A stretch of DNA of 63,681 nucleotides, the filler included. It is 4 parts of 4 records of this genome, joined end to end, with 100 filler letters (N's around TTAATTAATTAA, not from the genome) between each part and the next. Parts side by side here need not be neighbours in the genome. Positions count along the whole stretch, not along the records: positions 12,077 to 27,638 come from SRR20825010_943; 3 more parts are not named here. One strand, given 5' to 3'. Within the stretch, counting starts at the first letter, position 1. Each line of letters starts with the position of its first letter. The position numbers and the translations under genes are program-made. Shown here piece by piece: positions 1 through 63,681 of the stretch. Under the pieces are notes generated by a model that was given only the letters and a program-made list of their open reading frames with translations, was not told the origin of the DNA and ran no database searches.

Positions 1-414
1 ATCCGGCACAAGCCGCATGGCGACCGCCGTCGACATGGTCCAGAAACCACCCAGACCGATACCGAGGAGAACCCGCCCGACAAGCAACACCATGATGTCT
101 GGCGCGAAAGCCACCACGAGGTTCGAGGCCATCAGCAACACGGTGAAGCCGAGCAGAACGTGCCGCCTGTCGATGTTGCGCGTTGCAGCCGAAACCAGCA
201 GGCTCGTTATCAGTGCCACCACGGCCGTGGCCGTCACCGCCTGGCCGGCCATCCCTTCCGACACTTCCAGTTCCTGCGCCATGGGCGTCAAAAGACTTGC
301 GGGCAGAAACTCCGCCGTCACCAGTCCAAACACGCCAAGCGCCATGGAAATCACCGCTCCCCAGGCTGGCGTCCGGCTGGCCTGGGCAGTGGTCCTCTGC
401 GGGACTTCGTCCAT
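1..414 (-). CDS. MFS transporter, DHA1/NepI-like (3' part outside window)
   Basis: Hand translation from ATG 414: MDEVPQRTTAQASRTPAWGAVISMALGVFGLVTAEFLPASLLTPMAQELEVSEGMAGQAVT. This is a typical NepI/PbuE-like N-terminus. GAAAGGA SD upstream. Confidence 0.85.
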   Translation of the reverse strand, partial: MDEVPQRTTAQASRTPAWGAVISMALGVFGLVTAEFLPASLLTPMAQELEVSEGMAGQAVTATAVVALITSLLVSAATRNIDRRHVLLGFTVLLMASNLVVAFAPDIMVLLVGRVLLGIGLGGFWTMSTAVAMRLVPD

Positions 415-466
415 CTGTCTGTCCTTTCAAAATGCAATTTGTTGTGCAGTGCAAAAGAGATAGACT

Positions 467-498
467 GGACTTTTCGGACGTACTATGTCAGAAAATCC
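467..498. promoter_or_regulatory. Inverted repeat in the divergent MFS/AraC promoter, candidate operator
   Basis: TTTTCGGAC-N7-GTCAGAAAA (1 mismatch) between the two start codons. Confidence 0.4.
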
Positions 499-501
499 GA
501 A

Positions 502-1533
502 ATGATTGATCGAAACGCCGAAAATTCATCGACGCACGCCAATCCCGATCTGGTCAGCGACCTGTTGATGGGGATGCGCCTTTATGGGCTCGAGTACAAT
601 CGCACCCAGGTCTCGCCCCCTTTTGGCCTCCGGTTTCCCGCCATTGAGGGGCGCGCTCAATTTCATTTCGTGGGCCGGGGGCCGGTGTATCTGCGCGGTC
701 CCGGCGAGGCGCTTCATGCACTGGATACAGGCGATGCCGTCCTTCTTCCGCGCGGTGGAGAGCATTCACTTGTCTCGGATCCGAAGCTGAAGTGTCAGTG
801 CATTACAGAGTTTCAGCCCAAAGCGCTGTGCAGAGACGTCAGCGAGATCATGGCGCGCCCGAATGAGCGAGACCAGTCACCCGATGTCCTGATCTTCTCG
901 GGCTGTATGGAGTTTGACCTTGGAAGCATGCATCCGCTTGTCGCCCTGATGCCAGACGTCATGCAGGTCAACACCCTGTTGGAGCGCTACCCGGAAATCC
1001 TGCCGATCCTTGATGCCATGGAGCGCGAGGCGAATGAAGATCGCGCCGGCTTTGCGGGCATTCTTGCCCGGCTCGCCGACGTGGTTTCAGCCTTCATCGT
1101 GCGGGCATGGGTGGAATGCGGCTGCGGCGGCACCCGCGGCTGGGTGGCAGCCTTGCGCGATCCGCGTCTGGGACGTGTCATTGCAGCCCTTCACCGCGAT
1201 CCCGGCCGCGACTGGACGGTGGCTGAACTGGCCGCACAGATGGGCAGTTCCCGGTCCGTCTTCGCAGACCGGTTCCAGGCCGTCACGGGCATGACACCGG
1301 TCCGGTATCTCACAGAACTGAGAATGCGGCTTGCCGCGCAGTGGATCAGCCGCGAAGGCATGCCCATAGAGACGGCAGCGCAACGCTTGGGATACGGTTC
1401 CCAGGCCGCATTCAGTCGCGCTTTCAAGCGCATCATCGGGAAGCCGCCAGGTGCGGTGCGCGTCGCGCAGCCCCGATCGCGCCCTGCCGCTACGGGCCAT
1501 CATCCTTCCGCTCCGGCTTCAAAAGCCCTGTGA
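502..1533 (+). CDS. AraC-family regulator with cupin_6-type N-domain
   Basis: C-terminal double HTH (WTVAELAAQMGSSRSVFADRF...LGYGSQAAFSRAFKR). ATG 502 chosen because the longer ORF overlaps the MFS gene. Confidence 0.9.
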   Translation: MIDRNAENSSTHANPDLVSDLLMGMRLYGLEYNRTQVSPPFGLRFPAIEGRAQFHFVGRGPVYLRGPGEALHALDTGDAVLLPRGGEHSLVSDPKLKCQCITEFQPKALCRDVSEIMARPNERDQSPDVLIFSGCMEFDLGSMHPLVALMPDVMQVNTLLERYPEILPILDAMEREANEDRAGFAGILARLADVVSAFIVRAWVECGCGGTRGWVAALRDPRLGRVIAALHRDPGRDWTVAELAAQMGSSRSVFADRFQAVTGMTPVRYLTELRMRLAAQWISREGMPIETAAQRLGYGSQAAFSRAFKRIIGKPPGAVRVAQPRSRPAATGHHPSAPASKAL

Positions 1534-1945
1534 GGCGAAGCGTGGCCTCATCCATCGCCCCACCACACCACCGTGCAAGCCCCTTGGAAAAAAGGGCGTC
1601 CTCCTCTCGCGAAGCCTGCGCGAGAAGTGTCATGCATGAACAGAATTTCTGATCGCCCGGAGCCCCAGGGATGGCCGCCAGAGACTGGCCAGATGCCTTC
1701 AGCATCGCGCCCTTGTCGCTTCCTGCAGTTGCGGCCCCGAACCGGATGCGCAAGACAGGCGTGTGCTTCCTGCAAGAAGGAAATGCCGTAGCAGGTCGCG
1801 TCCCGAGAACGGCCAAGGCCGTGCAACTGCGGAAACACAGACCATATCCAGTGGGTTCGCTTGCGGCCGGATCGCAATTCGTGGAGTTCGTATCAAACAC
1901 GCCCTCCTGCGCCTTGATGAAACGCCGCAGATTGAATGGATCCAG
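1490..1945 (-). pseudogene. DUF1810-family pseudogene (two frameshifts, start decayed to CTG)
   Basis: Family motifs are split across frames: DPFNLRRFIKAQ / LRSGRKRTHWIWSVFPQLHGLGRS / KFCSCMTL...MDEATLR. GGGAGG SD upstream of CTG 1945. Confidence 0.75.
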
Positions 1946-2076
1946 TGCGATCTCAGCCCTCCCGCATGCTTTTTCGCACAACCACCATGAACTTTCTTCC
2001 ACACCAGAACAGGTATTCGGGCCTTGCCAAACGTTCAGATGCCGAATAGAACAAAATGAGAACACTGGAGAGAACC

Positions 2077-2421
2077 ATGCGCAAGACCGGAAAGCTCGAT
2101 TACATCGAAATGCCCGCGGGCGGCGGCAGTATCGATAGCGTAAAGGCGTTTTACGCCAATGCCTTTTCGTGGTCGTTCACTGACTATGGTCCCGGCTATT
2201 CAGCTTTCAGCGAAGGCCTGGATGGAGGGTTCGACGGCAATCCGGACGGCACAGATAAACCGCTCCCCGTTCTGTTTTCCGAGAACCTTGAGGCCACGCT
2301 GAAGACGGTCGAGGACGCCGGCGGCAAGATCGTGAAGCCGATCTTTTCCTTTCCCGGTGGCCGCCGCTTTCATTTCATGGACCCGGCAGGCAATGAATTG
2401 GCGGTCTGGAGCGAGACATGA
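2077..2421 (+). CDS. VOC/glyoxalase family protein
   Basis: LDYIEMP...FPGGRRFHFMDPAGNELAVWS; GGAGAG SD before ATG 2077. Confidence 0.9.
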   Translation: MRKTGKLDYIEMPAGGGSIDSVKAFYANAFSWSFTDYGPGYSAFSEGLDGGFDGNPDGTDKPLPVLFSENLEATLKTVEDAGGKIVKPIFSFPGGRRFHFMDPAGNELAVWSET

Positions 2422-2492
2422 GCTCGTCGAGTACCGCGCCCCTGGTGAATGGCAGGCACTGCCTGCATGAAACCGCCGGACGGGAGGAGATG

Positions 2493-5400
2493 CTAGCCTG
2501 CCTCGCGCAGGCGCTCGGCGGTCTCGAGATCGACCGAGACGAGTTGGCTGATGCCCTGCTCGGCCATGGTCACCCCAAAAAGCCGGTTCATGCGGGCCAT
2601 GGTGATGGGATTGTGCGTGATGACCACGAAGCGGGTATCCGTTGATGCCGCCATTTCATCCATGAGATTGCAGAAACGCTCGACGTTATGATCGTCGAGC
2701 GGCGCATCCACCTCATCCAGCACGCAGATTGGGGCAGGATTGGTCAGAAACACGGCAAATATCAATGCCATCGCGGTGAGTGCCTGTTCACCGCCTGACA
2801 GAAGCGTCATCGTCTGAGGACGCTTGCCTGGGGGGCGGGCGAGGATTTCAAGTCCCGCCTCGAGCGGATCATCTGATTCGATCAACTGCAGTTCTGCCGT
2901 GCCGCCGCCGAAGAGATGCGTGAACAGTCGCTGGAACTGTTCATTGACCACATCAAAGGCGGCCAGCAAACGCTCGCGCCCTTCCCTGTTCAGATTTTGG
3001 ATCGCGTGGCGCAGTTTGCGAATGGCCTCGATCACGTCCTCCCGCTCGGCGACAATCGTGCCATGACGTTCCGTCAGTTCGGTCTGTTCTTCCTCGGCAC
3101 GCAAATTGACCGCGCCGAGCCGTTCCCGCTCCATCTTCAGCCGTTCCAGTCGGCGCTCCACTTCCGCGATCTCCGGCATGGCCTCGTCAGGCTCCAGCTC
3201 GGCCATCGCCAGGACCTTGTGGGGCGGGACATTCAGCACTTCCTGAATACGGGCCTCGGCTTCCTTGCGTCGCTCCTCGGCAGCCGTCACACGCTCCTCG
3301 GCACGGGCTCTGGCTTCGCGTGCAGAAGAAAGCGCCTGAATGCTCTCGGTCGCGCGCTTGTCGAGCTCCGTCTGGCGGTTTTCGGCTTCCTGCAGCGCGT
3401 CTGCGGCTTCCCTGCGCACGGCCTCCGCCTTTGCGATCTCGGAAAGCAGCGAACGCCCGCGCGCTTCTACCTCTTCGGGAGCTTCTGCGAGGACCTCAAG
3501 TTCGGCTTCCGTATCGGCGCGCCGCTGGAGAAGCGCGGCAGTGTGGCGGTCGGCATTATCCGCACGCGACTGCCAGCTCCGTCTTTCCGCAGCGATTGCC
3601 TCCAGACGGCGCCGGCGACCGTCAGCCTCGCGCCGCAAACCTTCATAGGCCGCCCGCGCCTCGGCCACCGCTGCACGCTTGGCAGAAACCTCGGCGGACT
3701 GACGCTCAAGCTGTGCCTGCAATTCGGTCAGATCCGGCGCGCCTTCAAGCGCTTCTTCCGCCGTCATGGTCGCGGCCACGGCCTCTTCGTGGTCTTCGAC
3801 CACCCGGCCACGCGCCTCTTCGAGGCTCATGCGCCGGCTTGAAAGCTCACCGGCCGCCTTTTCGGCACTTGCCAACGCTTCACGCGCACGGCTGAGCGCG
3901 GCCTGCGCTTCGCGCGCTTCTTCGCGCGCGCGGCGCTCGCCTTCCACCGCGCTCTTCACGCCCTGCTCGGCGTCAGTCAGCGCGGTTTCGGCAGCGCGAA
4001 GCCGCGCCGTCGCCTCGATCACCTCTCCATCAAGCTCGGCGAGGCGATTCTTCTGTGCCAGTCTCTGCGCTGCTGCTGTCGGAGCGTCGGCGCTGGCGCG
4101 ATATCCGTCCCAACGCCACAAAGCTCCGTCCCGCGCGACCAACCGCTGCCCGGGCTTCAGCTTTTTTTGCAGCCGCGGTCCGTCCTCGGCATCCACGACA
4201 CCGATCTGTGCAAGGCGACGCGCAAGCTGTGCGGGCGCTTTCACCACAGAGGCCAGCGCCATCACGCCATCGGGAAGAGCCGGATCGTCCGATGCAATCT
4301 CCGAAGGTCCCCAATAGACGGGCGCGGCACTGTCGAGTGGCACATCGAGGTCTTCACCTAATGCAGCACCCAGCGCCGTCTCGAACCCGCGTTCGACGCG
4401 CAGTTGCTCCAGAACCGCAGGGAAGAGGTCCGACCCACCGGCATTCAAAATCTTGCGCAGGGTCTGCGCTTCCGTTTCCACCCGGCCAAGCTCGGCCCGT
4501 GCTTCCTGCAGGGGCGCGCGGGCGGCCTGCTCCGCTTCGCGGGCGGCGGCAACACGCTCTTCGCTTTCGCCGACAGCCGCTTCCGCCAGTTCAAGGCGCT
4601 CGGCCGCTTCCTCGACAAGCATGCGTTTTTCGGCAGGATCCGGCAGACCGGCTATCCGGCTGGCGATCTCAGCGAGCTCGGCATCCATGTTGGCGATCTG
4701 CCGTGCAAGCCGGTCACGGCGATCTGCCTGCTCGCGGATTGCGCGCTCCGCCTGTTGCCGCGTGGCAGAAGCCTCTGCCTTCTCGGCTGTCAGCCGCGAG
4801 AGCAGCTCTTCGGCAGTCGAAAGATCCGAGGAAACCGTTTCAAAGACACTCTGCAACTCGGCTTCGCGCCCTTCAGCACCATCCTCGGCGTCCTTCAGCG
4901 CGTCTTCCTCTTCAGCCAGACGCGCCAGTGCGTCGGCATTGTCGCGCACCATCTGCTCTTCACGCGCAACATCGGCATTCAACTGGTCGATGCGCTTCTT
5001 CAGTTCCTGCATGCGGGCTTCAATGCGCTTGGCCTCTTCCTCGACCTGCGTGCGGGCAATGGTCAGCCGTTGCAGGGCGGCGGCGGCGGCTGCCTCGGCA
5101 TCGCGCAGCGCAGGAAGTTTGTGCGCACCGATTGCCTGGGCCTTGGCCGCTTCCATCTGGCCGCTGGCGTTTTCACCCACCAGGGCCGTCGCCTGCGACA
5201 GCGCACTTTGGGCTTCGGCTTCCTGTGCCTTGGCGGATGACCAGCGCAAATGCAACAGGATTGCCTCGGCCCTGCGCACTTCCGCGGAGAGCTTCTTGAA
5301 GCGCGAAGCCTGGCGCGCCTGTCGTTTGAGGCTCTCGATCTGGCTGTCGAGTTCGCTCACCACATCGTCGAGCCGCTCGAGATTCTGTTCGGCGGCGCGC

Positions 5401-5951
5401 AGCCTGAGTTCGGCCTCGTGACGGCGTGAATGGAGCCCGGATATGCCGGCTGCCTCCTCCAGAAGCGCGCGGCGCGCCTGGGGCTTTGCCTGGATCAGTT
5501 CACCGATCCGCCCCTGCCCCACCATGGAGGGCGAGCGTGCGCCGGTTGACTGGTCGGCAAAGAGAAGCTGCACGTCGCGGGCGCGTGCCTCCTTGCCGTT
5601 GATCCGGTAAACCGACCCCGCCTCACGTTCGATCCGGCGCGAGACCTGCAATTCGTCCGCATCGTTGAATGCGGCAGGTGCTGTGCGATCGGCATTGTCG
5701 AGAAAAAGCGTCACCTCGGCCGTGTTCCGCGCCGGACGCGTGCCAGAACCGGAAAAAATGACATCGTCCATGCCGGAGGCGCGCATGTTTTTGTACGAGC
5801 TTTCGCCCATCACCCAGCGCAAGGCTTCCACCAGATTGGATTTACCACAGCCATTCGGACCGACAACGCCCGTCAACCCGTTCTCGATCACGAACTCGCT
5901 CGGTTCGACGAAGGACTTGAATCCCAAAAGACGCAGCTTGGTGAATTTCAT
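2493..5951 (-). CDS. smc: Chromosome segregation protein SMC
   Basis: GPNGCGKSN Walker A, long coiled coils with hinge, LSGGEQ signature, LDEVDAPLD Walker B/D-loop. Confidence 0.97.
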   Translation of the reverse strand: MKFTKLRLLGFKSFVEPSEFVIENGLTGVVGPNGCGKSNLVEALRWVMGESSYKNMRASGMDDVIFSGSGTRPARNTAEVTLFLDNADRTAPAAFNDADELQVSRRIEREAGSVYRINGKEARARDVQLLFADQSTGARSPSMVGQGRIGELIQAKPQARRALLEEAAGISGLHSRRHEAELRLRAAEQNLERLDDVVSELDSQIESLKRQARQASRFKKLSAEVRRAEAILLHLRWSSAKAQEAEAQSALSQATALVGENASGQMEAAKAQAIGAHKLPALRDAEAAAAAALQRLTIARTQVEEEAKRIEARMQELKKRIDQLNADVAREEQMVRDNADALARLAEEEDALKDAEDGAEGREAELQSVFETVSSDLSTAEELLSRLTAEKAEASATRQQAERAIREQADRRDRLARQIANMDAELAEIASRIAGLPDPAEKRMLVEEAAERLELAEAAVGESEERVAAAREAEQAARAPLQEARAELGRVETEAQTLRKILNAGGSDLFPAVLEQLRVERGFETALGAALGEDLDVPLDSAAPVYWGPSEIASDDPALPDGVMALASVVKAPAQLARRLAQIGVVDAEDGPRLQKKLKPGQRLVARDGALWRWDGYRASADAPTAAAQRLAQKNRLAELDGEVIEATARLRAAETALTDAEQGVKSAVEGERRAREEAREAQAALSRAREALASAEKAAGELSSRRMSLEEARGRVVEDHEEAVAATMTAEEALEGAPDLTELQAQLERQSAEVSAKRAAVAEARAAYEGLRREADGRRRRLEAIAAERRSWQSRADNADRHTAALLQRRADTEAELEVLAEAPEEVEARGRSLLSEIAKAEAVRREAADALQEAENRQTELDKRATESIQALSSAREARARAEERVTAAEERRKEAEARIQEVLNVPPHKVLAMAELEPDEAMPEIAEVERRLERLKMERERLGAVNLRAEEEQTELTERHGTIVAEREDVIEAIRKLRHAIQNLNREGRERLLAAFDVVNEQFQRLFTHLFGGGTAELQLIESDDPLEAGLEILARPPGKRPQTMTLLSGGEQALTAMALIFAVFLTNPAPICVLDEVDAPLDDHNVERFCNLMDEMAASTDTRFVVITHNPITMARMNRLFGVTMAEQGISQLVSVDLETAERLREAG

Positions 5952-6008
5952 GCTGGCCGCACCTTAACCGGCGCATAGAAAAGCCGCGGGCAAACGCGTT
6001 GCCCGCCA

Positions 6009-6300
6009 ATGCATGCCGTCGATGATCGCCGACATTTAGTCAATCGATATGGCTCCCGAGTGCTTCATCCCGTTGATGAAGAATGTTGGAACAGCCTCGC
6101 TGTGCGGACGCTCCAACCCCCATTGCGCATTTCCCTGACTTCATCCGGAAGCTTACGGCCCGTCAAGCAAGCTTCAATATTCTCTGGCCAGAAACCCACA
6201 TACAGGGCGGTTTTCAACAGGATAGAGCCTTCGCACCGGATCGTTTTCGGTGACCTGCGCATGTCTCCCAGGGCCCTGCACGAGCCGCAAAACGCACAAC
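6009..6300 (-). pseudogene. Decayed tandem paralog of the 3' half of dsbA
   Basis: GCATGCCGTCGATGATCGCCGACATTT..CCGTTGATGAAGAA mirrors the dsbA 3' end. It translates to EACLT...PTFFING..SGAISID*MSAIIDGM with an internal stop and a frameshift. Confidence 0.75.
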
Positions 6301-6351
6301 ACCACCGACAATGCCGGTGGTGTCGATGAACCCGGGCGTTTCAGGCGTGTG

Positions 6352-7062
6352 TCAGAGCATGCCGTCAATGACCGCCGACATTTCCTCGATCGACATTGAG
6401 CCGGAATATTTCTTTCCGTTGATGAAGAAGGTCGGCGTTGCATCGACGCCGAAATCGCTGGCACCACGAGCGCGCACAGCGCGAACCTTGTTCAAAAGCT
6501 CCTGATCCGTCAGGCAGGCCTCAAAGCTCTCCTGTGTGAAGCCGGCGAGCTTGGAAATCTTCAGCAACGCAGATTGCGCATCCTGCACAGGTGCCCAATT
6601 GCCCTGCTGCTTGAACAGAACGTCGACCATGGCAAAATACTTGTCATCCGAGCAGCGCGCCAGCATAAAGCCAGCTTCCGCTCGCGGGTCGAAAGGAAAT
6701 TCGCGCAGGATGAAGCGCACCTTGCCCGTCTCGATGTATTTTTTCTTCAGTTCCGGATAGGTCCTGGTGTGAAAGGTGGCGCAATGGCTGCAGGTCATCG
6801 AAGCGTATTCGACAATGGTCACCGGCGCGTTTTCATCGCCAAGAACCTTGTCCTCCAGAGCACCCTCTTCAAGCAGTTTCTCCATGTCCACCGTTCCGCT
6901 TGACGGTGGAGCCTCAACCGCAGCCGTGGTGACAGGATCCGTGGCCGGTGCTGCCGCATCCGCTTCGGCATTGCCTTCGGTACATGCGGCCAGTCCCAGC
7001 CCGAGCGCCGGCAAGGCGGCCATGGAAAGAAGGAGTCTGCGGCGCTGGATCAGTTCGGACAT
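6352..7062 (-). CDS. DsbA-family thiol-disulfide oxidoreductase with Tat/lipoprotein-type signal
   Basis: EYASMTCSHC active site, ATPTFFING cis-Pro loop, N-terminal QRRRLL...LAAC. Confidence 0.9.
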   Translation of the reverse strand: MSELIQRRRLLLSMAALPALGLGLAACTEGNAEADAAAPATDPVTTAAVEAPPSSGTVDMEKLLEEGALEDKVLGDENAPVTIVEYASMTCSHCATFHTRTYPELKKKYIETGKVRFILREFPFDPRAEAGFMLARCSDDKYFAMVDVLFKQQGNWAPVQDAQSALLKISKLAGFTQESFEACLTDQELLNKVRAVRARGASDFGVDATPTFFINGKKYSGSMSIEEMSAVIDGML

Positions 7063-7189
7063 GAAATCTCACCTGTTCGTCTTGGAGTGTTACCTGCGTT
7101 CACGCCACAAAGCGGGCGTTTCGGGCGAATTTGGGTCAGGGGCGCGATTTTCTGAAGCAGGCGCCCCATCACGTTTTGGTGATCGTCGT

Positions 7190-7687
7190 TCATTTGCGGC
7201 GGCCAAGAATGCTTGCGCCGAGCTTTTGCAGCGATAGACGCAAGCCCTCGTCCTCGACCCCGGCGACCAGCGCATCGATCCGCGCGGTCTCCGATCCGGT
7301 GAGCGGTCGCATGGCCGGAGCGCGGCGCGTCTGCGGCTGGGCCACGGGCTTTTGCACGATCTTGATGCGCCCCACCGCCGCAAAGCCAAGAAAAGCATTC
7401 ACCCTGGCGATCACTTCACCCGTCTCGTGCTGCAGGCGCAGGGCAGCCGCCCCTTCGCAGGCAATCACCAGCGTGGCCGGTTCAAACGGATCATCCTCGT
7501 GCCGGCGGCGCGGCCAGGCGAGCTTTTCAGGCCGCGTGCTGAGCGCCAGCCGCTCGCCAACGATTTCGCCCCAGCACTGGACAAGCTCAACGGAAAGGCC
7601 CGCACGCTTGCGCATCACCGGATCGAGAATAGCGGTGGCAAGATCGCTGACAGCGACGGGATTGCCCGATTGCCTCTTCCCTGTCAT
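7190..7687 (-). CDS. DUF721 / DciA-family protein
   Basis: WGEIVG...RPEKLAWPRR...LRLQH...RVNAFLG motifs; usual position between mutY and dsbA. Confidence 0.8.
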   Translation of the reverse strand: MTGKRQSGNPVAVSDLATAILDPVMRKRAGLSVELVQCWGEIVGERLALSTRPEKLAWPRRRHEDDPFEPATLVIACEGAAALRLQHETGEVIARVNAFLGFAAVGRIKIVQKPVAQPQTRRAPAMRPLTGSETARIDALVAGVEDEGLRLSLQKLGASILGRRK

Positions 7688-7737
7688 GACATGAAGTCTC
7701 GAATTGATCCGCAACACATATTGAGTTCCGCTCCAGT

Positions 7738-8856
7738 ATGGCACGCAGGGAAGCGTCGGTCACCGACGCACAGGCTTCTTCGACCGATTTTTCATCTCCG
7801 CTGCTTGCGTGGTATGACCGCCATCACAGGAGCCTGCCCTGGCGCACCCCCCCGGACGAAACCAAAATCGGCGTTCTGCCCGATCCCTACCGCGTCTGGC
7901 TCTCGGAGGTCATGCTTCAACAGACCACCGTCGGCGCGGTCAAGCGCTATTTTGAAGTCTTTACCGATGCCTGGCCGACAATCGAGGCCCTCGCCGCTGC
8001 CAGTGCCGACGATGTGATGAAGGCGTGGGAGGGGCTGGGCTATTATTCGCGCGCCCGCAATCTAAAGAAATGCGCCGAGACCGTCGCGACCGAACATGCC
8101 GGCCGCTTTCCCGATACGGAGGCCGAACTCAAGGCTCTTCCCGGCATCGGCGACTACACCGCCGCCGCCATTGCCGCCATTGCATTCAACCGCCCTGCAG
8201 CGGTGGTCGACGGCAATATCGAGCGCGTCATCACCCGCCTTCACGCCATAGAGACACCGCTGCCGCAGGCAAAGCCCGAGATTCGCGCTTTGGTTGCAAG
8301 AGCCATGCCGCATGACCGGCCGGGCGATTTCGCCCAGGCCATGATGGATCTCGGGGCAACCATCTGCACACCGCGCAAGCCGGCTTGCGTGTTGTGCCCC
8401 ATCACCGGGAGCTGCGCGGCGCGGCGTGAAGGCATTGCCGAGCGTTTTCCGGTCAAGGCGCCGAAGACAGAAAAACCCACGCGTGTCGGCGCAGCATTTG
8501 TCGCCATGCGCTCCGATGGTTCCGTGCTCCTGCGAAAGCGCCCTGCGAAAGGCCTTCTGGGCGGAATGGCGGAGGTTCCCGGCAGCCACTGGACGGCGCG
8601 CCATGATGGCATCACGGATGTCTCCGCCGCTCCTTTCACCGCCGCTTGGCGCCCATCCGGTTCGATCCGCCACGTGTTCACCCATTTCGCGCTGGAGCTT
8701 CTTGTTTTTAAGGCCGATGTCCCCGACAACGCTTCGCCGGGTGATGGATGGTGGTCTCTCCCCGACGCCCTTCCGGGGGAGGCTCTGCCCACTGTCATGA
8801 AAAAGGTCATCGAAGCTGCGATACCCGGAGCCACGAAGAAACGCCGCAAAGGATAG
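7738..8856 (+). CDS. mutY: A/G-specific adenine glycosylase
   Basis: VWLSEVMLQQT, GLGYYSRARNL, HhH LPGIGDYTA, VDGN, Fe-S motif CTPRKPACVLCPITGSC. Confidence 0.96.
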   Translation: MARREASVTDAQASSTDFSSPLLAWYDRHHRSLPWRTPPDETKIGVLPDPYRVWLSEVMLQQTTVGAVKRYFEVFTDAWPTIEALAAASADDVMKAWEGLGYYSRARNLKKCAETVATEHAGRFPDTEAELKALPGIGDYTAAAIAAIAFNRPAAVVDGNIERVITRLHAIETPLPQAKPEIRALVARAMPHDRPGDFAQAMMDLGATICTPRKPACVLCPITGSCAARREGIAERFPVKAPKTEKPTRVGAAFVAMRSDGSVLLRKRPAKGLLGGMAEVPGSHWTARHDGITDVSAAPFTAAWRPSGSIRHVFTHFALELLVFKADVPDNASPGDGWWSLPDALPGEALPTVMKKVIEAAIPGATKKRRKG

Positions 8857-8862
8857 AACCGC

Positions 8863-9474
8863 ATGAGCCAAATTCGACACGTCGTATTCGACATCGGTCG
8901 CGTGCTGATCCACTACGATCCGGAAATTCCCTACCGTCGCCTGATCCCGGATGATGGCCGGCGCCGCTGGTTCCTGGAAAATGTCTGCACCGGCGAGTGG
9001 AATGTAGAGCAGGATCGGGGGCGCAAATGGGAAGACGCCGAAGCGCTGCTGATTGCCGAGCATCCCGCCGAGGAAGAGAACATCCGAGGCTTCCGTCGTC
9101 ACTGGCACGAGATGGTGCCCCACGCCTATGACGATTCGGTCGCCATCCTCGAAGCTTTGATCGATGCCGGTCATGACGTGACAATGCTGACCAATTTCGC
9201 CGCCGATACATTCGTCGAGGCGCGCAGGCGTTTTGCCTTCCTCAACAGGCCGCGCGGTGTCACCGTTTCAGGTGAAATCGGGCTCATCAAGCCCGATCGG
9301 GCGATCTACGACACCCATGTCGAAAGTTTCGGTCTTGAACCTGCAGCGACACTGTTCATCGACGACAGCGAGAAGAACGTGGAAGGGGCAAGAGATGCGG
9401 GCTGGCAGGCCGTGCATTTCAGTGGCGCGGAGAAGCTGCGCCAGGATCTCGCCAGGTTCGGCTTCACCGTCTGA
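8863..9474 (+). CDS. HAD-family phosphatase
   Basis: VVFDIGRV motif I, KPD, FIDDS motif IV. Confidence 0.9.
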   Translation: MSQIRHVVFDIGRVLIHYDPEIPYRRLIPDDGRRRWFLENVCTGEWNVEQDRGRKWEDAEALLIAEHPAEEENIRGFRRHWHEMVPHAYDDSVAILEALIDAGHDVTMLTNFAADTFVEARRRFAFLNRPRGVTVSGEIGLIKPDRAIYDTHVESFGLEPAATLFIDDSEKNVEGARDAGWQAVHFSGAEKLRQDLARFGFTV

Positions 9475-9547
9475 GAAACCCATGCACTTTCGAATCATGC
9501 AATGATTCATGAAAGCGTTTCATGGCATTGATTGAACCCGCGTTTCA

Positions 9548-9579
9548 CGGCTCCGGGGCATGTCGCCGGAGCCGCTTTT
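9548..9579 (+). terminator. Intrinsic terminator-like hairpin between convergent HAD and ccrM
   Basis: CGGCTCCGG-N9-CCGGAGCCG followed by CTTTT. Confidence 0.5.
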
Positions 9580-9588
9580 CCGTCAGGC

Positions 9589-10746
<1,158 letters not shown>

Positions 10747-10762
10747 TTACCTGCCGTTATGG

Positions 10763-10789
10763 TTACGGAAGATGGTAAATATTCCGTAA
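10763..10789. promoter_or_regulatory. ccrM promoter inverted repeat / CtrA-like box
   Basis: Perfect TTACGGAA-N11-TTCCGTAA. The minus strand reads TTAC-N7-TTAC, resembling the CtrA TTAA-N7-TTAA box. Confidence 0.5.
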
Positions 10790-10866
10790 GGGGCGCGGGC
10801 GATTTGCTGCCCATGCGAAGCTGTGCAATCTTCCCTTGCGTCAAGTTTCACCCATGGAGACCCGGC

Positions 10867-11976
10867 ATGATCCGTATCCGCTTGTTAAGCGTATTCGCAG
10901 CCCTTCTTCTTGCCCTCCCCGCGATGGCCGCCGGCAAGACGATCATCGTTCTGGATGGCTCCGGCTCCATGTGGGGCCAGATAGACGGGACAACAAAGAT
11001 CGAGATCGCGCGCGACACGCTGCGCAAGGTCATGGCAACACTTCCGCAGGACACCGAGCTTGGCCTCGTGGCCTATGGGCACCGGGAAAAAGGTTCCTGT
11101 TCCGACATCGAGATCGCCATACCGCCTGCAAGGGGAACGGCAGGCGCTGTCGCGGATTTCGCCGACAGCCTCAATCCGAAGGGCAAGACGCCCCTCACCG
11201 ATGCCGTTCGGAAGGCAGCCGGGGAACTGCGCATAGAAGAAAATCCGGCAACCGTGATACTCGTCACGGACGGTCTGGAGACCTGCAACGCAGACCCTTG
11301 CGCGCTCGGCCGCGAGCTTGAGGCATCCGGTGTCGATTTCACGGCCCATGTGGTCGGCTTCGGACTTTCCGAGGAAGAAGGGCAGGAAGTTGCCTGCCTG
11401 GCAGAAAACACGGGCGGTCTCTATCTCAAGGCAGACGACGCAGGGCAGCTTGCCGAAGCACTGCAGACCACGGTTGCAAAGGCTCCCGAACCAGAGCCCG
11501 AGCCCGAGCCGAAGCCGGAACCGGCTGCCGTCGAGTTCAACGTGCGTGGTATCGCACGCCTTTCCAGGGATGGGCCGGACATGACCGACAGCACCGAGGT
11601 GCGCTGGGATTTCATTCCGCTTGGCGAGAATGGCACACCCGCAAATCGCAGCACCGCAGGCGGCTATCGCGGCGTGTTCGCAGCCAGCGTTCCGCCCGGG
11701 GCCTACCGCGCAAAAGCGCGGCTTGGCCGTATCATCGTCGAGAGCGATGTTGAACTGACTGCCGACACCACGACCGACGTGCTCGCCGTGCTCGATGCAG
11801 GCCTGGTCGAAGTCACCCCGAAACGCACCCCCGAAGATACCGACGCCGACCAGAGTGCGCGTGTCGACGTGCATTTCGACGGCACGAATGATGGCGGCTA
11901 TGGCGAGACCCGGGTCTGGGCCAAGGCAGGCCCCATCAAGGTCACCGGGCGTATCGGTAAGGCCACGATCGAAGAG
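10867..11976 (+). CDS. Secreted VWA-domain protein (truncated by contig end)
   Basis: Signal peptide, MIDAS DGSGS, TDG, PEPEPEPEPKPEP linker. Confidence 0.85.
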
Positions 11977-12076
11977 NNNNNNNNNNNNNNNNNNNNNNNN
12001 NNNNNNNNNNNNNNNNNNNNTTAATTAATTAANNNNNNNNNNNNNNNNNNNNNNNNNNNNNNNNNNNNNNNNNNNN
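11977..12076. other. Artificial contig spacer
   Basis: N44-TTAATTAATTAA-N44 (stops in all frames). Confidence 0.99.
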
Positions 12077-14564
12077 CGCCTTTGTGCGCCGGGTGAAGGA
12101 CAAAACTGTGCTCTTTCGTTTCGATACTGAAACAAATGAGCAAACGCCTGTATTTGACGGTCTTGATCGTGACCTGCAGGCCGAATTTATCGCGCAGGGC
12201 ACTTTCTATCCGCAATATGGCTGGTTCCCCGACGGGCGACACGTAGCCATTTGGGCGGGCGGTAAAATCCAGAAAATAGATATGGAAAAGGGTACGGCTG
12301 AGGTGATCCCTTTCACCGCCAGCGCCGAACACCAGTTGGCAAAAGCCCCGCGTGTTAGCCACGAACTTGCGCCCGATGTGGTAACAGCCAAGGCTGTGCG
12401 CCAATTGGCGGCGACAGCAGGCGGTGATGACGTAGTGTTTCATGCCCTTGGGCAGCTTTGGCGCCAGGGCGCAGGGCAGGCCAAGGCCCGCCGTGTGAGC
12501 AGCAATGCAGGCCTCGAGTTTGAACCTGCTTTCGCGGCGGATGGAAAAACCATCGCCTATGTTCACTGGCGGGACGAGGAAGGCAGCCGCCTAAAGGTGC
12601 AGGCGCTGGAGGGGAGCACAAAAACCCTTTTGCATACCCGTGGCATGGTGCGTGAGCCGGCCTTCTCGCGTGATGGCAAAACATTGCTGTACCGCATTGA
12701 AGCAGGCAGCAAATGTATGGGCGGTTATGGCACCGATGTGGGCATCTATGCCTTGGATCTGGCAGGCGGCAACACCCGCCGGGTGCTGAAAACCGGGGAA
12801 GCACCTCAGTTTTCACCTGACGGCCGTCGCATCTATTTCACCACCAGCGAGTGGGGAGCCTCTGGCCAGATCACCCGTATCGAAAGCGTGAATGCAGCGG
12901 GGTTTGAACGCCGGGTGCATGCGGTGGCTTATGGCTCGGATACACTTGAGCTCAGCATCAGCCCGGACCTGAGCTGGATCGCCTTCAAGGAAAACCGCCA
13001 GTATTACGTCATGCCCTATATGGAAACAGGCACGCCTGCCGTGGTGTCATCTTCAGTAGATGGCGCACGTAAGCTTACCAGCCTCAGCGGCTATGACATC
13101 ACCTGGACGGCGGATTCAAAAAGCCTTCACTGGGTGCTGGGCCAAAGTCTTTATAGCGCTGATGTTGGCGGTGGTGCCGCTTCGGTACAGGCCACGTTGG
13201 TGGCTGAGGCACCAGCACAAAAACCAAAAGGCATGATTGCCTTTACCGGTGGGCGTATCCTCACCATGCGCGGTGATGAGGTGATCGAGCGCGGCACGGT
13301 GCTTGTGGAAGGTGACCGCATCAAGGCTGTGGGCGCTGATATTGCCGTGCCTGCTGCGGCGAAAGTGGTTGATGTATCCGGCAAAACGCTGATGCCGGGC
13401 TTTGTGAACATGCATGGCCATCTGGAGGATTGTTATTATAGCTCTGTGGGCTTGATGCCTGAAAAACAGCCCAGCCATTATGCCTCTCTCGCCTTTGGGG
13501 CCACCACCAACTATGACCCTTACGCGACCGAGTTGCCCAGCTACGCCATGAGCGAAATGCAGGCGGCTGGCAAAATGGTCGGCCCGCGCACCATCAGTGT
13601 TGGCGGTGTTGTGTATGGCAGGGCGGGCAAGGGCGACCCGGTGTATGAACCTATTTTCAGTCTCGGGGATGCAAACGCCCTGATGGCGCGCAAGCGTGCG
13701 CTTGGCGGCACCATTATCAAAAGCTATCGCCAGCCTATGCGGTCACAGCGGCAGATGCTTGTGCGCGCGGGCCATGACGCCGGGGTGATGGTGGACATAG
13801 AAGGCGAGAGCCATTTCTATAACAACATCAGTGCGGTGATTGATGGCCACACGGCGCTTGAGCACAACTTCCCGGTGGCAACCCTTTATGATGATATCAC
13901 CCAACTGATGGCGGCGGGCGATACCCCAAATACGCCCACCATTATCGCCACCTTTGGTGAATTTATGGGTGAAAACTTCCTCTATGCCCAAACACGTCCG
14001 TGGGAAGACGCCCGCATTCAGGCTTATGTGCCTGCGGTTACCAGCAGCTACAGCGCACTTGGTGTGCCCTATTCAGCGCCCGCATATGTGCGCGGCATGA
14101 CCAGCCTGTCTGTCGCGGATGAGCTATGGGATGTGGGTTTTAAGTCGGTCGCGCGTTCGGTGGCGAAACTTGATGCCGCAGGTGCCACCATTAACGTGGG
14201 CTCGCATTCACAAATACAGGGGCTGGCAGTTCATTGGGAGATGTGGCTGATGGCCGAAGGCGGTATGGCAAATTCGCGCATTCTCAGGGCTGCCACCATG
14301 AGCGGTGCTACAACACTCGGGCTTGACGCGCAGATCGGTAGCCTTGAAGCAGGCAAGCTGGCCGACCTTATTGTGCTTGAGCGAAACCCGCTCGAGGACA
14401 TCCGTAACACAGATAGCCTGATCTACACCGTGGTTGGCGGGCGCATCTATGACCCGGTGACCATGAATGAAGTGATTAGCGCTGAAGTACCACGCAGCAA
14501 GTTCTATTGGGAGCTGCCAGACTATCGCGGCATCGACTGGAACGAGGCTTGGGCGGGGCAATAG
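12077..14564 (+). CDS. PD40/TolB beta-propeller + amidohydrolase protein (5' truncated)
   Basis: PxFSxDG repeats, GKTLMPGFVNMHGH metal motif, GSLEAGKLADL. Confidence 0.88.
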
Positions 14565-14678
14565 GGCCGCCGAACAGCCGGTGCATAAGCATCACCACGC
14601 GGCGCGTGGTTGGCGTCTCCTCACGGGCAGGTTGCCCCGTCACACTGACCTTCAATTCTGTTGAAGTGAGGGGATATC

Positions 14679-15395
14679 ATGTCAGCAAAAGCAACAGGCG
14701 GCACAACCGCGCTCGCGCACACATGGGATAATGTGGGCAAGCACAGTTTTGTGCCCGAGCATTATGAGTTTTCAGACCAGAGCGCCCTGATGGCTTACAT
14801 CAAAGCCGATCCGGTGGCGCAGATTTTTGCCACCCATGAAGGCGAGATGCACCTGACCTCAGCCCCCTTCATTCATGCGCCCAAGCCGGGCAATGATACA
14901 CGGCTTGCAGGCCATATTGCCGGGCGCAATGCCTATGGAGATGCCATCAAGGCGGGCGTGGAAGCTGTGGCACAGTTCATCAGCCCTGGTGCCTATATCT
15001 CACCGCGCTGGTTCCGAGAAAATATCACAGCACCCACTTTCAGCTATGTATCAGTGCAGGCGCGTGGACGCTTTGTGCCCATATTGGATGCGGACGAAAC
15101 CCTGCTGATTTTGGCCAAAACGGTTGACCATATGGAAGCGCTGACAAGTGCCCATGATGGTGCTGAACCGTGGTGCATGACCGCGCTCACTGCTGAGCAA
15201 TTAATGCGTTATATCCCCATGGTGCAGGCGTTTTACTTTGAGGTAACCGCCCTTGAGGGCATCGCCCGGCTTAATCAGGAAAAAACGAAAGCCGATATGG
15301 AAGGCATTATTGAAGGGCTTTCCGGGCAGGGAAACGCAGGTGCCCAGCATATCGCCAGCCTGATGAATACCAACCTCAAGCGGGTGGCAAATTAA
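14679..15395 (+). CDS. PaiB / FMN-binding split-barrel family protein
   Basis: LAGHIAGRN, AYISPRWF, APTFSY.SVQARG, RLNQ (variant of KLSQ). Confidence 0.8.
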   Translation: MSAKATGGTTALAHTWDNVGKHSFVPEHYEFSDQSALMAYIKADPVAQIFATHEGEMHLTSAPFIHAPKPGNDTRLAGHIAGRNAYGDAIKAGVEAVAQFISPGAYISPRWFRENITAPTFSYVSVQARGRFVPILDADETLLILAKTVDHMEALTSAHDGAEPWCMTALTAEQLMRYIPMVQAFYFEVTALEGIARLNQEKTKADMEGIIEGLSGQGNAGAQHIASLMNTNLKRVAN

Positions 15396-15634
15396 CCTCT
15401 TCCCTTAATACGGTGCGCGATGGTCACCGCTTATGGCTTGCTTCGCACCTTCCCGAGAAGCGTCGTGTTCCTTACTCATTTCACCATGCCCGTGGCCTCA
15501 AAACAGAAGGGGTGGCCACAAGGGGCAAAGTAGAGAGCAGGGGGATGTGAGGGATGAAGCATCCAGCCAGGCGCCAGTAGGCCGCAATAAGCCGCAGCCG
15601 CGACAGGAACAAAGAAAAAGAATTGGAGTAATCT

Positions 15635-17008
15635 ATGTCTAGCGTTGAGCGAAATACCAAAGAGTGGCAAGACCTGGACGTTGCCCACCATCTGCACCCG
15701 TTTACCGACCCAAAGTATTTTGACACCAAGGGCCCGCTGGTGGTGACCCGCGCAGAAGGGTGCTATGTGTGGGATTCGAACGGCCGCAAGATACTGGACG
15801 GCATGGCTGGCCTGTGGTGCGTGAACGTTGGTTATGGCCGAAAGGAACTGATCGACGCTTCCCACAAGCAGATGCAGGAACTGGCGTATTATAACGTCTT
15901 TTTCCAAAGCTCTACACCACCGCAGATCGAGCTTTCCCGCGTGTTGGCGGAGCTGACACCGGGTGACCTCAATCACTTCTTCTTTACCAACTCAGGCTCC
16001 GAAGCCAATGACACCATCATCCGTATGGTGCGCCACTTCTGGGAAGTGGAAGGCAAGCCCGAGAAGCATATTTTCATCGGCCGCACGCTCGGCTACCACG
16101 GCAGCACGCTTGCGGCCACCAGCCTTGGCGGCATGCAGGCCATGCACGACATGGGCAAATCTCTTTTGCCGGGGTTTGAGCACATCATGCACCCCCACCA
16201 TTTCGCAAATGGCAACGGGCAGACCCGTGAAGCCTTTGGTATCAAGGCGGCACAAGCGCTTGAAGAAAAAATTCTTGAACTGGGTGCCGAGAATGTTGCC
16301 GCCTTTGTTGCAGAACCTGTGCAGGGCGCGGGCGGTGTGATTGAACCACCGGCCACCTATTGGCCCGAAATTCAGCGTATCTGTAAAAAATATGATGTAC
16401 TTCTGGTGGCGGATGAGGTGATTTGCGGTTTTGGTCGGCTGGGGCACTGGTTCGGCTCTCAGGCATACGGCATTGAGCCTGACCTGATGCCGATGGCCAA
16501 GGGCCTGTCGTCTGGTTATCTGCCTATCGCCGCCGTGGCTTATAGCGCCCGCATCCAGAAGGGCCTGCAAAAGGGCGGTCTGTTCTCGCATGGGTATACC
16601 TATTCCGGCCATCCGGTGGCTTGTGCTGTGGCGCTGGCCAACATCAAGCTGATCAAGGACGATAAGCTCATTGAGCTTGTGCACGATGAGACCGCACCTT
16701 ATTTCCGCAAACGCCTGAACGAGGCCGTTGCTGGCCACAAGCTGGTGGGTGAAGTGCGCGGCGCGGGTCTGCTTGCTGGTGTGCAGTTGGTGAAGGACAA
16801 GAAAACCGGTGAGCTGTTCGATGCGGCGGAAAATGTGGCGGTGCGTTGCCGTGACCGCTGCCTTGAGCGCGGCCTTATCATGCGCGCTGTTGGCCAGTCC
16901 ATGGTAGCGAGCCCGCCGCTGATTATAACCAAGGGCGAAATCGACGATATGATTGATATCCTGATCGCGAGCCTTGACCAAACAGCTAAAGACATGGGGC
17001 TGGCATAA
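15635..17008 (+). CDS. Class III aminotransferase (SpuC/putrescine-pyruvate-like)
   Basis: HHLHPFTD, DGMAGLWC, SGSEAND, YHGST, DEVICGFGR, MAKGLSSGY (PLP Lys). Confidence 0.92.
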   Translation: MSSVERNTKEWQDLDVAHHLHPFTDPKYFDTKGPLVVTRAEGCYVWDSNGRKILDGMAGLWCVNVGYGRKELIDASHKQMQELAYYNVFFQSSTPPQIELSRVLAELTPGDLNHFFFTNSGSEANDTIIRMVRHFWEVEGKPEKHIFIGRTLGYHGSTLAATSLGGMQAMHDMGKSLLPGFEHIMHPHHFANGNGQTREAFGIKAAQALEEKILELGAENVAAFVAEPVQGAGGVIEPPATYWPEIQRICKKYDVLLVADEVICGFGRLGHWFGSQAYGIEPDLMPMAKGLSSGYLPIAAVAYSARIQKGLQKGGLFSHGYTYSGHPVACAVALANIKLIKDDKLIELVHDETAPYFRKRLNEAVAGHKLVGEVRGAGLLAGVQLVKDKKTGELFDAAENVAVRCRDRCLERGLIMRAVGQSMVASPPLIITKGEIDDMIDILIASLDQTAKDMGLA

Positions 17009-18489
17009 TGGCTGCCCCGGCTGATGGTGCCCATGCGCCTGCACGTTCGCTAGCGCTTTCATCCCCACTGCACAAGGCGGTACTTCGCCGCGCATACAAG
17101 AGTGGTGCAAGCTTCCCGGTCCTCAACCCCGCAACGGGCGAGCATCTGGCTGATGTGGCGGAGATGGGACCGAAAGATGTTAATGCCGCTGTTGCGGGCG
17201 CGAAAGCGGCCATGGCTATCTGGTCCCAAAAAACAGCGAAGGAACGGGCCGCAACCCTGATGGCGTGGCATGGGCTTATCATGTGCCACCAGGAAGAACT
17301 GGCCGAGTTGCTGACGCTTGAGATGGGCAAGCCACTCGCGGAAGCGCGGGGTGAGGTTGCACACGGCGCATCCTATATCGTGTGGTTCGCGGAAGAAGCC
17401 AAACGGTTATACGGTGACATTATCCCGACAAATGACCAGAACCGCCGTCTGCTGGTGATCAAACAGCCTGTGGGTGTTGTGGCGGCCATCACGCCGTGGA
17501 ACTTCCCAAGCGCCATGATCACGCGGAAGATAGCACCCGCGCTGGCTGCGGGCTGCACTGCCGTGGTGAAACCAGCAGAAGATACACCGCTTTCTGCCCT
17601 TGCGCTGGCGATCTTGGCCGAGGAAGCAGGCTTCCCTGAAGGGGCCGTGAATGTGGTGACTTGCAAGAACCCTGCGGATGTTGCCAAGGCGCTCACTGAC
17701 CATGACGACGTGCGCAAACTTTCCTTCACCGGCTCAACCCGTGTGGGCAAGTTGTTGATGCGCCAGTGCGCCGATACGGTGAAAAAAATATCGCTGGAGC
17801 TGGGCGGCAACGCGCCTTTCATCGTGTTTGATGATGCGGATATTGATGCAGCCGTGGCGGGTGCCATGATGGCGAAATACCGCAATGCAGGGCAAACCTG
17901 TATCAGCGCCAACCGCTTTTATGTGCAAGCCGGGGTGCGGGAAGAATTTGCCTTCAAGCTGGCTGAAGCTGTCTCAAGGCTCAAGATGGGCAATGGGGCA
18001 GAAGACGGCACGACCGTTGGCCCGCTTATCAACCCCGGCGCGGTTGCCAAGGTGGACGGTCTCGTGCGCGGCGCGTGTGCAAGTGGTGCCACCATTGTGC
18101 TGGGCGGCAAGCCGGGCGTGATGGGGGAAAATTTTTATGAACCCACTGTGCTCACAGGGGTAACGCCCGATATGACCATCAGCCAGAATGAGATTTTTGG
18201 CCCTGTGGCTGCTATCTACCCGTTTGAGGAAGAAGGCGATGCCATCATCATGGCGAATGATACACCATACGGCCTTGCGGCCTATGTTTATACCCGCGAT
18301 ATGGGCCGCATCTGGCGCGTATCCGAAGCGCTTGAATACGGCATGGTTGGCATCAATGACGGCACCTTCTCAAGCGAGGCTGCCCCCTTTGGCGGGGTCA
18401 AACAATCCGGTATCGGGCGTGAAGGTTCAAAATACGGTCTCGATGATTTTGTTGAGATCAAATACATCAGCATGGCGGGGCTTGCCTGA
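17008..18489 (+). CDS. gabD: NAD(P)-dependent succinate-semialdehyde dehydrogenase
   Basis: ITPWNFP, FTGSTRVG, LELGGNAP, NAGQTC, PFGGVKQSGIGREGS. Confidence 0.88.
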   Translation: MAAPADGAHAPARSLALSSPLHKAVLRRAYKSGASFPVLNPATGEHLADVAEMGPKDVNAAVAGAKAAMAIWSQKTAKERAATLMAWHGLIMCHQEELAELLTLEMGKPLAEARGEVAHGASYIVWFAEEAKRLYGDIIPTNDQNRRLLVIKQPVGVVAAITPWNFPSAMITRKIAPALAAGCTAVVKPAEDTPLSALALAILAEEAGFPEGAVNVVTCKNPADVAKALTDHDDVRKLSFTGSTRVGKLLMRQCADTVKKISLELGGNAPFIVFDDADIDAAVAGAMMAKYRNAGQTCISANRFYVQAGVREEFAFKLAEAVSRLKMGNGAEDGTTVGPLINPGAVAKVDGLVRGACASGATIVLGGKPGVMGENFYEPTVLTGVTPDMTISQNEIFGPVAAIYPFEEEGDAIIMANDTPYGLAAYVYTRDMGRIWRVSEALEYGMVGINDGTFSSEAAPFGGVKQSGIGREGSKYGLDDFVEIKYISMAGLA

Positions 18490-19853
18490 TGGTGGTGAGG
18501 TCGCTGGTTATCGCTTCCGCACTGGTCGCTGCTGGCCCCGCCCCCGCACGTGCTGATGACGGCCCAGCCTTATCAGAGGTTCTGGCATTGGTGCGTGCTC
18601 AGGCTGCGGAGATTGCGGCGTTGAAGGTGCGGCTCGTGGCGCTTGAGGCTGATGAAGGGGCGCCTGCACCGGTTTTGGTGACAGACCGTGCATCTGGCCG
18701 CATATCCGAGCGGGCCACTCCTGCTCTGGCGCCCGCTCCGGTCGCGGATGAAGCGCTTGCCCCTGTTCCTGCGTCTGTGGGTGAACCCTCTGGTTTTTCC
18801 ATCAAGCCCCGAGGTCGTATTGAGGCGGACACTGTGGCATACCATAGCCGCGATGGCCGCGCCTATGATGACGGTGCCGGTTTCCGCCGCGCGCGGCTTG
18901 GGGTGCAGGGCACGCTGCCGGGGAGCTTCAAGTATCAGATTGAGGCAGATTTCGCAGGCGGTGACAAAGCCAAGCTTGATGATACCTACCTGCGCTACAG
19001 CGGGATAGAAGGCACCGATATCACCATCGGCTTTCACAAGATTTATCATTCGCTTGATTCCGCAACCAGTGACCTTGATGTGAGCTTCATGGAGCGCAGC
19101 ATGGTCTCCAATGCTTTTGAAGTGGGCGCTGGCGGCAAGATGGGCCTGTCTGCGCTCACCAGCGGGCCTAACTGGTCTGTGCAATATGGTGTGATGCTCT
19201 CAAGCCCCAACTCGGGTGATGCGGACAAGGACGGCTGGTCTTTGGCGGGACGTGCCACTTATGCGCCGGTTATGGCGGAAGGCCGCCTGCTGCATGTGGG
19301 CGTGTCTGCTTATGTGCGCCATGAGGATGATGAGTTGGTCAGCTTCTCGGACAGGCCCGAGATCAGGAACGACAGCTTCAAGCCCTATGACAGTGGCACG
19401 GTTGCAGCCTCGCACTACAGCTATCTGGGTGGGGAGGTGGCTACCAGCTATGGGCCGCTCACCCTGCAGGGCGAGATATCCCGCATGCAGACAAGTGCCA
19501 GTACAGGTGACCACAACTTCTGGGGCACCACCCTTCAGGCCAGCTATATGCTGACAGGCGAGAGCAAGCCTTACTCAGGCGGTAAAGGTGCCTTTGGCAG
19601 GCTGAAGCCTCACCGGGCCATGGGCGAGGGCGGTTTTGGTGCGGTTGAGCTGGCGCTGCGCTTCAGCCACCTTGATGTGCGTGACGGCGGCACTGGCACA
19701 GTGGGGGATACACTCACACTCGGCCTCAACTGGTATATGACAGACGCTGTGCGGCTGATGATCAACGCGGTTGACTTCGGTGCCAAAGCCAGTGGCGGCA
19801 TCATCACAGCCAAAGGCCAGGCGTATGGCATGCGTGCGCAGGTACGGTGGTAA
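18489..19853 (+). CDS. OprO/OprP-family porin
   Basis: Signal peptide and coiled coil, FRRARLGVQG, FMERS, GAVELALRFS, LGLNWY, terminal W. Confidence 0.85.
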   Translation: MVVRSLVIASALVAAGPAPARADDGPALSEVLALVRAQAAEIAALKVRLVALEADEGAPAPVLVTDRASGRISERATPALAPAPVADEALAPVPASVGEPSGFSIKPRGRIEADTVAYHSRDGRAYDDGAGFRRARLGVQGTLPGSFKYQIEADFAGGDKAKLDDTYLRYSGIEGTDITIGFHKIYHSLDSATSDLDVSFMERSMVSNAFEVGAGGKMGLSALTSGPNWSVQYGVMLSSPNSGDADKDGWSLAGRATYAPVMAEGRLLHVGVSAYVRHEDDELVSFSDRPEIRNDSFKPYDSGTVAASHYSYLGGEVATSYGPLTLQGEISRMQTSASTGDHNFWGTTLQASYMLTGESKPYSGGKGAFGRLKPHRAMGEGGFGAVELALRFSHLDVRDGGTGTVGDTLTLGLNWYMTDAVRLMINAVDFGAKASGGIITAKGQAYGMRAQVRW

Positions 19854-19854
19854 G

Positions 19855-20970
19855 ATGATGATATCTCGCAATACTCTATCCGGGCTGGCGGCCAGCGCTG
19901 CAGCCTTTTGTGAAGGTGTGATGGCCGACGACAAGCCCCGGTTTGATATCGGTGCGGCTTATACGGCGGATTACTGGACCATCGCGCGCGGGGAGGTGCA
20001 TGACAGCCGCTACCTTGATAACCTTGATCTCACGCTCGGCTGGCAACCTTTGGGCGAGGACGGCCCCAGCGTTTTCCTCTATGGTCTTTATAATAATGGT
20101 ACCGGCTTCTCGTCAGAGCTCGCAGGTGATGCCCAGGTGATCAGCAATATCGAGACACCGGTGCGGGCAGCCCGGCTGTATGAAGCCTGGGTCGAGCAAC
20201 CTTTCCTGAAGGGGCGGGGCAGTATCAAGCTCGGGCTTTATGATCTCAATTCGGAGTTTGATGCGCTGGATAGCGCAGGCCTGTTTATCGCCAGCGCCCA
20301 CGGCATTGGCACAGACATCAGCCAAACCGGCCAGAATGGCCCGTCGATCTTCCCCATCACCTCACTCGCCGCTCGGCTTAGTGTGGATATCCATGATGAC
20401 ATCACCGCGCGTTTTGCTGTGCTGGATGCTGTACCGGGAGATGTGGACCACCCAAAGCGTACCACCATCAAGCTTGGGGGTGGTGAAGGTGCCCTGATGA
20501 TCGGAGAGCTGGAATACCGCACAGGTGATGCCAAGTTCCTCCTTGGTCACTGGCGCTACAGCGCTGACTTTGACGCTCATGACGGCAGCACAGATGGCGG
20601 TAACGCGGGCACCTATATCCGCGGGGAGTGGGCTGCGACAGACGACACAACCGTGTTTGCAAGGCTTGGCCAGGCAGCAGGGCGCTTTAACACCTTCAGC
20701 CGCTTCTTTGGTGGTGGCATCAACCACACGGGCATCTGGCAGGAGGCTGACCAGCTTGGCTTTGCCGTCGCATGGGCGGAATTGTCAGAGGGTTACCAGC
20801 AAGGCAACCCCACAGCCAACAGCCGCGAGGTGGCGCTTGAGCTCACCTACAGGGCTGACCTCACCAACTGGCTCTCTTTCCAGCCTGATATCCAGTATAT
20901 CATCAACCCGCTGGAAGGCTCCCAAAACGTGCTCGCCATTGGCTTAAGAGCGACGGCTGAGATAAACTGA
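19855..20970 (+). CDS. OprB-family carbohydrate-selective porin
   Basis: YLDNLDL, SNIE..RLYEAWVEQ, DLNSEFD, ELTYRA..QPDIQYIINP. Confidence 0.85.
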   Translation: MMISRNTLSGLAASAAAFCEGVMADDKPRFDIGAAYTADYWTIARGEVHDSRYLDNLDLTLGWQPLGEDGPSVFLYGLYNNGTGFSSELAGDAQVISNIETPVRAARLYEAWVEQPFLKGRGSIKLGLYDLNSEFDALDSAGLFIASAHGIGTDISQTGQNGPSIFPITSLAARLSVDIHDDITARFAVLDAVPGDVDHPKRTTIKLGGGEGALMIGELEYRTGDAKFLLGHWRYSADFDAHDGSTDGGNAGTYIRGEWAATDDTTVFARLGQAAGRFNTFSRFFGGGINHTGIWQEADQLGFAVAWAELSEGYQQGNPTANSREVALELTYRADLTNWLSFQPDIQYIINPLEGSQNVLAIGLRATAEIN

Positions 20971-21140
20971 AACTGAGGTGATGTAGGCGGATTCTGCCGA
21001 TTCGATGCGGTGTTTTGCCTACATATAACACCCCCGTACAAAAATGCGGTTTTTGGCGCTAGAAAATAAATCATTTAAAAACAGTACCTTAACTTATTTT
21101 TTATGATTTTTATCATCATCAGGCTTGTCAACGGCGATTA

Positions 21141-21164
21141 GGTGTTATACATAACTAATACACC
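21141..21164. promoter_or_regulatory. Candidate YtrA-type GntR operator overlapping a promoter
   Basis: GGTGTT-N12-TACACC long-spacer palindrome downstream of TTGTCA (21125-21130), resembling YtrA-subfamily sites. Confidence 0.65.
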
Positions 21165-21535
21165 GGCACGATAAAACGCCCAAACAGACACAAAGCGCCA
21201 CCCAAGCACGGCGGAATAAGTGAAGAGGGCACAGCGAGGAAACAGCCGGTGACGGGACACGGTAAAAATACCGGCCCGAGTGACGAGAGCGAGATAAAAA
21301 TAATACCGCGAGAGACCCGTCACGACAGCGAGGAAGAGAGCAGGGGGCCGGATAATAATGGCAAAAGCCGACCGGCCCCCAGGGCTCTCAAGCGAGGACC
21401 AGAGTAACAAAGCGAATAAGGCAAAAGCCAACGCTTTATAAAAAACAAACGACAGCACAAACATGGCGATAAGCCGGGATAACCCGGCAGCCCAAACAAA
21501 ACAAAAGCCCAATAAAAAGAAGCGAGGAGATAACA
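21165..21535 (+). ncRNA. Putative structured U-poor leader RNA/sRNA (family not recognised)
   Basis: Five GC-rich helical modules, four AGCGAGGA motifs in single-stranded linkers, about 7% T by hand count, no credible ORF. Confidence 0.55.
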
Positions 21536-21667
21536 ATGTCAAAACGGTCATATCATCATGCAAAACGGTCCCATCGTCGCATTCGCAGGCTTGCCCGCGA
21601 AGCGAGCCGTATGGCGCCTCTCGGTGCAGGCCGGGCCGCAGCAACATCAACTGCAGCTTTTGTTTAA
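21536..21667 (+). CDS. 43-aa basic small protein (not in ORF track)
   Basis: GAGGAG SD 6 nt before ATG. MSKRSYHHAKRSHRRIRRLAREASRMAPLGAGRAAATSTAAFV*. The stop lies 12 nt before the GntR start. Confidence 0.55.
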   Translation: MSKRSYHHAKRSHRRIRRLAREASRMAPLGAGRAAATSTAAFV

Positions 21668-21679
21668 GGGGAAGAGCAT

Positions 21680-22039
21680 ATGACGCCGGATTGGACGGAT
21701 GACCAGCCGATCTACCGGCAACTGAAGGACAAGGTAGTTACGGCCATTATGGAAGGCTCTCTCCGCGAGGGTGAAGCCCTTCCGTCGGTACGTAACGTAG
21801 CTGTGGATTTGCAAATAAATCCAATCACTGCCTCAAAAGCCTATCAGGAGCTGGTAATGGACGGTTTGGTAGAAAAACGACGCGGGCTTGGTATGTTCGT
21901 GGTCGATGGCGCACGGGATCGGCTCACAGAAGCCGAGCGTGATCGCTTTCTAAACGAAGAATGGCCCCGCGTGCTGGAAACAATCCGCCGCCTTGGGCTC
22001 AACACTGAAGAACTGCTGAAAAGCAGCAAGAACCATTAA
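21680..22039 (+). CDS. GntR regulator, YtrA subfamily
   Basis: PIYRQL, LPSVR, INPITASKAYQEL, RRGLGMFV; short C-domain; precedes ABC genes. Confidence 0.92.
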   Translation: MTPDWTDDQPIYRQLKDKVVTAIMEGSLREGEALPSVRNVAVDLQINPITASKAYQELVMDGLVEKRRGLGMFVVDGARDRLTEAERDRFLNEEWPRVLETIRRLGLNTEELLKSSKNH

Positions 22040-22050
22040 GGGAGGCAGAT

Positions 22051-22926
22051 ATGACACAAGAGAAAAACAACAATCTCGTCGTTGAAGCCAAGGGTCTTGC
22101 CAAAAGCTTCGGCAATTTTCATGCCCTCAAGGGCGCAACATTTTCCATCCCGCTTGGCCGCATTGTGGGCGTTATTGGTGCAAACGGCGCCGGTAAAACC
22201 ACCATGCTCAACGCGGTTCTTGGCCTTTCATCTTATGATGGGGACCTGAAAGTTCTCGGGCTTGATCCCTCAAAGGATCGGGACGCGCTGATGAAAGACG
22301 TTTGTTTTATTGCAGATGTCGCAACGCTGCCGAAATGGATGAAGGTTGTGGAAGTGCTGGACTTCGTTGAAGCCGTACATCCGCGGTTTAACCGCGAAAA
22401 GGCGATGAATTTCCTCTCCCGCACCAAAGTGCCGCTGGAGCGCAAGGTTCGCGCGCTTTCAAAAGGTATGACAGTGCAGTTGCACCTGGCTGTTGTTATG
22501 GCGATCGACGCCAAGCTGCTGGTGCTGGATGAGCCAACCCTTGGCCTTGATATCATCTTCCGTAAACAGTTTTATCAAAGCCTTCTTGAAGAATATTTTG
22601 ATGAAGACCGCACGGTTATCATCACCACCCACCAGGTGGAAGAGGTGGAGCATATCCTCTCTGACGTGATGTTCATCAAGGATGGTGAAATTGTTCTTGA
22701 AGCCGATATGGACGAACTTACCCAGCAGTTTATCGAGGTAATGGTCGCGCCCGGCAAGGAAGAAGAAGCCATGGCACTTGGGCCGATCACAAAAGGATCG
22801 ACCTTCGGTAAAGCAACGTGCGTCTATAAAAATATTGACCGCGAGAAGCTGGCAAAACTGGGCGAAACGCGCCGCCTGGGCCTGGCTGATATCTTCGTGG
22901 CGACAATGACAGGAGAGGGGCAATGA
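22051..22926 (+). CDS. ABC transporter ATP-binding protein
   Basis: GANGAGKTT, LSKGM, LLVLDEPT, H-loop. Confidence 0.95.
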   Translation: MTQEKNNNLVVEAKGLAKSFGNFHALKGATFSIPLGRIVGVIGANGAGKTTMLNAVLGLSSYDGDLKVLGLDPSKDRDALMKDVCFIADVATLPKWMKVVEVLDFVEAVHPRFNREKAMNFLSRTKVPLERKVRALSKGMTVQLHLAVVMAIDAKLLVLDEPTLGLDIIFRKQFYQSLLEEYFDEDRTVIITTHQVEEVEHILSDVMFIKDGEIVLEADMDELTQQFIEVMVAPGKEEEAMALGPITKGSTFGKATCVYKNIDREKLAKLGETRRLGLADIFVATMTGEGQ

Positions 22927-23855
22927 ATACCTTTGTAGCCCTTGTTAAACGCGAGGTACTGGACGGCAAAAACGGGTATATCCGGGTGCCGGTTATTCTG
23001 GCAGGCCTGACTGTGGCGCTTGTTATCCTATCGAGCCTTGGTTTCGGCAACATGCTGTATTTTGATGGCATGGAGCATGAAGGTATCGAGAATTTGGCTG
23101 ATGCCATGAACAAGGCGGCGACACGTGAGCCGGAAGAGTTCCCTGCGGCCGTGACGATCGGTTACTGGGCCATGAGCATGCTGGCGTGGATTGCGCTGCC
23201 GTTCGTGATCTTCTTCTCGCTTCTGGGCGCACTTTATGAAGAGCGTCGTGACCGTTCGATCCTGTTCTGGAAATCCATGCCGGTTTCTGACTGGGCTGAG
23301 GTTCTGGCCAAGTTTTTTGCTCCCATCGTGATCGCGCCCCTGGCCTTTCTCGGGGTTGCGATTGCCGCGCAGTTGATCATTGCTGTGTTCCTGAGCATTT
23401 TGATGGTCTTCCAGGGCGGCCCCGTGCTTGACCTGTGGCCGCTTGGCCTGATGATCACCAGCTGGTTTACGGTGATCTCCCACTATCTGATGTGGGCTTT
23501 GTGGGCGCTGCCGGTTCTGGCCTGGGTACTGCTGGTTTCGGCTTATGCATCCCGCATGCCTTTCCTCTGGGCGATCCTGACACCATTTGTTGCGATCATT
23601 GTTGAGGAATTGTTCCTGGATACCCATATGATCGGTCGCTGGTTTGCTATCCACCTGGGTGGTTGGCAGGACGGTGCGTTCGCGCAAGTGTCAGACAATT
23701 TCGATGGCCCGCGTGATGTGTTGATGGCAGTTATGAACGGTATGCAGTGGCACAGCATAAGCTATAGCCTCACGAGTCCTGCCTTCTGGCTCGGTCTGGT
23801 GATTGCAGGCGGGTTGCTCTTCGGAGCGGTAGAGCTTCGCAAGCGCGCTTTCTAA
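22923..23855 (+). CDS. ABC-2-type permease
   Basis: Multiple TM helices, LYEERRDRSILFWKSMPVS motif, ATGA overlap. Confidence 0.88.
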   Translation: MNTFVALVKREVLDGKNGYIRVPVILAGLTVALVILSSLGFGNMLYFDGMEHEGIENLADAMNKAATREPEEFPAAVTIGYWAMSMLAWIALPFVIFFSLLGALYEERRDRSILFWKSMPVSDWAEVLAKFFAPIVIAPLAFLGVAIAAQLIIAVFLSILMVFQGGPVLDLWPLGLMITSWFTVISHYLMWALWALPVLAWVLLVSAYASRMPFLWAILTPFVAIIVEELFLDTHMIGRWFAIHLGGWQDGAFAQVSDNFDGPRDVLMAVMNGMQWHSISYSLTSPAFWLGLVIAGGLLFGAVELRKRAF

Positions 23856-23880
23856 GCAACGAGCGCTATAAAAGAAAAGC

Positions 23881-23911
23881 ACGGGCTGCCATTTTGGCGG
23901 CCCGTTTTTTT
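23881..23911 (+). terminator. Intrinsic terminator of the ABC operon
   Basis: ACGGGCTGCCA/TGGCGGCCCGT stem followed by a T-run. Confidence 0.85.
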
Positions 23912-23935
23912 GCTTTGGCAGGGTAGGGTGAGAGG

Positions 23936-23965
23936 AAAAAAGGGCCGCACCCTTGATGCGGCCCT
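23936..23965 (-). terminator. Intrinsic terminator of the MCP gene
   Basis: AGGGCCGCA/TGCGGCCCT stem with an A-run on the + strand. Confidence 0.75.
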
Positions 23966-23988
23966 GCATGTTTGCGGGTTGATAAAGC

Positions 23989-24846
23989 CTAGCGCAGTTT
24001 GTCTAGGAAAGCCTGAACGCTGCCACGAAGGGCAAGGCCTTGTTCCTGCAGCGCTTTGATCTGGGCGTTCACGGCTTCAGATGCCTGGCCTGTACGCGCC
24101 GTGGCATCCTGCATGCGCGCGAAGTCACCTATCACCCCGCTGGTGCCTTCTGCGGCCAACGCGGCACTCTGGCTGATCTCCTGGCTGGCCTGCGCCTGCT
24201 GGCCCACGGTCGCGGATACTTCTGAGGCAATCTCATCTACCTCGGTGATCCGAGTGCTGACACGCTCAAACGCGGTAACCGCGTCTTTGGTGGCGTCCTG
24301 CAACTCGGCGATCTGCTGGGAAATTTCATCTGTTGCTCGTGCGGTTTGCGTGGCAAGCGCTTTTACCTCGCTTGCAACCACGGCAAAGCCGCGGCCAGCT
24401 TCGCCCGCGCGTGCGGCCTCGATCGTGGCGTTAAGGGCAAGCAGGTTGGTCTGTGACGCAATATCATTGATCAGCTTGATCACGTCGCTGATCTTCTTGC
24501 CGGATTCGTTCAGGGTGGCGATCAGGCGGGCGGCCTCGGACGCCTCATTAAGCGCCTGTTGGGTTACCTCTGCCGCGCGGCCCATATGTTCGCTCACATT
24601 CGCGACAGACGCCGAAATCTCTTCGGTGGCGCTTGCAACCGCGTTCACGCTGCTGCCAGCGTTCTGGGCTTTATGGGAAGCCTCAGACATGCCCAGGCTG
24701 GTTTCTTCAACCGCGCTCGTCATGGTCTCTGAAGCAGCTTCAAGCTCATCTGTGGAGCTGCCCATGCGGTCAATTGCCGCCATTACCGATTTTTCAAACT
24801 CGATAGAAAGATTGTGAACGTCTAAACCGGCTTCAAAATCTGCCAT
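23989..24846 (-). CDS. Soluble MCP signalling-domain protein
   Basis: IASQTNLLALNATIEAARAGEAGRGFAVVASEVK hairpin; no TM or sensor domain; GGAGGG SD before ATG 24846. Confidence 0.88.
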   Translation of the reverse strand: MADFEAGLDVHNLSIEFEKSVMAAIDRMGSSTDELEAASETMTSAVEETSLGMSEASHKAQNAGSSVNAVASATEEISASVANVSEHMGRAAEVTQQALNEASEAARLIATLNESGKKISDVIKLINDIASQTNLLALNATIEAARAGEAGRGFAVVASEVKALATQTARATDEISQQIAELQDATKDAVTAFERVSTRITEVDEIASEVSATVGQQAQASQEISQSAALAAEGTSGVIGDFARMQDATARTGQASEAVNAQIKALQEQGLALRGSVQAFLDKLR

Positions 24847-25070
24847 TATGGTCCCCTCCGTGCTGCAGCAGTGCACCTGCTACTGATTATTTTGCCCCGT
24901 CAGGCGAGGAGCGAATGCATCCGCCTATGCCCGATTGGATAGTACACTAGGGTAAAAAATCGAATGACAAAAGAGGGAAGGTGGTGCGTGTGGGTAGTAT
25001 CTGAATGTATATCAGCGGGCAGTTGTTTTTAGGGCTTGCAAATCTTCATTAATTGTATATATGTACAAAT

Positions 25071-25415
25071 ATGAAAATAAATGAAGCGATATTGGCGCTC
25101 AGCGCACTGGCTCAGGATACCCGGATGCGGGTGTTCAGGCTTCTGGTTCGGCACGGCAACACAGGGTTGCCAGCGGGGCAGATTGCCCAGGAATTGGGCG
25201 TGAATGCGACCACGCTCTCAAGGCATCTGGCGCTGATGGAAGGTGCTGGTCTTGTTGGTTCAGAGCGGCAGATGCGCTCGATCATCTACCGCGTTGACTT
25301 TGGTGCAGCGCGAAGCCTGATGAGCTTTTTGATGGAAGATTGTTGTGCTGGTGACCCGCGGATAACGGGCGAGGCGCAACCCGATACAGCAGGCTCACCC
25401 TGCTGTGATGCATAG
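25071..25415 (+). CDS. arsR: ArsR/SmtB regulator
   Basis: ALAQDTRMRVFRLL, GQIA, LSRHL; C-terminal EDCCAG and PCC. Confidence 0.82.
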   Translation: MKINEAILALSALAQDTRMRVFRLLVRHGNTGLPAGQIAQELGVNATTLSRHLALMEGAGLVGSERQMRSIIYRVDFGAARSLMSFLMEDCCAGDPRITGEAQPDTAGSPCCDA

Positions 25416-25427
25416 AGGAAGACAGAG

Positions 25428-25865
25428 ATGAAACGGTTACATGTGCACGTTGGTGTAAAAGATATGGATGAGGCAATCGCCTATTATACCGCCATGTTTG
25501 GCGCCGAGCCCGTGAAGGTGAAAACGGATTACGCGAAATGGGCACCCGATGATCTGGGGGTTAATTTTGCGGTCTCAAAATCATGTGGGTGTGGAAGCTC
25601 CGGCGGCGGTGTTGGCCACCTGGGTGTTGAGGTGACGGATGATGACGAGCTTGCCCGCATTGGCATGCGCCTTGACGCGGCCAAAGCCCCCATGCGTGTG
25701 GACGGTGACGTAAGCTGTTGTTACGCCAAATCCAAAAAGGCATGGTCCGAAGACCCCGCTGGCGTGAAGTGGGAATTGTTCCGCACCTACGGGGACGCGG
25801 AAGAACTGGCGCCGACGCTGGTGGGTGAACGCGACCTCGAAGGGTTTTCTGACCGAGCAAGCTAA
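25428..25865 (+). CDS. ArsI/CadI-family VOC metalloenzyme
   Basis: MKRLHVHV, DYAKW, HLGVEV, vicinal SCCYAKS.KAW..DP.G..WE. Confidence 0.85.
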   Translation: MKRLHVHVGVKDMDEAIAYYTAMFGAEPVKVKTDYAKWAPDDLGVNFAVSKSCGCGSSGGGVGHLGVEVTDDDELARIGMRLDAAKAPMRVDGDVSCCYAKSKKAWSEDPAGVKWELFRTYGDAEELAPTLVGERDLEGFSDRAS

Positions 25866-25868
25866 GGC

Positions 25869-26297
25869 TTAGCCTTTTGAGGGGTGCCAATCCTTGTCGG
25901 CCAACTCATAGCTGAGAAACTCAAAGCCGGGCGAGACTGTGCACCCGCATAAGGTCCAGTCTCCCTGGCTTGACGCATGCTGCCATAAATTGCCGGGTAC
26001 CAGAACCTGCGGCCGTTGGCCGATATCAAAGTTTGTCCCCAAGGTGTGCTTGGTGATTTCCATGGCAGGGTTGGCGATCTGGAGTGTGAGCGGCGCGCCT
26101 GCGTACCAGTGCCAGATTTCGTCACCGTCTGTGCGGTGCCAAAGCGCCGTGTCCTTGCCCTCAAGCAGATAATAGATCGCGGTACTGAAGCCGCGTTCCG
26201 AAGGGCCATCATCATGCTGGTAGGTGCGGCGGTAGAAACCGCCCTCAGGGTGCGGTTTGAGCGACAAAAGCTCGATCATATCTTGTGCGGTTGTCAT
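25869..26297 (-). CDS. DUF985 cupin
   Basis: LKPHPEGGFY, STAIYYLL, EIWHWYAG, CTVSPGFEF. Confidence 0.9.
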   Translation of the reverse strand: MTTAQDMIELLSLKPHPEGGFYRRTYQHDDGPSERGFSTAIYYLLEGKDTALWHRTDGDEIWHWYAGAPLTLQIANPAMEITKHTLGTNFDIGQRPQVLVPGNLWQHASSQGDWTLCGCTVSPGFEFLSYELADKDWHPSKG

Positions 26298-27205
26298 TCA
26301 GACCCCAGTTCATAAAGCGCGATAGCGGCGGCAACCGATACGTTCAGGCTTTCCACGTTGCCTGACATCGGTATCTTGACAATAGCGTCACATTGGGAGC
26401 GGACAAGGGGGCGCAGGCCTTTGCCTTCCGAGCCCATGACGATCACGAGGTTGTCGCCAAGCGTGACACCGCGCACTGAATTGTCCGTATGGCCATCAAG
26501 GCCGATGTGCCAATAGCCCATCTCGCGCAGGCTGCCGAGTGCTTGATTAAGGTTGGTGACCTGAACCCACGGCAGTATCTCAAGCCCGCCCGAGGACGCC
26601 CGCGCGAGAGTGCCGGATTCGCTAGGGCTATTGCGGTCTTGCGTGATAAGGGCGCGGGCGCCAAAGGCTGCGGCGGTACGGATACAGGCACCTACATTAT
26701 GCGGGTCAGTCACCTGATCCAGCATCAGGATGATGTTCTTCTGCCCCTCTATGGGCTCAAGGGTCGCGAGGTCAACGCCGGGCAGGGGGCGAACCTCAAG
26801 CAGGATGCCTTGATGAGGGGAATCACCGGGCACAGCGGCTCGAAGCACGGTTTCGTCTTCAATTCTGTCAACACGCAGGCCTGCGCGGATAGAAGTCAGG
26901 TCTGAACTGAGCGCCTTCTCAAGCCCGATCAGGCGCACGCATTCCCGCGCCGGGTTTTTAAGCGCTGCTTCAACCGCGTGCCGACCAAAGAGGAAAAAAC
27001 CATCCTTTTTAAGCGGCGCGATGGGTTTATGCGGCGCTGCGGGGCGAAAGTGTGACGGTTTGTGTGGCGCAGGTGTGGCAGAGGGCGCGCGCCGGGAGGC
27101 CCCCGTATTTGCTGGGCCTGAGGCTTTTTTTCCCGATTTTGGGTGTGGCGCCACACCGCGAGGCGAGGTTGCTTTGTTGCTGCGGCCTTTATGTGTTTTT
27201 TTCAT
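26294..27205 (-). CDS. rlmB: 23S rRNA Gm2251 methyltransferase
   Basis: GRHAV, HQG, LDQVTDPHNVGA..R, GSEGKG, ESLNVSVA; divergent from tRNA-Tyr. Confidence 0.9.
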   Translation of the reverse strand: MKKTHKGRSNKATSPRGVAPHPKSGKKASGPANTGASRRAPSATPAPHKPSHFRPAAPHKPIAPLKKDGFFLFGRHAVEAALKNPARECVRLIGLEKALSSDLTSIRAGLRVDRIEDETVLRAAVPGDSPHQGILLEVRPLPGVDLATLEPIEGQKNIILMLDQVTDPHNVGACIRTAAAFGARALITQDRNSPSESGTLARASSGGLEILPWVQVTNLNQALGSLREMGYWHIGLDGHTDNSVRGVTLGDNLVIVMGSEGKGLRPLVRSQCDAIVKIPMSGNVESLNVSVAAAIALYELGSE

Positions 27206-27331
27206 CCGCCATCTCAGGTGCTGTTGTTCAGAATTGCTCTATTCCCGGCTTACCGGTCTGTTGTGACATACGCCAAAGCGCCTATGATTTAAAGCTGTTT
27301 GAAAAAAATGGAGAAACGTCTGAACTTGATG

Positions 27332-27366
27332 TTGACATGCTTCCATATATGCGCATATTGCGGCCT
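27332..27366 (+). promoter_or_regulatory. Sigma70 promoter for the tRNA operon
   Basis: TTGACA-N16-CATATT followed by a GC-rich discriminator. Confidence 0.55.
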
Positions 27367-27444
27367 CACCGCGACGCTGGAACGGAGCGCCCCCGAAGTC
27401 GTAAGTTTGGGGTTCAAAATTTCAGCGGTCTATAAATACATAGT

Positions 27445-27529
27445 GGAGGGATTGGGGAGCGGTCAAACCCATCAGACTGTAAATCTGACGCCTTCGGCTT
27501 CGCAGGTTCGAATCCTGCTCCCTCCACCA
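27445..27529 (+). tRNA. tRNA-Tyr(GTA)
   Basis: GGAGGGA/TCCCTCC acceptor, TCAGA-CTGTAAA-TCTGA anticodon arm, long variable arm, TTCGAAT, CCA. Confidence 0.97.
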
Positions 27530-27609
27530 CTTACCTTCCTCGACTTGAGCTCGTTTGCGGGCTTCTGCCCTGGAAGGCTTGTTGTGTTCGAGAGGAGCCG
27601 CTGGCTTGT

Positions 27610-27638
27610 GCGGGTGTAGCTCAATGGTAGAGCAGAAG
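27610..27638 (+). tRNA. tRNA-Gly, 5' fragment (anticodon beyond contig end)
   Basis: GCGGGTGTAGCTCAATGGTAGAGCAGAAG after tRNA-Tyr, the usual Tyr-Gly-tuf arrangement. Confidence 0.75.
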
Positions 27639-27738
27639 NNNNNNNNNNNNNNNNNNNNNNNNNNNNNNNNNNNNNNNNNNNNTTAATTAATTAANNNNNN
27701 NNNNNNNNNNNNNNNNNNNNNNNNNNNNNNNNNNNNNN
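27639..27738. other. Artificial contig spacer
   Basis: N44-TTAATTAATTAA-N44. Confidence 0.99.
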
Positions 27739-28350
27739 CACCGTTTTCATGAACTCCTGGTGCTCGCGTTGTGCATTGGTCAACAACACCACATCAGGAT
27801 TCACCAAGTCCGCCAGGTAATCAATCTCACCCAGGTGATTCATGCCCATTTCAATCACGGCCACCTGATGACCGTCGCGCAGCCTGAACAACGTTTGGGG
27901 TACGCCAATGTCGTTGTTCAAATTGCCTGCAGTCACCAACACCTTGTCGCCGCCAAAATGCGCTTTGCAAATGCTGCCCAGCATTTCCTTGCTGGTGGTT
28001 TTGCCATTGCTCCCCACCACAGCCAATACTTTTAAATCAAAACGCGCCCGCCAGGCCTTGGCCAAAACACCCAAGGCAAGCCGTGTGTTCTTGACCACAA
28101 ACTGCGCAATGGGTACATCGAGAACTCGGTCTGTCACCAGAGCAGCTGCACCGGCATTGCAAACCTGTTCTGCGAAGTCATGTGCATCAAACCGCTCGCC
28201 AACCAAGCACACAAAAAGATCGCCTTTGCTCACCTGTCGACTGTCTGTTTGAACAAGACGAACATCGCCATTGACCACAGGTGCAGCCTGAACCAGTTCC
28301 GAAGCCAAAGCTGTCGCGACATCGTGCAAGGGCCAGTTCATCTCAAGCAT
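27739..28350 (-). CDS. murF: MurF ligase (3' truncated)
   Basis: TDSR, GERFDAHDF, GSNGKTTSKE, GNLNNDIGVP, EMGMNH.GEI. Confidence 0.95.
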
Positions 28351-29839
28351 GCTCACCTCGCCTGCTTAGAAAAGACTGGGCACACCGCGCATCGGAATGT
28401 TCAATGACCTGGATGCCAATGGTTTGCGTGTCTTCATGTCCTTTGCCGGCCAACAACACCACATCCCGATCGTCAGCGCTGCAAACTGCAATTTCAATGG
28501 CCGTTACGCGATCCACTTCAACCCGAACTTTCTCGGCCAAGCGCGCATCAACGCCAGAACGAATTTCGTCAACAATCACCTGGGGTGATTCGCTTCGTGG
28601 ATTGTCAGATGTAATCAGCACGACATCTGCATGCTCTGCGGCAATTGCACCCATCAGCGGGCGCTTGCTGCGATCTCGATCACCACCACAACCAAACACC
28701 ACCCACAATTTTCCCTTGCGTTTTTCTGCCAAAGGTCGAAGTGTTTGCAAGGCCTTTTCCAGGGCATCGGGCGTGTGCGCGTAATCAACAATCACAGCGG
28801 GCTGATCGCCAATTGGCTGCATACGGCCTGGTGGCGGGGTTACGCTGGAAAGCGCCGAAAGTACATTGCTCGTCGCGTGCCCCAGCTGTGTCAACAGGGC
28901 AAAAACCAGCGCCATATTGTCGGCATTGAAATCGCCAATGACAGTGGTTTCAAACTGTGTCAGTACGCCGTCAATTATCAGCTGGATCCGCTGGCCGTTC
29001 TCGAGATGAGCCACATCAAGCAATTGGCAATCTGCGCCGTGTGAACGACCCACCGAGACACATTCAACATTGCGGCTTTTTACCAAAGCCTGAAATTCAA
29101 GCCCGAAGGCATCGTCCACATTCACCACAGCCGATCGCAAGGTGGGCCAGCTGGCCAGTATCAGTTTGGATCGGGCGTAGGCCGCCATGTCACCGTGATA
29201 ATCCAGGTGATCTTGAGACAAATTCGTGTACGCAGCCACATCAATGCTGACACACGCCAGCCGGCGTTGCTCCAGGCCAATCGAAGAAGCCTCAAGACAC
29301 ACCGTGTCGAATTGCGCTTGCCGCAATTCATGCAGAATTTTATGTACGCCAACCACATCTGGCGTGGTCAAGCCCGTGTGCTCCTTCAGGTCGTCGGGAG
29401 CACCATAACCCAGGGTACCGATTACCGCCGCTTTCTTGCCCAAAGCATTCAAGGCCTGCGCCAACCAGCGTGTCACCGTGGTTTTCCCGTTCGTACCAGT
29501 GACGGCAATCACAGTCATCGCGTCGCTCGGTGTTTCGTAATAACCAAACGCAAGCTCAGCCAGCATGGTTTTCAGATTCAGCACGGGCACCACACTTGCA
29601 CTTTGATATGCCCGCTGGTCATCGTAATCCACCAACACCAAGCCACAGCGCTGTTCGCGCAACAAATCATCCGCCAGCTTTCTAGGATCAAACTTTTCAC
29701 CGGGCACGGCAAGAAACACATCTTGCGGCCCAGTAAGGCGGCGATGATCGGTTACCAACCCAGAGCAATCGGCGTAAAAGCCGCGCTCATGCAGTTCCGC
29801 CAACACTTCGGTCACTGAATGCAAGTAAGCGCTGATCAT
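28343..29839 (-). CDS. murE: MurE ligase (meso-DAP type)
   Basis: VTGTNGKTT, TTPD, DHLDYH, DYAHTPD, DNPR, AGKGHE. Confidence 0.96.
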   Translation of the reverse strand: MISAYLHSVTEVLAELHERGFYADCSGLVTDHRRLTGPQDVFLAVPGEKFDPRKLADDLLREQRCGLVLVDYDDQRAYQSASVVPVLNLKTMLAELAFGYYETPSDAMTVIAVTGTNGKTTVTRWLAQALNALGKKAAVIGTLGYGAPDDLKEHTGLTTPDVVGVHKILHELRQAQFDTVCLEASSIGLEQRRLACVSIDVAAYTNLSQDHLDYHGDMAAYARSKLILASWPTLRSAVVNVDDAFGLEFQALVKSRNVECVSVGRSHGADCQLLDVAHLENGQRIQLIIDGVLTQFETTVIGDFNADNMALVFALLTQLGHATSNVLSALSSVTPPPGRMQPIGDQPAVIVDYAHTPDALEKALQTLRPLAEKRKGKLWVVFGCGGDRDRSKRPLMGAIAAEHADVVLITSDNPRSESPQVIVDEIRSGVDARLAEKVRVEVDRVTAIEIAVCSADDRDVVLLAGKGHEDTQTIGIQVIEHSDARCAQSFLSRRGEHA

Positions 29840-31590
29840 AGGCGGCTCCCTGCAGGTGCAGACACGTACTTTCGCAACTGCTCAGTGGACTCAATACCAT
29901 CAGGCTGCACATTCAATCGGGTCAACACGCTTTTGGTGATCACCGAAAAAACCGGGGCCGCCACCAGGCCACCGTAGTACAAACCATTTTTAGGCTCGTC
30001 CACCATGATTGCCACGATCACGCGGGGGTCAGAAACCGGTGCCAAACCCACATACGACGACACATATTTATTGATGTACCTGCCACCTTCCTGCTTGTGC
30101 GCCGTGCCGGTTTTGCCGGCAACACGGTAGCCTTGGACCTGCGCCTTTGGTGCAGTACCCTCGGGCCCTGAAGCCAATTCGAGCATGCTCAACATGCTGT
30201 CAGCCACCTTGGGGCTGACCACTTGATGCGACACAAGTGGGTCTAGTGGCCCACGCTTGATCAGCGACGCGGGAATGAATCGCCCTTTGTTCGCAAAGAT
30301 GGTGTAGGACTGCGCCAACTGGATCAACGAGACTGAAATCCCGTGACCATAAGACATGGTGGCTTGCTCAATCGGTCGCCATTTGTTCCATGGCCGAACG
30401 CGACCCGCAACGGACCCTGGAAATGCGATGGACGGAGTTTGACCAAAACCCAGCAAATTAAAGAAATCCCACAGGTCTTTTCGCTCCAGATCCAGAACAA
30501 TTTTGGAGGTACCCACGTTGCTGGATTTTTGAATGATTTCTTCGACCGTCATTACACCGTGCGGCTTTGTGTCACTAATGGTGGCTGGGCCGATAGACAA
30601 TCGACCATTGCCGGTGTCAATTTTAGTACTGGCCTTTACCTTGCCTTGCTCCATCGCCAAGGCCACGCCAAATGGCTTCAGGGTTGAACCGGGTTCAAAC
30701 ATGTCTGTGAACACACGGTTGCGCAGCTTTTCGCCGTGCAATTGCCCGCGGTTATTGGGGTCATATGTCGGAATGTTGGCCATGGCCAGCAATTCGCCAG
30801 TTTTCGCATCCAGAACTACCGCAGCAGCAGCTTTCGCCTTGTGAAATTCCACTGCTTTTTTCAGTTCTGACAACACGATGTACTGCACATCGGCATCGAC
30901 AGACAACACCAGGTCATGCCCATTGACCGGAGGACGTAACTCACGAATGTCTTCTATCACATTGCCCAAGCGATCGCGAATCACATTGCGCTCACCGTCT
31001 TCACCAGTCAGGCGCTGATTGAATGCCAACTCAACGCCCTCTTGGCCTTTGTCTTCAATGCTGGTAAAGCCCACCAAATGCGCCATGGTCTCGCCTTGTG
31101 GGTAGTACCGCTTGCTCTCGGTCACAAACCCCAGACCTGGAATTTTCAAGGCCTTTGCTTTGGCTGCAACATCGGAATCCACCTGCCGATCCAGGTAAAC
31201 AAACGCACGTTTGCTGTCAGCCCGCATCTGCTTGATCATGCGTTCGGGCTTCAAACCCAGCACCGCTGCCAGCTTGCGCAAATCGTCGTCTTTGGTACCC
31301 CCAATTCGACGCCCGTCGTACCACACCGCCTGCGCAGGCACACTTTGCGCAAGCACCACCATATTCCTGTCCAGCAAACTGCCACGGCTTGCCTGCAAGG
31401 GCAATGTTCGCTCCAAGCGCTTGGCACCCTGTTCCTGCAAAAAGTCGTTGGAAATAATTTGAAGGTAAGCGGCTCGCGCAATCAATCCGCCAAAAGCCAG
31501 AAAGATACACACCAAAACAAAACGCGACCGCCAGGCTGGCAATCGCATTTCCAACAATTCTGATCCACCAAACCGAACGGCTTTACTCAC
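29836..31590 (-). CDS. ftsI: Penicillin-binding protein 3
   Basis: N-terminal TM, STLK, SSN, KTG motifs; dcw position. Confidence 0.96.
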   Translation of the reverse strand: MSKAVRFGGSELLEMRLPAWRSRFVLVCIFLAFGGLIARAAYLQIISNDFLQEQGAKRLERTLPLQASRGSLLDRNMVVLAQSVPAQAVWYDGRRIGGTKDDDLRKLAAVLGLKPERMIKQMRADSKRAFVYLDRQVDSDVAAKAKALKIPGLGFVTESKRYYPQGETMAHLVGFTSIEDKGQEGVELAFNQRLTGEDGERNVIRDRLGNVIEDIRELRPPVNGHDLVLSVDADVQYIVLSELKKAVEFHKAKAAAAVVLDAKTGELLAMANIPTYDPNNRGQLHGEKLRNRVFTDMFEPGSTLKPFGVALAMEQGKVKASTKIDTGNGRLSIGPATISDTKPHGVMTVEEIIQKSSNVGTSKIVLDLERKDLWDFFNLLGFGQTPSIAFPGSVAGRVRPWNKWRPIEQATMSYGHGISVSLIQLAQSYTIFANKGRFIPASLIKRGPLDPLVSHQVVSPKVADSMLSMLELASGPEGTAPKAQVQGYRVAGKTGTAHKQEGGRYINKYVSSYVGLAPVSDPRVIVAIMVDEPKNGLYYGGLVAAPVFSVITKSVLTRLNVQPDGIESTEQLRKYVSAPAGSRL

Positions 31591-31864
31591 GCTGAAAGCC
31601 TCCGTCCAAAGGCATGAACACCACCGACCCCGGGGCCGGGGGGTTCATGTCAAGCTTCGTTCGAGCAACTTGGTCTACCCGCTCACCTTTGGCCAATGTC
31701 ACCTGCTGCAGCTGCAAACGGGTGAACGCCACTTCAATTTGCTGCTCGGCCTGTTGCTCTTGGCCAAGCGCAACAAACAAGGTGCGCGCTTCATGCTGCT
31801 GCTCAACAACCAACATGGCACAAAAAATAACCAGGGCCAACAGCAAGATATTCAAGCGCCCCAT
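31583..31864 (-). CDS. ftsL: Cell division protein FtsL
   Basis: TM plus coiled coil, [12 protein letters not shown]; between rsmH and ftsI. Confidence 0.9.
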
Positions 31865-32811
31865 GCACCCTCCTTGCCTGGCAGCTCAGCCAGTTTTTCG
31901 GCCACGCGCAACACCGACGAACGGGAGCGCGGGTTCAATTCGCACTCTTCCTTGGTGGGCTTGATTCGCGCCAGTTTGTTCATCAACGGCTTCGGCTCGG
32001 GCAACGGCAACTTGCGCAAGCGCGCGTCCTGCTGCGACTTCGGGTTGGCCAACTTTTCAATAAACTGCTTGGTAATTCTGTCTTCAAGTGAATGGAAACT
32101 GATCACCGCCAGCCGTCCCCCCACTTTCAAGCGCTTAAACGCAGCCGTTAAACCTTGTTCGAGCTGCGCAAGCTCCTGGTTGACGTGAATCCGTAAAGCC
32201 TGAAAGGTGCGCGTTGCAGGGTCCTGGCCCGGCTCCCGCGTGCGAACTGCCCCTGCCACGATCTGGGCAAGGTCGAGTGTTGTAGCGATCGGCCGCTGCG
32301 CGCGGCGAGCAACAATCGCTGTTGCAATCTGAACAGCAAACCGTTCTTCCCCATAATTTTTTATCACCTCTTTGATTTCCCGAGCATCTGCCCGGGCAAG
32401 AAAATCGGCCGCTGACTCTCCAGCCTGCGGATCCATTCGCATGTCCAAAGGACCATCCCTGCGGAAACTGAAACCCCGCTCGGCCTGATCGATTTGGGGT
32501 GACGAAACACCGATGTCCATCAGAACGCCATCCACCTGCTCAATCCCCAGCGAATCAAGTGCCGACTCAAGTTCAGCGAAAGCGCTACGAACACCTTGAA
32601 ACCGGGAGTCTTTGATTTCGCTCATGGCTTGCACCGCCTGCGGATCTCGATCAAGCGCAACAAGGCGACCTTGTGCGGACAAGCCGACAAGCAATGCACG
32701 GCTGTGACCACCGCGACCAAATGTGCAATCCAGATAAACGCCATCGGGTTTGTGCAACAGGGCGTCAACCGTGGGCTGAAGAAGCACGGGGATGTGTTCA
32801 TTGATACTCAC
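31852..32811 (-). CDS. rsmH: 16S rRNA m4C1402 methyltransferase
   Basis: [38 protein letters not shown]. Confidence 0.97.
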
Positions 32812-32813
32812 CT

Positions 32814-33242
32814 TCAGAAACTGAATTCGTTCAGTGATTCAGGCATGCCAGCAGCAATCGCCTTTTCTTCTTCCACTTTCAGCAACGTGGAATCCCAGAT
32901 CTCGAAATGACTACCCATGCCAAGCAACATGACTTCCTTGCTCAGCGACGCCGCTTCACGCAATTCAGGTGAAACCAGAATACGGCCAGCAGAATCAACT
33001 TCAACATCGGTTGCAAAACCGAGAAAAATTCGCTGCCAGGGGCGTGCAGACATGGGCCAAGCAGCTATTTTCTCGCGATGTTGCTCCCAAATTGGGCGCG
33101 GAAACATCAGCAAACAGCCGTTGGGGTGTTTTGTAAGCGTCAAGGCTCCCTCGCACTGCGTTTGCAGCGCATCACGATGCTTCTGCGGCACATTCATGCG
33201 CCCCTTTGCATCCATTGATAAGGAAGAACTACCTTGATACAC
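32814..33242 (-). CDS. mraZ: Transcriptional regulator MraZ
   Basis: MDAKGR and VDSAGRI repeats, FEIW. Confidence 0.96.
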
Positions 33243-33252
33243 GTGAATTAAT

Positions 33253-33316
33253 TTCCCACAAAATCACACAAATCCCCACGAATCACCACTTTACGCATTA
33301 TGAAATAGGTGGTCAA
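33253..33316 (-). promoter_or_regulatory. dcw promoter with four MraZ boxes
   Basis: TTGACC-N17-TAAAGT. GTGG/GTGT cores at 33256, 33266, 33276 and 33286 have an exact 10-bp period. Confidence 0.85.
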
Positions 33317-33476
33317 GCAATTCCCACGAGAAAAGGCTTTGCAACCAAGGACTTAGAGAGACTTTTCAGAAATCAATTCGGAAAAAACAATTGAAAAATA
33401 AGGATATAAAGACAACACTGAAAGTAATGTCTTAAGAAAAACATGCGGAGTTTAAATTGAATGGGGGGAAATGTGG

Positions 33477-33876
33477 AAAGCGCGCCTGTAAGCCGGATTC
33501 TGTTCAATGGCCTTGCGACCAAAGTGACAATCATTCCTCTAGGCTGAAAATTACTCTTCAGCTCAAGCCACCTACCCGCGCGCTCGGGGAGCGCCGTTGA
33601 CGCTTAAAGCGCCTGCGCGCCTATTTGGTGTTGCTCCAAGTGGGGTTTACCTAGCCAGCCTTGTCGCCAAGTCTGCGGGGGTCTCTTACACCTCCGGTTC
33701 GCCCTTGCCTGTGAAAGTTTCCTTTCCATCGGCGGTGTGTTTTCTGTTGCACTTTCCGTCGCCTTCAGTCTTGTTGCCAAAACCTTATAACGCCTGGTCG
33801 TTAACCAGCACCGTGCTCACTGGAGTCCGGACTTTCCTCTCCCTGAAATTCAGGCAGCGACTGTCCGACGCACTTT
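33477..33876 (-). ncRNA. rnpB: RNase P RNA (type A)
   Basis: GAGGAAAGTCCGGACTCC near 5' end, ACAGAATCCGGCTTAC near 3' end, AAAGTGCG/CGCGCTTT P1. Confidence 0.96.
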
Positions 33877-34685
33877 CCGCTGCACAGTGTAGACCCATCC
33901 CACGTAAATGCCAATCTTTCATGCGATGAAGCATTGCCTCGTGTTGGCTTCGCGCGATACACCGACGTGTCGCGGTAAAAACCCGCAGCATTCGATTCGT
34001 CGAACCACCCAGGCACCCCCATCACAGGCATCGGGCTGAAATTACCGGAATCCCGAATTTCGTTGACTAACTTGAGCGCCAACAACTGCAACTCATTCAC
34101 CCCAAAATCAAGACGGGGGACCAGCACAGGAATAACCTTCGCGCACAAGCCCTTGTGCGGTCGGTGCATGGAATCCAGCAGACCATGACCCACAATCAAC
34201 AGCTGCGCACGATCAGCCCAAGTGGAACGATTTTTTACAAACAGGGCTTGCCAGTCGTGATTCAACAATGCCGAAACCAAGGCGGCATCTGTGGTCAACA
34301 ACACGGCACCGCTTTCATCAAACAGGGTAAGGGCATCGCGAAAACGGCTTCGACCATTCGACGATCGCACGATTGAACTTTGAGAATCAACAATGTGATG
34401 CGTATTGATTTGCTGTTTGGCTTGGGGAAAGCCCAACCACACCAAGCCGTTGTACCAATCGTGCGCAAGGTCGCGCGTGGGTATTTCACCGGCATGAACC
34501 TGGCGCTCATAATCAAGCGCACCAAGCGTTTCATTTGACGCGGTGAATTCGGGAATGTGTATCCCCACGCTGGAACGTGCCTGATTCAATCGATACGCAA
34601 CCCCACCCACGCCAATACCCACGGGTTCAAACCGTGCGCAATCCCCACCGTAAGGCCAAAGCCAGGGCAGCAGCATGCCGGTCAA
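33801..34685 (-). CDS. DUF3025-family protein
   Basis: YE.....GEIPTR...HDWYNGLVW..FP..K, RDALTLFDESG, GHGL, P.PVMGVPGW. Confidence 0.85.
   Translation of the reverse strand: MTGMLLPWLWPYGGDCARFEPVGIGVGGVAYRLNQARSSVGIHIPEFTASNETLGALDYERQVHAGEIPTRDLAHDWYNGLVWLGFPQAKQQINTHHIVDSQSSIVRSSNGRSRFRDALTLFDESGAVLLTTDAALVSALLNHDWQALFVKNRSTWADRAQLLIVGHGLLDSMHRPHKGLCAKVIPVLVPRLDFGVNELQLLALKLVNEIRDSGNFSPMPVMGVPGWFDESNAAGFYRDTSVYRAKPTRGNASSHERLAFTWDGSTLCSGKCVGQSLPEFQGEESPDSSEHGAG
33886..33914 (-). promoter_or_regulatory. rnpB promoter inside the DUF3025 CDS
   Basis: TTGGCA-N17-TACACT ending 10 nt before the RNA 5' end. Confidence 0.7.
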
Positions 34686-35803
34686 ACCAGTCGAGTCACA
34701 GTCCAGTCCAGCGTCTCGCCTGCGCGAAGCGGCACAATGCCACTGTCGGTCACAAAGGGCAAGTGCGCGGGCACATCAAACTTCTTGCGCTGCATGACAA
34801 AAGCACCTTCATTGACCGGCAAGCCATAAAAAGCTGGGCCATTCAAACTGCAAAACTGTTCAAACAATGCAACATCATCCAATGCACCAACCTGCTCAAA
34901 TGCCTCGGCGTACATCGCCATTGCATAGGGTGCGGAATAACAACCCGCGCAACCACAGGACATTTCCTTCAAGTGCTTGGCGTGGGGTGCACTGTCCGTG
35001 CCCAAAAAGAATTGCGGCAAACCACTGGTGGCCGCTTTCAACAACGCCTTGCGATGCACCTCCCTTTTCAGCACCGGCAAACAATACCAGTGGGGTTGCA
35101 GCCCACCTTTGAACAAGGCATTGCGGTTGTACAGCAAATGCTGGGGCGTAATGGTAGCTGCCAGCAGCAAACGACCCTGCGAATCCCGGCCTGAATTTTC
35201 TGTCACAAAAGTTGCAGCCTGCTCGGTCGTAATGTGCTCAAACACCACACGCAAATTCGGAAACTGTTTGCGAAGCGGCTTCATCACTGTTTCAACAAAT
35301 GCGGCTTCGCGATCGAACACATCCACATCCGTGTCCGTCACTTCACCGTGCACCAACAACGGTAGGCCATGTTCCTCCATGGCGTGCAGCACAGCGCCGC
35401 ACTGCCCCAGCAAATCAGAAACACCAGCATCCGAATTGGTGGTTGCACCCGCAGGGTACAACTTCACAGCCTTTACCACACCACTGCGGGCCGCCTTTTC
35501 AATTTCCTGCGGGTTGGTCGTGCCAGTCAGGTAAAGCACCATCAGGGGTTCAAACTGCCGCATCACCGCCTGTTCTTCAGCTGTGTAATTGCCGGTTGCG
35601 CAGGCCTTCTCAATTGCGGCAAGAATTCGGCCGCGATACGCCACAGCCTGATCCACCGTGGTGACCGGCGGCTTCAAATTCGGCATTACGATTGCACGGC
35701 GAAAATTAAGGGCCGTCGCGGCGACTACACACTCCAAAGCCTCACCATCGCGAAGGTGCAAATGCCAATCATCGGGGGGCGCAATTTGAATGGTCTGGAT
35801 CAT
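34682..35803 (-). CDS. pyrC: Dihydroorotase
   Basis: PDDWHLHLRD, KLYPAGATTNS, EHITT, GTDSAPH. Confidence 0.97.
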   Translation of the reverse strand: MIQTIQIAPPDDWHLHLRDGEALECVVAATALNFRRAIVMPNLKPPVTTVDQAVAYRGRILAAIEKACATGNYTAEEQAVMRQFEPLMVLYLTGTTNPQEIEKAARSGVVKAVKLYPAGATTNSDAGVSDLLGQCGAVLHAMEEHGLPLLVHGEVTDTDVDVFDREAAFVETVMKPLRKQFPNLRVVFEHITTEQAATFVTENSGRDSQGRLLLAATITPQHLLYNRNALFKGGLQPHWYCLPVLKREVHRKALLKAATSGLPQFFLGTDSAPHAKHLKEMSCGCAGCYSAPYAMAMYAEAFEQVGALDDVALFEQFCSLNGPAFYGLPVNEGAFVMQRKKFDVPAHLPFVTDSGIVPLRAGETLDWTVTRLV

Positions 35804-35867
35804 AAGGTGTGCAGCAAAGTTGAAGAAAGTGGGGCTTATTTTACCCCACTTGCCCGACACCGACTTC

Positions 35868-36596
35868 TCAAGGCCTGCCGATCAGAATGATCCTCAGATC
35901 ATTCACATTCGTCATCGTTGGTCCAGTCATCAACAGCCGATCCAGGCGCTTGAAATAGTCGTAACTGGTGTGTTGGTCCAAGTGCAACTGCGGCGCCAAT
36001 TTGGCGTTTTTGCACAACTGACGATCACCGGGCAACATCAACGCACCAGCATGTCCCCCAATGCCATCAATTCCGTCCGTGTCCGCAGCAAGGGCAGCCA
36101 CCTCAACATCGGTATTCAGATCACGCAAATAAAACGCAAGCGCCAGCAGAAATTCAGAATTGCGCCCACCCCTGGCCTGGCGCATCTGTGCTTCATTCAA
36201 GGTCACCGTGCACTCACCACCACTGACAACGGCCAAAGGCGCAGCAGGCCACCCGCCCTGCCCCATGGCCGCCTGCCGCGCGATCGCCGCATGTACCTGG
36301 GCCACATCCCTGGCCTCACCTTCAAGCGTATCGCCCAGATTCAACACCTTGTAGCCCTTGCCCTCAAGATGTTGCGTCACCGCATTGAGCGACTTCAAAT
36401 TGCTGGCCAGCAAATGTGTTTTCACCTTCCTGAACACCAGCGAACTGCGCTTGGGCGTATCCGCCACCTCGCCGCGCACCCCTTTTTCCAGATGGCGCGA
36501 AATCGAATGCGGCACCTGCACCGCCCAGCGACGCAACACCTCCACGGCATCGTGGAACGTGCTTTCATCCGGACTGAACGGACCAGAGGCAATCGA
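35868..36596 (-). CDS. Glycerate kinase type 2 / MOFRL protein (5' truncated)
   Basis: IASGP, SGGECTV, GGRNSEF, DTDGIDG, TGPTMTNVND. Confidence 0.9.
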   Translation of the reverse strand, partial: SIASGPFSPDESTFHDAVEVLRRWAVQVPHSISRHLEKGVRGEVADTPKRSSLVFRKVKTHLLASNLKSLNAVTQHLEGKGYKVLNLGDTLEGEARDVAQVHAAIARQAAMGQGGWPAAPLAVVSGGECTVTLNEAQMRQARGGRNSEFLLALAFYLRDLNTDVEVAALAADTDGIDGIGGHAGALMLPGDRQLCKNAKLAPQLHLDQHTSYDYFKRLDRLLMTGPTMTNVNDLRIILIGRP

Positions 36597-36696
36597 NNNN
36601 NNNNNNNNNNNNNNNNNNNNNNNNNNNNNNNNNNNNNNNNTTAATTAATTAANNNNNNNNNNNNNNNNNNNNNNNNNNNNNNNNNNNNNNNNNNNN
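36597..36696. other. Artificial contig spacer
   Basis: N44-TTAATTAATTAA-N44. Confidence 0.99.
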
Positions 36697-36765
36697 CAGA
36701 GGGCACGGAGGTACACGGAGGGTTGCTCGCATTGATCTCTGGGAACCTCTGTGTTCTCGGTGGTT
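36697..36765. repeat. Imperfect palindromic repeat built of CACxGAG units at the contig edge
   Basis: CAGAGGGCACGGAGGTACACGGAG ... CTCTGGGAACCTCTGTGTTCTCGGTGGTT. Confidence 0.55.
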
Positions 36766-36881
36766 GAAAATGAGCGAGGTGTGTCGCAAGTGAAGTTCCC
36801 CGCGACAGACGCAGACTGCAGAGCACAGCTGCCGTTCGTTGAACTAATTCCGAGAGACACGACCGGATCGGAAGTTCGCGG

Positions 36882-39800
36882 TCATAGGCCTGGGTTGCCT
36901 GTGGGTGGTGGAGCCTGATCTACGTCAGCTGGCTTGCCGAGGATTTCTTCGAGGATTGGTGTTAACGCTTCTGCCCAGGTCTCGTAGCCAGCCGCTTCGA
37001 GGTGGATGCCATCCGATGAAACGTCTGGTAGTAGCTTGCCCTCGGAGTCCACCAGGTCGGCGTTGATATTGATCCAGTGAATTCGTTCGTCCGCGTGGCT
37101 GATCACTTTCAGCTTCTCGTTGATTGCGTTGATCGTGTCAGCGAGCGCTGGGTTTTGATCTCTTGGAAACATGGCCGTCAACACAATTGGCACATCGGGA
37201 AACCGCGATCGGAACTCGTCGATGATGGCCGCGATGCCCTCGACAACGTCGGTCACGTGAGACTTATTGGCCGCACCATTCCATGGAAGATTATTGGCTC
37301 CGGCTTGAAGGCAAACGACCTTGGGCGAAACGCCATCAAGCTCGCCGTTTTGCATTCGCCAAAGCATGTGATGCGTGTTGTCACCGCCCCAGGCGAAGTT
37401 GGCTGCGTTCCAGCCATGAAACGACTTCTTCCAGTGAGCCAACAATTTTGGATAGTCCGTCGCGCCCCAGCGTCGAGTGATTGAATCACCCTGAAAGTAG
37501 ACGTCGACCTTGCCGAGTTTCGTCTTAGCGACAAGCTGCTTGTGGGCCTCTTTCGAATTGGCGTCATTGCGTTGAAGCGGCGTGTGACGCACGGCTGCCG
37601 TGCTGACGGATGAGTTTTGTAACAACTCGTGAACGGCATCGAACGCCGCCTTGGGTTTTCGCTGGCGGTCAAACAGCAGCGGGTGATTGACCCGATTCCA
37701 CGGGAAGTAGTTCAGCCAGCTTTGGCCATCGTGCAGGTTCCAAAAAGAGACTCGTGCGATGGTGTCGCGGTACTCGTGAAACAGCTTGAACAATTCGACG
37801 TACTGCTGGACCATCTGCTGTTCGATTTCCGGTGGCATGCCATCCTTGTAGGGATCGAACGTTTTCAATTCCTCGCGATACTTGTTTCCGTCCGCCCACC
37901 AGCGGCCTCGTTTGACCACGTCGATGTCGAGTTCGGAAACCACGACCTGGATGTCGAGCTTGCGTAGCTCATCGAAGGTCGTGCGGAGTTCTGACAGTGA
38001 GTTGTCGCCCAGTTCAAAATGCCCCTGCATGCCGTACGCGTCGATGGGGGCTCCGGCGGCTTTCAGTTTTGTCAGCAGTTCAATCAGCTTCTCACGTTTG
38101 CCGGGTTTGTGTCCGTTGTAGTCGTTGTAAATCAGCAGAGCGTCGGGATCGTGTGCTCGGGCGGTCTTGAACGCAGTGACGATGAAGTCCATTCCGGTCG
38201 TTCGCGAGTACACCGAATCGCGGAGCAGATCATCGTTGCTGTCGCCGATGGCTTCGTTGACAACATCCCAGTGAGTAGCCACGTCGGCGTAGCGACTGAC
38301 GACGGTCTTGACGTGCGTTTGAATTCGCTGCAACAACTTCTCACGCGAGACTGGCTTTTCGCCTTCGTTCATCATCCATTCGTCGGTTCGGTCATCCTTG
38401 GCCCAAACAAGGCAATGGCCAACCATTTCCAGGTTGTGTTTTCGGGCGAAGTCGGCGAACGCATCGCTGGGCTCGAACACCCATTCATCTTCCTGCGGAT
38501 GAATGCCCTGAGGCTTCATGCAGTTTTCAGGCGTCAGGATTTGAAAGTGCCTGCGAATCAGGGCTGCGTCTTCCGCGTTCTGAATAACGCGATGTCCGAC
38601 ACCGATCTTGAACCGCTTGCCGACCGCATCTTTGAGGCTTGGCTCTGCTTTGGCGGCGTCGAGGGCGTCTGCGCCGAACGGGTAGGTTGTGATTCCGATG
38701 CGATCGAGCAAGGCTCCGTTTTCGCGGTACTTGATGGTCAGCGTGTGCTTGCCAGCGGTTGGCTTGAACGCGTGGAGCTTGACCCATTGCCAGCCTTTGG
38801 TTCCCAAGCCGTTGGCGGCAACGAAATCACCGTCGTCGACCTGAATCCAGAAAGAATCGTCGTCCGCGGATGGACAGTTCACCCGAGCGTGGATGTAGTA
38901 CTTGGCGTCTTTGGTGGTTGTGAATGGGATCGTGAGGGACCCACTGTCGCCAGCGGGAGCGGCTTGTGGGCTTTCAAGGCTGGACTTGATCGTGATGTAC
39001 TCTCCAGCCGAAGCGTCCTCGGCGGATTTGATTTGCCAGTCCGAACCGGGCTCCATCGCTTCGGCTTCGAACGTGAAGGTCTCAATGTTTTCGCCATCCA
39101 AGGTTGGGAACGTCGACTTTCCTTTCGTCCAACGGTCGTACCAGAATTCGTGCTCGACCAAATCGAAGGGATGCTTGGTGACGTCAGTATTGGCGTCGGG
39201 CTTGCCCAGCAGGAATTTGTCGACGAACGCTTCAACTTCGGGTCGTTGGCTGTCAGGAAGCTGACAGTGCGGATGTCCAGCGACGATCGAGAACCCAAAC
39301 CGATCGCCGATGCCGAACGTTTTCCAGACTTCGTGAGCAGCACGGCAGGAAACGTATCCGGATTCATCGGCCAACCATTCGTAATCTGGATTACCGAGAA
39401 CCAACAGAGCTCGCGGAGCCACCATCGCCATCAGTTCGTGATGGTCGTACGGCAGTTTGTCGACGGCGGCTGAGAATTGAAACATCTCTTCCCGAAACCA
39501 CGCTCGACTCGTTTTGCCAAGCGTTTCCACGTTGCCAAGGGTTTCGGAAACTCGCCATGCAGCCGCGCCGCCGCCGCCCGATTCCTGAGCGATGGTCAGG
39601 GCGATGCGTTCGTCGAATGCTCCGGCGAACAGTGCCATCTTTCCAGCGAACGAACAGCCCGTCACGGCCAGTCGTTTGTGGTTGATCGGCAGATCTTTTT
39701 CGACCAACTCGAGGCCGTCGATGATACGGCTGATTCCCCATGGCCAAGCCGCGTAGGCGCCGATGTGTGTGAGTTCCGGATAGAGCCGGTTGATCGGTTC

Positions 39801-40349
39801 GTTGCCGCGATTCTGCTGGTGCGACATCACTTGATTGAAGTTGAACCCAATGGTCGCGACCTTCCGCGCCGCGAAGATGTCGGGAGGGAGACTCCCGGTT
39901 CCTCCGCCAAAGCCAATGCCGATCACCGCAGGGAATGGCCCTTCGCCTTGCGGCAACGAAACCTTCGCGTTGAGCGTTAGAGTCTCGCCATTTTCGGTCA
40001 CCTTCACGGTGAGTGTGCCGTCTTTGAAGGTTGCCGTGATGTCTTTGGGACGCCCGGGTTTTTCGCCAACGCCGTATTTTTCAATCTCCGCTTTGATCTC
40101 CGCTCGCCGCTTGGACCAGTCCGCGAATTCCGTGGAACGTCCGCTTCCATCCGACCAGGCAAATGGATCGGGAAGAGGGCGCACCGTTGGCAACTGATCG
40201 AATTCGGGCAACACGGGCTTCGGGAATTCTGAACCCGTGTGCTCAACGTCATAAACAAGCGGAATGTTTTGTGCGAGGCAATCCACCGGGGCGAAGATGG
40301 AAAGTGTGATCATGGAGATGATCACAGCCAGTGTGGAGGGTTTTGGCAT
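36882..40349 (-). CDS. Secreted multi-domain enzyme: CE15-like esterase + beta-sandwich module + GH10 xylanase + SGNH esterase
   Basis: Signal peptide from ATG 40349. CE15: GCSFAGK, QESGGGG, PYDHH. GH10: TPENCMK, WDVVNE, YNDYN, QGH, SELD. SGNH: GDSIT, GANN, DGIH. Confidence 0.88.
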   Translation of the reverse strand: MPKPSTLAVIISMITLSIFAPVDCLAQNIPLVYDVEHTGSEFPKPVLPEFDQLPTVRPLPDPFAWSDGSGRSTEFADWSKRRAEIKAEIEKYGVGEKPGRPKDITATFKDGTLTVKVTENGETLTLNAKVSLPQGEGPFPAVIGIGFGGGTGSLPPDIFAARKVATIGFNFNQVMSHQQNRGNEPINRLYPELTHIGAYAAWPWGISRIIDGLELVEKDLPINHKRLAVTGCSFAGKMALFAGAFDERIALTIAQESGGGGAAAWRVSETLGNVETLGKTSRAWFREEMFQFSAAVDKLPYDHHELMAMVAPRALLVLGNPDYEWLADESGYVSCRAAHEVWKTFGIGDRFGFSIVAGHPHCQLPDSQRPEVEAFVDKFLLGKPDANTDVTKHPFDLVEHEFWYDRWTKGKSTFPTLDGENIETFTFEAEAMEPGSDWQIKSAEDASAGEYITIKSSLESPQAAPAGDSGSLTIPFTTTKDAKYYIHARVNCPSADDDSFWIQVDDGDFVAANGLGTKGWQWVKLHAFKPTAGKHTLTIKYRENGALLDRIGITTYPFGADALDAAKAEPSLKDAVGKRFKIGVGHRVIQNAEDAALIRRHFQILTPENCMKPQGIHPQEDEWVFEPSDAFADFARKHNLEMVGHCLVWAKDDRTDEWMMNEGEKPVSREKLLQRIQTHVKTVVSRYADVATHWDVVNEAIGDSNDDLLRDSVYSRTTGMDFIVTAFKTARAHDPDALLIYNDYNGHKPGKREKLIELLTKLKAAGAPIDAYGMQGHFELGDNSLSELRTTFDELRKLDIQVVVSELDIDVVKRGRWWADGNKYREELKTFDPYKDGMPPEIEQQMVQQYVELFKLFHEYRDTIARVSFWNLHDGQSWLNYFPWNRVNHPLLFDRQRKPKAAFDAVHELLQNSSVSTAAVRHTPLQRNDANSKEAHKQLVAKTKLGKVDVYFQGDSITRRWGATDYPKLLAHWKKSFHGWNAANFAWGGDNTHHMLWRMQNGELDGVSPKVVCLQAGANNLPWNGAANKSHVTDVVEGIAAIIDEFRSRFPDVPIVLTAMFPRDQNPALADTINAINEKLKVISHADERIHWININADLVDSEGKLLPDVSSDGIHLEAAGYETWAEALTPILEEILGKPADVDQAPPPTGNPGL

Positions 40350-40667
40350 GCTGATAAGGCTCCGGGGAAGATGGCGTTGCCAATGCATTCGCGGGCAACG
40401 CGAGAATCCTTCGCGTTTTTTGGAAGAACCCTCGCATGCTTCGCAAAAGATTCTTCCTTTGGCGCGAACGCAGTTGTGCCGCAGTGATTTCAAGCGGCAT
40501 GACTCGCAGCCAGGATACAGGAAACGCAGTCGTGATTCTTTTTTGTGGGCCTATTGGTAGCGTCGCCATCTTCGGATGGTTGCTGCTTGGCCTTGCTTCC
40601 CGAGCGGTCAGAATCGGAGAGACTCGCGTGCGGGGCCGTCGTGCGTTGGGTCACCCGGTGGGGGCGA

Positions 40668-42170
40668 CTAGGTCAGGATGTCTCGGATGACGTGTCCGTG
40701 GACGTCAGTGAGGCGGAAGTAGCGGCCTTGGAATCGGTAGGTGAGACGTTCGTGGTCGATGCCCACCAAATGCAACATCGTGGCGTGCAGGTCGTGCACG
40801 TGGACGGGGTTCTCGGTGATGTTGTAGCAAACCTCGTCGGTCGCTCCGTACGACATCCCTGGTTTGACGCCGGCTCCCGCCATCCAGAGCGAGAAGCAAC
40901 GTGGATGGTGATCGCGACCGTAGGTCTCTGCGTTCAATGTGCCTTGGCAATATGAGGTGCGTCCGAACTCGCCTCCCCAAACGACGAGTGTGTCTTCCAT
41001 GAGACCGCGTTGTTTCAAGTCGTTCACCAACGCCGTTGTCGCTTGATCGACGTCGCGACACTGGCCGGGCAATTGCTTCGGCAGCGTGAAGTGTTGATCC
41101 CATCCCATGTGGAAAAGCTGAATGAATCGCACGTCGCGTTCTGCCAAACGACGTGCCAGCAAGCAGTTGTAGGCGTACGTTCCACGTTTCGTCACATCAG
41201 GACCGTAAGCATCCAGAACATGCTGGGGCTCGTCCGAAAAATCGATCAGTTCAGGCACCGAAGTCTGCATTCGGTACGCCAATTCGTATTGCTGGATTCG
41301 CGAATGGATCTCGGGATCACCGAACTCATCCAGTTTCTCTTGGTTGAGTTGCTGCAGGTCGTCGAGCATCCGGCGCCGGGCCTTGGCGTCAAAGCCGTCT
41401 GGGTTACTCAGGTACAGCACCGGATCCCCGACGCTCATCAGTTTGACGCCGGCATAGGTGGACGGCAGGAACCCGCTTCCCCACAATCGATCGTAGAGCG
41501 GTTGGCAGTTGGGACGCCCCGTGCCACGCGACACCATCGAAATGAAGGTGGGCAGGTTCTCGTTGATCGTGCCCAAGCCATAGTGCAGCCACGATCCCAC
41601 GCTGGGCCGGCCGGGCAATTGGTTCCCGCTTTGGAAAAAGGTCATCGCGGGATCGTGGTTGATCGCCTCGGTGTGCATCGAGCGAATCAAACACATGTCG
41701 TCGGCCAGCGTTGAAATCTTTGGAATCAGCTCGCTGCCGAGTTCCAAACCCGCTTCCCCGTGCTTGGCGAATTTGTACCGCGAACCGGCCATCGGAAACG
41801 ACTTTTGCCCGGCGGTCATCCCCGTCACTCGCTGATTCATGTCCACGAAATCAGCCAGCTCTTTGCCTTCGTGTTGCTGCAAGGCCGGTTTGTAGTCGAA
41901 CAATTCTTGCTGGGACGGAGCCCCGCTTTGGAACAAGTAGATGACTCGTTTGGCCTTGGGCGGCGTGTGGTATTCCTTCATCACCCCGTTGGGCTGAGGG
42001 AAGTCCGGTTGCGAAACGTTGCTTGGCGCGGGCGCGTTGGTTTCCGCCATCGCCGAGCGTCCCATCATGGACGCCAACGCGGCCATGCCGACTCCCGATG
42101 CCGACCGGCCAAAGAAATGACGGCGAGTCAGCATCATGCGATGCTCGTCAGTGATGTCATTGGGTTTCAT
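40668..42170 (-). CDS. DUF1501 protein (Tat-exported)
   Basis: TRRHFF, KAKRVIYLFQSGAPSQ, NCLLARRLAE, WGGEFGRT, GRDH, FRLTDVHG. Confidence 0.9.
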   Translation of the reverse strand: MKPNDITDEHRMMLTRRHFFGRSASGVGMAALASMMGRSAMAETNAPAPSNVSQPDFPQPNGVMKEYHTPPKAKRVIYLFQSGAPSQQELFDYKPALQQHEGKELADFVDMNQRVTGMTAGQKSFPMAGSRYKFAKHGEAGLELGSELIPKISTLADDMCLIRSMHTEAINHDPAMTFFQSGNQLPGRPSVGSWLHYGLGTINENLPTFISMVSRGTGRPNCQPLYDRLWGSGFLPSTYAGVKLMSVGDPVLYLSNPDGFDAKARRRMLDDLQQLNQEKLDEFGDPEIHSRIQQYELAYRMQTSVPELIDFSDEPQHVLDAYGPDVTKRGTYAYNCLLARRLAERDVRFIQLFHMGWDQHFTLPKQLPGQCRDVDQATTALVNDLKQRGLMEDTLVVWGGEFGRTSYCQGTLNAETYGRDHHPRCFSLWMAGAGVKPGMSYGATDEVCYNITENPVHVHDLHATMLHLVGIDHERLTYRFQGRYFRLTDVHGHVIRDILT

Positions 42171-42180
42171 GGCATGTTCT

Positions 42181-45100
42181 CTATTCAACGGTGATGAATT
42201 CGTCGGTGTTCAAGATCAGGTGAGCCACGGCAGTCATCGCCGCCAACTCCGTCGCATCCAGTTGTTTGTCGGGTTTCGATTCCCCAACGGCCAGCAGTTT
42301 CTCGGCGGCTTCCGGATCAGCGCGGTAGTGATCTCGGAAGTAAGACAAGCTGCGTGACATCACTTTCAAGGTCGATGATGAAGGCCGTTTGGCGATCGCC
42401 CAGAAAGCGAGTTGCGAGAGGCGTTCGTCGTCGGTGGCATCGAGTTGCAAGGCACGTTGAGCCAAGTTGCGGGCGGCTTCCACAAACGTCGGGTCATTCA
42501 TCAACACCAGAGCCTGAAGCGGCGTGTTGGTGCGTCGAACGCGGACGTTGCAAACCTCACGACCACTGGCGTCGAAGATGGTTTGACGCGGCGGATTGAC
42601 GGCTCGTTTCCAGTACGTGTACATGCTTTTGCGATACAGGCTGTCGCCTTGATCGGGCTTGTATCGCGTGCCGGCATTGGCAGCCACGCTTTCCCACAAC
42701 CCACTCGGTTGATAGGGCTTCACGGACGGCCCGCCGACTTTGTCGTTGGCAATTCCCGCCACTTGCAAGGCAAGGTCACGGATCACGAACCCATCGGCGC
42801 GATAGCGAGGCCCGCGGCTGATCAGTCGATTTCCAGGGTCCGGGTCGTTGAACCCGTGACTCCGCTTGGACGATTGATTGAAGGCCGCACTGGTCACGAT
42901 CAAACGATGCATCGCTTGGACATCCCAGCCGGATTCGATGAACTCCACAGCCAACCAATCGAGCAATTCGCGATGGCTGGGCATCTCGCTTTGCAGACCA
43001 AAGTCTTCGGCCGTTTTGACGATGCCGGACCCAAAGTGACTTTGCCAAATCCGATTGACGGTGACTCGAGCTGTCAGCGGGTTCTCACGAGAGACCATCC
43101 AGCGTGCCAGTTCCAAACGATCCTGCGGTTGGCGTGCATCCGAGGAAGGCAGCAGAGCCGAGGGAACGCCTCGCGGCAGCGGTTCGTCTTTGACCGGTTG
43201 ATCGTATTGGCCTCGGTCCAAAAGGTAGGCCGGTTGCGGATCCGACTCACGTTCTTTCATCACCATCACCGGAACACGGGGACCCGTTTTCTGCATCAAC
43301 GCGTTGTCGGCGACGGAGAATTGTTGTTGGGCGGCCTTCAGCGGTGGGTCGATTTTGCGGTAGTGAGCCAGCAATTGTTTGCGATCCGCTTTCGTCCAAT
43401 CCTCGGCGGGTTTCAACAGGATGTCCTTCAGCTTTTGATTCAGTCCAGTCACCCGCTTGGGCAAATCCGTCGCCGACGCGGAACGTTCGATTTGGAGTTT
43501 GCCGATGACGTGATTCGCGAACGAGCTGTCGAATCGAAGCGTGAGCTTGGTGGGTTGCTCGGCGTCGGACTGGATCGGTTCTTGCAACAGGAACGTGATG
43601 TCAACGGGTTGCTCTTCAACGTTCGGTCCAAAGACAGCCCAACCTGATTTGGGATCCTCATCGATTGCGTTCGACGCGGGGTATTTTTCCTGTTCAAAGG
43701 AAGCGGAAACGGATTGCACCGTTTGGGTTTTGTCGCCGACGTGAATCTCAAAATCGGTCAACACGAAGTTGCCGTTCACGCTCGGTGCCAACTTGCGAGG
43801 TGCACCAAAACGCTTGTCCGGCAAAGCGGTCACCTTGAACATGCTCGTGCCGGAAAGATCGCCTGGGATCACGAATTCATAGGCAACGTTCTTGGCGTTT
43901 TTTCCTTCGGTGGGTTGGAAGACAACCGTGTGTTCGGATTCTTTTTCCAGTTTCCCTTCACCGGTCAGTTGGATTTCGTCGAGGGTGACGTGCTGCCATT
44001 TCACGTCGAGGGATGTTTGCAGCAGTTGTTGGGTTTCGGCCGCCCATTGGTCCATCCGTTGATGAATCCCGGACTCGGCATCCTGGATCGCTTGCTCGGC
44101 CCGCTGCACCGCTGCGAGCTCTTGTGGGGGTGCTGTTGCCAGCGGCGAAGCGAATTTCATCGTGGGGTTAGCACTCACGCCTTTGCCGATCCCACGCTCG
44201 CCGATGTTATTGAAGTAACCGTAGAACTGGTAGAACTCGCGTTGCGAGACGGGATCGTATTTGTGGTCGTGGCAACGCGTGCATCCAAGCGTCAAACCAA
44301 GCCAAACGGTTCCGGTTGTTTCCACGCGATCGATCACGTTCTCGACCAAGAACTCTTCTGCCAACGCACCGCCTTCGCTGTTTTGACGGTGGTTTCGATT
44401 GAACGCGGTGGCGAGTCGTTGCTCGTCCGTTGCGTTGGGGAGCATGTCGCCGGCAAGCTGTTCGACCGTGAATTGGTCGAACGGCATGTTGTTGTGGAAC
44501 ACTTGGATCACCCAGTCACGCCAGGGCCAGTTACTGCGTTCGGGGTCGTTTTGATAGCCGTCGGTGTCGGCATAACGAGCGGCGTCCATCCACAGCAATG
44601 CTTGACGTTCGGCATAGTCCCAGGTCGACATCAATTCATTGACTGCCTCTTCGAAGGCTTGTTCACTTGGATCGGCCAAGTATCTGTCTTGCAGTTCAGG
44701 GCTGGGGAGTTGCCCCGTCAAAGTCAGCGAAACGCGTCGGAGGCGGGTGGCGGGATCCGCGTCGGGTGAGGGTGTGAGTTCATTGGAGAGCAGTTTTTGA
44801 GCGATGAAGGCATCGATGGGGTTCTTCGTCCAGCGATCGATGACGTCTTTGGGCCATCCCGATTCGGTCACGGCCGCCGTGGGAACCTTCGGCCGGGTTG
44901 GTGGTTCGAACGCCCAGTGTCCTTCGTAGGGGGCGCCTTGGGCGACCCATTGTTCGAGGATTCGTTTTTCTTCTTCGCTGAGCGACCGGTTGCTGTCCGG
45001 TGGCGGCATCATGTCTGACTCGTCCTCGCTGCGAATGCGGGCGATCAGTTCGCTGGCCTCCAGATCGCCGGGCACGACGCCAGCGTAGCCTCCGAGGTCG

Positions 45101-45342
45101 GCGACCAAGTTTTCTTGGCTATCGAGCCGGAACTCGGAATCTTGATTGTCCGCGTCGGGGCCATGACAGTGAAAACAACGATCGGAAAGGATCGGTCTGA
45201 CTTGACTGCTGAAGTCCACCGTCTCGATCTCATCGGCCTTCGCCTGCAACACGCCAGGCAGAACGTCGCAAGACGCCAGAGCAGCGATCGCAACGCCAGC
45301 CAGATAGAATGATCGAAAGGCATCGAAACGGAAATTCAGCAT
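42181..45342 (-). CDS. Planctomycete cytochrome c / PSD1 (DUF1549-DUF1553) protein
   Basis: CFHCH and CTRCH heme motifs, HWAF, ARYADT, NPLTARV.VNR.W, TNTPLQAL. Confidence 0.9.
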   Translation of the reverse strand: MLNFRFDAFRSFYLAGVAIAALASCDVLPGVLQAKADEIETVDFSSQVRPILSDRCFHCHGPDADNQDSEFRLDSQENLVADLGGYAGVVPGDLEASELIARIRSEDESDMMPPPDSNRSLSEEEKRILEQWVAQGAPYEGHWAFEPPTRPKVPTAAVTESGWPKDVIDRWTKNPIDAFIAQKLLSNELTPSPDADPATRLRRVSLTLTGQLPSPELQDRYLADPSEQAFEEAVNELMSTWDYAERQALLWMDAARYADTDGYQNDPERSNWPWRDWVIQVFHNNMPFDQFTVEQLAGDMLPNATDEQRLATAFNRNHRQNSEGGALAEEFLVENVIDRVETTGTVWLGLTLGCTRCHDHKYDPVSQREFYQFYGYFNNIGERGIGKGVSANPTMKFASPLATAPPQELAAVQRAEQAIQDAESGIHQRMDQWAAETQQLLQTSLDVKWQHVTLDEIQLTGEGKLEKESEHTVVFQPTEGKNAKNVAYEFVIPGDLSGTSMFKVTALPDKRFGAPRKLAPSVNGNFVLTDFEIHVGDKTQTVQSVSASFEQEKYPASNAIDEDPKSGWAVFGPNVEEQPVDITFLLQEPIQSDAEQPTKLTLRFDSSFANHVIGKLQIERSASATDLPKRVTGLNQKLKDILLKPAEDWTKADRKQLLAHYRKIDPPLKAAQQQFSVADNALMQKTGPRVPVMVMKERESDPQPAYLLDRGQYDQPVKDEPLPRGVPSALLPSSDARQPQDRLELARWMVSRENPLTARVTVNRIWQSHFGSGIVKTAEDFGLQSEMPSHRELLDWLAVEFIESGWDVQAMHRLIVTSAAFNQSSKRSHGFNDPDPGNRLISRGPRYRADGFVIRDLALQVAGIANDKVGGPSVKPYQPSGLWESVAANAGTRYKPDQGDSLYRKSMYTYWKRAVNPPRQTIFDASGREVCNVRVRRTNTPLQALVLMNDPTFVEAARNLAQRALQLDATDDERLSQLAFWAIAKRPSSSTLKVMSRSLSYFRDHYRADPEAAEKLLAVGESKPDKQLDATELAAMTAVAHLILNTDEFITVE

Positions 45343-45573
45343 AAAAAACCTCGCTACGAGACGCGTGCACGCCAGAAAAACACCGATTGTGATCGGTGGT
45401 TGTCCTGCATACTCCCGCTGACGAAGGAACCTGCCTGCCTTTTATTCGTTTTTTTCCGATTTCGACCGGCAAGTTCGTTTGTTGGCGGGAGTTTGTTGGT
45501 GGCGTGACAACATCAGGCGGCCCGCGGGTAGGCTCGATCGATCTCCAATCTTCCCCTCAGTTGAACCCAATCG

Positions 45574-46104
45574 ATGATGGACGAAGGTCGTTTCTTATCA
45601 CTGTTCCTCAAGCACGAGCGAGAACTCGCCAGCATCGCTCGCGCGTTTCTGCCGGATTGGAACGCCGTCGACGATGTGCTGCAGGAAGCTAGTTTGGTGA
45701 TGTGGAGAAAGATTCATCAACTGGAATCGGACGACGAGTTTCTGCCTTGGTCCAAAGTCATCTTGCGTTTCGAAATTTTGAAAGCGAGGCGTCGGCATGC
45801 TCGCCAGAATTGGGTGCTCAGCGAAGAGTTGATCTCCAAATTGATGGATGAATCCGCAGAGGACGAAGCGGAAATGCGGCAGGCACAGCAATCCGCGATC
45901 CAGCATTGTCTGCAGTCGTTCAGCGAAGACCATCAAAAGCTGTTGCTGGCTCCTCACACCTCGCGAGGTGGCGTGTTGGCTTTGGCGGAAGCGGGTGGGC
46001 ATTCCGCGAATAGTTTGTACAAGCGGATCGGACGTCTCCGCGTGAAGTTGCACGACTGTGTGGTGCAGCGACTTTCCTCGGCCGATTTCGATCTCCCTCT
46101 CTGA
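45574..46104 (+). CDS. ECF sigma-70 factor (planctomycete type)
   Basis: DDVLQE...MWRK, FLPW, LYKRIGRLR.KLHDCV. Confidence 0.85.
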   Translation: MMDEGRFLSLFLKHERELASIARAFLPDWNAVDDVLQEASLVMWRKIHQLESDDEFLPWSKVILRFEILKARRRHARQNWVLSEELISKLMDESAEDEAEMRQAQQSAIQHCLQSFSEDHQKLLLAPHTSRGGVLALAEAGGHSANSLYKRIGRLRVKLHDCVVQRLSSADFDLPL

Positions 46105-46115
46105 ACTCTCTTCTC

Positions 46116-47813
46116 ATGAACGAACAACAGATCCATGACTTGATCGAGAAGTACTTTCTCGGGGAGTTGAACGAAACCGAGCAAGCCGAACTCCGGTTGG
46201 CATTGGAAGCAAAGCGAAGCTACCGAGACCGGTTTCGCCGCGCCGCTGCGATTGATGCGCAGTTGCGACACTACTGGAACGAAGACATCGGCGAGGACGA
46301 AAATTCGCGGCCGTTCCTGCCAAGCGAAGCGAGTTCTCGCCTGTCGAGCTCCAGCGAATCTGAGACGCTCGAACCGCGATTGCCTGTCACTGCATCTCGT
46401 CAACCAATCGATGCACGATGGCTGACGATCGCTGCTGCGGCCAGTTTGCTTGCTGTGGTTGGCGTGTTGTCCTCTGGCGTTTGGAAAGCGTCGCCCGAGC
46501 CCACCGTGGCTCATTCGCAGCCGGAGTCGACAACGGCACCGCAGTCCGTTGACGACGAGCCAGTCACGCAGGACTCGTCCGAAGTGGCTTGGTTGGTGAC
46601 GGGGTACAACCACCGGTTCAACGAAGGTTTGTCGCCTCAGAACAACTCCTTTGAAAAGGGTGATTACGAACTCACCGAAGGTTCCATCACGCTTCGTTTT
46701 GACAGTGGGGTCGATGTGTCGATCGAGGCACCAGCACGGTTCACCGTCGTCAATTCACTACGGATGAGGATGGACGCGGGGCGAGCACGCGCGATCGTTC
46801 CCGAGACCGGCCATGGCTTTGTGATTCAAACACCCACGGCGGATGTCGAAGACCTGGGCACCGAATTCGGTGTCTATGTCAGCGAAGAACAAGACGTGGA
46901 GCTGCACGTTTTTGCCGGCGAGGTCAACGTGCACACCGCCAACTTGCCTTCGCGGCGGATCCAGGAGGACACCGCTGTGCACTTGACCTCGGTGGGCACC
47001 AAGCATCTTTCGTCGACGGATGATGTCGCGTTCACAACTCGCAGCAAAATCGGATACCAGCGTTGGCTCGCCGACAGCACGGCGCGGCGCGAAGATCCTT
47101 CGACGCTTTTGTACTTTGATTTTGAGCCGGACGCGGACGCTCCCACGTTGCTTCGCGATCGGAGTCAATCCGGGTTGGGCATTGATGGGCAAATCCAAGG
47201 TTGCATCTGGGCGACAGGCCGCTGGCCGAACAAGGGAGCCTTGTTGCTGGAACGTGCTGGTGATCGTGTGGAATTGGATGTCCCTGGGACCTTTGATGCA
47301 CTCACGATCTCCGGATGGATTCAGGTCAATCGTTTTGATCAAGCGTTGCAGGCGTTTTTCAACACGCGAGACTGGCAATCCGGTGAGCACCATTGGAACA
47401 TCCAAAGGAACGGTGGGATGAGCGTTGGTGTGTCGCATGCCTACACGATTCATTCGGCGCAAAAGAAAGTTCCTCTGGGGCGATGGACGCATTTGGTGGC
47501 ATCGATTGACGCTCAAAAGCGTGAGGCCACCTACTACATCGATGGCGAACTCGCGCAGCAAAGAAAATGGGAAAACACGACGTCGCTTGCCTTTGGTCCG
47601 TGCACCATCGGTGCTTTCGGAACAACGGTCGCGGATCCGGTTGCTGTGAATTCAGATGAACAGGCAAGTGCGGGCGAGTCATCCCTTCGCGTCGAATCGG
47701 TTCGCTACAACCGAGAACTGCGAGGCCGGATCGATGAAGTGGCTATCTTCGACGGAGCTTTCTCCGCCGAGCAAGTCAAAGAGCTTTATGAGGCTGGCAA
47801 CGGGTTTGATTGA
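46116..47813 (+). CDS. FecR-like anti-sigma factor with LamG domain
   Basis: N-terminal helix, single TM, GF.IQTP...EDLGTEFGV, VF.GEV, GRIDEVAIF. Confidence 0.85.
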   Translation: MNEQQIHDLIEKYFLGELNETEQAELRLALEAKRSYRDRFRRAAAIDAQLRHYWNEDIGEDENSRPFLPSEASSRLSSSSESETLEPRLPVTASRQPIDARWLTIAAAASLLAVVGVLSSGVWKASPEPTVAHSQPESTTAPQSVDDEPVTQDSSEVAWLVTGYNHRFNEGLSPQNNSFEKGDYELTEGSITLRFDSGVDVSIEAPARFTVVNSLRMRMDAGRARAIVPETGHGFVIQTPTADVEDLGTEFGVYVSEEQDVELHVFAGEVNVHTANLPSRRIQEDTAVHLTSVGTKHLSSTDDVAFTTRSKIGYQRWLADSTARREDPSTLLYFDFEPDADAPTLLRDRSQSGLGIDGQIQGCIWATGRWPNKGALLLERAGDRVELDVPGTFDALTISGWIQVNRFDQALQAFFNTRDWQSGEHHWNIQRNGGMSVGVSHAYTIHSAQKKVPLGRWTHLVASIDAQKREATYYIDGELAQQRKWENTTSLAFGPCTIGAFGTTVADPVAVNSDEQASAGESSLRVESVRYNRELRGRIDEVAIFDGAFSAEQVKELYEAGNGFD

Positions 47814-47914
47814 CCTGGCTCGACCATCCGTGACGCGGTCGTTGCCAAAACGACTTGGGAAGCGAGTAGACTTTCGGTTTTGAATCGAAGTCCCACCTCG
47901 TATCCCCACTGGAA

Positions 47915-49102
47915 ATGACCATGAATCGATCGCTCTCTGGTCGAAGCAATCTGTTCTCTGTTTTGGCTTGCCTTCCTTTGCTTTGGATGGCTGGAATCAT
48001 CTCGGCCACTTCGGTTGCATCCGGCGATGGTCCTGATCTACCGGTCGTGGATTTGTCGCAGCAAACAGAACGCCAGGTCGTCATCGCTGCGGGAACAGAA
48101 GAAGTCTATCAAGGCCACCCGACGACGTTGAGGTTGCCGGAGAGCGACACGATCTATTGTGTTTGGTGTGTCAATCACGGTGGCTCCGCCGGCCCGATGG
48201 CCAAGAGCGAGGATGGTGGACTGACGTGGTCGCGACTGGATGATCAGTTGCCGCCCAATTTCTCCAAGCATCAGAATTGTCCGAGTATCTATCGGATTGC
48301 GGATCCCGAGGGGAAGCCACGATTGTGGGTGTTCTCGGCGGCGCTCAATCAGCGTGGCGGTCCGGGAATGCCGAGCATCATGAGCGAAGATGATGGGAAG
48401 ACTTGGACGGAGATGCCACCACTTGGTTTTCCATGTGTGATGACGTTCAGTAGCGTGGTGACACTGAAAGATGGCCGAACGTTGGGGCTGTATCACAAAG
48501 GACCGGACGGCAAAGACAAAGCACCGTTGACCGTGTTGCAAACCATCACGGCGGACGGCGGGTTCACGTGGTCTGAGCCGCGAGTTGTCGCGGAGGTGGA
48601 AGGAAAGAATCCCTGCGAGCCGTTTGTGTTTCGTTCACCTGACGGCGAAGAGCTGTGCTGCCTGATGCGAGAGAACACGCACCGCGGTCGCAGTTTGATG
48701 ATGTTCTCTCGTGACGAGGGGCAGACCTGGAGCACGCCTGTTGATACGCCATGGGGATTGTCGGGCGATCGGCACATCGGCGTGGCGTTGCCGGACGGTC
48801 GCTGGGTGTTCGCGTTTCGCGATCAGGCTCCTGGCAGCCCGACGCTTGGGCACTTCGTGGCTTGGGTGGGAACCTATGAGGACATTCGCGAGAATCGGCC
48901 CGGGCAATATCGTATCAAGCTCTTGCACAGTCACGCGAAGAACGTTCGCGATTGTGGTTATCCTGGCGTCGAGTTGTTGCCCGATGGAACGATCGTGGCG
49001 ACCACCTACATCAAGTATCGCCCCGGCCCAGAAAAACACTCGGTCGTGACCACTCGCTTCCGCATCGAAGAGACCGATGCACTGCTCCGCGAAACACGCT
49101 GA
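47915..49102 (+). CDS. BNR/Asp-box sialidase-like protein
   Basis: Signal peptide; [37 protein letters not shown]. Confidence 0.85.
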
Positions 49103-49116
49103 ATGAGGGACAAGTT

Positions 49117-49178
49117 GCAGTAGGCAAGCGAGAACTTTGACACGTCGTATCACTCGTCCTCTCTCACTTGCCTGCTGC
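49117..49178. repeat. 17-bp inverted repeat between convergent genes
   Basis: GCAGTAGGCAAGCGAGA / TCTCACTTGCCTGCTGC (one wobble, one mismatch). Confidence 0.6.
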
Positions 49179-49379
49179 CGAAGAATGGTCCCTATTGGAT
49201 CCGCTGTGCGTACTCCTTCGACTTGCTTTAGGCAGCGAGGATGTGATTCGGATTGAGCTTTGGGATGTGAACGCTGACATAACCAAGGGGCTTCAAGGCT
49301 TCGGGAATCGTCACCGCGTACGCACCACTCGTTATGTCCGAGACGCAAGGAATCACAGGGACGTCGGGGTAGCGTGGGT

Positions 49380-51935
49380 TCAGCGGTCACGCATGAGGTC
49401 GCTCAGCAGGAGGTGACGCAGCAATGATTGGAATCGATAGTCATCCCTCTTCGATTTCGCTGCGAGCTGATCCACAAGATCGAGATCGCGCCGGTTCAGC
49501 CGTCGCCCTTTGGCGTATTCAGCCAGCTTGATCATCAGGCTCTTTGCGAACTGATCTTCTTGGGACCGGAGGATTTGACGTAGCTCTGTCACGTCCTTGA
49601 ACCTAGTACCAAACATCTCGCCGGATGGATCGATCTTGGGACCGGTCTCGTAAGTCGTTCGGTATCTGCCGATGACATCGAAGCTTTCCAGAGCAAGGCC
49701 GAGCGGGTCCATCTGTTTGTGGCATTCGAAGCAGGCTGGGTCTTTCCGGTGACGAACGAGTTGGTCGCGTGGTGTGTCCACTCCGTTCAGATCGGGAACC
49801 AGAGCCGGAACCTCTTCCGGTGGAGGAGGCGGTGGCGTCCCCAGAAGCTCGTCGAGGATCCAGTGACCACGGGTGACGGGCAAAGTTTCGACACCGTTGG
49901 ACGTCAGAGCGAGGATGCTGCCCTGTCCCAGCAAACCGCCGCGCATCGATCCCTTGGGGAGTGAGACTCGCCGGAATCCAGTGGATGTCAGAAGTTGTTC
50001 GTACGATGGCCTTCCAAGGCCGTCGGGGCTTGGTTTGAAGTCTCTGTTTCGACGGCCTTGGAAGGCCATCTTACGGGGGAACGGTAGGTTGTAGACGTTT
50101 GCTAGAGTTTCATTGATGATCGCATAGTCGGAATCGAGGAAGTCGCCGACAGGCTGGTTTTCATACAGGACATGCCGGAAGAAGTGCAGCGTCTCGTTGC
50201 GAAAGGCAGCTTCGTATTTGCCTCGGTGGTAAGCCGAGTAGCGTCGGTCTTTGATGTCCGGCGGCATGGTTCCAAGCGAATCAAGCGAGAGCCATTGGGT
50301 GGCGAATCCGCGGACGAATTCATCCGTTCTCGGATCGCGGAGCATTCGTTCGACCTGCCCCGCGTAGACGTCCGCGTCGAGAATCGTGCCCGACCTCGCG
50401 AGCTGGAACAATTCCTCGTCGGGCATGGTGCTCCAAAGGAAATAAGACAGACGGCTGGCCAGCTCGTACGGCGGAAGCGGGCCGATCTCTTCTTTGATGT
50501 AGAGGAAATCGTGCGAGGCCATGATCGCGGCAAATGTCTTGATGAATGCCTCCTGCCAACGTGAACGCTGGCCTTCCAAGGCCGAAGAGTTCCTGCGGCT
50601 TGTTCGCGATGGCCTCGGAAGGTCATCATACTTTTCGTTGAGAAACTTGACGTAGTCCCGCACATCCTGTTCGTTCGAAGGACGACGGAACGCACGCGTC
50701 AAGAATCTTTCGATCAGCGACACGCGGACTTTGGCGTTTTCGAAGTCGGGCATCTCGTCTGCTTGGAAGACGGTCCGGTAAGTTGCAGGCGGCCACTCCG
50801 GATCCAACGGACCTTCGACCGTGAGCCGACTCACTTCCACGCCCGGGCCTTGGTAGTTCTGTGGGCTCACCTCTTTCGGATCGACTTTCCGTTGCCGGAT
50901 TGCCTGGCGGACGCTGGACGCGGGCTTGCCGGCACCATTCAAAAACCCAACCCACGGGTAGGCTCCTTTCTCGAGCCACATGACAACGCTGTATTCCTGG
51001 AACTCGTCATCTTGCAGATCAAAAGACTTCACCAGCTTGGAAGCGGACGTTTGGCCCTCGCTGTCCAACCGTGTGCCGATTCCCATTCGGATTGGACCGC
51101 TTGCAGGCGGGAATTTCATCCTGCCATAGTTGTTGCGATCCACTCCAGCGGCCGTGACCGTGACCCGGTAGTTGCCCGCAATCGCGACCTCGCGTGGACC
51201 TTTGCTTGTGGAGTACTGCCCGGAGCCTCGCAGGACAGTCGCGTTCTTTTTGTTCGTGGTAAAACGTCGATCGCCGCTCTGCAGACTCCCAGCGTTGTAC
51301 TCGACGACCGTGGTCGCGGGAGGCGAGAGGTCCTCCAGGTAAAGAGCCATGCGCAGACTGTGTTCGGCTGATTCGAGGTACTCCAAAAGCAGTTCGTTGG
51401 AGATGACCAGTTCGTCCGCGTTGGTGTCAAAGCCACCCTCGATCTCGTCTTTGAAGACTCGGGCTGCCGGATCATAGATGCCGGGTTTCAGGCCAAGCAG
51501 GTCACGGACGGTGTTGCGAAATTCGCGGCGGTTCAGACGCCGAAACCCTGTCGAGATGGAAAAGGATTCGTCGCGTGAGATCTGCAGAACAAGTTTCGCG
51601 ATGTCGCTGCGTTCCTTCGCCGTCGGTTGACGTGCGTCCTCTGGCGGCATACTGGCGTCATGGATTTGGTCGTGGACATCGTTCCAAAGAGCGCCATCGA
51701 TTTGGGCAAAGTCATCCAGACGCACTTCGCCCTTCTGCTTGGTCTCGCCGTGACAACCAACGCAGTAGCGATTGAGGAACGGTTGGATGGGTGCGTACTG
51801 GTCGTTGGCGTGGATTGGTGCCGAGGACACCAAGATGACCAACAGTACGATCGCCTTCCAAGACCGTCGAATCCGGGACCACAAGCAAAACTCCGACGGC
51901 GTTGGAAGGCCATCGTACGAATCGGATTTACTCAT
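49380..51935 (-). CDS. DUF1592/1588-family cytochrome c-like protein carrying three in-frame REP pairs
   Basis: [56 protein letters not shown]. Confidence 0.88.
50001..50074. repeat. REP inverted pair 1 (intragenic)
   Basis: GTACGATGGCCTTCCAAGGCCGTCG 50001-50025; inverse copy 50050-50074. Confidence 0.92.
50563..50631. repeat. REP inverted pair 2 (intragenic, degenerate)
   Basis: GAACGCTGGCCTTCCAAGGCCGAAG ... CGATGGCCTCGGAAGGTCATCATAC. Confidence 0.85.
51845..51918. repeat. REP inverted pair 3 (in the signal-peptide region)
   Basis: GTACGATCGCCTTCCAAGACCGTCG ... CGACGGCGTTGGAAGGCCATCGTAC. Confidence 0.9.
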
Positions 51936-52242
51936 CTTTGAATCCCCATCCCATTTCGTCCCATTCCGAGTGAATCCAGCGAACCCATTGTTCGCGAGGG
52001 TGCCCTTCATCCAACCAGGCCTCCGAGCGCGGTTGCGGATGAGAACGTTCCCAGATTTCGCGCCAGCGTTTCAGGTCTCTCACATGTTCCTGTGGAATCG
52101 AATCGGCAAGCCGGAAAGTAACTGCGTAAGTTGCACCGTCTTGCCGCCAATGCGGCAAATGGCGGTGGTACATACGGACAGACAGATCCGGATGAAGACG
52201 GCGGAATCCAGGAGACGCTGGCAGTTTGAAGTGGTCCGTCAT
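51928..52242 (-). mobile_element. Internally deleted RAYT-like (REP-associated Y1 tyrosine transposase) remnant, 104 aa
   Basis: YHRHLPHWRQDGATYAVTFRLADSIP N-terminal motif; flanked on both sides by REP pairs; no HUH or catalytic Tyr region left. Confidence 0.75.
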
Positions 52243-52255
52243 CGATGTGTCACAT

Positions 52256-52318
52256 GTACGATGGCCTACCAAGGCCGTCGAGGGAAAGTGGGACGACGGC
52301 CTCGGAAGGCCATCGTAC
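52256..52318. repeat. REP inverted pair 4 (intergenic)
   Basis: GTACGATGGCCTACCAAGGCCGTCG ... CGACGGCCTCGGAAGGCCATCGTAC. Confidence 0.92.
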
Positions 52319-52319
52319 G

Positions 52320-53708
52320 TTAGGCGAGAACGTGGTTTAGGTTTCCGGTTGCACCATTGAAAGATTCGATCTCGATGCCGAAGTGCTGAAGCATGGTAGT
52401 AAAAAGATTGTTCAGTGGAGTTTGTTTGCCGTTGTGCCGCTGCTCGGCGTCGAAGTGGCCCTGATGCTTCAGCCCACCGCCAGCCAGGATGATTGGGAGA
52501 TTGCGGTTGGAGTGTCGGGATGCGTCGCTGATACCGCTGCCGAAGAACACCATCGTGTCATCCAGGAGAGATCCGCCGTTCGTGTTGATTCCCTTCAGTC
52601 TTCCGATGAACCTTGATAGCTGCTCCATGTAAAACGTTTCGATGATCTGAAGCTCGCGGAGATGACTCTCTCGGTTTCCATGGTGTGAAAGCGTGTGATA
52701 GCCCTTCGTCACGCCATCGATTTCGATCATACGGTTGTGCATCGAGAAGTTCGCGGTGATGACGCGACTGGAATCAGACTGCAGGGCGAGCGCCAACAAA
52801 TCGAACATGACCGGACTGAGGAATCCGTAGTCCAAGTCGCCGTGTCCTCGGGCCGCGGGATCGTATTCCTTCTTCGAGACTTCCGGCTTTTGGATGTTCT
52901 GCCAACGACGCTTTCCCTGAAGGCGTTCTTCTGCTTCCCGGATCGCGGTCAGGTACTCGTCCAACTTCGCCCGGTCGGTTCGACTGACGCTGCGTTCCAA
53001 TCGGCGGGCCCGGGTGCGGACGAGATCAAGGACGCTGCCTTGTTCTTCCAGTTCCAATGCGCGAGCCTTCCGGGCGGCCGCTGAATCAGCCACGAAAAGT
53101 TTCTTGAACAGAGCCTCCGGCGATGTTTCCTGGCGCAGCAGGATTCCGGACGAACTATACGAAGCACTCTCGGCACCACCGAGCGAAATGTGCAGCGAAG
53201 GAAACCGCGTGGTGTAGCCAACGTGACCCGCAGCCACCTGGTCGATCGAAATGTTTTGGCCAGGACGGGCGTTCTTATTCAGCACGCCATTCAGCAGAGA
53301 TCTGATGCCCGCGTGTTTGGTGAAGACATTCGGGTGATCCATGTGCGAGAACAACGTGAACTCATCCCGGTGCTTCATCATGGTTGGCAAAACCGGGGAC
53401 GGAGCGAAATCAGCACCGAACTCGTCAGGAAAGAACGTGCGAGGATTCATCCCCAGTCCCGTGCTGACAAAGACCATCCTCTTTGCTGGTTCGTCCCGTT
53501 GCGGTGCGGCAACCGCATTGGTCGCATTGAGAGACTCAAGCAATGGCAGGGCGATCGAGACGCCGGCCGCCTTCAGGATGCGGCGGCGGGAGGGAGTGCG
53601 ATGGCCTTCCAAGGCCGTCGCCTCATTTCGAAGATGTTTTCTCGACGGCCTTGGAAGGCCATCGTACGATCCGGCCAATCGGTGACTCATTGATTTTGAT
53701 TGCTTCAT
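52320..53708 (-). CDS. DUF1552 protein with an N-terminal in-frame REP pair
   Basis: SRRRILKAAGVSIALPLLES, ISIDQVAA..VG..TRFPSL, LDEYLTAIRE, HSNRNLPIILAGG. Confidence 0.9.
   Translation of the reverse strand: MKQSKSMSHRLAGSYDGLPRPSRKHLRNEATALEGHRTPSRRRILKAAGVSIALPLLESLNATNAVAAPQRDEPAKRMVFVSTGLGMNPRTFFPDEFGADFAPSPVLPTMMKHRDEFTLFSHMDHPNVFTKHAGIRSLLNGVLNKNARPGQNISIDQVAAGHVGYTTRFPSLHISLGGAESASYSSSGILLRQETSPEALFKKLFVADSAAARKARALELEEQGSVLDLVRTRARRLERSVSRTDRAKLDEYLTAIREAEERLQGKRRWQNIQKPEVSKKEYDPAARGHGDLDYGFLSPVMFDLLALALQSDSSRVITANFSMHNRMIEIDGVTKGYHTLSHHGNRESHLRELQIIETFYMEQLSRFIGRLKGINTNGGSLLDDTMVFFGSGISDASRHSNRNLPIILAGGGLKHQGHFDAEQRHNGKQTPLNNLFTTMLQHFGIEIESFNGATGNLNHVLA
53596..53667. repeat. REP inverted pair 5 (intragenic)
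   Basis: GTGCGATGGCCTTCCAAGGCCGTCG ... CGACGGCCTTGGAAGGCCATCGTAC. Confidence 0.92.
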
Positions 53709-53760
53709 GTCGGCTCAAGAGCGTGAAGTGTGATTCAGATTCGTGATCGCGTCTCATTGA

Positions 53761-53824
53761 GCACGAGGGCCTACAAGGCTTTTCGATCAATCCGCGAAAG
53801 GATTTGGCTGGAAGGCCATTGTAC
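53761..53824. repeat. REP inverted pair 6 (intergenic, strongly decayed)
   Basis: GCACGAGGGCCTACAAGGCTTTTCG ... TGGAAGGCCATTGTAC. Confidence 0.6.
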
Positions 53825-54061
53825 CGCCTGCGACTTCGTCCATCACTTTTAAAACGGTTTGTCAAAAGAAACGCTATCTGCGGAAGTCAGAACTCTGTCG
53901 GTATTGGACGAGGCTATCCTTGCCCCAATGTTGGGCATCACGCCCGGCTCGGAGCAGGAGCCGTATGAGGGAAAACTTCACGTACAAATCTGTGCAGAGG
54001 CTTCCGGCGACGGCAGTCCCTAACGCGATTCCGATACGGAATTTGATTGATTGAACGCATC

Positions 54062-55609
54062 CTATCTCTCGTCCTCGGCCAGTTGACGGCTGCCGGCGAA
54101 TGGTCCCCATTGGATACGTTTTTCGTGCTCCTTTGACTTGCCGTAGGCAGCGGCGTCGTAGTTCGGATTTGGCTTTGGGAGACGGGCGCCGACTTGGTCG
54201 AAGTAGTTCATCATGTCGTCGTAGAGCCGCCGGTGTTCTTTCGGGTGAGTGGATGCGATGTTGTGAACTTCGCCTAGGTCGGACGTCAGGTCAAAAAGCA
54301 TGGGAAGGTCGGGTCGCTCGTAGAAATGCAGTAGCTTATGCGTGCCGGAGACGACGGCGGAATGCGGCATGCTCGAACGATAGTGCGGGTAGTGGAAATA
54401 GAGATTCCGGTTGAGGAACGCGTCGGTTGGCTGCTCGCCGGCCATGTAGGCAGCGAGACTGACCCCGTCAATGTTGTTCAGTGTGTTCGGATCGCCGCCA
54501 GCCCAGTCAAGAAATGTTGGCAGGAAGTCGTAGTTGACGACGTTGCCATTGAAGACAGAACCTGGCTTGATGCCGGGACCTCGAACGATCATTGGAACGC
54601 GAATACCACCCTGCCAGACCCACCACTTGGCTGCATGGTGTGGCTGCGTGAGACCCTCGGTCAGCTGAAGCTCTTTGTGCCGGTACCCGTTGTCCGACAC
54701 CAGCACAACATACGTGTTGTCTTCGATTCCCAGCTCGCTGATTCGGTCGAGCACGGCTCCGATGCGTCCGTCGAGATCGTCGCCCATCCCAAGCCAGATC
54801 GCCGGATCTTCCTTGCGTTTGACAGTCTCGGCCGTCTTCCCGATTTTCCGGTAGTACGCCTGGACGAGTGGATGTCGGACGTACTTCTCACGCGTCGCCG
54901 GCAGGCACTCGCGGCCTTCGTGCATCGCGTAGTGTGAGATCTGCAAATAGAAAGGCTGGTCGGCCGTGGCCTGCTCGGTCATGAAGTCGATCGCCTTTTG
55001 GGTGACGCTGAACATCAGCTTGGGATCGGTCAGGTCGTCGGGCAGTCGCTGGTTTGCGCCAGCCGGCAACGTGTTTCCAGGTTTGTTGCTGGTGTCGCCG
55101 TCATGCACCACATATCCTTCATCCCCGGGATCGCCTCGCATGTGCCATTTGCCGATGTGAGCGCTGACATAGCCGAGCGGCTCTAAAGCTTCAGGGATCG
55201 TCACCGCGTCCGCGTCGATCGTCATGTCCGACACGCAGGGAATCACCGGAAAGTCGGGATAGCCCTTTTCGTCGAAGTAGTCCTGTCCGCGATCGTTCAT
55301 GAACACAGTGAAGCCATTGCGTGGCGAGGACTGGCCGGTCTGAACACAAACTCGCGACGGGGAACACTGCGGCGAAGCATACGCGCTGGTGAACTTCATT
55401 CCCTCGCGAGCCAGTCGTTCGATATTCGGCATCTGCAGGATCGGCATGTGCGAATTCGGCATCGAGTCATCCATCGCAACCGGCGACCCGTTCCACGCCC
55501 AGTCATCGATGAACAACAGCACAACGTTGGGCTTCGTAACGTCGTTCGCTATCGCAACGCCGCCAGACAGCATTGATGCCAGCAATAGTAAGACGATCCC
55601 GTTCCTCAT
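54062..55609 (-). CDS. S1 sulfatase
   Basis: [27 protein letters not shown] overlap with the upstream gene. Confidence 0.92.
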
Positions 55610-56979
55610 CTGTTGGGTCTCCTCGTGGTTTCTGGTTTGATTTCCCGCGTGGCAAGGCTGCTGATCCAACCGTCGATCTCCTTCTTCAAGCGAGCAACTC
55701 TTTCCGGATGGTTTGCGGCGACGTCGTTCTTCTCGTGGGGATCCGATTCGATGTGATAGAGCCTCGCGGGAGCCTGATCCCAGACGTGAAGAGCTTTGTA
55801 CTTGGTCGTGTCTTTGCCTTGCTGACGGACGATCAGTTTCCATTCGTCTTCCACGCACCAGAGATACTGCAATGTGCCGTCGGGATTCCCAGGCGTCATA
55901 TTGTGGGTTGCGTGCGTGACGCCGAAGACTCGATCACGCTGCCCTCGAGCCTCTGCGTCGAGAAGATCAAGGCCCGGAAGGTTGGCCGGAGCATTGATAC
56001 CAGTGGCGGCGGCGATTGTCGGAAAAAAGTCGATTGAGTGAGCGAAGTCCTCGGCCCGGCCCGGCTTCACGTGTCCCGGCCATGAGACCATGATTGGTGT
56101 GCGGATACCATTTTCATACGGGGAACTCTTCGACCGCTGGGCGTAGGCTTTCCACAGTTTCTGATGGGGATCGTCCGTGTTGGTACTCGGCGCGGCCCAG
56201 CCATTGTCGCAAACGTAGAACACCAGCGTGTTCTCGGTGACGCCTTTCCGGTCAAGGTAGTTCAACAACTCTCCACTGGTTTCGTCGAACCATTCGCACA
56301 TTGCGTAGTAGCGGGCGACGTCTTTGGCCCGCCCTTCAACGGCGTACTTTTCAAGCAGTCGCTTCGGTGGGTTGTGGGGAGTGTGTGGCAGAAATGGTGC
56401 GTACCAAACAAAGAACGGCTTGTCTTCCTCAACGGCAAGATCGATGAAGTCCGTCACGGGCTGCATGCCTTCGCGTCCAATGGTCAGGCCGACATCGCCG
56501 TGTCGACCGCCTCGCTTCGGGTCGCCATGAGTCATCCCGTGAGTGAATCCTCCGTCCTGCGCCGAGCCTTCCCACCACTTGCCGGACTGATGAGTCAGAT
56601 AGCCATTGGCGGTAAGCATTCGGATCACGCTGGCATGCTTGTGAAACGCCTCACGCAGCGGAACGTCCAGAGCCGCGCGATTGTTGTAACCATCGACATC
56701 ATTCCCGGTGATTCCGTGCTGCGAGGGAAAAAGTCCCGTGACCAGCGTCGCCAGGGACGGCCGACACAGGGGAGCCGCCACATACCCGCGTTCAAAGACA
56801 ATGCTCCGGCGAGCCAGTTGATCTAGGTGTGGCGTCTGTATGTGTGGATGCCCCATGAAGCCGTAGTCGGTCCATGCCTGATCATCGCTGAGGATCAGCA
56901 CGACGTTCGGGCGCGAGTCATTTGCGCAGAGACTACCTGCAGTCGCGGCGAGTATCAGGAGCGTTAGAAGATGTTTCAT
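55606..56979 (-). CDS. S1 sulfatase-like protein (CRPSL variant)
   Basis: [36 protein letters not shown]. Confidence 0.88.
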
Positions 56980-57033
56980 ATTTATGATGCTCACGTATTG
57001 TCGTTGCTGTAGGTTGACATGAGAGTGCAGTTG

Positions 57034-57744
57034 TTACTTGACAGATTCGAATTTGCGAATGCGAATGGATCGAAAGGAAACGTGGCGTGGTTTCTCGGGT
57101 GAATTTTTGACACCGTGTACCTGCAAGGCGATCACGCCGGAGGGATACTTTGTGTAGGCTTCGTTATCAGTGACATCCGCGACTTGCTTGCCATTGATCC
57201 AAGTTTGAATTCGTGGCCCAACGGCCAACACACGCAGCTTGTTCCATTTGTCATTGACCATCAGCTCGTTGCGGACCAGGTCTTCTTTGGGTGTGATCCA
57301 GGCACCATTGCCCTGGTTAAAGATGTGCCCGCTGCGGCCGGGAGATTTTCCAATATCGACCTGAGGTCCATGAATCGATTCTCTCGATTGACCTTTCGCG
57401 TTATTGCGAGTCAACGCAGTTCGAATTTGGACGCCTGAATTCAGATCGGTGTCGTGAAGTTTGACTTCCATCTCGAGTTCAAAATCACCATAAGTTTCGA
57501 CCGTGTGCAGGAAATGAGTCTGGCCGGAACTCGTGCCAGTAATGACACCATCGGTGAGCGCGAACTGCGTGTTGTCGCGTGACGGTTTCCAGCCGCCGAG
57601 GCTTCTGCCATCGAACAGGGGAACCCAATCATCGGCTAAGGCGGTGCCACAGCACATCAAGACCGCGATCGCAGCGAGAGCGATCGTTGACCGAAACCGT
57701 CGCGTTTTCGCACGATTCAAACGACGAAAGAAGTGAGAAAGCAT
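57034..57744 (-). CDS. DUF1080 / 3-keto-disaccharide hydrolase family
   Basis: [41 protein letters not shown]. Confidence 0.88.
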
Positions 57745-57758
57745 TTGCGTTCCTGTGG

Positions 57759-59033
57759 CTAAACAGCGGGAAGTGGAAACTCGGGACGTCGCGGTTTCGT
57801 CAACAATGCGTTGGCAGCGTCATCGCCGATGATTTGTTCTTTGGTCGCGTCCCAGTTGATCGTGCGGCCTGTGGTGCGACAGATGTTGATTAAGTGCGCG
57901 ACACTGGTAATCAGGTGGCCGACTTCCACCGGCGCATTGGGCTGTTCGCGGGTTTCAATGCAATCCAGCCAGTTGCCAACATGCGATTCCGTTTGAGAGC
58001 CGGTAAAAGGCTGAAGCAAGTCCTTCGGGTTGCAGGCGAAGCGTCCTCGATTGATTTCGATTTTGCCTTGCTCGCCAATAAAGATGCCGCCAAAGGCCGG
58101 TCCGTCGGTGCTTTCCAGTCGAATGACGGTGCCGTCCGGGTAATACAACCTCACACCACGGTCCCTGGCATTCTCCGCTTCTGTGGTGGGTTCAATCCGA
58201 GTGGGGGCGACGTTCTCCCAACCCATCGCAAGGTGAACCATGTCCAGCGCGTGTGACCCTCGATCGCAAATGGGTCCGCCCGTGAAGGTGTCGAAATTTC
58301 GCCACCGACGATGAAGCTGTTCGTGATAGTCAACAAGCGGTGCCTGGTCACAAAATCGATTCCAGTCCATGCCGTCGGGAACGGGTTGGCTGTCGAGGCC
58401 GGTTGCAGGCCGAGAGCCTGAGTACTTTTTCACGAGGATCGTGGCGACTTTCCCAAGTCCACCGTCACGAATGAACTCGCACGCGTACTGATTGATCGGA
58501 GTGCTGCGTTGTTGCGTGCCGACCTGCAAAATGCGTTTGTGCTTTCGCACCGCTTTGACCAGTGCCCGACCTTCCGGGATGCTAAAGCTAAGCGGCTTTT
58601 CCGCGTAGACATCCAGGCCTTTGGTGCAAGCGAGCATTGCCGCTCGCACGCGCACATGATCCGGCGTCGCGATCATGACCGCATCGAGATCCTCCTGCTC
58701 AAACATCTGCTCATAGCTCTGATAGCGTTTCCAGGAGTCACCGGCTCTTGGATCTTTCTTGTTGTCTGCCGCGAGAACATCGATCTGCGGCAGATAACAA
58801 TCGCAGACCGCGACCAGTTCGGCTCGATGGGATTCGCGACCCAATGCACGCGTCAGCCATTTGGCTCGCCCGCCCGCACCGATTAAGCCAACTCGCAACT
58901 TGCCGTTTGCGGAGGTCGACGGTGTGGCGTACATCGATGACGGCAACAGGCCGGACGCGGCAAGCGCGGTGGTCGCGCCGATGGATTTCAAAGCCGTGCG
59001 ACGTGAAGGCTTGTTTTGAGGCAAGGTGTTCAT
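57759..59033 (-). CDS. Tat-exported Gfo/Idh/MocA oxidoreductase
   Basis: [32 protein letters not shown]. Confidence 0.92.
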
Positions 59034-59081
59034 GGTTCGTCCTGTTTGATCAACTTGTCTTTGTGATGCTAAGGGATTGGA

Positions 59082-60548
59082 TTAGTTCTTCTTTTTCTCT
59101 TTTCGGGTTCCCCTGCGTTTCGTAGTCAACGCTGAGGGAAGCGGTTGAGCGGCATCCTCGAAACTGGGGACCAGGGCGCGGAGTCTGTCGACGGTGGTGG
59201 CATATTTTGAGTTGTCGATCTGGTTGGTCCACTCATGAGGATCCTTGGTGGCGTCGTAGAATTCTTCTTCGTTCGCCCCGTAGCGGGTGTAGCGTCCGAG
59301 TTCATTGCGGATGCTGATATAGGCCAGATCCGTTTTGCTCTTATCGCACAATCCGGTGATGGCGGTGCTTTCCCACGGAGCCGTTGGGTCCTTGAGCAGC
59401 GGAACTAACGAGCGTCCATCGATGTAGGCTGGAGGCGTGAGGCCGCAGAGCTCCGCAAGAGTCGGATAGATGTCCATCAGGGAAACGAACCGTTCAGACA
59501 CGCCGCCGGTTTGGCTGACTCCAGGGGCACGAAACATCAATAACGTGTGCGTGCCCTCTTCCCAGAGAGTCGTCTTTTGCCAGTGATGTTTTTCTCCAAG
59601 GTGAAATCCGTGATCAGTGAGGAAAACGACAATCGTGTTGTCCTTGTACGGACTGTTTTCTAGGGCGTCGAGGACACGCCCGAACTGAGTGTCGACGTAG
59701 GTCGTTGTGGCCAGGTAGGCCTGCACCGCCTCTTTATGCTGGCCAGACTCGATGACCTTGTCAGCGAAACTTCCGATCCCGTCACTCACCGCTTTGGCCA
59801 AGGGAGGAAGGTCGTCCAGGTCGTCGGCCTTCAGTTCGGGCAGGACGATCTGGTCCAGAGGGTACATGTCAAAATACTTCTTCGGCACATACCAGGGCAT
59901 GTGCGGATTGAACGTGCCGTATGCCAGGAAGAATGGCTTGTCGTGTTGTTTCTCCAGCACTGCGATCGCTTTGTTGGCTCCTCCGGTGTCATTCATTTGT
60001 TCTTCGGCGAGATGGATGATTCCCCAATCCTGTTCTCCGCCGCTGAGTCCTGCCAAAGACGCACCGGGAGGAGCCGGATCGCGTTTGTGGCCAATTTTGT
60101 CATCCCAGTATTTTTTCTGGTCCCAGCCGTGAGTGATTTTGCCGTACCCAAAAGTGCCGTAGCCGTTCTTCTTGAACAGTCCTGCCAGTGATAACACTTC
60201 GTCCCGGTTCACTACCTCACTCTTGTTGATGGTCTGCGCGTTGTTGTAGATACCCGATTTCCAAGGAGCTACGCCGGAAAAGAATGCGGTGCGAGACGGC
60301 GAACAAACCGGCGCTGCGGTATACGCTCGCGTGAAGTTGACTCCACTGGCAGCCAACTTTCGAAGATTGGGGGCAACGACTCGGCCCGCGTACCGATCGG
60401 CATCCTCGAGCAGCCAACTATTCAAATCATCCGCAACCAGAAACAGCACGTTCATTGGCTTGTCCGGCGACGCGCCGGCGCAGGCTGAACATGCGGAAAG
60501 AGATAGGATCGCGCCGATGAAGATCGATAATGCAAGTCTGAAACGCAT
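59082..60548 (-). CDS. S1 sulfatase (iduronate/choline-sulfatase-like)
   Basis: [34 protein letters not shown]. Confidence 0.9.
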
Positions 60549-60572
60549 CGATTGTTTGCTCCTTTGGTTGAC

Positions 60573-62867
60573 TCAGTTATCGCGTTTTCGCGCCGGAGCG
60601 TCGTTTCGCGTTTGTTTCAATGTCTTCGTGAAAAATGTGTCAGCGACTTCAATTGCCTCGTCGAACCACACTTGCGTCGTCAGGAACGCGTGGGGAGCGT
60701 CCTTGATGACAGTTAGCCCCGAATGAATGTCTAGCGTTTGAAAACGTTCACGAAACTGATCGGCGTGAGTGCTGGGATCGTCATTTTCACCTGTGATGAT
60801 CCAGCAGGGTGGATCGGTCTGATCGACGTGAACCAGCGGTGAGGCGATTCGATAGGTCTGAGGCTTTTCTGCCTGTGAACCGCCCAGGAACTGTTGCCAG
60901 ATCTCCTTCTGACTCGAAATCTCACGATTGCGTTCGGACAGAAAATCAGTTTGTCCGCCCATCGAAATGGCCGCTTGAATGGCACTGCTCACTTCTGCGT
61001 TGCCACCTTTACCCTCGAGTTCCTGCACACCCGCCGACATAGCCAGCAACGCTGCGAGATGACCGCCCGCGGAGTGGCCAATCGCGCCGATCTTCCCCGG
61101 GTCGATGCCAAAGTCGCTGGCGTTCGCTCGAAGAAATCTTACGGCGGCCTTGCAGTCATGAATGTGTGCCGGGAACGGAGCCTCTCCACTGAGGCGATAG
61201 TCAATCGAGGCTGTCACGAAACCCTTCGCGGCCAAAGCCTGTGCGACGTTGCGGAAGTGAGTTTTCTGGCCTTTACTCCAGCCGCCACCGTGAATGCACA
61301 CGAGGGCAGGCAGCGATCGCCAATCGTCCTTTGGGCGGTAGATATCCAGTTCGAGTGTGCGGTCGCCGTAGCGCGCGAAGGTCACGTCTAGCTTGCTATG
61401 CAGTCGATCGATGATTTCCGCTGGAATCTCGGTTTTGCCGTCAGCTCGACGAGGCGTCACCTGTCCGGCCGCTCGGGCATCAAGCCGCATCTCTTCCTGA
61501 AACAGGATCGCCATGCCGCGCAACTTACGAATCACATCGCCATTGCGAACAAGAGTCGATTCGCCCGGGTCTTTCGACAGGTCGTATAGTTGAAGGCTTG
61601 GATTCAAATAGAGCTTCCAGTGTTTCCAACGCACCGCCGCCAGCGCTCCCTGACTGCCGTGGTAGAAGAACGCGTCGTTGTACTCCCATCGCTCAATCAG
61701 CGGCTCCCATTCCCCAGGCGGATCCCAGCGACGACGCAAGGGCACTTTTGCATTCAGTGATTTGTCCAGCCCCGGGGCCGGAACAAACGCTGAGTCTCCT
61801 TTCAGTAATGGACTCATGTCGCGACCGTCGATCACAGGACCTTCTGGAATCTCGATTCCGGCCAGCGTCGCAAGGGTCGGATACCAGTCCATTGCACGTA
61901 CCACCGCCGCAGATGACTTGCCCCTTTGCAACCCGAGCCCGGGCCCCCATGCGATTGCTGGAACGCGAATGCCGCCTTCGTACGTTGAAAGCTTGCGTCC
62001 ACGAATCTTCTGCTCCGGCGAACGACCAGGACCACGGCCATTATCCGAAGCGTAAATGACGATCGTGTTGTCACTTATGCCCAAACGCTCCAAGGAATCG
62101 AACAGGCGACCGACGTTGTGGTCAAGTTCCTGAATTGCGTCGCCGTATTCCCCCCATCTCGAAGTTCCTTTGAACCCTTCGCTCACGCCAAGCGGATTGT
62201 GCAACATGGTGTGTGGCAGATAGAGGAAAAACGGTTTCTCCACGTTCTTCTTCATAAAGGCGATGGCTTCGTCCGTGTAGAGCTTCGTCAATTCCGAAGG
62301 ATCGGCGGGACGCTTAACGACCATCTCATTCCGCATCAGGGGAACGCCCTTGTCCCCGAAATAGACGACTTCAACCGGGTCCAGATTGTGCAGCAAACCA
62401 AAGTAGTGACCGAATCCCTGGTTGCGTGGGAGGAACGGTTCCTGGAATCCCAGATGCCATTTGCCGATACACGCCGTCGCGTAACCGTTCTGTTGGAACA
62501 ACTCCGCAATCGTTAGTTCGTCTGGATGGATTCCAGATGCCGAGTCCGCGCGATGCACCCAGATATGGTTGCCGACTCGTCGCGGGTAACACCCCGTCAA
62601 CAGACCGGCCCGCGAAGGACTGCAAATGGGAGCAGCCGCGTAGTAATCCGTGAAGCGGATTCCCTCATCGGCCATCGCGTCAATCCGCGGCGTCTTGACC
62701 TCGGTCGCGCCATAACATCCGAGATCGTAGTAGCCCTGGTCGTCGACGAAGATGAAGACGATATTCGGTGGCGACTCTGATGCGACCAGCAGCCTGCTCA
62801 CGCTGACACAGAGTATCAACGCTGGCAGCGTCACACGAAGAAGTGGTTGGTGGATGAGTTGAGTCAT
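60573..62867 (-). CDS. Sulfatase + alpha/beta-hydrolase (esterase) fusion
   Basis: N-half: DDQG, CSPSR, GKWHLG. C-half: HGGGW, DYRL, GHSAGG, D..H. Confidence 0.9.
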   Translation of the reverse strand: MTQLIHQPLLRVTLPALILCVSVSRLLVASESPPNIVFIFVDDQGYYDLGCYGATEVKTPRIDAMADEGIRFTDYYAAAPICSPSRAGLLTGCYPRRVGNHIWVHRADSASGIHPDELTIAELFQQNGYATACIGKWHLGFQEPFLPRNQGFGHYFGLLHNLDPVEVVYFGDKGVPLMRNEMVVKRPADPSELTKLYTDEAIAFMKKNVEKPFFLYLPHTMLHNPLGVSEGFKGTSRWGEYGDAIQELDHNVGRLFDSLERLGISDNTIVIYASDNGRGPGRSPEQKIRGRKLSTYEGGIRVPAIAWGPGLGLQRGKSSAAVVRAMDWYPTLATLAGIEIPEGPVIDGRDMSPLLKGDSAFVPAPGLDKSLNAKVPLRRRWDPPGEWEPLIERWEYNDAFFYHGSQGALAAVRWKHWKLYLNPSLQLYDLSKDPGESTLVRNGDVIRKLRGMAILFQEEMRLDARAAGQVTPRRADGKTEIPAEIIDRLHSKLDVTFARYGDRTLELDIYRPKDDWRSLPALVCIHGGGWSKGQKTHFRNVAQALAAKGFVTASIDYRLSGEAPFPAHIHDCKAAVRFLRANASDFGIDPGKIGAIGHSAGGHLAALLAMSAGVQELEGKGGNAEVSSAIQAAISMGGQTDFLSERNREISSQKEIWQQFLGGSQAEKPQTYRIASPLVHVDQTDPPCWIITGENDDPSTHADQFRERFQTLDIHSGLTVIKDAPHAFLTTQVWFDEAIEVADTFFTKTLKQTRNDAPARKRDN

Positions 62868-63681
62868 TTCAGTCTTGTTTGGCGGAGGCTGTCAGCGTTG
62901 TTCTTTTTTGCGGGAGCTGGCACGTCTGGGAGTCTGCCAATCGGTCGGCTGTTGGCTTTCAGTTCCCTGACCGCGGCGTCCATCCGACGTCGAAGGTCGA
63001 GTACGACTTCGGGATAGTCGGCTGAGACATCGTGCGTTTCACCCGGATCGATCTGCAGATTGAAAAGCGATCCTGCGGAAGCCGCCGGTCGTTTTCCCTC
63101 GCGACCGCTCTTACCGCCCGGCTTCAAGTCGCGAACAAGCAGTTTCCAGCGACCGTGACGAATCACCGAACTGGGCACGATAAATGTTTCGTGGATCGGC
63201 TTCGTAACCTTCTCGCCCTTCATGTACGGCAGAATGTTACGCCCGTCGATCACGCGGTCGCCCGGCGAGTCGACTCCAGCGATTGAACAAAACGTCGGCA
63301 GCAGATCCACGATTCCGGTGATCTGACTGGTCGTCGAATCGGGCTCAATCATACCCGGCCAGCGCATGATGCATGGGACACGTATGCCGCCCTCAAAGTC
63401 GGTCCATTTGCCATCGCGAAACGGGCCAGCATCACCGCCGTTCATCCCGAGTACCGGGCCGTTGTCCGACGCGAAGATAAACAGAGTGTTTTCCGCGACG
63501 CCCTGTTCGTCGAGAACTGTCATAAGTTCACCGACCTGCCAGTCGATTTCCCGAATCACATCACCGTACGTGCCTCTCCGCGATGTTCCTTTGAAACGCT
63601 CGTTCGGAATCCACGGTGTGTGCGGCAACGGAGAGGCGTAGTAAAGAAAGAAGGTCCATCTGGGACCTCTGTGGGTCGGTT
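62864..63681 (-). CDS. S1 sulfatase (5' part outside window)
   Basis: PFFLYYASPLPHTP, YGDVIREID, SDNGP, EGGIRVP. Confidence 0.88.
   Translation of the reverse strand, partial: PTHRGPRWTFFLYYASPLPHTPWIPNERFKGTSRRGTYGDVIREIDWQVGELMTVLDEQGVAENTLFIFASDNGPVLGMNGGDAGPFRDGKWTDFEGGIRVPCIMRWPGMIEPDSTTSQITGIVDLLPTFCSIAGVDSPGDRVIDGRNILPYMKGEKVTKPIHETFIVPSSVIRHGRWKLLVRDLKPGGKSGREGKRPAASAGSLFNLQIDPGETHDVSADYPEVVLDLRRRMDAAVRELKANSRPIGRLPDVPAPAKKNNADSLRQTRLK

Follow-up and report, generated by a model that had tools for sequence, protein, structure and literature searches.

We found that a U-poor RNA leader upstream of a YtrA-type operon carries several short purine motifs that complement the seed of a conserved small RNA (sRNA) encoded in trans, and we think it likely that the leader is a multi-site pairing platform, a target and/or a sponge, for this sRNA, probably with the help of Hfq. 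The leader lies in a stretch of DNA of 63,681 nucleotides, filler letters included, which we call the window. It is a modular, structured, U-poor RNA with covarying helices. Since its purine repeats correspond to the part of the sRNA that would pair, it probably captures several sRNA copies. The locus is laid out as follows:

21089–21116, plus strand: sigma-70-like promoter match TTAACT-16-TATCAT, start predicted near 21121; not conserved in relatives
21125–21130, plus strand: conserved -35-like TTGTCA, kept in relatives as TTG(T/A/C)C(A) with constant spacing to the operator
21142–21163, plus strand: YtrA-type operator GTGTTATACATAACTAATACAC with inverted half-sites GTGT(A/T).../...TACAC, predicted from relatives and the known box
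21152–21535, plus strand: U-poor, A-rich structured 5′ leader RNA, from composition, fold and relatives; a cDNA-like contig spans 21121–21506
21536–21667, plus strand: conserved small ORF of 43 aa, ATG at 21536, with the Arg-rich N-terminal motif KRxxRRxRRLAR
21680–22039, plus strand: YtrA-subfamily GntR repressor, 119 aa (PF00392)
22051–23855, plus strand: ABC ATPase (22051–22926) and 310-aa membrane protein (22923–23855), from ORFs and family searches

An earlier note on this DNA had placed the RNA upstream of a YtrA-type operon under GntR control, and the promoter region bears this out. An inverted repeat of the form GTGTA-N12/13-TACAC, the predicted YtrA site, is present at the promoter of the ytrA operon. 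This operator (GTGT-N14-ACAC at 21142–21163) overlaps the conserved TTGTCA promoter, and a -10 candidate, TATACA/TACATA, sits within it; transcription is predicted to start near 21152–21158. Its half-sites agree with the Bacillus subtilis YtrA box, given as AGTGTA-13bp-TACACT (PMC8060467). The operator was found with at most three mismatches in 20 of 20 loci, and a more diverged form reaches Stenotrophomonas loci. At the position of the upstream match TTAACT-16-TATCAT, the flanks of relatives show no conserved -10.

A contig from run X15 spans 21121–21506 at a depth of 70.8, against 3.5 in the downstream DNA, a difference that may come from oligo-dT priming on A-rich RNA. It has an A-run at its 3′ end and a 5′ extension, presumably the SMART template-switch oligo, and fits plus-strand cDNA; that X15 is RNA is only a guess, no run with these contigs being recorded as RNA. 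The 5′ end of the contig (21121) lies upstream of the conserved promoter. The start predicted near 21121 for the upstream promoter match fits this end. Contigs consisting of leader sequence only occur in two other runs. Run X19 contains contigs of less than 90% likeness that join 21188 to 21680, and these come from a different organism without leader and small ORF. Ahead of the Shine-Dalgarno sequence (SD) we found no terminator, and the RNA continues into the small ORF and ytrA.

The last of the leader's repeated octamers (21521) had been read as the SD of a small ORF, and a conserved 43-aa ORF indeed starts at 21536. Its residues R14, R15, R17, R18 and R21 are at least 90% conserved among 36 sequences. 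The ORF matches no Pfam or NCBIfam family, each of its 32 homologues is ‘hypothetical’ or unnamed, and a PDB profile search with the small protein returned only a chance Arg-rich match to the ryanodine receptor (E 2.6). The best NCBIfam match of the repressor is PmtR (60 bits; cut-off 200), and that of the ABC part is PmtA (141 bits, under the cut-off of 350). We rejected classical attenuation via the Arg-rich ORF: relatives have no conserved terminator 3′ of it, and the best Rfam match nearby, a MicL-like terminator at 21610–21665, is weak (20.8 bits; gathering score 56). Translation of the leader itself as small ORFs was also rejected, the GTG following the first octamer not being conserved. 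The family of the leader had gone unrecognised in the earlier note, which suggested a scan of Rfam; that scan, run by E-value over 20500–22500, gave no relevant match for the leader, only noise (ceN61, 16 bits, E 4.8).

From 21165 to 21535 the leader contains 150 A, 101 G, 93 C and 27 T in 371 nt, the T count agreeing with an earlier estimate by hand. The 371-nt stretch with the fewest T in the entire window begins at 21160 and has 7.0% T, compared with 12.1% in the second-lowest stretch of this length and an average of 22.0% (sd 3.0) over the window. Copies of AGCGAGGA at 21233, 21327, 21391 and 21521, and of GGCAAAAGCC at 21360 and 21420, stand where they had been reported. One additional GGCAAAAGCC lies at 12338, and three further plus-strand copies of AGCGAGGA lie remote from the leader (48206, 49233/49234 and 49908), none of them at a ribosome-binding site.

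The predicted fold of the RNA from 21152 to 21540 has a minimum free energy (MFE) of -107 kcal/mol; 100 dinucleotide shuffles average -79.3 (sd 5.1), which gives z = -5.4, and none of the 100 folds equally well. Several helices had been proposed by eye. GCCC/GGGC around CGCC/GGCG is found in both the MFE and the centroid structure, and the predicted fold also holds GAGAGC/GCTCTC stacked on GGGGGCCGG/CCGGCCCCC, AAAGCG/CGCTTT and the hairpin GCCGGG-ATAA-CCCGGC. The proposed pairing of GTGACGGG (21249) with CCCGTCAC (21316) is absent from both structures; its competitors are CACCGGC (21161–21167)/GCCGGTG (21245–21251), which has independent compensatory support, and GTGACG (21280)/CGTCAC (21317). 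The elements used below are:

21161–21251, plus strand: helix P1, CACCGGC (21161–21167) with GCCGGTG (21245–21251), in the centroid, enclosing the 5′ domain and site A
21336–21389, plus strand: helix P3, GAGAGC/GCTCTC stacked on GGGGGCCGG/CCGGCCCCC with the cap GGC-AAAA-GCC, from fold and covariation
21473–21488, plus strand: hairpin GCCGGG-ATAA-CCCGGC upstream of the SD, from the predicted fold

The earlier note had advised looking for covariation upstream of orthologous operons, where several helices and motifs do persist, with compensatory changes. Compensatory variants of P1 occur in leaders L047/L049, L055 and L058; these pair with their own 3′ strands at -15 to -20 kcal/mol, a value matched by only 0–1 of 35–36 foreign strands. 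P1 went undetected in six divergent leaders. For the inner P3 helix, GGGGGCCGG/CCGGCCCCC, 89.3% of cells are paired in 25 relatives, five of nine pairs show compensatory changes, and 0 of 500 shuffles reach the same pairing. Of the 39 leaders, 28 have a hairpin of variable sequence (MFE of -5 kcal/mol or lower over the 42 nt upstream) whose end is no more than 6 nt from the SD motif; the gap in the window is 24 nt. MAFFT with RNAalifold on the 3′ module, the module between the first and second sites and the 5′ domain returned 0–7 pairs, mostly invariant; the hairpins vary in sequence and register between leaders, and anchored helix analyses were used in its place. An RNAalifold pairing of the first site with GGCCCG was dropped, its pairs being all invariant and its energy only -1.6 kcal/mol. 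The octamers had been placed outside the helices, and they are predicted to be exposed: across 39 leaders the unpaired probability of G and C within GCGAGGA is 0.61, against 0.32 for other G and C.

The repeated motif belongs to (GGCCCGAGU[G/C])ACGACAGCGAGGA, which is exactly complementary to the seed, a single-stranded part of the conserved trans-encoded sRNA. Six sites in the leader match parts of this complement:

21231–21240, plus strand: site A, ACAGCGAGGA, a 10-nt exact complement of the seed
21273–21296, plus strand: site B, GGCCCGAGTGACGAGAGCGAGATA, a near-whole seed complement with 3 mismatches in 24 nt
21319–21334, plus strand: site C, GTCACGACAGCGAGGA, a 16-nt exact complement
21391–21398, plus strand: site D, AGCGAGGA, an extra copy mainly in the window's closest relatives, net about -9 kcal/mol
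21449–21456, plus strand: site E, ACGACAGC, complementary to the middle of the seed
21521–21528, plus strand: site F, AGCGAGGA, the small-ORF SD and also a seed complement, net about -9 kcal/mol

Seed complementarity in the leader exceeds chance in both sequence and energy, as in an sRNA sponge, decoy or multi-site target. Exact matches of at least 8 nt to the 28-nt perfect target number 30 per 127 kb (the window, both strands); six of them, including the longest (16 nt), fall in the 371-nt leader, although those at sites D, E and F extend over no more than 8 nt each. The leader also holds the window's two best seed duplexes on either strand, with -34.1 and -30.9 kcal/mol where the background is -12.2 (sd 3.8). 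When opening costs are counted, five of the six sites are favourable (-8.8 to -20.7 kcal/mol). Site C, the top predicted seed duplex of the 63.7-kb window, nets about -21 kcal/mol, and site B, with a predicted hybrid of -47.6 kcal/mol, nets about -17 after opening costs; site A, conserved as the first CAGCGAGGA of most leaders, comes to about +1.6 kcal/mol net if long pairing is forced. Together the sites occupy about 90 of the 371 nt and are thus insufficient on their own to account for the avoidance of U.

The sRNA locus lies on the minus strand about 780 kb from the leader in the nearest genome, G001, and adjoins an oxyR-like gene. Its pyrimidine-rich seed, UAUCCUCGCUGUCGUGACUCGGGCC, is followed by a terminator hairpin and U-run, and a 29-nt block, UAUCCUCGCUGUCGUGACUCGGGCCGGGU, is invariant in 17 of 17 aligned sRNAs, so that the seed offers no covariation with its target. 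The 5′ hairpin is variable, and across the 17 copies 7 of the 21 consensus pairs stay paired although both partners have changed. The predicted fold of the sRNA ties the seed up with the 5′ GCGAG of the same molecule, and opening it would cost 4–19 kcal/mol. The locus is kept in 24 of 25 genomes of the genus and in 7 of 16 from the order's other families, and every one of the 22 leader-bearing genomes checked (12 + 5 + 5) has the seed. A class-wide search found the seed in 1 of 151 genomes, which is G001 itself; another class-wide search, with a degenerate pattern, ran mostly at the noise of its control, yet revealed the second locus in G001. In Rfam the sRNA resembles only SorY (33.5 bits, E 8e-5; gathering score 111) and SorX (29.5 bits, E 6e-5; gathering score 46.6), both matches lying on the sRNA strand and below gathering, and it has their layout of hairpin, CCUC seed and intrinsic terminator. 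The sRNA with its 29-nt invariant block appears to be a previously undescribed gene, whose expression, ends and promoter are predictions. In G001 the leader is the sole cluster of CAGCGAGGA in a genome-wide search for a second array; by raw count, about 8–10 of the 36 other CAGCGAGGA sites lie 5–9 nt upstream of an ATG and are candidate targets of the sRNA.

The arrangement recurs in 39 related loci (Kordiimonas and allies), each with a U-poor leader between a YtrA-type operator and the small Arg-rich ORF, ytrA and ABC genes. Leader sequence drifts among them, while composition, several helices and motifs are kept. The 39 leaders contain 177 exact seed matches of at least 8 nt (mean 4.5), with at least three in 37 of them; equal-length downstream coding DNA and the reverse complements contain none, and mononucleotide shuffles give 0.18 per leader. 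AGCGAGGA occurs in 85 copies in 37 of the 39, and ACGACAG in 67 copies in 36 of the 39, though the remaining sequence is hard to align. Positions are conserved too, each site lying directly 3′ of a hairpin. AAYAAYAA occurs 42 times against 5.6 expected from mononucleotide shuffles, a generous null, as A residues cluster in the linkers.

A simpler reading, to which we give a small probability, is that a single site does the work, either the one next to the SD or a strong one upstream, the rest being leftovers of duplication or antisense insertion and the leader otherwise a stabilising structured spacer. One long site does suffice in short-leader relatives (Iodidimonas, Rhodothalassium and MAGs), where a single copy, GGCCCG..GUCACGACAGCGAGGA, stands directly before the Arg-rich ORF, so that the leader/sRNA pair is older than the expansion of the array. 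Direct-repeat relations are visible within leader sequences, and complementarity reaches into the terminator hairpin of the sRNA, so that site B may be a relic of antisense duplication and not a selected site. Most sites are gone in L035 and L058, which keep a single exact match of at least 8 nt each and still have the sRNA in their genomes; the array is thus dispensable in some lineages. Such leftovers would not be expected to persist as three or more sites in nearly every leader, in several genera and with flanks diverged beyond alignment, nor always just 3′ of a hairpin. Slightly less probable still is a leader that acts independently of the sRNA: the exposed GAGGA copies would be 30S standby sites or stabilisers, or else serve the Arg-rich peptide as operators, and Hfq would be titrated by the A-rich tracts, as it is by CrcZ. 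Gram-positive bacteria have such stabilisers in their STAB-SD elements, and Arg-rich motifs of this kind occur in RNA-binding peptides; here the last copy is a true SD, the conserved Arg-rich ORF and the motif co-occur across orders, and AAYAAYAA is enriched where Hfq is present. GAGGA being SD-like, 30S binding could account for some of the conservation. Against this reading, CAGC and ACGACAG are conserved as well, beyond what the 16S 3′ end would be expected to read, and a 23–28-nt match to an independently conserved seed would have to be coincidence.

The earlier note had favoured a protein- or ribosome-titrating RNA or a complex leader; a structured leader it is, and a titrating RNA is still a live reading, but the octamers are no generic linkers for proteins or ribosomes and match an sRNA seed. 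Its analogy with CsrB/RsmY fares worse. Repeated GGA-containing motifs within one RNA do recall a CsrA/RsmA sponge, an explanation we reject as very improbable: in a search that detected the control genomes, csrA (PF02599) was absent from G001 (100% complete) and from three of the four other complete leader-bearing relatives, and so occurs in one of five; GGA is depleted in leaders overall (240 observed, 346 expected); the motifs lie in linkers, not hairpin loops; and Rfam gave no CsrB/Rsm match. We give hardly any credence to a composition that stems from a minus-strand protein gene (170-aa ORF, 21138–21650) or is functionless. Being poor in A, the minus strand has an open frame of 170 codons, and it is nearly stop-free in leaders of many relatives, but the match to the closest relative (84% DNA identity) splits into three reading frames, the frame is interrupted in several relatives and has no Pfam match, the helices covary, and the cDNA-like contig has plus polarity.

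We therefore return to the multi-site pairing platform. Since the octamers belong to a 23–28-nt seed complement, the likeliest ligand is the sRNA, and Hfq, which is encoded in five of five genomes, is with the AAYAAYAA enrichment a probable helper and not the titrated species. The YtrA-type regulator would repress the small ORF, ytrA and the ABC transporter genes, the leader being the long 5′ part of this operon. G-C hairpins with A-rich loops and linkers would form a scaffold on which five or six purine motifs (ACAGCGAGGA, ACGACAGC, GGCCCGAGUGACGA and others) stay single-stranded, each complementary to part of the seed. Pairing at the last motif would hide the small-ORF SD, so repression is predicted, and the stronger upstream sites could take up more sRNA molecules. 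Such capture may either strengthen or dampen control of the operon; alternatively, an induced leader may sponge the sRNA and free its other targets. Scarce U, and C held in helices, would keep the purine sites from pairing within the leader, and the A-rich tracts left by low U would suit the distal face of Hfq. That the two RNAs pair in vivo, that Hfq takes part, which way the regulation runs, any sponge effect and why U is avoided are all inferences. A bolder proposal, which we put forward tentatively and regard as rather doubtful, is that the leader is a bacterial multi-site competing RNA: upon release of YtrA each leader would soak up five or six sRNAs, coupling the YtrA signal to the sRNA regulon, and near-absent U would be a sponge design rule. 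Low U might then mean no self-pairing of purine sites, few RNase E sites and poly-A-like landing pads for Hfq; RNase E prefers AU-rich single strands. The competing RNA may be a processed fragment of about 385 nt ending before the SD, as the 21121–21506 contig hints.

Other bacterial RNAs share parts of this design. Besides SroC, the chbBC-ChiX trap and 3′ETS-leuZ are examples of sRNA sponges or traps, and to our knowledge those described have one or two pairing sites. In all three, a transcript from an mRNA locus complements the seed of an Hfq-type sRNA and can compete with its other targets, as proposed here; theirs is a 3′ or intergenic fragment, whereas ours is a 5′ leader. Leaders of the window type differ further in having 3–7 sites per molecule and conserved, extreme U-poverty, and their titration is a prediction. 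SroC, an mRNA-derived sponge acting against GcvB, links ABC-transporter mRNAs (PMC4474525). A full-text literature search found no description of such a site array. CrcZ and CsrB/RsmY are likewise modular RNAs with a short single-stranded motif repeated between hairpins, and AAnAAnAA-like motifs are enriched in the leaders, with Hfq present, as for CrcZ. They are stand-alone, protein-titrating sRNAs, however, whereas the leader is part of an mRNA, is no stand-alone sRNA gene with its own terminator, and has a motif that matches an sRNA seed.

The closest relatives of the partner sRNA are SorX (RF02784) and SorY (RF02651) of Rhodobacter sphaeroides, like ours from Alphaproteobacteria. All share a 5′ hairpin, a single-stranded CCUC seed and a GGCCGGG terminator with a U-run; the seeds differ, being CCUCCCUGUUGGA in SorX/SorY and CCUCGCUGUCGUGA in the partner sRNA. 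Transporter mRNAs are the targets of SorX and SorY during oxidative stress (PMC7074977, PMC6238624), a parallel to the partner's position beside an oxyR-like gene. SorX is processed from a 3′ UTR, whereas the partner has its own conserved upstream block. The operon itself resembles B. subtilis ytrGABCDEF and S. aureus pmtR-pmtABCD, the latter named solely through sub-cut-off NCBIfam matches; neither system is known to us to have a long leader or an array of sRNA sites. The likeness to ytrGABCDEF lies in a GTGTA...TACAC operator over the promoter, a small ORF before ytrA, and ABC ATPase and membrane genes after it (PMC12772383; PMC8060467). Unlike YtrG, the small ORF of the window is Arg-rich and without a membrane segment.

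If our reading is true, an mRNA leader with 3–7 seed sites across genera on a nearly U-free scaffold would be a new architecture of sRNA control, and a testable case of threshold-setting or cross-talk through site multiplicity. It would connect a repressor of YtrA-type ABC operons with an sRNA beside oxyR, two regulators otherwise unlinked. A conserved Arg-rich protein of 40–50 aa also comes to light. The composition rule, G-C-only helices, A linkers and purine sites, would then offer a handle on similar arrays in other genomes.

Base counting of 21165-21535 gave 150 A, 101 G, 93 C and 27 T, bearing out the earlier note's hand count of about 27 T. In a sliding count over the entire 63,681-nt window (264 N by base count), the 371-nt stretch lowest in T starts at 21160, with 7.0% T against a mean of 22.0% (sd 3.0) for stretches of this length and 12.1% for the second-lowest. 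This is the leader, a U-poor, A-rich 5′ RNA, and its surroundings are arranged as follows.

Upstream of the leader: OprB-family porin gene
21142-21163: palindromic element GTGT-N14-ACAC, behind a TTGTCA hexamer
21152-21535, + strand: leader
ATG at 21536, downstream of the leader: 43-aa ORF
Downstream of the leader: 119-aa GntR/YtrA-type regulator
Downstream of the leader: ABC ATPase and 310-aa membrane protein

PMC8060467 gives AGTGTA-13bp-TACACT as the binding site of B. subtilis YtrA, and because of this the palindrome is very likely the operator. The OprB-family gene is the second of two adjacent porin-like ORFs (18489-19853 and 19771-20970). The first of these holds GGCCCGAG (19354) and ACGACAGC (19369), 15 nt apart on the + strand, a pair probably due to chance. 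A 170-aa minus-strand ORF over the leader was rejected as a by-product of that strand's low A content; its match to the closest relative splits into three reading frames.

None of the sequencing runs is annotated as RNA. A contig from run X15, whose identity as RNA is only guessed, spans 21121-21506 at a depth of 70.8. Its 5′ end has 22 extra letters, which we take to be a SMART template-switch oligo, and its 3′ end a run of A; with these ends it fits a + strand cDNA. Its 3′ end may reflect internal priming on A-rich RNA or a real processed end, and its 5′ end agrees better with a non-conserved promoter match than with the conserved promoter. A second X15 contig covers 21514-21681 (depth 3.5), and leader-only contigs occur in two further runs. 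Transcription of the leader is thus weakly supported, and the 21121-21506 contig argues against a start site downstream of 21500, an outcome that the earlier note had named as counting against its reading.

The leader recurs in relatives. With a 601-nt query, matches came from 36 of the 61 related genomes (35 of 37 within the same family), with conservation strongest over the promoter and operator, and a T-poor tract of 300-400 nt lies 3′ of the operator in all 20 fetched loci. A YtrA-anchored search of named genomes, which assigned the window to Kordiimonas by 100% identity to a Kordiimonas sp. MAG chromosome, returned 80 loci, from which we picked the 39 with a U-poor leader. These belong to Kordiimonas, Pseudokordiimonas, Yunchengibacter, Eilatimonas and several MAGs, and they measure 239-508 nt. 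Those whose T content was measured contain 5.5-14.1% T against a locus background of 19-29%, and a G+C content of only 43-45% in the genome does not abolish the low T. Leaders are short (45-120 nt) in Iodidimonas, Rhodothalassium and some MAGs, and the element is absent from the examined loci of Stenotrophomonas and of MAGs labelled Robiginitomaculum.

Within the 39 leaders, recurrent motifs are AGCGAGGA (85 copies, 37 leaders), CAGCGAGGA (66 copies, 34 leaders), ACGACAG (67 copies, 36 leaders) and GGCCCGAG (23 leaders). The usual layout is three CAGCGAGGA, each directly 3′ of a hairpin, the final copy serving as the Shine-Dalgarno (SD) motif; short-leader lineages have a single long composite copy, GGCCCG..GUCACGACAGCGAGGA, adjoining the small ORF. 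The scarce U residues fall mostly within AAUAA or GAUAA, and AAYAAYAA is enriched (42 occurrences against 5.6 in mononucleotide shuffles, a generous null).

The RNA 21152-21540 has a predicted minimum free energy (MFE) of -107 kcal/mol. A set of 100 dinucleotide shuffles averaged -79.3 (sd 5.1), giving a z of -5.4, and none of them reached the native value. The four AGCGAGGA and two GGCAAAAGCC copies lie where the earlier note placed them. Of its helices, only GTGACGGG (21249)/CCCGTCAC (21316) is missing from both the MFE and the centroid structure; in its place the predicted fold has CACCGGC (21161)/GCCGGTG (21245) and GTGACG (21280)/CGTCAC (21317). An Rfam scan by E-value, a check which that note had proposed, found no family for the leader.

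The whole-leader alignment was very gappy (39 sequences, 897 columns), and local structure tests, used in its place, performed better. The GGGGGCCGG/CCGGCCCCC helix, 3′ of the second octamer, was tested in the 25 of 39 leaders with recognisable anchors (14 excluded): 89.3% of cells are paired and five of nine pairs show compensatory changes, values attained by 0 of 500 shuffles, with slid controls at most 63.6% paired. For P1, the long-range helix linking the 5′ end (CACCGGC) with the segment 3′ of the first octamer, compensated variants occur in three independent cases (L047/L049, L055 and L058), which pair with their own partner strand at -15 to -20 kcal/mol, equalled by 0-1 of 35-36 foreign strands; P1 was not detected in six divergent leaders. 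Of the 39 leaders, 28 have a hairpin of variable sequence that ends at most 6 nt from the SD motif. The 42 nt upstream of that motif have a mean MFE of -8.6 against -4.9 kcal/mol in shuffles. Predicted unpaired probability is 0.61 for G/C within GCGAGGA against 0.32 for other G/C, and 0.89 for A.

Candidate sRNA gene, outside the window: nearest genome G001, contig C1, near 2.80 Mb, minus strand (about 1161-1280 of fetched locus L115)

In G001, 100% identical to the window over the 601 nt tested, pattern searches found the leader as the only CAGCGAGGA cluster and one further copy of the full composite motif, about 780 kb away. Read on its opposite strand, this further locus looks like a small RNA: a 5′ hairpin, a single-stranded UAUCCUCGCUGUCGUGACUCGG and a GGCCGGG...CCCGGCC hairpin with a U-run. 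Its only Rfam resemblances are to SorY (33.5 bits, E 8e-5) and SorX (29.5 bits, E 6e-5), on the same strand and both below gathering. Of the 25 genus genomes 24 keep the locus, as do 7 of the 16 from the order's other families, with 86-94% identity over about 155-185 nt among the 11 best matches outside G001. Seventeen aligned copies (Kordiimonas, Yunchengibacter, two Iodidimonas, Rhodothalassium and one MAG) share an invariant 29-nt block, and 7 of 21 consensus pairs in their 5′ hairpin still pair after changes on both sides. The candidate sRNA gene is flanked on one side by a tadC-like gene (15 of 17 loci) and on the other by an oxyR-like gene (13 of 17), which it precedes on the same strand. 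The seed occurs in all 22 leader-bearing genomes checked and, at up to one mismatch, in 1 of 151 genomes sampled class-wide, G001 itself. Part of it is predicted to pair with the sRNA's own 5′ GCGAG, which may mask it. This conserved gene with its 29-nt invariant seed is previously undescribed; a full-text literature search found no description of sRNAs in Kordiimonas.

Counting both strands, the window has 30 places that match the seed's 28-nt perfect target exactly over at least 8 nt, six of them in the leader:

Site A, 21231-40
Site B, 21273-81
Site C, 21319-34 (16 nt)
Site D, 21391-98
Site E, 21449-56
Site F, 21521-28

The leader also holds the window's two best seed duplexes. With opening costs included, net energies are about -17 kcal/mol for site B, -21 for C and -9 to -10 for D, E and F, and A is about neutral under forced long pairing. 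Across the 39 leaders there are 177 such exact matches, at least three in 37 of them, against none in downstream coding DNA, none in reverse complements and 0.18 per leader in shuffles. Elsewhere in G001, an uncontrolled count puts about 8-10 of the 36 other CAGCGAGGA copies at a spacing from an ATG suited to ribosome binding. Sites 5-9 nt upstream of an ATG (L152, L153, L155, L158, L166 and L169; also L141, L146, L149 and L171) precede several ORFs with signal-peptide-like N-termini, and their position suggests candidate further sRNA targets.

Other partners for the leader were considered. The earlier note's comparison with CsrA titration is rejected; a csrA homologue was found in only one Kordiimonas genome of five tested (G013:C9:31391-31531, locus L101, 55 bits), the other tested genomes being without one. 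Binding of the 30S subunit is possible, as is a role at the leader for the Arg-rich peptide encoded at 21536-21667. The latter is conserved (38-51 aa; MxTRSYQxxKRxxRRSRRLAR...FAA) and has no family in Pfam or NCBIfam; the 32 homologues retrieved are each 'hypothetical' or unnamed, and RRxRRRxRR variants occur in short-leader lineages.

The small ORF showed other features. The 508-nt leader of an Eilatimonas milleporae record (L060) has an apparent second Arg-rich small ORF upstream (MSSQRAKYHAKQAHRRARRR...), as if the entire ORF module had been duplicated. A contig from run X19, from a relative less than 90% alike, joins 21188 to 21680, and so the operator region directly to ytrA, skipping both leader and small ORF; this fits their gain or loss as one block. 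The end of the ORF (21610-21665) forms a hairpin with a U-rich run that resembles Rfam's MicL weakly (20.8 bits against a gathering score of 56); as a terminator, this hairpin is not conserved in relatives.

With its observed composition, conservation, helices and complementarity, and the signature of the sRNA gene, the leader is best supported as a multi-site pairing platform for the sRNA. Neither a U-poor bacterial leader nor multi-site sRNA sponges within leaders turned up in full-text literature searches; the closest known kinds are SroC (PMC4474525), an mRNA-derived sponge, for the leader, and SorX and SorY (PMC7074977, PMC6238624) for the sRNA. We infer that the two would pair in vivo, probably helped by Hfq, which is encoded in five of five genomes. 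Pairing at the SD site would repress, and the stronger upstream sites would act as a sponge or buffer. Avoidance of U would keep both the purine sites and the A-rich tracts for Hfq free of pairing, and may perhaps limit RNase E attack.
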